Virus record (IMG/VR): IMGVR_UViG_2671180298_000001
Source of the DNA: a virus
Taxonomy: Duplodnaviria; Heunggongvirae; Uroviricota; Caudoviricetes
Direction: 5' to 3' (one strand)
DNA: 6,295 nt
A program made the position numbers and the translations under genes. Below are positions 1-6,295 of this stretch, in pieces. The notes below the pieces were generated by a model. That model had not been told where the DNA came from. It saw only the letters and a list, made by a program, of their open reading frames with translations, and ran no database searches. Every line of letters starts with the position of its first letter. Positions within the stretch are counted from its first letter, which is position 1.

Positions 1-1748
1 CGAATACTGATGCCGGAAGCAGCCTTTTTGGTCACAATCACCGTACAGTCGGTGATATTGCCTGCCCCCTGATTGCCTTTCTGGAAAATCTTAAACTCCA
101 GAGTGACGCTTCCCCTGCCACTCGGCATATCAATAACCGCACTGTAACTACCGGGAATGGCCCCTTTAGTTTCTCTGGATGCGATTAATACGCCGTTTTT
201 GCGAACTTCAAAACCATAACCCGTGTATCTTGTACCTCCCGGGTTATTACCACTTCCCGGATCGCTATACGCTATTCCGTTAAAGATAATGGGCGGAATA
301 ATAATCTGGCGGTCAAAGTTATGATCATCGCTGATGGTGACTGTAACCGTACCGTTTGGTGTTTCCGTGTTACCCCACGTACCGACTTTTTTCGGGAAGG
401 CTTTTGATACAGCTTTAACGAAATCCCCTCTGACCTGGGTCGCCTCCAGCATGCCCTTAATCGTACAGTTCTGGTTAATCGTGACATTGTTGAGCGTTCC
501 TGAGTTCGCATTCACACTACCACTGATATCCGCATTTTTAGCGGTCAGCTTTCCGTCTGATGTCAGGGAAAATACCGGAGGACTGCCACCGCTGGTAATG
601 GTGGGGGCCGTCAGGCGTTTCAGGAACACTTCATTCATGAATATCTGATCGCCCTGACCAACAAACATCGGCTTTGTGTTGCCATTCGCAGGATTAATCA
701 TCGCAATCCTGTCTGCTGCCAGCAGCACCTGACTCTGCATGCCGTCAGGGGTGTTCTCAATACCGGCACCGATACCCGCAATATAAAGGCGTCCGTCCTG
801 CATCTGCTGCAGCTTCACTGCCCACATGCTGTTCAGGTTATTATTTGTATCAACCTGAACCTTCTGTATCTGCTGGATTGCCGCACTCTGGTCTTCCAGT
901 TTCTTATTGACGGTCTGTGTTATTTCATTGCTGACATCCGTTATGGACGTCCTGATTTCAGTCAGGTCAGGCGCAAGCTGACCGTTATCAATCTGCGTCC
1001 ACAGCTCCTGAGCCAGATGGGTTTTCCCTATCTCGCCTTTGAAAAAATCCAGATAGCCTGATGCATCATCACTCGGCTGACCGACAGCCTCCACGAATGC
1101 CGATTTGCCAACGGTGTTCACACTGCGAACGTAAAAATAATAATCATGGCCCGGTTTGATATTGATACTGGCGGCTATCCAGTACAGTGCCGTACCAAGA
1201 TAACGCGCGCTGGTTTCAACCTGCCTGATATCCGCAATCCGTTTTTCCGAGAACCAGAACTCAAACTGTACCGTCGGGTCATAAACCGCAAGATGCGGCG
1301 TGGCGGTTATCTGAAAATAGCCCGGCGTCAGCTCAATCCGCGACGGCGCTGCCGGTGCGGCAATCCGGAACGATACCGACGCCGGATCGCCCTGCTGCCC
1401 CCACGCATTTACTGCCCGGACTGTCAGCCTGTAGTTCCCCAGAGCCAGTTGTGTGAAGCGGTAAGTGGTTTCCGTCGTCCGGGCCGTGCTGACCAGCCGC
1501 TCACGGCCGTCATCCGCTGCCACGGTCAGGCGAAGCAGGAAGCTCACGCCCTTCACCACCTTCGGCGTGTCCCAGCGCGCCAGCACCTGGTATTCCCCGC
1601 TGTCTGCGGTGACTTCTGCGGTCAGGTGCTGCACCGCTGGCGGCGTGACACCATTTACCGTGCCGCTCTGGTCGCCGTCAAAGTGCGCCCCGTTATCCAC
1701 GATGGCCTCTTTTTCCGGTAACCGGGGCAAATGATGAGTATCGTCCTG
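1..1748 (-). pseudogene. J: 3' portion (about 582 codons, running past the window start) of a lambda J-type host specificity / central tail fibre gene; no ATG start and no N-terminal half
   Basis: Minus-strand frame translated by hand is open from the codon after the V stop (1748) to position 1 with no stop. It reads ...[133 protein letters not shown]...[25 protein letters not shown]...[14 protein letters not shown], which matches my memory of the fibronectin-III-like middle region and C-terminal part of lambda gpJ. First in-frame ATG is only at 827..825. The ORF track misses it because there is no stop inside the window. Confidence 0.8.
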
Positions 1749-2492
1749 TTAACCTGCGGCGCTGACAGTCACCGCAGCCACAGCCACAAAATTCCCGTCA
1801 GCGGTCATGCCCACAATGCTGACACTGCCCTGCTTCACGCCTTTCACCGTGGCTACAAGCCCGTTCAGGGTCACCGTGGCAGTCTGTGGATCTGACGAAT
1901 GCACACTGATCGCTTTGTCACTGGCTCCGTCAGGTTTTACTGTAAAGGTCAGCGTGGTGGTTGCTCCCACTTTTACACTGGCAGATGCCGGTGCCACCGT
2001 CAGCCCGGTAACGCTCACTGTTTCAGTGCCTTCCTCTGCCAGATACGGACGCCCCACACCGCTGATTTTCACAGTGCGGGTCATCACGTCTTTTGAGGCA
2101 ATGGTTTTACCCAGTGAACTCAGCCAGCCACGGAAAACATCAACAGTGCCGTTGGGATATTTGATACGAAACGCGCAGACTTCACCGGAGTCGAACAACT
2201 GAACCAGTTTTTTCTGCCCGCTGTCACCCGGACGCCAGGCCAGCGTCGCCGAAGTATCACCGACTGATTTCTGCCCCTGGGTTGTCGTTTTCCAGTCTGC
2301 ATCTTCATCATCGAGATAAGTGTCATCTTCTGCATCAGCGGTCATTTCGCCAGGTTGTAGATCCTTCACCATCGCAAGACGCAACCAGTCAGTGTCCGAC
2401 AAAGGGTTCGCAAACGCATCGCCGTTGCCGGTATACATCCAGAACGTCGTTCCCGCACCTTTCGTTTTTGCCAGTGGATTTGGTGTGGTCAT
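1749..2492 (-). CDS. V: major tail tube protein, lambda gpV-like, with C-terminal Ig-like (Big_2) domain; 247 aa
   Basis: Protein MTTPNPLAKTKGAGTTFWMYTGNGDAFANPLSDTDW...YPNGTVDVFRGW... aligns along its length with remembered lambda gpV (246 aa). Start chosen at ATG 2492..2490, preceded by AAGGAGGTG with about 5 nt spacing; the track ORF (2567) begins 25 codons upstream inside the U gene. Stop TAA 1751..1749. Confidence 0.9.
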   Translation of the reverse strand: MTTPNPLAKTKGAGTTFWMYTGNGDAFANPLSDTDWLRLAMVKDLQPGEMTADAEDDTYLDDEDADWKTTTQGQKSVGDTSATLAWRPGDSGQKKLVQLFDSGEVCAFRIKYPNGTVDVFRGWLSSLGKTIASKDVMTRTVKISGVGRPYLAEEGTETVSVTGLTVAPASASVKVGATTTLTFTVKPDGASDKAISVHSSDPQTATVTLNGLVATVKGVKQGSVSIVGMTADGNFVAVAAVTVSAAG

Positions 2493-2502
2493 TACCACCT
2501 CC

Positions 2503-2916
2503 TTAATTCGTGTACGTGATCTGGTACGTGATTTCCGCCATCGCCCAGGTGGCCATCTCATTATCACGTTGATAGTTAAAACCGAGTGGGATCAGGGTGT
2601 CGATGAGTCCGGAAAGTGCCGGTACATCATTCAGGGCCGGGAAAATGGTGCTCTCCATCCACATATCCAGCTCTGAATCCGGTGCCTGTGCCCGGATGAA
2701 GACAGCAATATGCAGAACAGCCTGCCAGTCATCTTCATCCGTCATTTTTCCGGTGTACTGAGCATCACTCAGCCACACCGCCACGGCAGGCAGTTCCTGC
2801 GCATCAACAAATGCCGGAAGCCCGTCAAAAAACGTGGCGCTGTCTCCACACTGTTCCCGAAGGCGTGCCAGTACGACCTGGCGGATTTGTGTATGTCGAT
2901 TCATCGGGTCAGCCAT
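2503..2916 (-). CDS. U: tail terminator protein, lambda gpU-like (alternative start at 2904 would give 133 aa)
   Basis: ...ATFFDGLPAFVDAQELPAVAVWLSDAQYTG...APDSELDMWMESTIFPALNDVPALSGLIDT...ITYQITY matches remembered lambda gpU (ATFFDGRPAVFDE...PAVAVYLTGAEYTG...PDSELDAWMESRIYP...LTYVITYEM). ATG 2904..2902 overlaps the Z stop as ATGA, as in lambda Z/U; ATG 2916..2914 has GAGG only 2 nt upstream. Start uncertain between the two. Confidence 0.85.
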   Translation of the reverse strand: MADPMNRHTQIRQVVLARLREQCGDSATFFDGLPAFVDAQELPAVAVWLSDAQYTGKMTDEDDWQAVLHIAVFIRAQAPDSELDMWMESTIFPALNDVPALSGLIDTLIPLGFNYQRDNEMATWAMAEITYQITYTN

Positions 2917-3479
2917 AACCTCAGTTGTTGTTTCAGTGCATACCCCAGCTGTTTCGGCATTTCCGCAGCAATGATGCGGTCGCGGGCATCTTCAAATGCC
3001 TGTGTCAGCGGTCCGGACAGAGGGATTTTCACCACATCAATGGGGTAACGATTTTTGCCATCAATACGCCGCATCACATGCCAGCGACCATTCGCCAGTT
3101 GCTGAATAAACGCATCCCGGAAAAGATATTTACCCACCTTCAGCACGCTGCCACGGTACTGCAGTTTTCCACCACGCCGGGTCAGTCTGACCCGGGCGGT
3201 CCCCAGCTTAATGGCAGGCAGATTGCCCCGGTTAACGCGGATCCTGGCCGTCATTTTTCCTGACGGACTGGCTTTAAACACCCGGACACGCTGACGTACC
3301 AGTTTCAGGGGTATCCCTTTCACCTGGTTATCTCCCGCAACGGTATTCCCGGCAACCTGCCGGGTGGCAACCGAGACCGCTTTCTGTGCCACACGGTTTA
3401 TCGCCCATGCGCTGGCCTGTGGCACCATACGGGTATCAAGGCTGTTCAGATTGCGGATGGCATTCTCAAGCCCCTTCAT
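2901..3479 (-). CDS. Z: minor tail protein, lambda gpZ-like (tail completion); 192 aa
   Basis: 192 aa, the same length as lambda gpZ, basic protein, located between the FII-like and U-like genes exactly as in lambda. SD-like AGAGGTG about 5 nt upstream of ATG 3479..3477. Assignment is by position and size more than by remembered sequence. Confidence 0.75.
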   Translation of the reverse strand: MKGLENAIRNLNSLDTRMVPQASAWAINRVAQKAVSVATRQVAGNTVAGDNQVKGIPLKLVRQRVRVFKASPSGKMTARIRVNRGNLPAIKLGTARVRLTRRGGKLQYRGSVLKVGKYLFRDAFIQQLANGRWHVMRRIDGKNRYPIDVVKIPLSGPLTQAFEDARDRIIAAEMPKQLGYALKQQLRLWLTR

Positions 3480-3490
3480 CCCACACCTCT

Positions 3491-3766
3491 TTACTCAATA
3501 AAGATCATTGGCTTACCGTTAAAGCGTTCATGCCGTGTGACCGTCCAATGTTGTCCGTCATAAACAACGCGATCCCCGCGCCGTGGGCGGTATCCCGAAG
3601 AAAACACCACCAGAGAGACCGCAGGTCCGGACAAAGCATTCAGCTCTGCCAGTGTTTCTCCCGGGATCACAGTCATATCGACATCATTAATCGAGGCTGT
3701 CTTTCCCATCTTTCTGACCGTGATCGCATCCATACGCGCTGCCAGCCGGGAAAAGGGATCAGACAT
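3491..3766 (-). CDS. head-tail joining protein, lambda gpFII-like; 91 aa
   Basis: N-terminus MSDPFSRLAARMDAITVRKMGKTASI resembles lambda gpFII MADFDNLFDAAIARADETIRGYMGTSATI, and it sits directly upstream of Z. Start ATG 3766..3764 overlaps the stop of the preceding gene by 8 nt (translational coupling); no separate SD. Confidence 0.65.
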   Translation of the reverse strand: MSDPFSRLAARMDAITVRKMGKTASINDVDMTVIPGETLAELNALSGPAVSLVVFSSGYRPRRGDRVVYDGQHWTVTRHERFNGKPMIFIE

Positions 3767-4082
3767 TGAGTTTTACCGGCACTTCTTCTGCACTGGTTCC
3801 GGCATCTGCCCAGACAACCCCGACCAGCGGATCAGAGCCGCTGTTAGTCAGCTGAACTTTTCCGGACTTCAGATAAACCTTCTTACCCGTTTTCATGTCA
3901 TCCGTTTTCAGCTTAGGCAGCATAAACACACCTTCGGTCAGGCCGTCGCCTGTTTCACCCTGTGGAATATCGGTCAGCGCCACCGCAAAAACATCACCCA
4001 CCTGCACCAGGTCTCCGCTGCTGATGGCTGCACTGGCAACAATCGCCACCGTTTTTCCTTCTTCTACAAAATTCTTTGCCAT
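3759..4082 (-). CDS. small acidic phage head protein of the DUF2190 type (family often mislabelled as RecA/RadA recombinase in prophage annotations); 107 aa
   Basis: Protein MAKNFVEEGKTVAIVASAAISSGDLVQVGDVFAVALTDIPQGETGDGLTEGVFMLPK... Sits in the position lambda uses for D/FI, between capsid and FII. Start placed at ATG 4082..4080 with GGAG 6 nt upstream; the track start at 4127 lies inside the terminator hairpin region and is rejected. Confidence 0.6.
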   Translation of the reverse strand: MAKNFVEEGKTVAIVASAAISSGDLVQVGDVFAVALTDIPQGETGDGLTEGVFMLPKLKTDDMKTGKKVYLKSGKVQLTNSGSDPLVGVVWADAGTSAEEVPVKLNV

Positions 4083-4095
4083 AACTGTCTCCGCA

Positions 4096-4114
4096 CAGCC
4101 CCGTTCAGGGGCTG
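4096..4114 (-). other. perfect 7-bp GC-rich stem-loop (CAGCCCC-UGAAC-GGGGCUG on the transcript) ending 2 nt before the SD of the DUF2190 gene
   Basis: Plus strand 4096-4102 cagcccc and 4108-4114 ggggctg are exact reverse complements separated by 5 nt. No U-run follows in the transcript, so not an intrinsic terminator. Confidence 0.5.
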
Positions 4115-4125
4115 ATTTCAGGTAC

Positions 4126-4145
4126 AAAAAAAGCCCTTACGGGCC
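4126..4145 (-). terminator. candidate rho-independent terminator (probably partial) about 24 nt after the capsid stop
   Basis: Minus-strand transcript reads GGCCC-GUAA-GGGC followed by UUUUUUU (plus strand caaaaaaagcccttacgggcc). The stem is only 4-5 bp, so likely weak or attenuating. Confidence 0.4.
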
Positions 4146-4168
4146 ATCAGAGTTGTTGTCTGCGACGT

Positions 4169-6127
4169 TTACGCCGTACATTTCACCAGACCGCGGTGAT
4201 CAACTGGCGCGACACCGGCGTCAATACGCACTTTCGTTGTCACGCCATCCACACTGAAGCCCTCCATCTGATCAATATATGGCGTATCCACACCGTTGAG
4301 ATAAGCCACTTCAATCGTATCGGAGCCTTTTGACGCAGCCAGGTAGAAGGTGGTCTGGCTGTTATCATCAAGACGGGGCTCTGCAATAACGGTCGCAAAA
4401 TCTTTCACCGGGTTAATAATACCGGCGTTAATGTCAGCCCCCTTGACACTTGAGGAGCGAATGACCTGGTTAGCAACAGACTCCATCGCCGTCGGTACCA
4501 GTACGAACGCAGGACGAATATTCAGATGACGCTCCCCCTCTTTCTGAACGCGCATCAACTGGCGGGCTTTATCCAGCGATGCCACGTCCATTGCAGCGCT
4601 CTCCAGTACGTTTGCATGTTTCGCTTTATCGAACAGACTTACATTATCTGTGGAGATTTTCGGGTTAGACGTCAGAATGGCATAAACCAGATCGGCAATA
4701 GTGGATTTCGCCGCACGGCCCAGTTTCATCGGGACATCGGTCAGCATATTCAGATCATCATTGATAATGGCCTGACGGGTGATACTGAACAGCTCGCCAT
4801 AGGTCGCCAGTGCAATAGTGGCCTGTTTATCTCCGGTGGTGACGTATTTATATTCCGCCCCTTCACGCACCTGACGCAGAGCACTGAAGCCCCCCATACC
4901 CACACGATGGGCAATTTTAAAATCAGACAACTGACCTTTCCGCGTCCACTGTTCATAGGTTTCAGGGGCATCTTCCCAGCCCTGCAGAATGGCTTTGTTC
5001 GCAACATCCAGCAGAATATTACCGAAGTCAGACGTACTGTGTGTGAACGCCGCACCGACCATCTGCATCGGGTTATAACTGGAAACCCCAATACCCCGTT
5101 CAGTCAGTGACATACGGGCATATTCACGCAGGGTCATCCCGTTGTAGACATTATCACGTTCGGTTTTTTCAAATCCGGCACGCGCCATCAGCGCCTGGCG
5201 GATCCCGTCCCCCACAAAATTACCGTTTCCGGCATAAATATGAGCCGGGGTATTTTTATTGGATGGCGTGGACTCGCGCCCCATCTCGTTCAACAGCTTT
5301 TCGCGGGCCTGCTCCAGCGAACATTCAGGATCGGCAAGACACTGAGCCTGCAGCGTCTGATAACGCCCGCCAAACATGGCAAACAGATCATTAATACCGT
5401 TTACACGCGCTTTTTGCTCTGCCAGTACCTGCGCACGGATACTGTTTTCATCCACCACGGGTGCTGCTGCCTGCACTGGCGTCCGGGAGGCTGCAGGTTC
5501 ATCATCCTGTACGCGTGGAGCACTGTTGCGTGGCGGAGTAATCATGTTTCGAATGGATTCCGGCATCTTTTTAAATTCCTCTGTACGTTTTGACTGAATA
5601 CATGCCATTGCCTTAACGGCTGGCGTCACCTGATCAGCAAATCCCTGTGCCAGACATTCGGCACCGGACATCCAGGTCTCATCCGCCAGCATGGCAGCAA
5701 TTTCATCGGTGGTTTTCCCGGTTTTCTGTGCATAAGCGGGTAACAGAACCGCCTCAACCTTATCGAGCAGGTCGGCATAGGTGCGCATGTCCTCCGCATC
5801 ACCGCCCGTAAAGCCAAATGGTTTATGAATCATCATGAAGGTGTTTTCCGGCATAATGACCGGGTTTCCCACCATCGCAATGACCGACGCCATTGACGCC
5901 GCCACACCGTCGACATAAACGGTAATGGACGCACCATGTGTTTTCAGCGCATTAAAAATGGCGATGCCTTCAAAGACATCGCCACCCGGTGAATTAATAT
6001 GGAGATTAATGTGGGTGATATCGCCCAGTGCATTCAGATCACTGATAAACTGCTTCGCTGTAACACCCCAGAAACCAATCTCGTCATAAATATAAATATC
6101 CGCGTCACTCTGGTGACCAGCCTGCAT
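4169..6127 (-). CDS. prohead protease (ClpP / S14 family) fused via a scaffold-like linker to an HK97-fold major capsid protein; 652 aa from the chosen start
   Basis: N-terminal part has ClpP hallmarks: IYIYDEIG...INSPGGDV...VDGVAASMASVIAMVG (serine motif, Ser codon 5896..5894) and MMIHKPFGF (histidine, codon 5827..5825). Middle is a low-complexity, helix-prone linker (ENSIRAQVLAEQKARVNG...LEQAREKLLNEMG). C-terminal ~330 aa look like a phage major capsid protein. Start set at ATG 6127..6125 (MQAGHQSDADIYIYDE), 13 nt after the stop of the upstream gene; the track start at 6292 would overlap that gene. Confidence 0.85.
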   Translation of the reverse strand: MQAGHQSDADIYIYDEIGFWGVTAKQFISDLNALGDITHINLHINSPGGDVFEGIAIFNALKTHGASITVYVDGVAASMASVIAMVGNPVIMPENTFMMIHKPFGFTGGDAEDMRTYADLLDKVEAVLLPAYAQKTGKTTDEIAAMLADETWMSGAECLAQGFADQVTPAVKAMACIQSKRTEEFKKMPESIRNMITPPRNSAPRVQDDEPAASRTPVQAAAPVVDENSIRAQVLAEQKARVNGINDLFAMFGGRYQTLQAQCLADPECSLEQAREKLLNEMGRESTPSNKNTPAHIYAGNGNFVGDGIRQALMARAGFEKTERDNVYNGMTLREYARMSLTERGIGVSSYNPMQMVGAAFTHSTSDFGNILLDVANKAILQGWEDAPETYEQWTRKGQLSDFKIAHRVGMGGFSALRQVREGAEYKYVTTGDKQATIALATYGELFSITRQAIINDDLNMLTDVPMKLGRAAKSTIADLVYAILTSNPKISTDNVSLFDKAKHANVLESAAMDVASLDKARQLMRVQKEGERHLNIRPAFVLVPTAMESVANQVIRSSSVKGADINAGIINPVKDFATVIAEPRLDDNSQTTFYLAASKGSDTIEVAYLNGVDTPYIDQMEGFSVDGVTTKVRIDAGVAPVDHRGLVKCTA

Positions 6128-6140
6128 CCTGAACCAGGAA

Positions 6141-6295
6141 TTATTCTTCGGACTGGTCGTCGGTGTGCTGCGGCTCCTGTCGTTTCGTTGCGGCACTGCT
6201 GCCTCCTTTATCACTGGCCGGATCGGTATCAAATACCAGATCCAGCTTGCGGTTTTCATCAATTTCGGCCTTGCGCTGAGAGATCCCCTCATAAT
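6141..6295 (-). CDS. 3' end of upstream gene, probably the portal protein (partial, continues beyond window end)
   Basis: A different minus frame is open from the window edge to TAA at 6143..6141 and reads ...YEGISQRKAEIDENRKLDLVFDTDPASDKGGSSAATKRQEPQHTDDQSEE*, a hydrophilic acidic tail typical of a real C-terminus. The third frame has a stop at 6291..6289. Portal identity is inferred from the conserved portal-protease-capsid gene order only. Confidence 0.5.
   Translation of the reverse strand, partial: YEGISQRKAEIDENRKLDLVFDTDPASDKGGSSAATKRQEPQHTDDQSEE

Follow-up and report, generated by a model that had tools for sequence, protein, structure and literature searches.

The window, by which we mean the whole stretch of 6,295 nt that was analysed, carries head and tail genes related to those of intact E. 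coli prophages. The credible genes are located on the minus strand without exception. Two intact prophages served as references: L002, adjoining prfC in E. coli Res13-Lact-ER01-35 (NZ_CP062901.1), was used for the V side and L003 of E. coli PK6 for the J side. The features are given from the right end of the window to the left; J' denotes the incomplete J gene.

6276..6295, strand not assigned: terminal 20 bp of an element assigned to IS10 (ISVsa5 family), which runs on past the window; the plus strand reads CTGAGAGATCCCCTCATAAT
6141..6275, minus strand: remnant of the portal gene, last 44 codons and stop, collinear with L002 13226-13360, the end of a 502-aa portal CDS
4169..6196, minus strand: fusion of a ClpP-like prohead protease and the major capsid protein, 675 aa, GTG start, intact by comparison with L002
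3759..4082, minus strand: gene of a DUF2190 / Phage_cement_2 head protein, intact, 107 aa, protein identical in L002
3491..3766, minus strand: Gifsy-2-family head-tail joining gene, intact, 91 aa, protein identical in L002 (PF13856 in relatives)
2901..3479, minus strand: homologue of minor tail protein Z, intact, 192 aa, protein identical in L002 (PF06763 in relatives)
2503..2904, minus strand: homologue of tail terminator U, intact, 133 aa, protein identical in L002 (PF06141 in relatives)
1749..2492, minus strand: major tail tube gene V with a C-terminal Big_2 domain (Pfam), intact, 247 aa, stop codon TAA at 1751..1749, protein identical in L002
1721..1748, minus strand: remnant of the V-G spacer with the terminator 5' arm GCCCCGG (1728..1722) and part of the loop, compared base by base with L002
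1719..1720, minus strand: proposed deletion junction with the 2-bp microhomology TA, set by the identity limits of both parents
1698..1711, minus strand: possible, fortuitous ribosome site of J', AAGAGG (1711..1706), a 5-nt spacer and GTG (1700..1698), read from the sequence
1..1720, minus strand: J', 3' half of J, which encodes the tip-attachment protein, with codons 592-1164 of 1165; its final codon and stop lie 4 nt past the window

The six genes from the capsid fusion to V contained no stops and, taken together with the portal remnant, differed from L002 at 3 bases. In the capsid fusion gene internal stops were absent and a single substitution, I18N, was observed. In the public assembly collection the exact fusion protein is indexed in 3,224 blocks and the exact V protein in 13,070. 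V matched the lambda gpV family PF16461 (Phage_TTP_12) over the full profile (E 1.2e-66); the Big_2 domain was found with E 3e-12. The family name DUF2190 / Phage_cement_2 stems from Pfam calls on the genes of relatives. An initial annotation had correctly assigned the V stop and had stated that the head genes look intact. This holds from the capsid gene onward, whereas the portal gene is cut by the IS10 end at 6276.

The joint between V and J

The V side of the window, 6279 to about 1719, was collinear with L002 at an identity of 99.9%. The J side, 1720..1 (1,720 nt), was 100% identical to J of PK6 and of at least 14 other complete genomes. Together with the Pfam assignments reported below, this bore out that the sequence following V is the C-terminal part of J. 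Ungapped V-side identity ended at 1719 and J-side identity began at 1720. Thus, the junction was placed at 1720/1719, inside the interval of about 1650-1748 proposed initially; the comparison with intact prophages that had been suggested for finding the deletion endpoints gave both breakpoints, using L002 and L003. When the V-side sequence was run by megablast against 5,426 complete E. coli genomes, 1,836 records had a query coverage of at least 80%, and all of the best matches that were listed ended at window 1715. Around the joint the sequence was clean on both sides with no mismatches nearby. Because the homology amounts to 99.9-100% identity over kilobases, chance is of no concern. A sharp breakpoint was thus flanked on either side by collinear, near-identical homology to intact relatives, as in a defective prophage.

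In a short reading of the joint the window reads GGTTA followed directly by CCGGAAAAAG, the V parent reads GGTTATCCGGGGC and the J parent CATGTACCGGAAAAAG. In a longer reading the window has CATCATTTGCCCCGGTTA joined to CCGGAAAAAGAGGCC, the V-side parent has CATCATTTGCCCCGGTTATCCGGGGCTTTTTTGCAGG and the J-side parent GTGCAGCATGTACCGGAAAAAGAGGCC. At the joint itself the parents have nothing in common but the dinucleotide TA; across it extends an imperfect match, TA(T)CCGG, in which 6 of 7 bases agree. In J coordinates the joint falls into codon 592 of 1165, where GTA has become a chimeric TTA. The GTA variant of this codon was present in L004, L006, L007, L010 and L012. J had been thought to follow the V stop with no gap; actually, 28-30 nt (about 29) of the normal V-G spacer are kept between the V stop and J'.

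The missing segment corresponds to 17783-25732 in L002, i.e. 7,950 bp. Compared with L002 it comprised the first 591 codons of J and, ahead of them, G, T, the tape measure gene H, M, L, K and I. Hence the genes initially listed as absent between V and J' were the right ones, namely G, T, H, M, L, K and I together with the 5' half of J; the size of the loss had been put at about 9 kb and, measured against the closest intact relative, amounts to 7,950 bp.

In the V parent the spacer contains a hairpin, GCCCCGGTTATCCGGGGC (GCCCCGG-TTAT-CCGGGGC), which is followed by T6 and was detected as an intrinsic terminator. The parent terminator had a folding energy of -16.2 kcal/mol with a z-score of -4.4. 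The exact terminator sequence was present in 10 of 11 loci with an identical V; the eleventh, L011, had the same hairpin with a shorter T-run. The V-side breakpoint is located inside the loop of this hairpin, and the 3' arm and the T-run are deleted. In the window, a terminator was not detected at the joint, and the junction did not fold any better than shuffled sequence. Loss of the V terminator would let transcription continue from V into J'.

Occurrence of the joint and its explanation

Is V followed by J' a natural arrangement? We read 20 contigs which had either an identical V or an identical capsid protein; in 19 of these G directly followed V. In all ten contigs with an identical V the genes G, T, H, M, L, K and I came next, and the J that followed was 1131-1160 aa long. 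Of the ten contigs selected for an identical capsid protein, nine had G called directly after V. The tenth, L020, apparently has a different lesion in the tail module: no genes were called from Z to M and the stretch is about 2.2 kb short. Other J lesions were noted in L015 and L021.

An intact relative in which J starts straight after V, as would be expected if no deletion had occurred, was found neither among the 20 contigs read nor among the 5,426 complete E. coli genomes, none of which contained the V-J' junction by megablast. A megablast against 50,697 phage records likewise returned none that spans the joint. By pattern scans the junction 26-mer was also absent from three further collections, namely one genome for each bacterial species, the JGI metagenomes and IMG/VR. 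Thus, the V-J' junction is known from a single sequence. V and J pieces lay close together in only one of the E. coli records, UMNF18, and there by an independent deletion. In the window J codon 592 comes about 29 nt after the V stop, and G, T, H, M, L, K and I are lacking, i.e. the order is not that of a lambda-like tail module. By these comparisons V-J' is not a natural architecture.

The data very probably reflect one internal deletion of about 7.95 kb, from the V terminator loop to J codon 592, in a lambda-like prophage of the mEp460/Tritos type of E. coli or a close relative. This single event would have placed the 3' half of J directly after the 3' flank of V. Lost with it would have been the genes of two tail chaperones (G and T) and of the tape measure protein (H), further M, L, K and I, and the half of J which encodes the baseplate hub. 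Since the joint shares only 2 bp (TA), the recombination should have been illegitimate and not homologous, presumably RecA-independent illegitimate recombination or replication slippage at a very short homology. Possibly, the terminator hairpin promoted the deletion; that it helped cause it is our conjecture. The two flanks have retained an identity of 99.9-100% to intact relatives; therefore, the deletion appears to be recent and probably strain-specific.

An improbable explanation is a rearrangement without loss, i.e. an illegitimate inversion or translocation within one or between two lambdoid prophages; the genes from G to the J 5' half would then be found elsewhere in the genome, at the reciprocal junction. 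This junction would connect J codons 1-591 with the terminator 3' arm and G, the sequence CCGGGGCTTTTTT being followed by G. E. coli genomes have a median of 3 J-like places each. In addition, J' had zero differences from intact J genes and was 100% identical to J of L003, a prophage with a different head type, compared with 95.7% for J of the nearest V-side relative. Both points count in favor of a rearrangement. However, among prophages with one type of V the J genes are strongly mosaic, and the identity pattern consequently proves little; GTA at codon 592 occurs at the five loci named above. We infer the J of the true parent from such mosaic relatives. Further, V and J' have kept the normal order and orientation of a single prophage, and an inversion at a microhomology of 2 bp is much rarer than a simple deletion.

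Less probable still is an assembly artefact, two genuine prophage regions having been fused by the assembler into a chimera. In E. coli genomes J occurs as a multi-copy repeat, the other end of the window adjoins another repeat, IS10, and the junction was found nowhere else in the collections searched, all of which would fit a misassembly. Against this, misjoins should go through repeats of at least k-mer length and none exists here, the parents sharing 2 bp only, and both flanks are clean up to the joint. This makes a misassembly unlikely.

Reading frame and possible expression of J'

Past the V TAA the frame of V remains open for 582 codons to the end of the window, and J' is in the same frame as V, as had been reported. 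Also correct was that no ATG precedes codon 308 or so: the first in-frame ATG is codon 308 at window 827. Non-ATG starts exist upstream, TTG at 1730 and GTG at 1700, 5 nt past AAGAGG. The initial view of the shared frame as probably coincidental is reasonable. By chance it has a probability of about 1 in 3, and beyond that just nine spacer codons had to be free of stops. We rejected the frame match as a signal of a fusion protein because of this probability, because of the TAA stop and because nothing is conserved.

In Pfam searches J' contained Ig_J, Ig_J_second, Phage_Tail_Tip and Ig_GpJ_C, each over the full profile; the N-terminal hub domains FNIII-A_GpJ and Phage-tail_3 were absent. The full-length J of L003 had all six domains. 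In full-length J, Phage-tail_3 extends to residue 498 and Ig_J begins at 610. The breakpoint is located between these Pfam domains, and therefore the four C-terminal J domains are whole. We regard the intact C-terminal domains as a curiosity, with no sign of selection in the sequences compared. The AAGAGG-GTG bases are internal J sequence in all intact J genes compared. Therefore, this site has not evolved for a J' start, which it might nevertheless provide. With the terminator lost and AAGAGG-N5-GTG in place, a J' of 567 aa could in principle be translated from late transcripts.

An exact look-up in the protein collection returned the 567-aa (GTG start) and 276-aa (ATG start) J' sequences. 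These matches were dismissed as evidence for the junction because they are not diagnostic: entries of similar length (P0007, MQHVPEKE...) start with native J sequence. For the latter reason P0007-type entries are other J truncations or broken contigs. The 577-aa ORF starting with TTG, which would carry junction-specific residues, was absent from the protein collection. Most likely, J' is an N-terminally truncated pseudogene which is in frame with V by chance.

It is very unlikely that late transcription from V into the domain-complete J', which comprises the tip fibre, the receptor-binding domain and two Ig-like domains, fortuitously gives an expressible module, starting at AAGAGG-GTG and furnishing either a free receptor-binding protein or a host-range cassette for recombining lambdoid phages. 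Least probable is that V-TAA-J' has been selected for a function, be it a V-J' fusion made by read-through or a free receptor-binding J' starting at GTG 1700 as a host-range reservoir or receptor decoy. The common frame, four whole domains including the receptor-binding one, AAGAGG and GTG at 1711..1698 and transcription entering J' after loss of the V terminator might be held in its favor. So might the known role of defective prophages as DNA donors to incoming phages (PMC3945230). Yet the arrangement is unique to one sequence, so that the mark of conservation is missing, the frame has its 1-in-3 chance, and AAGAGG-GTG are ordinary internal J bases. TAA is an efficient stop in E. coli, which speaks against read-through. 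A decoy role is implausible: a J without its N-terminal hub half should be unable to join a tail, and J' has no export signal.

Probably a defective lambda-like prophage

In lambda, the initiator for V polymerisation needs G/G-T, H, M, L, K, I and full-length J. With G to I and the N-terminal half of J missing, the element cannot encode its own tail; V, U and Z would be left as orphan tail genes. Accordingly, the initial statement that the prophage cannot build a tail is valid for a self-encoded tail. It goes too far in general because co-resident lambdoid prophages can complement such defects (PMC2669165).

The portal gene at the other end of the window constitutes a second lesion. The 20 nt at 6276-6295 equal the first 20 nt of a 58-nt sequence which we take to be the IS10 end. 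This 58-nt sequence had a 100% match to Tn10 in plasmid R100, directly beside the 3' end of the IS10/ISVsa5 transposase gene. Homology to intact prophages begins only past the IS10 end, 135 nt before the end of the portal gene. By these matches we assign 6276-6295 as an IS10 terminus which cuts the portal gene, either interrupting or truncating it. A joint of IS10 and portal gene was found neither in the complete E. coli genomes nor in IMG/VR. If beyond IS10 the rest of the portal gene follows together with the 9-bp duplication CGCAAGGCC, this would mean a simple IS10 insertion; if terminase and portal are gone there, it would mean an IS10-mediated deletion. IS10 was also considered as the cause of the V-J deletion and rejected: the IS10 end is 4.5 kb away and the V-J joint is devoid of IS sequence.

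The closest known systems are intact prophages of the mEp460/Tritos/HannyBb type such as that in NZ_CP062901.1. They share the gene order and an identity of 99.9% from the 3' end of the portal gene through the first part of the V-G spacer, and V of the named phages of this type is 98-99% identical to that of the window. In these relatives the terminator is followed by G, T, H, M, L, K and I and, at the end, by full-length J (1160-1165 aa), whereas the window lacks 7,950 bp at this point. Phage lambda itself is more distant. Its V belongs to the same tail-tube family, and J' matches four C-terminal domain families of gpJ including the receptor-binding one. In contrast, its head is made up of C, Nu3, D and E where the window has a ClpP-capsid fusion, and the window lacks the tail assembly genes that lambda has from V up to mid-J.

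The prophage at the ssrA site of UMNF18 (NZ_AGTD01000001.1) carries the independent V'-J' deletion mentioned above and likewise is without G to I. Its breakpoints differ, V codon ~137 being joined to J codon ~55 with a 3-bp overlap. There, V is truncated, nearly all of J is kept and further truncations are present. Lambdoid prophages commonly have morphogenesis genes hit by deletions and IS insertions, as is well documented; the pool of O157 Sakai is the classic account (PMC2669165). The Sp prophages of Sakai are similarly disabled by deletions or IS elements in portal, head, tail or host-range genes (PMC2669165); they are other prophages with other lesions than the element in the window. Some of the defective Sakai prophages are still packaged and transferred with the help of co-resident prophages (PMC2669165).

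Taken by its V and J families the element should be classed as a defective member of the lambda-like prophages, and we consider its state as ordinary prophage decay. The IS10 in the portal gene indicates that the same element is decaying at a second place too. The deletion opens no new biological question. It would add one clean case of deletion by illegitimate recombination, with a terminator hairpin loop and a homology of 2 bp at its ends. For annotation, the element should be recorded as a defective prophage with J' as a pseudogene, not as 'host specificity protein J', and with V, U and Z as orphan tail genes. The junction, apparently strain-specific, could serve as a lineage marker.

A second lesion at the portal gene

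The right end of the window holds two adjoining features:

6141-6275, portal gene remnant, last 135 nt of the gene
6276-6295, IS10 element, terminal 20 bp, at the window end

With the IS10 end directly next to its final 135 nt, the portal gene is interrupted or truncated. This damage is a second lesion of the same prophage, independent of the V-J' deletion. The 9 bp adjoining the IS10 end, CGCAAGGCC, are a loose match to the consensus target of IS10, NGCTNAGCN.

An ungapped comparison over about 4.56 kb, starting in the portal remnant and ending at the junction, showed only three base differences, at 6144, 6198 and 6200, between the window and the V-side intact relative L002, a prophage of E. 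coli Res13-Lact-ER01-35. All three cluster where the 3' end of the portal gene overlaps the 5' end of the capsid fusion gene, and one of them results in I18N in the capsid fusion protein.

A possible start for J'

A candidate start site is located 20 nt downstream of the junction:

1698-1711 (-), AAGAGG, 5-nt spacer, GTG

Judged from the sequence, this site may allow translation of a 567-aa J'. The predicted product contains four whole domains, one of which is the receptor-binding domain. An identical 567-aa sequence is present in the protein collection (three Logan contigs, the longest of 22 kb).

Module swapping and tail damage in related prophages

The closest V-side and J-side relatives, L002 and L003 (E. 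coli PK6), differ in their head modules: L002 carries a ClpP-capsid fusion, L003 an S49 protease together with lambda-like D and E genes. Judged by their right-hand ends, both occupy one chromosomal insertion site, the DinI-like gene/prfC interval. The pair thus illustrates module swapping among prophages which use a single attachment site.

An independent V'-J' deletion was identified in E. coli UMNF18 (L001, 8110-11852), in a related prophage adjoining ssrA. There, V breaks off near codon 137 and J takes over from about codon 55; the two segments overlap by 3 bp at the joint. Capsid and tail genes of this prophage are truncated as well.

Other tail-module lesions were present in three of ten prophages, a sample chosen by identical capsid protein. 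In L020 (13296-16060) the Z-M interval is devoid of called genes and about 2.2 kb short; in L021 (20661-21645) J is cut at 269 aa with an IS200/IS605-type Y1 transposase alongside; and L015 (20601-21705) retains J only as a 789-aa C-terminal ORF. Damage to the tail module looks common in this prophage family.

What the first reader, a model, noticed from the sequence alone, without database searches (positions are those of the whole stretch)
1..1712. Orphan J fragment could still be translated from a GTG with a Shine-Dalgarno
On the minus strand AAAGAGG (1712..1706) lies 5 nt upstream of an in-frame GTG (1700..1698), 16 codons after the V stop. If used, this would yield a protein of at least 566 residues made only of the FN3-like repeats and the receptor-binding C-terminus of J, without the tail-tip hub. 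Such a fragment could act as a free receptor-binding protein or be a substrate for recombination with incoming phages. This is speculative.
Basis: inference. Interest (0 to 1): 0.4.

Follow-up and report, generated by a model that had tools for sequence, protein, structure and literature searches.

The report
Leftover half of a phage tail-tip gene
This is the back half of a lambda-type tail-tip gene (J) left in a broken prophage by a 7.95-kb deletion; it does have a possible start signal, but that signal is ordinary J coding sequence, looks weak, and nothing shows that the fragment is made or used.

Summary
On the minus strand, AAAGAGG (1712..1706) lies 5 nt before GTG (1700..1698). The GTG is in frame with the TAA of tail-tube gene V (1751..1749), 16 codons downstream. 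The open frame runs off the window and is 567 aa in matching contigs: two Ig/FN3 domains, the fibre shaft and the receptor-binding domain of gpJ, with no hub.

The fragment comes from a 7,950-bp deletion (G, T, H, M, L, K, I and J codons 1-592). It joins the loop of the V-G terminator hairpin to J codon 592/593 through a 2-nt microhomology. The same joint occurs in three public read-run assemblies, where a gene caller already predicts this exact 567-aa protein.

The start signal was not created by the deletion. It encodes E-K-E-A-I-V in every intact J examined, and its GAGG core is lost to a synonymous GAA in 24 of 80 relatives. Such motifs occur about once per 0.6 kb on this strand. The site is predicted to be much harder to unfold than six real starts here (14.5 versus 6.6-9.9 kcal/mol), and no promoter-like site precedes it.

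Weak translation during late transcription is possible but unproven. This is an ordinary prophage-decay remnant. Side observation: four independent deletions end within 10 nt of this J position.

The parts
1..1700 (-). J' open reading frame read from the GTG. It has 566 complete codons in the window; the last codon and the stop lie beyond position 1. The product is 567 aa and corresponds to residues 599-1165 of a 1165-aa gpJ.
   Evidence: Translation. 100% DNA identity over 1..1720 with the intact gpJ of strain PK6. The exact protein is P0121, found in contigs L016-L018. Pfam domains.
1698..1700 (-). Candidate GTG start. It is Val599 of intact gpJ, 11 residues before the first Ig/FN3 domain, in the hub-to-FNIII linker.
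   Evidence: The linker is described in PMC11101478. The GTG is invariant in 80 of 80 close relatives.
1706..1712 (-). SD-like AAAGAGG (5/6 match to AGGAGG, 5-nt spacer). It is formed by J codons AAA GAG G(CC), encoding K595, E596 and A597.
   Evidence: anti-SD duplex -5.8 kcal/mol. The synonymous variant AAAGAAG occurs in 24 of 80 relatives. The site is predicted to be paired in a local hairpin.
1719..1720 (.). Deletion joint. TA is the 2-nt microhomology shared by the loop of the V-G hairpin (..GGTTA|TCCGGGG..) and J codon 592 (..ATGTA|CCGGAA..). Relative to the UTME-8-type parent, 7,950 bp are missing (L005 4056..12005): G, T, H, M, L, K, I and J codons 1-592.
   Evidence: Alignments of the window with PK6 J and with UTME-8.
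1719..1728 (-). Remnant (GCCCCGGTTA) of the terminator-like hairpin that follows V in intact relatives. The 3' arm and the T6 tract are lost.
   Evidence: The parent hairpin GCCCCGG-TTAT-CCGGGGC-TTTTTT is scored as terminator-like (L005 12015..11998) and folds as such. No terminator-like site lies between V and J' in the window.
1749..2492 (-). Intact major tail tube gene V (247 aa, ATG 2492 preceded by AAGGAGG). Its TAA stop (1751..1749) is in frame with J', 48 nt before the GTG.
   Evidence: Pfam Phage_TTP_12 and Big_2. The identical protein is very common in intact prophages.

Best explanation
Window 1..1720 is the 3' half of a lambdoid tip-attachment gene J in a defective prophage. A single illegitimate recombination event with 2-nt microhomology deleted 7.95 kb. 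It joined the loop of the terminator-like hairpin just after tail-tube gene V to J codon 592/593, removing the tail-assembly genes G, T, H, M, L, K and I and the whole hub of J. The AAAGAGG-N5-GTG motif is not a signal made or kept for expression. It is the ordinary coding sequence for K-E-A-I-V in the linker between the hub and the first FNIII domain of J, and it happens to be the first SD-preceded in-frame start after the joint. The V terminator was destroyed, so J' would be co-transcribed with V whenever the late operon is on, and some ribosomes could start at the GTG. That would give a cytoplasmic 567-aa hub-less J able in principle to trimerise and bind a receptor. The site is predicted to be weak, and there is no sign of selection for it. 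The fragment is most likely a recent, still undecayed pseudogene. Its realistic biological role is as a stretch of homology (together with lom and stf downstream) that incoming lambdoid phages can recombine with. Shown here: the anatomy, origin, domain content, rarity of the joint, and non-conservation of the SD. Inferred: co-transcription, weak initiation, and lack of function.
For: The J side is 100% identical to intact gpJ of PK6 over 1..1720. The V side is 99.9% identical to the intact UTME-8 prophage from 1715 onwards. The joint and the loss of the terminator are shown. The same joint occurs in three Logan assemblies, ERR6160922-4. It is absent from 5,426 complete E. coli genomes, the GTDB species representatives, JGI metagenomes and IMG/VR, so the event is young and rare. 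The motif is present in intact J genes. Its GAGG core is lost to synonymous GAA in 24 of 80 relatives. Its frequency is at chance level. Unfolding the region -15..+12 costs 14.5 kcal/mol, against 6.6-9.9 for the six real starts in the window and a median of 12.1 for all start-like codons. The SD duplex is -5.8, against -11.6 and -13.4 for capsid and V. There is no promoter-like site on the minus strand of the whole window. Another fragment broken at this site is frameshifted (E2), and PGAP annotates the equivalent CUPS03 fragment as a pseudogene. A further lesion, an IS10-family end inside the portal gene, is present in the window's genome. There is no PADLOC hit.
Against: The ORF is intact over 567 codons, and a gene caller accepts the GTG. 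The SD is a 5/6 match at ideal spacing and falls in the top 10% of start-like codons by duplex energy. No terminator separates it from V. The RNA-fold z-scores around the site are not significant, so the predicted occlusion is soft evidence only. Intactness says little either way, because the deletion is recent.
Confidence: 0.75

Rival explanations
1. One reading: J' is a genuinely expressed stand-alone central-fibre and receptor-binding protein, started at GTG 1700. It would have a function, for example as a decoy that occupies the receptor after lysis, or as a dominant-negative subunit that co-trimerises with the full-length J of a related phage.
For: SD, spacing, GTG and an intact 567-codon ORF. 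The ORF is called by a gene finder. The terminator between V and J' is lost. All trimerising and receptor-binding modules are retained (PMC11101478). Free gpJ C-terminal constructs bind LamB.
Against: The SD is not conserved at the synonymous site, and the fragments broken at the same site in E2 and L019 carry the weak GAA form. The RBS is predicted to be poorly accessible. No promoter-like site precedes it. The sequence shows no signal peptide. The joint is known from only one lineage. A comparable fragment is frameshifted. There is no similarity to known defence proteins.
Confidence: 0.12
2. J' reaches the proteome as a V-J' fusion, through readthrough of V's TAA, which is in frame with J'.
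For: V's stop and the J' frame coincide, with 16 sense codons and no further stop between them.
Against: UAA is the most efficient stop codon in E. coli (general knowledge). No readthrough or recoding signal was found (Rfam none). A shared frame is a 1-in-3 coincidence.
Confidence: 0.02
3. The V|J joint is an assembly chimera and does not exist in any genome.
For: It is absent from all large public collections searched. J is a multi-copy repeat that often breaks assemblies: many contig-end partial J proteins appear.
Against: The same joint was assembled independently from three sequencing runs, on contigs of 22, 15 and 5 kb that continue into lom, stf and the chromosomal gene prfC. The window is a fourth, slightly different copy with an IS at 6276. 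A 2-nt overlap is not how assemblers join contigs.
Confidence: 0.03

Closest known systems
Phage lambda tip attachment protein gpJ (PDB 8iyk, 8xcj and others; Pfam Ig_J, Ig_J_second, Phage_Tail_Tip, Ig_GpJ_C)
   Same: Residues 599-1165 of a 1165-aa J that aligns with lambda gpJ without gaps over 1-836. It has the same FNIII-1, FNIII-2, helical shaft, beta-prism fibre and Ig-like receptor-binding domain (PMC11101478). The AAAGAGG-N5-GTG motif is also present in lambda-type J sequences.
   Different: It lacks all hub domains (Phage-tail_3, FNIII-A_GpJ; residues 1-598) and all partner genes, so it cannot be part of a tail. The receptor-binding domain has the same fold family, but its sequence is diverged from that of lambda gpJ (phmmer E 4e-23) and from that of 'A8 gpJ' (E 1e-31), so the receptor is unknown.
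Recombinant C-terminal gpJ fragments (gpJ713; MBP-gpJ)
   Same: Hub-less J C-termini that are soluble, trimeric and bind the receptor on their own (PMC11101478; PDB 8xcj, 9wca; PMC555588). They show what the 567-aa product could do if it were made.
   Different: Those are engineered and over-expressed from strong signals, and they start at residue 713. This fragment starts at 599 (it also keeps FNIII-1) and depends on an accidental, apparently weak start site.
Truncated or fused J relics in defective E. coli prophages (annotated as 'phage tail tip domain-containing protein', 'DUF1983 domain-containing protein' or pseudogene)
   Same: The same kind of object. Examples are the 671-aa J relic that represents protein cluster P0010; that 90%-identity cluster has 9,528 members of mixed lengths and also contains P0121; the T|J remnant in FDAARGOS_433; fusions of HTH_36, Nu1 or portal to J; CUPS03 and E2.
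   Different: This particular joint (V terminator loop to J codon 592/593) is found only in one lineage, and the fragment is not fused to an upstream ORF.
Phage T5-type split tail tip (separate hub protein pb3 and FN3-bearing fibre protein pb4); from memory, not tested here
   Same: A stand-alone protein made of FN3 domains plus a central fibre is a natural architecture in some siphophages, so a hub-less J is not structurally absurd.
   Different: No homology or synteny with that system was tested. Here the split is an accident of deletion, and the hub half is absent altogether.

Membership tests
gpJ / tip attachment protein J (complete, functional) | N-terminal hub domains (Pfam FNIII-A_GpJ and Phage-tail_3, residues ~86-498 of intact J) | tested here: not met
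   Intact PK6 J has them. The 567-aa product has none, and J homology starts at codon 592.
gpJ / tip attachment protein J (complete, functional) | C-terminal Ig_J, Ig_J_second, Phage_Tail_Tip and Ig_GpJ_C domains | tested here: met
   All four are above the Pfam cut-offs (E 8e-42 to 1e-25). DNA is 100% identical to an intact J.
gpJ / tip attachment protein J (complete, functional) | Position in a tail-tip module, preceded by H, M, L, K and I and followed by lom/stf | tested here: not met
   lom and stf follow it in L016, but G, T, H, M, L, K and I are deleted and V is the upstream neighbour.
Independent, expressed protein-coding gene | In-frame start codon with an SD at 4-9 nt | tested here: met
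   AAAGAGG, 5 nt, GTG.
Independent, expressed protein-coding gene | Start signal conserved beyond what the encoded amino acids require | tested here: not met
   The GAG to GAA synonymous change destroys the GAGG core in 24 of 80 close relatives and in the E2 and L019 fragments.
Independent, expressed protein-coding gene | Ribosome-binding site as accessible as those of neighbouring genes | tested here: not met
   Opening energy is 14.5 kcal/mol, against 6.6-9.9 for six real starts. This is soft evidence, because the fold z-scores are not significant.
Independent, expressed protein-coding gene | A promoter, or co-transcription with an expressed operon | tested here: inconclusive
   No sigma-70-like site lies on the minus strand. 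The terminator after V is lost, so read-through from the late promoter is plausible. The late promoter and Q lie outside the window, and an IS10-family element interrupts the portal gene upstream.
Independent, expressed protein-coding gene | Direct evidence of transcription and translation | not testable with these tools
   No RNA-seq, ribosome profiling or proteomics is available here.
Defective-prophage gene remnant (pseudogene) | Truncated relative to full-length homologues, with a definable deletion joint | tested here: met
   Codons 1-591 are missing. The joint lies at 1719/1720 and the deletion is 7,950 bp.
Defective-prophage gene remnant (pseudogene) | The element has lost genes essential for its life cycle | tested here: met
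   All tail-assembly genes between V and J are gone. The portal gene is interrupted by an IS in the window's genome.
Defective-prophage gene remnant (pseudogene) | Accumulated inactivating mutations inside the remnant | tested here: not met
   There are no stops or frameshifts, and it is 100% identical to an intact allele. This is consistent with a recent deletion rather than with selection.

The most novel reading that the evidence does not exclude
The hub-less J' is switched on with the late operon when a related phage is induced or superinfects and supplies a compatible Q antiterminator. It then co-trimerises with that phage's full-length J through the shared shaft and fibre and poisons tail-tip assembly, or it coats receptors after lysis. 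In that case the finding that four independent deletions (V terminator, nanS-p, an HTH_36 replication gene, a ydaS-like gene) all end within 10 nt of J codon 592/593, at the hub/FNIII linker, would reflect selection or a site-specific break that generates such stand-alone fibre proteins.
Probability: 0.04. Interest if true: 0.6.

Novelty: already known. Interest (0 to 1): 0.14.

Why it matters
It matters little as it stands. Truncated J genes are among the commonest debris of lambdoid prophages in E. coli, and annotation pipelines already either call them as proteins or flag them as pseudogenes. The case does show that an SD-like motif plus a start codon just after a deletion joint can be plain coding sequence of the parent gene and not evidence of a new gene. 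If the fragment were expressed, it would be a natural version of the engineered gpJ receptor-binding fragments and a candidate interference or decoy factor. The recurrent breakpoint at the hub/fibre linker would then be worth a systematic survey. Whether or not it is translated, the fragment, together with lom and stf, is a ready substrate for host-range exchange with incoming lambdoid phages.

Tried and rejected
(1) Assembly artefact. Rejected: the joint is present in three independent run assemblies on contigs that reach chromosomal genes.

(2) The deletion created the start signal. Rejected: both the SD and the GTG lie on the J side of the joint and are present in intact J genes.

(3) A conserved internal start inside J. 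Rejected on present data: the SD core varies synonymously in 30% of 80 relatives. The invariance of the GTG is uninformative at 97-100% protein identity.

(4) A small RNA or other structured element at the joint. Rfam finds nothing and the fold z-scores are unremarkable.

(5) A known defence protein. No PADLOC hit.

(6) Finding the source via the V protein. This failed because V is too common (13,070 index blocks, all shown contexts intact). The exact 567-aa product did lead to the source-like contigs.

(7) Testing whether J codon 592/593 is a general deletion hotspot. Counts of 100-nt segments in complete E. coli genomes (8,353 and 7,216 places upstream, 10,152 and 9,344 downstream) looked like a step. 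A 200-nt query across the site showed this to be a sensitivity artefact: 4,488 of 4,515 records have a full-length best match. In samples taken with an anchor sequence rather than with the joint (120 J copies from IMG/VR; 120 from metagenomes), 10 copies had internal 5' ends and none was at this site. A hotspot is therefore not established.

(8) Literature. The lambda ribosome-profiling paper (PMC3718152) is not held. No paper mentions the three run accessions. A remembered report that lambda recombined with a J relic of E. coli B could not be verified in the library.

Full report
**What is in the window.** The minus strand carries part of a lambdoid late operon. In order it holds the ClpP-protease/major-capsid fusion gene (GTG 6196 to 4169), a DUF2190/cement gene, a Gifsy-2-type head-tail gene, Z, U, and the tail-tube gene V (ATG 2492 to TAA 1749). 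J sequence follows directly. In intact relatives such as strain UTME-8, V is followed by G, T, the tape-measure gene, M, L, K, I and a 1165-aa J.

**Check of the observation.**
- AAAGAGG lies at 1712..1706, followed by the spacer CCATC and GTG at 1700..1698.
- V's TAA is in the same frame, with 16 sense codons between it and the GTG.
- The frame stays open to the window edge (566 codons). One more codon and the stop lie outside the window, giving a 567-aa product.
- Pfam places Ig_J at 12-116, Ig_J_second at 118-220, Phage_Tail_Tip at 274-402 and Ig_GpJ_C at 431-566, with no hub domain.
- The GTG is Val599 of intact J. It sits 11 residues before FNIII-1, in what the lambda structure paper calls the elongated linker between the hub domains and FNIII-1 (PMC11101478).

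**Origin of the fragment.** Positions 1..1720 are 100% identical to the intact gpJ of strain PK6 and others. Positions 1715..6276 are 99.9% identical to the UTME-8 prophage.

In the parent type, V is followed by GCCCCGG-TTAT-CCGGGGC-TTTTTT. The scan scores this as terminator-like (7 G-C pairs, T6), and it folds as predicted. The window reads GCCCCGGTTA|CCGGAAAAAGAGG. The hairpin loop has therefore been joined to J codon 592/593 (..ATGTA|CCGGAA..) through the shared TA (1720..1719), with loss of 7,950 bp.

The hairpin's 3' arm and T-tract are gone, and no terminator-like site remains between V and J'.

**How common the joint is.** The 38-nt joint is absent from 5,426 complete E. coli genomes, from one genome per GTDB species, from JGI metagenomes and from IMG/VR. 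The exact 567-aa protein does exist in the 15-billion-protein collection as P0121. It was called on three Logan contigs from runs ERR6160922, -923 and -924.

Those contigs match the window over 1..6276 without a mismatch and carry the same joint. They continue into lom, a 1252-aa stf and the chromosomal genes prfC and osmY. The joint is therefore real, rare and recent.

**Is the start signal meaningful?**
- *Origin.* Both the SD-like motif and the GTG lie on the J side of the joint. They are the codons AAA GAG G.. ATC GTG of ..[10 protein letters not shown].., present in intact J genes. They are also present in what are most simply lambda control-DNA contigs in unrelated assemblies.
- *Conservation.* In 80 IMG/VR relatives with 97-100% protein identity, the GAG that supplies the GAGG core is GAA in 24. 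It is also GAA in two other J fragments broken at the same place (E2 and L019). Nothing beyond the amino-acid sequence is conserved.
- *Frequency.* On this strand, 10 start-like codons have a match of at least 5/6 to AGGAGG at spacing 4-9, and three of them are real starts. About 10% of all start-like codons pair with the anti-SD at least as well (-5.8 kcal/mol). A second such site (GTG 1547) lies in the same frame.
- *Accessibility.* The SD and GTG are predicted to lie in a local hairpin that is native to J mRNA. Freeing -15..+12 costs 14.5 kcal/mol. The six real starts in the window cost 6.6-9.9, and the median over all start-like codons is 12.1. The SD duplexes of capsid and V are -11.6 and -13.4. 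A simple thermodynamic comparison puts J' one to two orders of magnitude below V. This is soft evidence, because the folds are not better than shuffled controls.
- *Transcription.* No sigma-70-like promoter site is found on the minus strand of the whole window. Transcription would have to come from the late promoter outside the window.

**What the product could do if made.** The fragment keeps every module that forms the lambda central fibre (FNIII-1/2, helical shaft, beta-prism, receptor-binding domain).
- A lambda construct starting at residue 713 forms a complex with LamB that was solved by cryo-EM (PMC11101478; PDB 8xcj, 9wca).
- An MBP-gpJ fusion blocks LamB channels from the outside (PMC555588).
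- The receptor-binding domain here belongs to the same fold family, but its sequence is diverged from lambda's, so the receptor is unknown.
- The N-terminus ([13 protein letters not shown]..) has no signal peptide. Any extracellular action would therefore need lysis.

It is well supported in general: lambda acquires DNA from the defective prophages Rac, Qin and DLP12 at measurable frequencies (PMC3945230).

**Verdict on the interpretation.** The anatomy is right, and translation from the GTG cannot be excluded. A gene finder already predicts it, and the lost terminator makes co-transcription with V likely during late expression. But the signal is an accident of J's coding sequence, looks weak, and shows no trace of selection. 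NCBI's pipeline calls the equivalent fragment in strain CUPS03 a pseudogene, and another fragment broken at this site is frameshifted. The prophage lacks all tail-assembly genes. In the window's genome it also has an IS10-family element in its portal gene. The best reading is an ordinary, recent decay remnant. A functional free receptor-binding protein remains speculation.

**Side observation: a recurrent breakpoint.** Four different deletions end within 10 nt of each other at J codon 592-596.

| Joint | Left-hand partner | Hybrid sequence at the joint |
|---|---|---|
| Window and L016-L018 | V terminator loop | GGTTA\|CCGG |
| E2 and at least nine other poultry isolates | nanS-p/DUF6645 esterase gene | GGTTAC\|CGG |
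| L019/L020 | HTH_36 replication-type gene, in-frame 784-aa fusion | GGGTA\|CCCG |
| CUPS03 | ydaS-like gene | ATTACGAAA\|GAGG |

In each case the intact partner sequence carries an imperfect match to J's GTACCGGAAAAAG. These cases were found by searching with this joint or with this fragment, so ascertainment is biased.

In samples taken with an anchor sequence rather than with the joint, none of 10 internal J 5' ends fell at this site. Only 27 of 4,515 E. coli records lack a full-length match across the site. A hotspot, or selection for stand-alone fibre proteins, is not established. The coincidence remains unexplained.

**Novelty and interest.** Truncated and fused J relics are abundant in public data, and the exact predicted protein is already in a public collection. 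The finding is real but ordinary, so interest is low.

Noticed in passing
window 6276..6295: The last 20 bases (CTGAGAGATCCCCTCATAAT) diverge from the otherwise identical contigs L016/L017 and from all E. coli matches. 19 of them (6277..6295) are found, followed by the same sequence in both loci, just beyond the 3' end of the annotated ISVsa5 (IS10/IS4-family) transposase gene in L004 and in IMG/VR locus L111. The window's genome therefore has an IS10-family element inserted in the portal gene, with its transposase gene running in the same direction as the late genes.
   Followed up: partly
window 1712..1720; L004 ~6076..6094; L019 ~5625..5640; L002 ~6705..6715: Four independent deletion joints (partners: V terminator, nanS-p/DUF6645, an HTH_36 gene, a ydaS-like gene) end within 10 nt of J codon 592/593. 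Three of them fall in the same GTA|CC. Each partner carries an imperfect match to GTACCGGAAAAAG. Anchor-based samples do not show a general hotspot, and the coincidence is unexplained.
   Followed up: partly
window 4132..4145 (minus strand): A terminator-like hairpin (GGCCCGTAAGGGCT followed by T7) lies directly after the capsid-fusion gene. It is the same kind of element as the hairpin that follows V in intact relatives. These may be attenuators or mRNA-stabilising hairpins after the two most abundant structural genes.
   Followed up: no
window 1..1720 versus 1715..6276; L003, L005, L016: The two halves have different closest relatives. The head-to-V module is 99.9% identical to UTME-8, whose own J is only 94.8% identical. 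The J part is 100% identical to PK6, whose prophage has a different (lambda E/D-type) head module but sits next to prfC/osmY, as L016 does. The parent was therefore a mosaic of these modules, or the deletion involved two prophages.
   Followed up: partly
proteins P0005, P0006, P0007, P0032, P0033: Public data contain many in-frame fusions of unrelated phage N-termini to J C-termini: HTH_36 fused at J residue 488 and at 592, Nu1 at 529, and portal at 370. Gene callers report them as single long proteins.
   Followed up: partly
L225-L249 (GTDB representative genomes): The J anchor sequence occurs in assemblies of unrelated genera (Neobacillus, Kitasatospora, Pseudomonas, Shewanella, Bradyrhizobium and others). 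The contigs often have ~1x coverage or are ~48.4-48.5 kb long, which is most simply lambda control-DNA contamination of those assemblies. This was not verified further.
   Followed up: no
L227 (Shigella flexneri SFBU0723) and L237 (E. coli ECMA0423), at the position equivalent to window 1709..1714: In these records the A5 run of GGAAAAAGAG is A4 or carries small indels, which would frameshift J exactly at this spot. This is either homopolymer sequencing error or real slippage.
   Followed up: no
L280 (human gut metagenome contig) position 1; H146 (strain FCI56): One metagenome contig begins exactly at CCG, the first J base after the joint position, which suggests an assembly branch point there. 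In FCI56 the J match begins about 24 nt further downstream, next to tail fibre assembly and C40 peptidase annotations. This is possibly another nearby joint.
   Followed up: no

Follow-up and report, generated by a model that had tools for sequence, protein, structure and literature searches.

The stretch of viral DNA considered here (hereafter the window) comprises 6,295 nt of a Caudoviricetes record, IMGVR_UViG_2671180298_000001, and its left edge falls within a gene for a lambda-like tail tip protein, J. An earlier note made from the letters of the sequence had proposed that the distal part of this protein departs from the LamB-binding domain of lambda gpJ, with a mosaic switch point and a different receptor specificity as the consequence. 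The locus therefore raises the question of which J allele it carries, which receptor that allele is likely to recognize, and whether the gene bearing it could still serve a phage tail. The reading that we regard as highly probable is that this protein's receptor-binding domain (RBD) is the phage 434 allele, predicted to be directed at OmpC, and that it resides on a non-functional, 5′-truncated relic of J within a defective prophage.

Domain order and mosaic structure of the J fragment

Translation of the reverse strand across window positions 1-1799 exactly reproduces, up to the left edge, the J sequence quoted in the earlier note. The reading frame, here termed J′, is equivalent by alignment to residues ~592-1132 of lambda J and is cut by the window's left edge one codon ahead of its stop (Table 1). 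Only the final residue, R, is missing, the corresponding CGT codon and the TGA that follows it being visible in a Logan contig (L016). A phmmer search of PDB sequences matched J′ to lambda gpJ (8iyk_J) with an E value of 6.8e-236, and Pfam places four domains along the fragment, in the order Ig_J (aa 28-132; E 8.7e-42), Ig_J_second (aa 134-236; 2.4e-40), Phage_Tail_Tip (1e-30), and Ig_GpJ_C (1.6e-25). J′ thus displays the C-terminal fibre architecture of gpJ, in which two Ig/FNIII domains are followed by the tail-tip fibre and an Ig-like RBD.

Table 1. Features of the window, with residue numbers counted along the J′ fragment
Feature	Window positions	J′ residues	Strand	Description
J′ (5′-truncated J)	3-1748		minus	582 in-frame codons; from translation, alignments and Pfam
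FNIII-1 and FNIII-2	1038-1721	10-237	minus	95.6% identical to lambda
Shaft and upper fibre (second mosaic block)	714-1037	238-345	minus	31.5% identical to lambda
Lower central straight fibre (beta prism)	462-713	346-429	minus	83.3% identical to lambda, 90.5% to 434
Distal segment (linker and RBD)	3-461	430-582	minus	36.2% identical to lambda, 95.5% to 434, 98.7% to ev243
Fortuitous GAGG, then five bases, then GTG	1706-1709 (GAGG), 1698-1700 (GTG)		minus	Inside J coding sequence
Deletion junction	1715-1720			CCGGTA, present both in the V-G intergenic region and at J codon ~591
Major tail tube gene V	1749-2492		minus	247 aa, C-terminal Big_2 Ig-like domain; TAA stop
IS10-like (IS4-family) terminus	6276-6295			Disrupts the portal gene at its 3′ end; located upstream of the ClpP/capsid fusion gene

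Identities for each segment were counted from an alignment with the J proteins of lambda (NC_001416), 434, ev243, and a second E. coli prophage. As judged from these aligned sequences, J′ is a mosaic relative to lambda, with lambda-like FNIII domains, a shaft and upper fibre of the ev243 type, a lambda-like lower fibre, and an RBD of the 434 type. The names used for the second mosaic block, which corresponds to the alpha-helical shaft plus the uppermost part of the beta-prism fibre, follow the structure of the lambda tail (PMC11101478). This block is 32.4% identical to 434 and 100% identical to ev243, and the underlying DNA is 3-35% identical to lambda across window 940-1030, as compared with 87-92% in the lower fibre (window ~490-670). 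In the alignments, the block contains 28 residues more than lambda and 434, located at approximately window 897-989, and these would lengthen the central fibre. Because they are common to ev243-type phages, the additional residues are compatible with function. Neither the second mosaic block nor the 5′ truncation of J had been recognized in the earlier note. Its statement that the protein follows lambda gpJ as far as the sequence ...NQNCTI is borne out for the FNIII domains and for the lower fibre, but it does not hold for the strongly divergent block that lies between them.

The distal switch point, which had been proposed to occur at ~480, was located by comparing DNA in 60-nt windows. Proximal to the switch (window ~490-640), the DNA is 90-92% identical to lambda; identity stands at 92% for 548-489, at 63% for 488-429, and at 40-50% beyond. 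Distal to the switch, the DNA is 98-100% identical to both 434 and ev243 and just 40-60% identical to lambda, and BLAST detected no DNA-level match to lambda distal to window ~440. When window 1-520 is compared with 434, identity is 98-100% in most of the 60-nt windows and 85-93% in a few. The sliding-window analysis therefore reveals a sharp boundary and places it at window ~470-500, in agreement with the position originally suggested.

The distal receptor-binding domain and its predicted receptor

Across the distal segment, amino acid identity to lambda J (residues ~985-1132) amounts to 36.2%, with five indels, confirming the suspicion that the last ~150 residues are unlike those of the LamB-binding allele. 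Pairwise and five-way alignments, including the J proteins of lambda, 434, and ev243, likewise reveal that the C-terminal end is not lambda-like throughout. The Pfam family Ig_GpJ_C (PF12421), described as the C-terminal receptor binding domain of tip attachment protein J, spans aa 447-582 (window 3-410) over the full length of the model. An AF2 model of the distal domain, built with 27 homologues, predicts the RBD fold of lambda and A8 gpJ with pLDDT values of 80-96 across the RBD; the model represents a monomer of a natively trimeric fibre, and its confidence is low in the fibre portion (pLDDT 52-57). The four best fold matches to the modeled RBD in the PDB, as found by Foldseek, are 8xck and 8xcj, which are the lambda central fibre in its closed and LamB-bound states, and 9wca and 9wcb, the corresponding closed and OmpC-bound states of the A8 gpJ fibre. 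Their E values range from 4e-17 to 2e-15, and the next matches have E values of 1e-4. Given that it shares both a Pfam family and a fold with the lambda RBD, the distal domain is a homologue of that domain and not an unrelated module.

The allele itself can be recognized from its near-identity to the J protein of phage 434 (UMO75286.1, OL657226), which is the h434 host-range determinant. The last 153 residues of the two proteins are 95.5% identical without indels, corresponding to 147 identical positions among 154 aligned columns. One of the seven differences is merely the missing last residue, and the remaining six are substitutions (N465D, S495D, R545G, I554V, Q556H, and G561R), three of which lie in predicted loops. 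Four independent 434 or h434 records agree on this reference sequence, and the record named 'Lambda h434 imm21' has the same J as 434. By this degree of identity, the difference between the distal domain and lambda is one that is already known, as it corresponds to the long-known 434 host-range version. The modular C terminus of J is the textbook determinant of host range among lambdoid phages, and lambda h434 hybrids have made use of the 434 allele for decades.

Beyond the RBD, J′ and 434 J have the same domain order and are 95.6% identical in the FNIII domains. However, 434 J is lambda-like in the shaft and upper fibre, where J′ is 32% identical to it and 28 residues longer, and 434 J possesses the N-terminal ~590 residues that J′ lacks. 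The J proteins of ev243 (NC_049955, YP_009910058.1) and of other phages of this type (mEp332, Kati, PhiR42_1, phiSTEC1575-Stx2k, Ayreon, phi458, and cdtI) are 96-99% identical to J′ over all 574 alignable residues, both mosaic blocks included, and ev243 DNA is 98.3% identical to window 1-1720. In the ev243-type phages, J retains its full length (1165 aa in ev243) within complete K-I-J-lom-stf tail modules, whereas J′ is truncated. Lambda gpJ (NP_040600.1; 8iyk, 8xck, 8xcj) shares its family, domain order, and RBD fold with J′, but its receptor is LamB, and it is 36% identical to J′ in the RBD and 31.5% in the shaft and upper fibre.

Another OmpC-binding lambdoid RBD is found in the A8 gpJ chimera (9wca; 9wcb with the OmpC of E. 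coli EDL933), which exhibits the same fold as the J′ model (Foldseek E values of 2e-16 and 2e-15). We considered whether the J′ RBD might be the A8 allele and rejected this assignment, as the two are ~52% identical over the 199 residues of fibre plus RBD. Because the A8 allele is distinct from the 434 type, there are at least two lineages of OmpC-binding J RBDs. PDB searches returned no solved structure for an RBD of the 434 type, despite its being one of the most frequent J alleles in E. coli.

Phage 434 uses OmpC as its receptor, lambda equipped with the J gene of 434 binds OmpC rather than LamB, and the specificity of J is set by its C-terminal part (PMC11101478; PMC3509688). Since the RBD of J′ is 95.5% identical to that of 434, OmpC is the best-supported and likely receptor of this domain. 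A receptor specificity unlike that of lambda, which the earlier note had anticipated, would be the expected consequence of this identity to a J protein that uses OmpC. Our searches of the literature yielded no published receptor for the 99%-identical proteins of ev243, mEp332, Kati, and PhiR42_1, and the same was true of phi458, Ayreon, and the PhiR series; a large receptor-screen preprint treats only GpJ of the Drexlerviridae type.

In an intact virion, J is trimeric and is built of the hub domains, a pair of FNIII domains, the helical shaft, the beta-prism fibre, and, at its C terminus, a beta-sandwich RBD whose bottom loops engage a trimeric outer-membrane porin. When lambda encounters LamB, these loops insert into the porin, the bases of the RBD spread, the fibre twists, and the shaft flips, after which the FNIII strings are released and dissociate and the tail tube opens (PMC11101478). 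The conservation of the FNIII domains, the lower fibre, and the RBD scaffold suggests that the same mechanism would be applied to a different porin, with the 434 allele, on the strength of its 95.5% identity, presumably steering this machinery to OmpC rather than LamB.

An alternative that we regard as rather unlikely is that this domain, despite being of the 434 type, has acquired another receptor, such as OmpF, LamB, or one particular OmpC variant only, by way of the six substitutions. Three of these occupy predicted loops, related gpJ chimeras are able to tell the OmpC allele of MG1655 from that of EDL933, and lambda J has been reported to gain the use of OmpF in addition through point mutations, for which a few substitutions suffice (PMC11101478). 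However, the domain remains 95.5% identical to that of 434 without a single indel, and the same allele (97-100%) occurs in phages from K-12 hosts, including mEp332 (MG1655) and Ayreon (a K-12 derivative), whose isolation or propagation on such strains is compatible with recognition of a K-12 porin, for instance OmpC. OmpC thus remains the favored receptor, although the fine specificity of this RBD for OmpC variants could differ from that of 434 because of these six substitutions and the placement of three of them in predicted loops. OmpC alleles vary among strains, and the engineered A8 and 1A2 gpJ chimeras discriminate between them. It could also be supposed that the divergence from lambda arose by pseudogene decay and not by recombination with a functional allele, as J′ is 5′-truncated and lies within a defective prophage. 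This explanation has next to no probability: there are zero stop codons or frameshifts across the 582 codons, and the divergence from lambda is limited to sharply bounded blocks rather than being evenly spread. Moreover, the RBD DNA is 100% identical to that of full-length annotated gpJ genes in complete genomes, and the J′ protein is 99% identical to J from isolated phages. Decay is refuted as the cause by these intact, identical gpJ genes, by the identity to phage J proteins, and by the confinement of the divergence to blocks, all of which are consistent with a 434-type allele obtained by recombination.

A tail-operon deletion and an IS10-like insertion in the source prophage

The remainder of the window encodes a lambdoid head-tail module on the minus strand, comprising a ClpP-protease/major-capsid fusion, a cement protein, a Gifsy-2-type head-tail protein, Z, U, and V. 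The V protein contains Phage_TTP_12 (E 6e-67) and Big_2 domains by Pfam, and its counterpart in the intact prophage of E. coli UTME-8 (L005) is designated 'phage tail protein' in RefSeq. BLAST comparison with that prophage revealed two matches, in which window 1715-6276 corresponds to L005 14001-18563 (99.93% identity) and window 1-1720 corresponds to L005 4338-6057, the 3′ 1,720 nt of UTME-8 gpJ (94.8% identity). The ~7.9 kb that separates the two matches in UTME-8 is absent from the window, and with it G, T, H, M, L, K, I, and the hub domains of J, which occupy its first ~590 codons. The two matches overlap by the six nucleotides of the junction listed in Table 1, and a short microhomology overlap of this kind is typical of illegitimate recombination.

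As a result of the deletion, the J′ frame opens 34 nt past the stop codon of V, at J residue ~591, and the ~590 N-terminal residues that form the hub and close the tail tube are missing. The operon context of J is therefore preserved on one side only: G-T-H-M-L-K-I are deleted upstream, whereas lom and stf are present downstream in L016. J′ is not functional as a tail component in its own prophage, and its RBD represents a still-intact relic that could, at most, supply sequence to incoming lambdoid phages in an exchange of host range. The absence of stop codons and frameshifts, together with the 99% identity of J′ to J from isolated phages, suggests that the deletion is recent.

A search for proteins identical to the predicted 567-aa J′ ORF led to contigs that read through the junction between V and J′, one from each of the sequencing runs ERR6160922, ERR6160923, and ERR6160924. 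Identity to window 1-6279 is 99.98% for two of the three, and the third matches 1-2941 at 100%. The ten loci reached through the V protein all exhibit an intact V-G-T-H arrangement and lack the junction. The junction was also found in none of 5,426 complete E. coli genomes, nor among GTDB species representatives or JGI metagenome contigs. This absence could indicate that the junction is an assembly artefact that conjoins two lambdoid prophages, J in reality being full length, and the several similar prophages carried by each E. coli genome (with a median of 4 matching places) would provide the opportunity for such an error. We consider this explanation highly improbable, however, because assemblies of three separate runs arrived at this junction independently, because the overlap at the joint is just 6 bp and thus far below assembler k-mer sizes, and because comparable yet different tail-operon deletions leave a J 3′ remnant elsewhere, as exemplified by the fusion of T and J′ in FDAARGOS_433. 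Given its presence on contigs from three runs, the deletion that joins V to J′ is real but rare.

A further lesion is apparent at the right edge of the window, where the sequence diverges from all related prophages from position 6277 onward. The departing 20-mer, CTGAGAGATCCCCTCATAAT, was found at 57 loci and is multicopy in E. coli and Shigella. In one of these loci (L022), it ends an element encoding a 402-aa IS4-family transposase (NF033591, E 1.5e-120), which assigns the terminus to the IS4 family, although the window contains just 19-20 nt of the element. From its end sequence, we take this element to be IS10. Otherwise identical Logan contigs lack the IS10-like insertion. A 707-aa ORF (4169-6292) has an extended N terminus that begins at an ATG (6290-6292) and derives from the IS sequence; the normal product is 675 aa in length. 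The source prophage thus bears two lesions, the insertion in its portal gene and the deletion of tail genes.

In L016, the region 3′ of J′ (10521-20450) contains lom, a gene for a 1252-aa side tail fibre (stf) with a Peptidase_S74 domain, and three small ORFs. Beyond these lie prfC, osmY, a DUF1328 gene, and a patatin-family gene. Because prfC and osmY follow the stf region, the end of the prophage adjoins prfC.

Prevalence of the allele and recurrence of J 3′ remnants

The RBD carried by this relic is widespread. In tblastn searches, the 153-aa domain was detected at 90% amino acid identity or higher in 74 phage records, which include mEp460, 2B8, and ev207 (sharing the J of 434), cdtI, mEp332, Kati, and phi458, as well as many Stx1a, Stx2a, and Stx2c phages. 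All remaining J proteins are 36-44% identical to the RBD and form several discrete groups, with lambda at 36.5%. Eighteen phage records are 95-99% identical over the 574 alignable amino acids, including the shaft block. The DNA encoding the RBD is present at 90% identity or higher in 2,113 of 5,426 complete E. coli genomes (~39%), and the 480 nt of window 1-480 occur at 100% DNA identity within annotated full-length gpJ genes in at least 12 such genomes.

In the course of these comparisons, we observed that 17 records giving Campylobacter jejuni as the host match this E. coli lambdoid J. For example, 'Campylobacter phage CJLB-4' (MW057783.1; 48,361 bp) yields an RBD score exactly equal to that of lambda itself, and this record seems to be lambda DNA that was submitted as a phage of Campylobacter.

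Partial J genes have also arisen by other routes. A different deletion that retains the 3′ end of J creates a fusion between T and J′ in the complete genomes of FDAARGOS_433 (L003 5551-7378) and IH5, and this remnant carries a third RBD allele. In addition, five proteins (P0005, P0006, P0032, P0041, and P0047) combine Pfam matches to tail L, U, or T with a J RBD. The recurrence of J 3′ remnants could mean, though we consider this improbable, that they are retained for a reason.

One such reason would be translation of the remnant. The deletion has left the fortuitous GAGG motif near the 5′ end of J′, and a gene caller used the GTG codon that follows it (Table 1), giving the 567-aa J′ ORF, with its final R included (P0121; L016 8747-10450); the 577-aa ORF that would begin at a TTG start is not in the protein collection. 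V and J′ share a reading frame and are separated by one TAA. We considered a readthrough fusion of V with J′ and treated the in-frame arrangement as coincidence, as it has a one-in-three chance of arising. If the 567-aa product were made, it is predicted to contain the trimerizing shaft, the fibre, and the OmpC-type RBD without the hub, and such a free fibre could occupy OmpC, or mask it, on the lysogen or on neighboring cells, thereby excluding OmpC-dependent phages. Under this scenario, or if the remnant were a host-range cassette kept by selection for recombining with lambdoid phages that enter the cell, the recurrent deletions that spare the 3′ end of J would reflect selection rather than chance. 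We view either version as a long shot, and continue to favor a non-functional relic that bears a 434-type RBD.

For a relic of this kind, the finding has little significance beyond correct annotation. The RBD should be labeled as 434-type, with OmpC rather than LamB as its predicted receptor, and the J locus should be labeled as a 5′-truncated remnant within a defective prophage that also carries an IS10-like insertion.

Follow-up and report, generated by a model that had tools for sequence, protein, structure and literature searches.

The capsid-cement junction of a lambdoid late region

The window analyzed here, a stretch of 6,295 nucleotides of viral DNA, is a lambdoid late region of the mEp460/cdtI type that carries head-tail genes; its positions 1715-6279 are 98.4-99.3% identical to the head-tail region of mEp460, cdtI, phi458, and Ayreon. 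Throughout the window, the long genes all lie on the minus strand and, according to the mEp460 annotation and Pfam, follow one another in the order portal, gp05, an 86-nt spacer, gp06, gp07, Z, U, and V. Gp05 contains PF00574 (ClpP) at residues 23-168 and PF25209 (capsid) at residues 352-649, and the counterpart of gp06 in mEp460 is labelled 'head decoration'. The original prediction had named the two genes correctly, the "DUF2190" family of the downstream gene being Phage_cement_2 (PF09956). Apart from the spacer, the junctions consist of gaps of 13, 11, and 10 nt and of two overlaps of 8 and 16 nt, and the 86-nt spacer does stand out among them, as had been claimed. In mEp460, the gene of the Q-like antiterminator, gp50, lies just upstream of the lysis genes and, across cos, of the head genes. 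The features of the junction and the genes that frame it are as follows.

Ending at 6141, minus strand: portal gene (end from the mEp460 annotation)
4169..6127, minus strand: gp05, a fusion of a ClpP-type prohead protease and the major capsid protein in one 652-aa open reading frame (Pfam; boundaries from mEp460, 98.6-99% identical)
4171..4169, minus strand: gp05 stop codon TAA
4168..4083, minus strand: spacer, 86 nt
4146..4168, minus strand: variable 3' untranslated stretch from the capsid stop to hairpin 1 (21-31 nt long in 18 representative loci)
4132..4145, minus strand: hairpin 1, GGCCC-GUAA-GGGCU, with a core of GCCC (4144..4141) and GGGC (4136..4133) plus a G4145-U4132 wobble
4126..4132, minus strand: U7 tract, the first U of which can pair with G4145
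4115..4125, minus strand: single-stranded linker GUACCUGAAAU (family consensus AUAYCURAAAY)
4096..4114, minus strand: hairpin 2, CAGCCCC (4114..4108)-UGAAC-GGGGCUG (4102..4096), a perfect 7-bp stem
4095..4093, minus strand: UGC between hairpin 2 and GGAG
4092..4089, minus strand: Shine-Dalgarno (SD) sequence GGAG, with 6-nt spacing before the gp06 AUG
4082..4080, minus strand: gp06 start codon AUG
3759..4082, minus strand: gp06, a 107-aa head cement/decoration-family protein (Pfam PF09956 Phage_cement_2, E = 2.3e-20)
Ending at 1749, minus strand: V, the major tail gene (end from the mEp460 annotation)

On the transcript, the spacer reads UAA-N23-G-GCCC-GUAA-GGGC-U-UUUUUU-GUACCUGAAAU-CAGCCCC-UGAAC-GGGGCUG-UGC-GGAG-ACAGUU-AUG. 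Both predicted hairpins and the U7 tract are present at the positions given earlier, except that hairpin 2 is separated from GGAG by 3 nt (UGC) and not by 2 nt. Further, the short GC stem that was described upstream of the U tract exists but is effectively a 4-bp G-C stem, the outer fifth pair being formed in fewer than half of the relatives. The folding energy calculation that had been proposed as a check was run, and it set the two structures apart. Hairpin 2 folds at -13.2 kcal/mol (-13.9 kcal/mol with its flanks) and, taken with short flanks, is unusual compared with dinucleotide shuffles, only 1/200 of which were as good (z -3.6), whereas hairpin 1, at -8.3 kcal/mol (core -6.7 kcal/mol; -8.8 kcal/mol with flanks), is less so (z -1.8; 11/200 as good). 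The 101-nt stretch as a whole folds at -34.8 kcal/mol (z -2.1). A simple terminator scan detected hairpin 1 but reported 7 sites in the window compared with 6.9 expected by chance. It reported nothing on either strand at hairpin 2, the stem of which is followed by UGCGGAGACAG and not by a U tract; hairpin 2 therefore cannot terminate transcription. Rfam covariance models gave no match at E <= 10 on either strand of positions 3900-4400. By itself the terminator pattern is not significant; what lends it weight is how the junction is conserved and covaries among relatives.

Conservation of the spacer and covariation of hairpin 2

When a single DUF2190 protein was used as the query, the relatives found were 98-100% identical and almost without variation. 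An alignment of six DUF2190 proteins, searched against one genome per species, gave 48 loci, and a DNA-pattern scan of viral contigs supplied further loci, the combined set holding 54 distinct spacer sequences from at least 13 genera of Enterobacterales (Escherichia, Salmonella, Klebsiella, Citrobacter, Enterobacter, Pluralibacter, Pseudocitrobacter, Yokenella, Ewingella, Rahnella, Pantoea, Sodalis, Edwardsiella, and Proteus). Homologous spacers that keep both hairpins occur in Stx-phage 1720a-02, mEp213, Fels-1, Gifsy-2, and a Klebsiella phage, the capsid genes of which show only ~69-77% DNA identity. The layout common to the 54 relatives is GCCC-N4-GGGC, U7, the linker (11-12 nt in most, with the AUAYCURAAAY consensus), a hairpin with a stem of 6-8 bp in 49/54, a gap of 1-3 nt in 48/54, and GGAG, which precedes the start codon by 5-10 nt. 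We note that an in-frame TTG at 4127 was considered as the start of an extended gp06 and rejected, as the reading frame is not kept among relatives: the U tract and the start codon are 39-46 nt apart, with all three classes modulo 3 represented (22/21/11).

Outside the Enterobacterales (Pasteurellaceae, Microbulbifer, Pseudomonas, Duganella, and others), the spacer between capsid and DUF2190 genes usually contains one longer hairpin of 6-15 pairs and -11 to -23 kcal/mol, 22-52 nt from the start codon and followed by a U tract in some cases but not in others; in a few distant relatives the spacer is missing altogether. Together with the lambda hairpins described below, this makes a hairpin behind abundant head genes a general lambdoid trait, of which the tandem form that abuts the ribosome-binding site (RBS) is the Enterobacterales variant.

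Mean pairwise identity among 18 representative loci varies strongly along the junction. The lowest value of all segments belongs to the untranslated stretch ahead of hairpin 1 (0.48), and an sRNA released from the capsid 3' untranslated region, which we also considered, is unlikely on this account. Within the spacer, conservation is highest at hairpin 1 together with U7 (0.91), followed by the linker (0.76, compared with 0.63 for the first 90 nt of gp06), the stretch from the SD to the start codon (0.74), and hairpin 2 (0.60); the last 90 nt of the capsid gene stand at 0.72. GCCC-N4-GGGC is present in all aligned relatives, with three pairs invariant and a single mismatch and a single G-U at the outermost core pair. 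The loop sequence varies freely, with 12 different versions, and only 17-23 of ~50 relatives form the fifth, outer pair. The U tract has exactly seven U in 54/54 distinct relatives. Hairpin 1 is so nearly invariant that covariation in the alignment of relatives cannot be scored for it.

For hairpin 2, covariation is evident. When relatives were aligned with MAFFT alone, without fitting to a structure, changes on both sides were seen in 5 of the 7 pairs of hairpin 2 and 84% of its cells were paired, and the two hairpins together give a covariation score of 0.222, compared with 0.107 in column shuffles (0/500) and 0.04-0.09 in controls in which the partner was slid along the same alignment. When the alignment was fitted with a covariance model, 90% of the hairpin 2 cells were paired and the score was 0.251; RNAalifold independently predicts both hairpins. 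There are 32 distinct 5' arms among the relatives, as illustrated by CAGCCCC/GGGGCUG in the window, CCGGCAC/GUGCCGG in Gifsy-2, GGCCUCUC/GAGAGGCC in Edwardsiella, CGCCCC/GGGGCG in Rahnella, and CCGGUC/GACCGG in Pantoea. Variation this free, in both stem and loop, speaks against recognition by a sequence-specific protein.

The loops of hairpin 2 also reveal the strand on which it acts. Of 28 distinct hairpins with a four-base loop, 17 carry UNCG or GNRA in the sense reading (binomial p = 3e-16), compared with 2/28 in the antisense reading, where ~1.3 would be expected by chance. Because UNCG and GNRA loops stabilize RNA but not DNA, this indicates that hairpin 2 is selected as sense RNA. The same observation bears on the idea that hairpin 2, read on the plus strand, is an antisense terminator, so that the spacer would form a face-to-face bidirectional terminator. 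On the plus strand, the complement of the linker does put RUUUY immediately behind the hairpin, whose stem is rich in G-C; however, only 3 T occur in the 8 nt after the stem, the terminator scan missed the site, and the fixed distance to the sense-strand SD would have no explanation. We consider this reading very unlikely and rejected it on the grounds of loop orientation and the weak T run.

The original prediction had also offered the second structure as a possible RNase III site, in the manner of the intercistronic R sites of T7. RNase III needs roughly two helical turns of double-stranded RNA, and the stems are too short for this, hairpin 2 having just 7 bp and hairpin 1 4-5 bp. A longer alternative fold, in which the arms of hairpin 1 pair with those of hairpin 2, can be drawn, and 86% of the cells can pair in it. 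Yet this fold shows no compensatory change, does no better than shuffles (500/500), and breaks in 21-25/53 sequences, wherever hairpin 2 has changed; when one such cross pair is forced, the best fold reaches -21.7 kcal/mol, compared with -27.8 kcal/mol for the minimum-free-energy fold and -22.7 kcal/mol for the plain two-hairpin state. RNase III processing at the spacer is accordingly highly improbable.

Equally hard to credit is a chance pair of hairpins or a linker for recombination at the DNA level that has no function as RNA. It would agree with the number of terminator-like sites, which is no larger than in shuffled sequence, and with the DNA similarity to mEp213, which begins at hairpin 1 and so resembles a mosaic boundary. 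Against it stand the conservation of the spacer above that of neighboring coding sequence in at least 13 genera and the sense-strand tetraloops, and we rejected it on the covariation of hairpin 2. The second structure of the original prediction is thus borne out by its perfect 7-bp stem, compensatory changes, RNAalifold prediction, and sense-strand tetraloops. Overall, we conclude that hairpin 2 is a real, selected, sense-strand RNA structure whose shape is kept while its sequence is free, and, judging from the comparison of relatives, the spacer as a whole is a real, conserved element that appears to be functional as RNA.

Possible roles of the two hairpins and the linker

The reading of hairpin 1 as a terminator is already known from GenBank annotation: a rho-independent terminator is marked at this position in the records of mEp460 (NC_019716), mEp213, mEp043, and Ayreon. 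The spacers of mEp460, cdtI, and Ayreon are 100% identical to that of the window and hold the same element, and those of mEp213 and mEp043 are homologous. In the mEp460, mEp213, mEp043, and Ayreon records, hairpin 1 alone is marked, by prediction, and hairpin 2, the linker, and their conservation are unannotated. New here are the comparative layout and the recognition of a tandem module with a covarying hairpin beside the RBS. We call hairpin 1 a terminator because of its form, the strictly kept U7, and its position, which is never less than 21 nt beyond the capsid stop. With respect to form, it has a G+C-rich stem, a loop within the 3-8 nt range, an adjoining U tract, and the sense orientation; with respect to placement, its distance from the stop codon is 24 nt in the window and 21-31 nt in the 18 representative loci, and so it lies outside the footprint of a terminating ribosome. 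A stem of 4-5 bp is at the short end of known intrinsic terminators. The stem is weak (-6.7 to -8.3 kcal/mol) and is kept weak in all genera, which fits a deliberately leaky signal. Alternatively, a 4-bp stem may be unable to stop even unmodified polymerase, in which case the strict conservation of U7 would call for a different explanation.

The original prediction took hairpin 1 to be a partial terminator that sets the ratio of capsid to accessory protein. As an intrinsic terminator, it has the sequence hallmarks, the GenBank labels, and the conservation on its side; a ratio-setting role in the lytic cycle is doubtful. In a lytic-cycle version of this model, partial termination would leave more capsid mRNA than downstream mRNA and so set protein ratios. 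The canonical terminator features, the invariant U7, and the weak stem all suit it. Further, mEp460 has a second annotated rho-independent terminator after the major tail gene V, so that its terminators follow the genes of the two most abundant virion proteins. There is also a precedent in T7, where the single terminator T-phi lies right after capsid gene 10 and transcript abundance falls downstream of it (PMC6938266). T-phi is like hairpin 1 in being a single terminator directly after the major capsid gene; it differs in its long, strong hairpin, in having no second hairpin, and in serving T7 RNA polymerase with no antitermination system, and because T7 has its own polymerase the analogy is loose. 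Against the model, the operon lies downstream of the Q-like antiterminator. Q forms a nozzle at the RNA exit channel, and Q-loaded polymerase precludes terminator hairpins, as described in PMC9388147. Moreover, the next gene belongs to a cement/decoration family, the product of which is probably needed near capsid stoichiometry, by analogy with the lambda decoration protein gpD. Sampson et al. are also said to have attributed the ratios of lambda late gene products mainly to translation initiation (PNAS, 1988), and this result counts against ratio-setting at hairpin 1 as well. On balance we regard lytic ratio-setting as unlikely, though it keeps a real share of the probability.

Somewhat better placed, but still improbable as a full account, is the proposal that hairpin 1 is a safety terminator that works only in lysogens, against stray transcription that is not antiterminated, with hairpin 2 unrelated to it. 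Such a role is compatible with Q bypass and is one of the possibilities raised for terminators inside operons (PMC8022706), and the late genes of Gifsy-2 are silent in published lysogen transcriptomes (PMC7067206). It does not explain, however, why terminators should be placed after the most abundant structural genes, nor does it account for hairpin 2, the linker, or the fixed spacing to the RBS. A safety terminator is compatible with the explanation that we prefer and does not exclude it.

The explanation that we prefer, to which we assign a probability of about 0.45, combines a leaky terminator that would be largely bypassed by Q-modified polymerase with a hairpin on the RBS side of which only the structure matters, the two together uncoupling the capsid message from the downstream messages. 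Since a Q-like gene lies upstream and Q precludes terminator hairpins, hairpin 1 would mostly affect polymerase that lacks the modification and would have only a weak effect during lytic growth. Hairpin 1 and U7 would form a minimal, leaky intrinsic terminator that stops polymerase unmodified by Q, for example in a lysogen or after stray initiation, and of the Q-modified polymerase a small share at most would stop there, so that some capsid transcripts would acquire a definite 3' end. The thermodynamic character of hairpin 2 and its fixed place beside the SD point to a post-transcriptional role, and we infer that it acts after transcription, on the sense RNA that results from read-through. There it might do one or more of three things. 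First, it could be a barrier to 3'-to-5' exonucleases that spares the capsid cistron; this role alone leaves the fixed distance of 1-3 nt to GGAG unexplained. Second, after an endonuclease cut in the A/U-rich linker, it could serve as a protective 5' hairpin for the downstream message; this role needs cleavage in the linker, and no RNase E-type motif fits all family members, GAA/AU (the slash marking the cut) fitting the window but not the GAAAC class. Third, it could be an insulator that provides a fixed local context for the RBS of the cement gene. Overall, how abundant and how stable the capsid message is would no longer be tied to the abundance and stability of the messages of the downstream genes, with protein ratios still set mainly by translation initiation. 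An experimental point of reference is EHEC Sakai, in which RNA 3' ends have been mapped (PMC7547250) and which has a homologous spacer in its Stx1 phage Sp15 (VT1-Sakai) and in other lambdoid Sp prophages; a literature search did not find transcript mapping of the capsid-cement junction for any relative.

In the window, the first two G of GGAG are predicted to be unpaired with a probability of just 0.01-0.04, a value that increases if hairpin 2 is flipped or deleted, and the predicted partner lies in the linker, at positions 29-31, in 21/54 relatives. This predicted pairing of GGAG with CCU hints at a translational role instead of the preferred one, in which hairpin 2 would act as a clamp that brings the CCU of the linker beside GGAG, partly masks the SD, and tunes cement synthesis. 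Further, the YCU of the linker is nearly invariant and both spacings to hairpin 2 are fixed. However, the extension adds no more than 2-3 bp and has to span internal loops, the RNAalifold consensus does not contain it, and folding does not predict it in the large CAGCCCC-GCAA class, which has an SD accessibility of ~0.6; both partners are invariant, so covariation cannot be scored. We consider a translational clamp rather improbable.

The leaky-terminator model also leaves unexplained that the linker recurs after other terminators. In viral contigs, T7+ATACCTRAAA (the U tract and linker in DNA letters) also follows numerous unrelated terminator stems, beside genes for tail-tube (PF08813), HK97-type capsid (PF05065), lambda-E-type capsid (PF03864), Mu gpT-like head, and probable tape-measure proteins. 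We scanned viral contigs with the real 17-mer and with two composition-matched controls, each scan giving at least 120 matches. Among the matches listed, the real 17-mer at non-homologous sites abuts a G-C hairpin in 67-69% and has an SD and start codon within 40 nt in 45%, compared with 17% and 15%, respectively, for the first control and 7% and 3% for the second, with the proviso that the control 17-mers occur in more A+T-rich contexts than the real one. As a recurrent motif, the linker should be seen as a lead and not as a result. One could imagine that terminator hairpin, U7, AUACCURAAA, an optional second hairpin, and SD form a portable, recurrent cassette in which the linker is a site for a host factor such as RNase E, Hfq, or S1. 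That is something of a long shot; if true, the cassette would set message stability or translation beside abundant virion genes despite an antiterminated polymerase. We also considered the linker as an IHF site or as a sigma-70, sigma-32, or extended -10 promoter and rejected these candidates, there being no convincing match by eye and the promoter scan being empty.

Related systems and significance

Hairpins inside antiterminated late operons, as a general phenomenon, have long been noted by phage geneticists, and their roles are described as 'not known' (PMC8022706). The P22-like phage L, for which that statement was made, has a terminator within its late operon after the procapsid module and resembles the window in carrying a terminator-like hairpin after head-protein genes. 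In lambda, the D-E spacer contains GCCGC-CUGU-GCGGC followed by U7, likewise after an abundant head gene in a Q-antiterminated operon, and the E-FI spacer contains AUGGCCC-UUCG-GGGCCAU with a U-rich tail, 11 nt before GGAGGAG. Lambda thus has two hairpin types after two different genes, whereas here they stand in tandem with a conserved linker, and the second abuts the RBS.

Two further kinds of system bear on the roles that hairpin 2 might have. The ompA 5' untranslated region carries, near its 5' end and upstream of the RBS, a stable stem-loop that protects against RNase E; protection of this type would require a 5' end at hairpin 2 or only a few nucleotides away from it, and such an end is hypothetical. 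Intercistronic hairpins also direct selective RNA processing and stabilization in puf, pap, and malEFG. In the cip-cel operon of C. cellulolyticum, intergenic stem-loops set subunit stoichiometry by selective processing and stabilization (PMC4423207). The likeness to the window lies in intercistronic stem-loops within a polycistronic mRNA for the subunits of one complex; the cip-cel type differs in that processing has been mapped there and that it has neither the combination with a U7 terminator nor the placement against an SD.

If the function of the spacer is only that of a leaky terminator plus a generic stabilizer, the finding is an ordinary one. It nevertheless provides a clean, well-sampled case in which a sequence-frozen minimal terminator stands beside a hairpin that drifts in sequence, keeps its pairing, and lies 1-3 nt from the RBS, and its role can be tested with few mutants in the cultivable phages mEp460, cdtI, or Ayreon. 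In synthetic operons, the spacer may be of use as a compact insulator. It is also a candidate cis-regulatory RNA motif that is missing from Rfam, and the element is present in prophages of pathogens of the Stx-converting, Gifsy-2, and Fels-1 types.

Reading frames flanking the spacer

The capsid side of the spacer is formed by gp05, a gene listed as follows.

4169-6127, minus strand: gp05, encoding a ClpP-type prohead protease and the major capsid protein in a single 652-aa ORF

As called, this ORF extends to 6292 (707 aa) and crosses the end of the portal gene. On the other side of the spacer, a TTG at 4127 lies in frame with the cement-protein gene gp06 and nominally extends it by 15 codons across hairpin 2 (4083-4127, minus strand). 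We ruled out this extension as coding because the spacer lengths of relatives occupy all three frames.

A deletion joining V to J

We note that the hairpin located 3' of the major tail gene V, GCCCCG-GUUAUU-CGGGGC-U6, a terminator hairpin with the sequence found in phage mEp460, is interrupted within its loop at 1715-1728 on the minus strand of the window (considered together with 1-1720). The broken hairpin is fused to an internal segment of the host-specificity gene J, with at most 6 nt of common sequence at the joint, and a search for the junction sequence in 5,426 complete E. coli genomes found it in none. Over 1200-1800, the G+C content climbs to 0.60-0.66 in the J fragment, compared with about 0.50-0.55 in the rest of the window. 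Two plus-strand features were recorded in this part of the window.

1117-1144, plus strand: sigma-70-like promoter match TTCACA-16-AATAAT (10/12), the sole such match in the window
1146-1721, plus strand: 191-aa ORF, antisense to J, terminating at the deletion junction

The promoter match sits 2 nt upstream of the ORF, and this ORF probably arises only because the J sequence is rich in G+C. The prophage lacks G, T, H, M, L, K, and I as well as the 5' portion of J, and it is therefore defective.

Related arrangements at other genes

In phage lambda (locus L256), two hairpins were found, each at one of the intervals 497-520 and 1564-1591, and neither is marked in record NC_001416.

Between D and E: short G-C hairpin followed by U7
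Between E and FI: hairpin of 7 bp, closed by a UUCG loop and followed by a U-rich tail

The spacer's U tract together with its linker, T7+ATACCTRAAA, also occurs 3' of many unrelated terminator hairpins in viral contigs (loci L257-L342), where the adjoining genes are tail-tube, capsid, and probable tape-measure genes; among the matches listed, it is far commoner in this position than two control 17-mers. A separate, unrelated family in A+T-rich viral contigs (L145, L148, L149, L158, L163, L170, L195, L215, L225, L234, L236, and L246) has in common AAAAAGCCCGGAUUUUUUCCGGGC-U7-AUGGCUAAAUA.UAGU-AUG GCA AAC AAA; it consists of a terminator followed immediately by a conserved gene start. Upstream of a P22-type tailspike gene (PF09008; L155, 2353-2447, minus strand, and L330), a terminator hairpin, U7, and ATACCTAAAAAC are followed by a 9-bp hairpin, CAGGCGTGA/TCACGCCTG, that leads directly into GGAG. 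The layout matches that of the spacer before gp06, with a different gene downstream.

What the first reader, a model, noticed from the sequence alone, without database searches (positions are those of the whole stretch)
4169..6127. Single polypeptide combining ClpP-type protease, scaffold-like linker and major capsid protein
Protease, scaffolding and capsid functions that lambda and HK97 split over two or three genes are one ORF here. The ClpP catalytic serine and histidine motifs are intact, suggesting the N-terminal ~340 residues are removed by self-processing during prohead maturation. The cleavage site cannot be read from sequence alone.
Basis: partly seen in the sequence, partly recalled or inferred. 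Interest (0 to 1): 0.45.

Follow-up and report, generated by a model that had tools for sequence, protein, structure and literature searches.

The report
Known phage protease–scaffold–capsid fusion gene
This is the already-described "tripartite" head gene of Gifsy-2-type lambdoid prophages, with protease, scaffold and capsid protein in one reading frame; about two in five complete E. coli genomes match it, so it is real but ordinary, apart from a conserved internal start signal that may yield a second, protease-less product.

Summary
The minus strand carries one intact ORF ending at 4169. It has a ClpP-fold serine protease at the N-terminus, a Pro/Ala-rich linker with a short helical scaffold-like segment, and an HK97-fold major capsid protein at the C-terminus.

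It is not new. It scores 985 bits (cut-off 475) on NCBIfam NF045540, [quoted passage not shown]. It is 100% identical to the phage phi458 protein and 70% identical to the Gifsy-2 "tripartite capsid gene" product (Effantin et al. 2010). It matches 2,125 of 5,426 complete E. coli genomes.

Two corrections:
- **Start codon.** The start is most likely GTG 6196 (AAGGAGG five bases upstream, 675 aa), not ATG 6127.
- **Second product.** The gene probably makes two products. An invariant ATG (Met211, 5566-5564) lies 10 nt after an invariant AGGA that is held at a synonymous site, in one of the least-structured mRNA stretches of the gene, across 26 diverged homologues. This looks like a nested start for a 465-aa scaffold–capsid protein, as with lambda C/Nu3. 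It is inferred, not shown.

The cleavage site remains undetermined. Verdict: already known, low interest.

The parts
4169..6196 (-). Full-length ORF (675 codons plus stop): ClpP-like prohead protease, scaffold-like region and major capsid protein in one frame. The start is GTG 6196-6194.
   Evidence: RefSeq annotates the same coordinates in E. coli A14 (WP_097292405).
6202..6208 (-). Shine-Dalgarno AAGGAGG, five bases upstream of GTG 6196. It lies inside the 3' end of the portal gene.
   Evidence: The same motif plus GTG is present in mEp043, and GGAGG plus ATG in the Pseudomonas homologue.
6141..6295 (-). 3' end of the portal gene in another frame (stop TAA 6143-6141). It overlaps the fusion ORF by 56 nt.
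   Evidence: sequence; annotation of identical loci.
5612..6139 (-). ClpP-fold serine protease domain, about residues 20-195 of the 675-aa form.
   Evidence: Pfam CLP_protease; NF045542, "head maturation protease, ClpP-related", 216 bits against cut-off 120; PDB sequence hits to ClpP; AlphaFold plus Foldseek.
5894..5896 (-).
   Evidence: Aligns with the ClpP active-site Ser. Invariant in 28 homologues.
5825..5827 (-). Catalytic His124, within MMIHKP.
   Evidence: Aligns with the ClpP IHQP His. Invariant.
5678..5680 (-). Glu173, at the position that I take, from my knowledge of the ClpP R-D motif, to be the catalytic Asp. The likely third triad member is therefore Glu rather than Asp.
   Evidence: Alignment (query ...ADETWMS against ClpP ...ERDNWMS). 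Invariant. Its role is inferred.
5577..5580 (-). Invariant AGGA spanning codons 206-207, 10 nt upstream of ATG 5566. Candidate internal Shine-Dalgarno.
   Evidence: The third base of codon 206 is G in 26 of 26 representatives although the residue varies (E/Q/K). Other E/Q/K columns have G in 19-85%. Only 2 of 539 codon columns have an invariant third base, and both lie here.
5564..5566 (-). Invariant in-frame ATG (Met211, followed by invariant Pro). Candidate nested start of a 465-aa scaffold-capsid product.
   Evidence: It is the only one of 11 conserved Met codons with an SD-like motif upstream in all representatives, and it sits in the least-structured roughly 2.5% of mRNA windows.
5462..5566 (-). 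Pro/Ala/Gln-rich linker of variable length and sequence (residues 211-245), predicted disordered.
   Evidence: Alignments; pLDDT below 50.
5276..5449 (-). Scaffold-like helical segment (residues about 250-307, three helices).
   Evidence: pLDDT 75-88 in both models. No Pfam family. The scaffold function is inferred from position and from the Gifsy-2 and MD8 literature.
5228..5269 (-). Low-confidence loop (residues 310-323, TPSNKNTPAHIYAG) between the helical segment and the capsid fold. One candidate region for maturation cleavage.
   Evidence: pLDDT below 50. Gifsy-2 has an insertion here. The cleavage itself is not shown.
4172..5227 (-). HK97-fold major capsid protein region (residues 324-675). 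The Pfam Phage_capsid_4 core maps to 4181-5074.
   Evidence: profile hits to Mu-gpT-type capsid chains 8rkc and 9jod; AlphaFold pLDDT mostly 80-94, with Foldseek hits to encapsulins and phage capsids.
4132..4145 (-). GC hairpin followed by a T-run just after the stop: a terminator-like site.
   Evidence: A rho-independent terminator is annotated at the equivalent place in mEp460.
3759..4082 (-). Downstream head decoration/cement protein gene (107 aa, DUF2190/Phage_cement_2). It belongs to the same head module.
   Evidence: Pfam; PHROG 122, "head decoration"; 61% identical to the Gifsy-2 neighbour.

Best explanation
The ORF at 4169-6196 (minus strand) is the composite head gene of a Gifsy-2/mEp460/cdtI-type lambdoid prophage of E. 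coli.

Its product carries three parts:
- a ClpP-fold serine protease (Ser101, His124, probably Glu173);
- a disordered linker followed by a short helical scaffold-like segment;
- an HK97-fold major capsid protein related to Mu gpT.

By analogy with Gifsy-2, HK97 and lambda, the capsid domains assemble a T=7 procapsid on the portal, with the scaffold and protease parts facing inward. The tethered protease then digests everything N-terminal to the capsid domain. The shell expands during DNA packaging, and the downstream decoration protein binds the expanded shell.

Shown here: the ORF, the three folds, the catalytic residues, family membership, gene order and distribution. Inferred: assembly, self-cleavage and the cleavage position.

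I add one further inference. Translation probably also starts at the conserved internal ATG (Met211, 5566-5564). That would give a 465-aa scaffold-capsid protein organised like HK97 gp5 (delta domain plus capsid protein). The full-length protease-bearing form and the protease-less form would then co-assemble, as with the nested lambda C/Nu3 and herpesvirus UL26/UL26.5 pairs.
For: **Identity**
- Pfam CLP_protease and Phage_capsid_4.
- NF045540, 985 bits against cut-off 475. PHROG 133, full length.
- 100% identity to the phage phi458 protein, and 99% or more DNA identity to 15 phage records including cdtI, mEp460, Ayreon and Tritos.
- 70% identity to the Gifsy-2 product, with the same gene order: portal, fusion, decoration, gpZ, gpU, gpV.
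- RefSeq product name.

**Folds**
- ClpP.
- HK97.

**Literature**
- Gifsy-2 has trimeric decoration at the 3-fold axes (PMC8538268).
- The same single-gene protease-scaffold-capsid arrangement is described for Pseudomonas phage MD8 (PMC8508860).

**Nested start**
- Invariant ATG-CCN with invariant AGGA 10 nt upstream, across enteric, Vibrio and Pseudomonas homologues of 50-100% identity.
- Synonymous-site constraint is confined to this spot.
- The region is among the least structured 0.5-11% of windows in each of 26 homologues, median 2.5%.
- It is unique among 11 conserved Met codons.
- Homology to other protease-capsid fusion families (phrog_4523, NF045541) begins at residues 209-220, so Met211 sits at a module boundary.
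Against: - No experiment on this protein was available to me. I could not obtain Effantin et al. 2010, so the processing details rest on citations and on my recollection of its abstract.
- The cleavage site is unknown. The AlphaFold model shows a contiguous folded unit from residue 324, while alignment to solved Mu-gpT-type capsids suggests a core starting near residue 390. Mature sizes of about 285 to 350 residues are therefore all possible.
- For the nested start, the AGGA-to-ATG spacing of 10 nt is long, and the motif overlaps conserved acidic codons.
- The only stand-alone "MP..." gene whose DNA I could inspect (Vibrio astriarenae) is a frameshift-split copy, not a natural separate gene.
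- The upstream start has the stronger SD, so the ratio of the two products cannot be predicted.
Confidence: 0.9

Rival explanations
1. Strictly one product. Every capsid subunit is made as the full 675-aa protease-scaffold-capsid chain. The conserved Met211-Pro212 and upstream AGGA serve another purpose, such as a protein-level motif (a protease cleavage or docking site) or an SD-like ribosomal pause that helps the protease domain fold before the linker emerges.
For: - The full-length start has the strongest SD in the gene.
- Met-Pro and the flanking S-K-R-x-[EQK]-[ED]-[FY] residues are conserved as amino acids, so part of the signal is at protein level.
- The SD spacing of 10 nt is suboptimal.
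- No natural stand-alone gene starting at this Met was verified.
Against: - A protein-level motif does not explain why the third base of codon 206 stays G while its amino acid changes between E, Q and K. It also does not explain why the only two invariant third positions in 539 codons lie here.
- A pause site does not need an invariant ATG at a fixed distance, or a locally unstructured mRNA.
- Nested scaffold starts are documented for protease-scaffold genes in lambda, herpes simplex virus type 1 and the archaeal virus HFTV1 (bioRxiv 10.64898/2026.09.13.751334).
Confidence: 0.3
2. The long ORF is an artefact or a pseudogene: two or three neighbouring genes (protease, scaffold, capsid) joined by a sequencing error or by recent loss of stop codons in a decaying prophage.
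For: - The prophage in this window does look damaged elsewhere. The tail genes between gpV and the middle of gpJ are missing.
- Split copies of the gene exist: a frameshift in Vibrio astriarenae and an apparent IS629 insertion in VT1-Sakai.
Against: - The same uninterrupted frame is present in 2,016 complete E. coli genomes at 80% coverage or more.
- It is present in 80 phage records at 80% coverage or more, some listing a laboratory E. coli strain as host (phi458 on MC1061, PhiR55_1 on E. coli C, Ayreon on K12).
- It is present in homologues down to about 50% identity in Salmonella, Pseudomonas, Vibrio, Serratia and Yersinia.
- In a scan of 1.84 billion representatives, most of the 150 best hits are 620-790 aa with the capsid module starting at about 200-270.
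- A curated NCBIfam model exists for the fusion.
Confidence: 0.01
3. The N-terminal domain is a cellular-type ClpP subunit carried by the phage, acting with host ClpX/ClpA on host or phage substrates rather than as a capsid maturation protease.
For: Best PDB sequence and fold matches are cellular ClpP proteins. Many database entries name it "Clp protease ClpP".
Against: - It fails every ClpP equivalog threshold (for example TIGR00493, 58.6 bits against 308.6) but passes NF045542, "head maturation protease, ClpP-related" (216 bits against 120).
- It is covalently joined to the capsid protein and sits between the portal and decoration genes.
- More than 1,500 phage records match the protein in a tblastn search. 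In the sampled rows the match is to the protease part and the gene is typically annotated Clp, prohead or head maturation protease, in several rows next to a portal gene.
Confidence: 0.02

Closest known systems
Salmonella phage Gifsy-2 tripartite capsid gene (Clp protease CDS, NC_010393 22471-24561, protein YP_001700678.1; Effantin et al. 2010, Virology 402:355)
   Same: - 70% identity over 668 residues, rising to about 90% in the capsid part.
- Same three-part order.
- Same neighbours: portal upstream with an overlapping end, a DUF2190 decoration gene downstream, then gpZ, gpU and gpV.
- Same conserved internal AGGA-N10-ATG.
   Different: - The N-terminal 20-30 residues and the Pro/Ala-rich linker differ.
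- Gifsy-2 has an 8-residue insertion before the capsid fold.
- The host differs (Salmonella rather than E. coli).
- The residue at the window's ATG 6127 is Ile in Gifsy-2.
NCBIfam NF045540 (scaf_prot_MCP1) / PHROG 133; E. coli phages phi458, cdtI, mEp460, Ayreon and Tritos
   Same: Member of the family: 985 bits against cut-off 475, full-length match. Protein identical to phi458, and DNA 99% or more identical to 15 phage records including cdtI, mEp460, Ayreon and Tritos.
   Different: None of substance. Public annotations disagree on the start (652, 675 or 707 aa) and on the name (protease, scaffold, Nu3, major head protein, even "terminase protein" in mEp043).
Pseudomonas phage MD8 gp5 and relatives (PMC8508860)
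   Same: A single gene of 693 aa with ClpP-like protease, scaffold-like middle and HK97/Mu-like capsid domains. Pseudomonas homologues are 54-58% identical to the window protein.
   Different: Different host and GC content. The MD8 paper treats it as one gene. My keyword search of it (maturation protease, ClpP, fused, scaffolding) turned up no mention of an internal start, but I did not search for that term.
Lambda gpC/gpNu3 (nested protease-scaffold) plus gpE and gpD
   Same: The protease and scaffold are in one frame, with an internal in-frame start that has its own SD and gives the scaffold alone. The head has a cementing decoration protein. The tail genes Z, U and V are lambda-like.
   Different: In lambda the capsid protein gpE is a separate gene. 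From my own knowledge, gpC is usually placed with the SppA/S49 peptidases. Here the SppA model matches only weakly (22 bits against 155) and the ClpP-related head-maturation model matches strongly. The decoration protein here is DUF2190/Phage_cement_2, not a gpD family hit.
HK97 gp4 protease plus gp5 (delta domain fused to the capsid protein)
   Same: The scaffold function is covalently attached to the N-terminus of an HK97-fold capsid protein and is removed by a phage protease. The predicted Met211 product would carry about 100-113 residues ahead of the capsid fold, close to the 102-residue HK97 delta domain.
   Different: In HK97 the protease is a separate gene. From my own knowledge it belongs to a different fold family (S78, herpesvirus-like). 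No match to that family was found here. From my own knowledge HK97 has no decoration protein and uses covalent chainmail instead.

Membership tests
NCBIfam NF045540, ClpP-like prohead protease/major capsid protein fusion protein | Whole-protein HMM score above the curated cut-off, with an end-to-end match | tested here: met
   985.1 bits against cut-off 475. Residues 32-674 match profile positions 2-651 of 652.
NCBIfam NF045540, ClpP-like prohead protease/major capsid protein fusion protein | N-terminal ClpP-fold domain with the catalytic Ser and His present | tested here: met
   Pfam CLP_protease E 6.5e-36. Ser101 and His124 align with the ClpP active site and are invariant. Foldseek hits ClpP with probability 1.0.
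NCBIfam NF045540, ClpP-like prohead protease/major capsid protein fusion protein | C-terminal HK97-fold major capsid domain | tested here: met
   Phage_capsid_4 E 7.4e-55. Profile hits to Mu-gpT-type capsid chains, E about 9e-10. Model pLDDT 78, matching encapsulins and phage capsids.
NCBIfam NF045540, ClpP-like prohead protease/major capsid protein fusion protein | Position in a phage head module, after the portal gene and before the decoration and head-tail genes | tested here: met
   Window ORFs and Pfam hits. Identical organisation in E. coli A14, mEp460 and Gifsy-2.
NCBIfam NF045540, ClpP-like prohead protease/major capsid protein fusion protein | Proteolytic removal of the protease and scaffold parts during prohead maturation | not testable with these tools
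   Rests on the Gifsy-2 precedent as cited and on analogy with HK97 and lambda.
Cellular ClpP (MEROPS S14; TIGR00493) | Equivalog HMM score above cut-off | tested here: not met
   58.6 bits against 308.6. All other ClpP equivalog and subfamily models are also far below cut-off.
Cellular ClpP (MEROPS S14; TIGR00493) | Ser-His-Asp catalytic triad | tested here: inconclusive
   Ser and His are present. The position that I take, from my knowledge of the ClpP R-D motif, to be the catalytic Asp carries an invariant Glu173, with Asp172 adjacent.
Nested protease/scaffold genes (lambda C/Nu3 type) | In-frame internal start with its own ribosome-binding site, giving a product without the protease | tested here: inconclusive
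   The sequence signature is strong: an invariant ATG, AGGA held at a synonymous site, unstructured mRNA, and uniqueness among 11 conserved Met codons. No expression data exist.
Nested protease/scaffold genes (lambda C/Nu3 type) | Protease of the SppA/S49 type (the lambda gpC assignment is from my own knowledge), with a separate capsid gene | tested here: not met
   The SppA domain model scores 22.3 bits against 155. The capsid protein is in the same ORF.
HK97-type head module (separate protease gene plus delta-domain capsid protein) | Separate protease gene, of the S78/herpesvirus-like fold (fold assignment from my own knowledge) | tested here: not met
   No such family appears among the Pfam, NCBIfam or PHROG hits. 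The protease is ClpP-fold and fused to the capsid protein.

The most novel reading that the evidence does not exclude
The gene is a three-in-one gene with a nested second cistron. Besides the 675-aa protease-scaffold-capsid chain, ribosomes would start at the conserved internal site (AGGA 5580-5577, ATG 5566-5564) and make a 465-aa scaffold-capsid protein. Procapsids would then be built from a mixture of the two, and the ratio of the two starts would set the protease dose per head. This would extend the nested protease/scaffold strategy of lambda, herpesviruses and HFTV1 to a gene that also contains the capsid protein. It would apply to the whole, very large family. I could not check whether Effantin et al. 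2010 already proposed this.
Probability: 0.6. Interest if true: 0.35.

Novelty: already known. Interest (0 to 1): 0.12.

Why it matters
As stated, the finding adds nothing new. The fusion has been published (Gifsy-2 in 2010, MD8 in 2021), has a curated NCBI family and product name, and occurs in roughly 39% of complete E. coli genomes.

Its practical value is in annotation. Public records give this gene three different starts and at least six different names, including "terminase protein". The evidence here favours GTG 6196.

The internal-start signature is a cheap, testable hypothesis about how these phages set the protease-to-capsid ratio. If confirmed, thousands of genomes should annotate a second product.

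Tried and rejected
- **Papers not held.** Effantin et al. 2010 (by PubMed id) and Duda et al. 2013 (PMC3709472) were not in the library. Details of Gifsy-2 processing therefore come only from citing papers and from my recollection of the abstract.
- **First structure model.** The full-length AlphaFold model (28 sequences) was good for the protease and the central helices but useless for the capsid part (pLDDT below 50). A second model of residues 211-675, with a third clade added to the alignment, gave pLDDT 78.
- **Search for natural stand-alone scaffold-capsid genes starting at the Met211 position.** The representative library holds several proteins of 440-470 aa that begin "MP..." at exactly that position.
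  - No DNA was found for P0256.
  - Viral and genome scans for P0250 returned only fusions of about 50% identity.
  - P0250's own contig shows a frameshift-split fusion, not an ancestral two-gene state.
  - This line therefore does not support the nested start on its own. It only shows that a gene caller picks that ATG.
- **Frameshift site.** I considered a programmed -1 frameshift at TTT AAA AAG upstream of ATG 5566. I rejected it because the heptamer is absent in Gifsy-2 and the Pseudomonas homologues.
- **Longer start.** I considered ATG 6292 (707 aa). I rejected it because there is no SD, it lies deep inside the portal gene, and homologue N-termini align at the GTG 6196 position.
- **Promoters.** The promoter scan found none in 3700-6295.
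Full report

Yes. The minus strand holds one open frame from the stop TAA (4171-4169) to beyond the right end of the window.

- CLP_protease at residues 23-168 (E 6.5e-36).
- Phage_capsid_4 at residues 352-649 (E 7.4e-55).

The 675-aa form scores 985 bits on NCBIfam NF045540, [quoted passage not shown] (cut-off 475). It also passes NF045542, "head maturation protease, ClpP-related", at 216 bits against 120. PHROG 133 matches it end to end.

Codon 5896-5894 is the Ser of GVAASMAS, and 5827-5825 is the His of MMIHKP. Both align with the ClpP active site and are invariant in 28 homologues. The position that I take, from my knowledge of the ClpP R-D motif, to be the catalytic Asp carries an invariant Glu (5680-5678).

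**2. Where does the gene start?**

Probably at GTG 6196, not ATG 6127.
- AAGGAGG lies at 6208-6202, five bases before the GTG. This is the only strong Shine-Dalgarno motif in the frame, and ATG 6127 has none.
- In Gifsy-2 and in a Pseudomonas phage homologue, the residue at 6127 is Ile.
- The Ser-Trp pair just upstream (6139-6134) is invariant. That pair lies beyond the portal stop (6143-6141), so overlap with the portal gene cannot explain its conservation.
- mEp043 has the same SD plus GTG, and the Pseudomonas gene has GGAGG plus ATG at the homologous place.
- RefSeq annotates the 675-aa form. The GenBank records of mEp460 and mEp043 use the shorter form.

**3. Structure**

A full-length AlphaFold model built from 28 sequences was confident only for two parts: residues about 20-195, and helices at 250-307. 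Foldseek placed the first part firmly with ClpP (probability 1.0, TM about 0.75 on the target).

A second model covered residues 211-675, with a third clade added to the alignment. It reached mean pLDDT 78 and showed the following:
- Residues 211-245: disordered Pro/Ala-rich linker.
- About 250-307: three helices.
- Residues 310-323: a low-confidence loop.
- From 324 onward: a contiguous fold.

The best structural matches of that fold are encapsulins and phage capsid proteins, which means the HK97 fold. A profile of 19 diverse homologues finds the solved Mu-gpT-type capsid proteins 8rkc/8rkx and 9jod (E about 1e-9). The tripartite reading therefore holds at fold level.

**4. What is it, and is it new?**

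It is not new.
- The protein is 100% identical to that of phage phi458. The DNA is 99% or more identical to 15 phage records, including cdtI, mEp460, Ayreon and Tritos.
- It is 70% identical over 668 residues to the product of the Gifsy-2 gene. The neighbouring genes are the same.
[quoted passage not shown]" (Effantin et al. 2010). [quoted passage not shown]
- The same single-gene arrangement was described for Pseudomonas phage MD8 (PMC8508860).
- "Major capsid and protease fusion protein" is a routine annotation term for actinobacteriophages.
- The gene region matches 2,125 of 5,426 complete E. coli genomes, 2,016 of them over at least 80% of its length. RefSeq already names it as the fusion.
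- A scan of 1.84 billion representative proteins with residues 211-675 gave 10,629 hits. Most of the best ones are 620-790 aa with the match beginning at about 200-270, so the fused form is the rule.

**5. How it most likely works**

Shown: the ORF, the folds, the catalytic residues, family membership and gene context.

Inferred from Gifsy-2, HK97 and lambda: the capsid domains assemble a procapsid with the scaffold and protease parts inside. The protease then removes everything N-terminal to the capsid fold. The shell expands, and the DUF2190/Phage_cement_2 protein encoded just downstream (3759-4082) decorates it. A hairpin followed by a T-run after the stop (4145-4132) resembles the terminator annotated in mEp460.

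The cleavage site cannot be fixed. The loop at residues 310-323 is one candidate. Alignment to stand-alone Mu-gpT-type capsids puts the core start near residue 390.

**6. An addition: a probable nested start**

Met211 (ATG 5566-5564) and the following Pro are invariant in every homologue examined, from 100% down to about 50% identity.

Ten bases upstream lies AGGA, formed by codons 206-207 (xAG GAx). The amino acids there vary (E/Q/K, then E/D), yet the third base of codon 206 is G in all 26 representatives (clustered below 93% identity). In the 14 other columns that hold only E, Q or K, the G fraction is 0.19-0.85.

Of 539 codon columns, only two have an invariant third base: codons 203 and 206. 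The block 202-213 has the highest third-position conservation in the gene.

The 51-nt window around this ATG is among the least-structured 0.5-11% of in-frame windows in each homologue, with a median of 2.5%. In this window it folds at -1.4 kcal/mol, against a gene mean of -11.1.

Among 11 conserved Met codons, only Met211 has an SD-like motif upstream. It does so in 26 of 26 representatives, against 0-8% for the others, which sit at ordinary structure ranks of 0.55-0.87.

Homology to other protease-capsid fusion families also begins at residues 209-220.

Together these are the marks of a translation initiation region. It would give a 465-aa scaffold-capsid protein built like HK97 gp5, alongside the full-length protease-bearing chain. 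This parallels the nested protease/scaffold pairs of lambda, herpes simplex virus type 1 and the archaeal virus HFTV1.

Weak points:
- The 10-nt spacing is long.
- The motif overlaps conserved codons.
- There are no expression data.
- The only stand-alone "MP..." gene whose DNA I could inspect is a frameshift-split copy.
- I could not read the 2010 paper to see whether this had already been considered.

**7. Verdict**

The start coordinate is corrected, and "single polypeptide" is probably incomplete. Novelty: already known. Interest: low.

Noticed in passing
window 1-1749 (junction at about 1715-1749): Window 1-1720 (minus strand, open frame running off the left end) is the C-terminal 573 or so codons of a lambda-type tail tip protein gpJ. 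It is 100% identical to gpJ in many E. coli genomes. It abuts the stop of the gpV-like major tail gene (1749) and is in frame with it, separated by that one stop codon. In intact relatives, G, T and the tape measure follow V; the remaining lambda-type tail genes up to J are expected from lambda gene order. The tail genes between V and mid-J are therefore missing here. None of the 5,426 complete E. coli genomes carries this junction. It is either a tail-defective deletion prophage or an assembly chimera.
   Followed up: partly
Enterobacteria phage VT1-Sakai AP000400.1 23257-26655 (hit H19): The VT1-Sakai homologue of the fusion gene (78% DNA identity) matches in two pieces about 1.3 kb further apart than expected, with IS629 and a transposase annotated between them. 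The gene therefore appears to be interrupted by an insertion sequence in that Shiga-toxin prophage.
   Followed up: no
L157 2357-4332 (Vibrio astriarenae BBMQ01000056.1): A copy of the fusion gene is split by a frameshift into a 201-aa ClpP-like gene and a 443-aa scaffold-capsid gene. The gene caller started the second gene exactly at the conserved internal Met-Pro, which is preceded by AAGGA. The neighbourhood looks like a decayed prophage.
   Followed up: yes
window 4169-6292 and public records of the same gene: Annotation of this one gene is inconsistent across databases. Lengths of 652, 675 and 707 aa are given. Names include protease, protease/scaffold, head-tail preconnector Nu3 or C, major head protein, Clp protease ClpP and, in mEp043, "terminase protein". 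Some database entries chimerise it with the portal, terminase or tail genes at 750-1,159 aa.
   Followed up: partly
window 3491-3766 (minus strand): The 91-aa gene after the decoration gene hits Pfam "Gifsy-2" (PF13856, described as an ATP-binding sugar transporter) and weakly hits Phage_attach. RefSeq calls it "DNA breaking-rejoining protein" and PHROG calls it a minor tail protein. By position it is most likely a head-tail connector, so the database names look wrong.
   Followed up: no
E. coli proteins P0408-P0500: E. coli carries a second clade of the same fusion family (629-641 aa). On the scaffold-capsid module it is 53-56% identical to the window protein (P0408, P0446). It has thousands of database members. 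Together with the up to 6 matching places per genome, this suggests one genome can hold several diverged copies.
   Followed up: no
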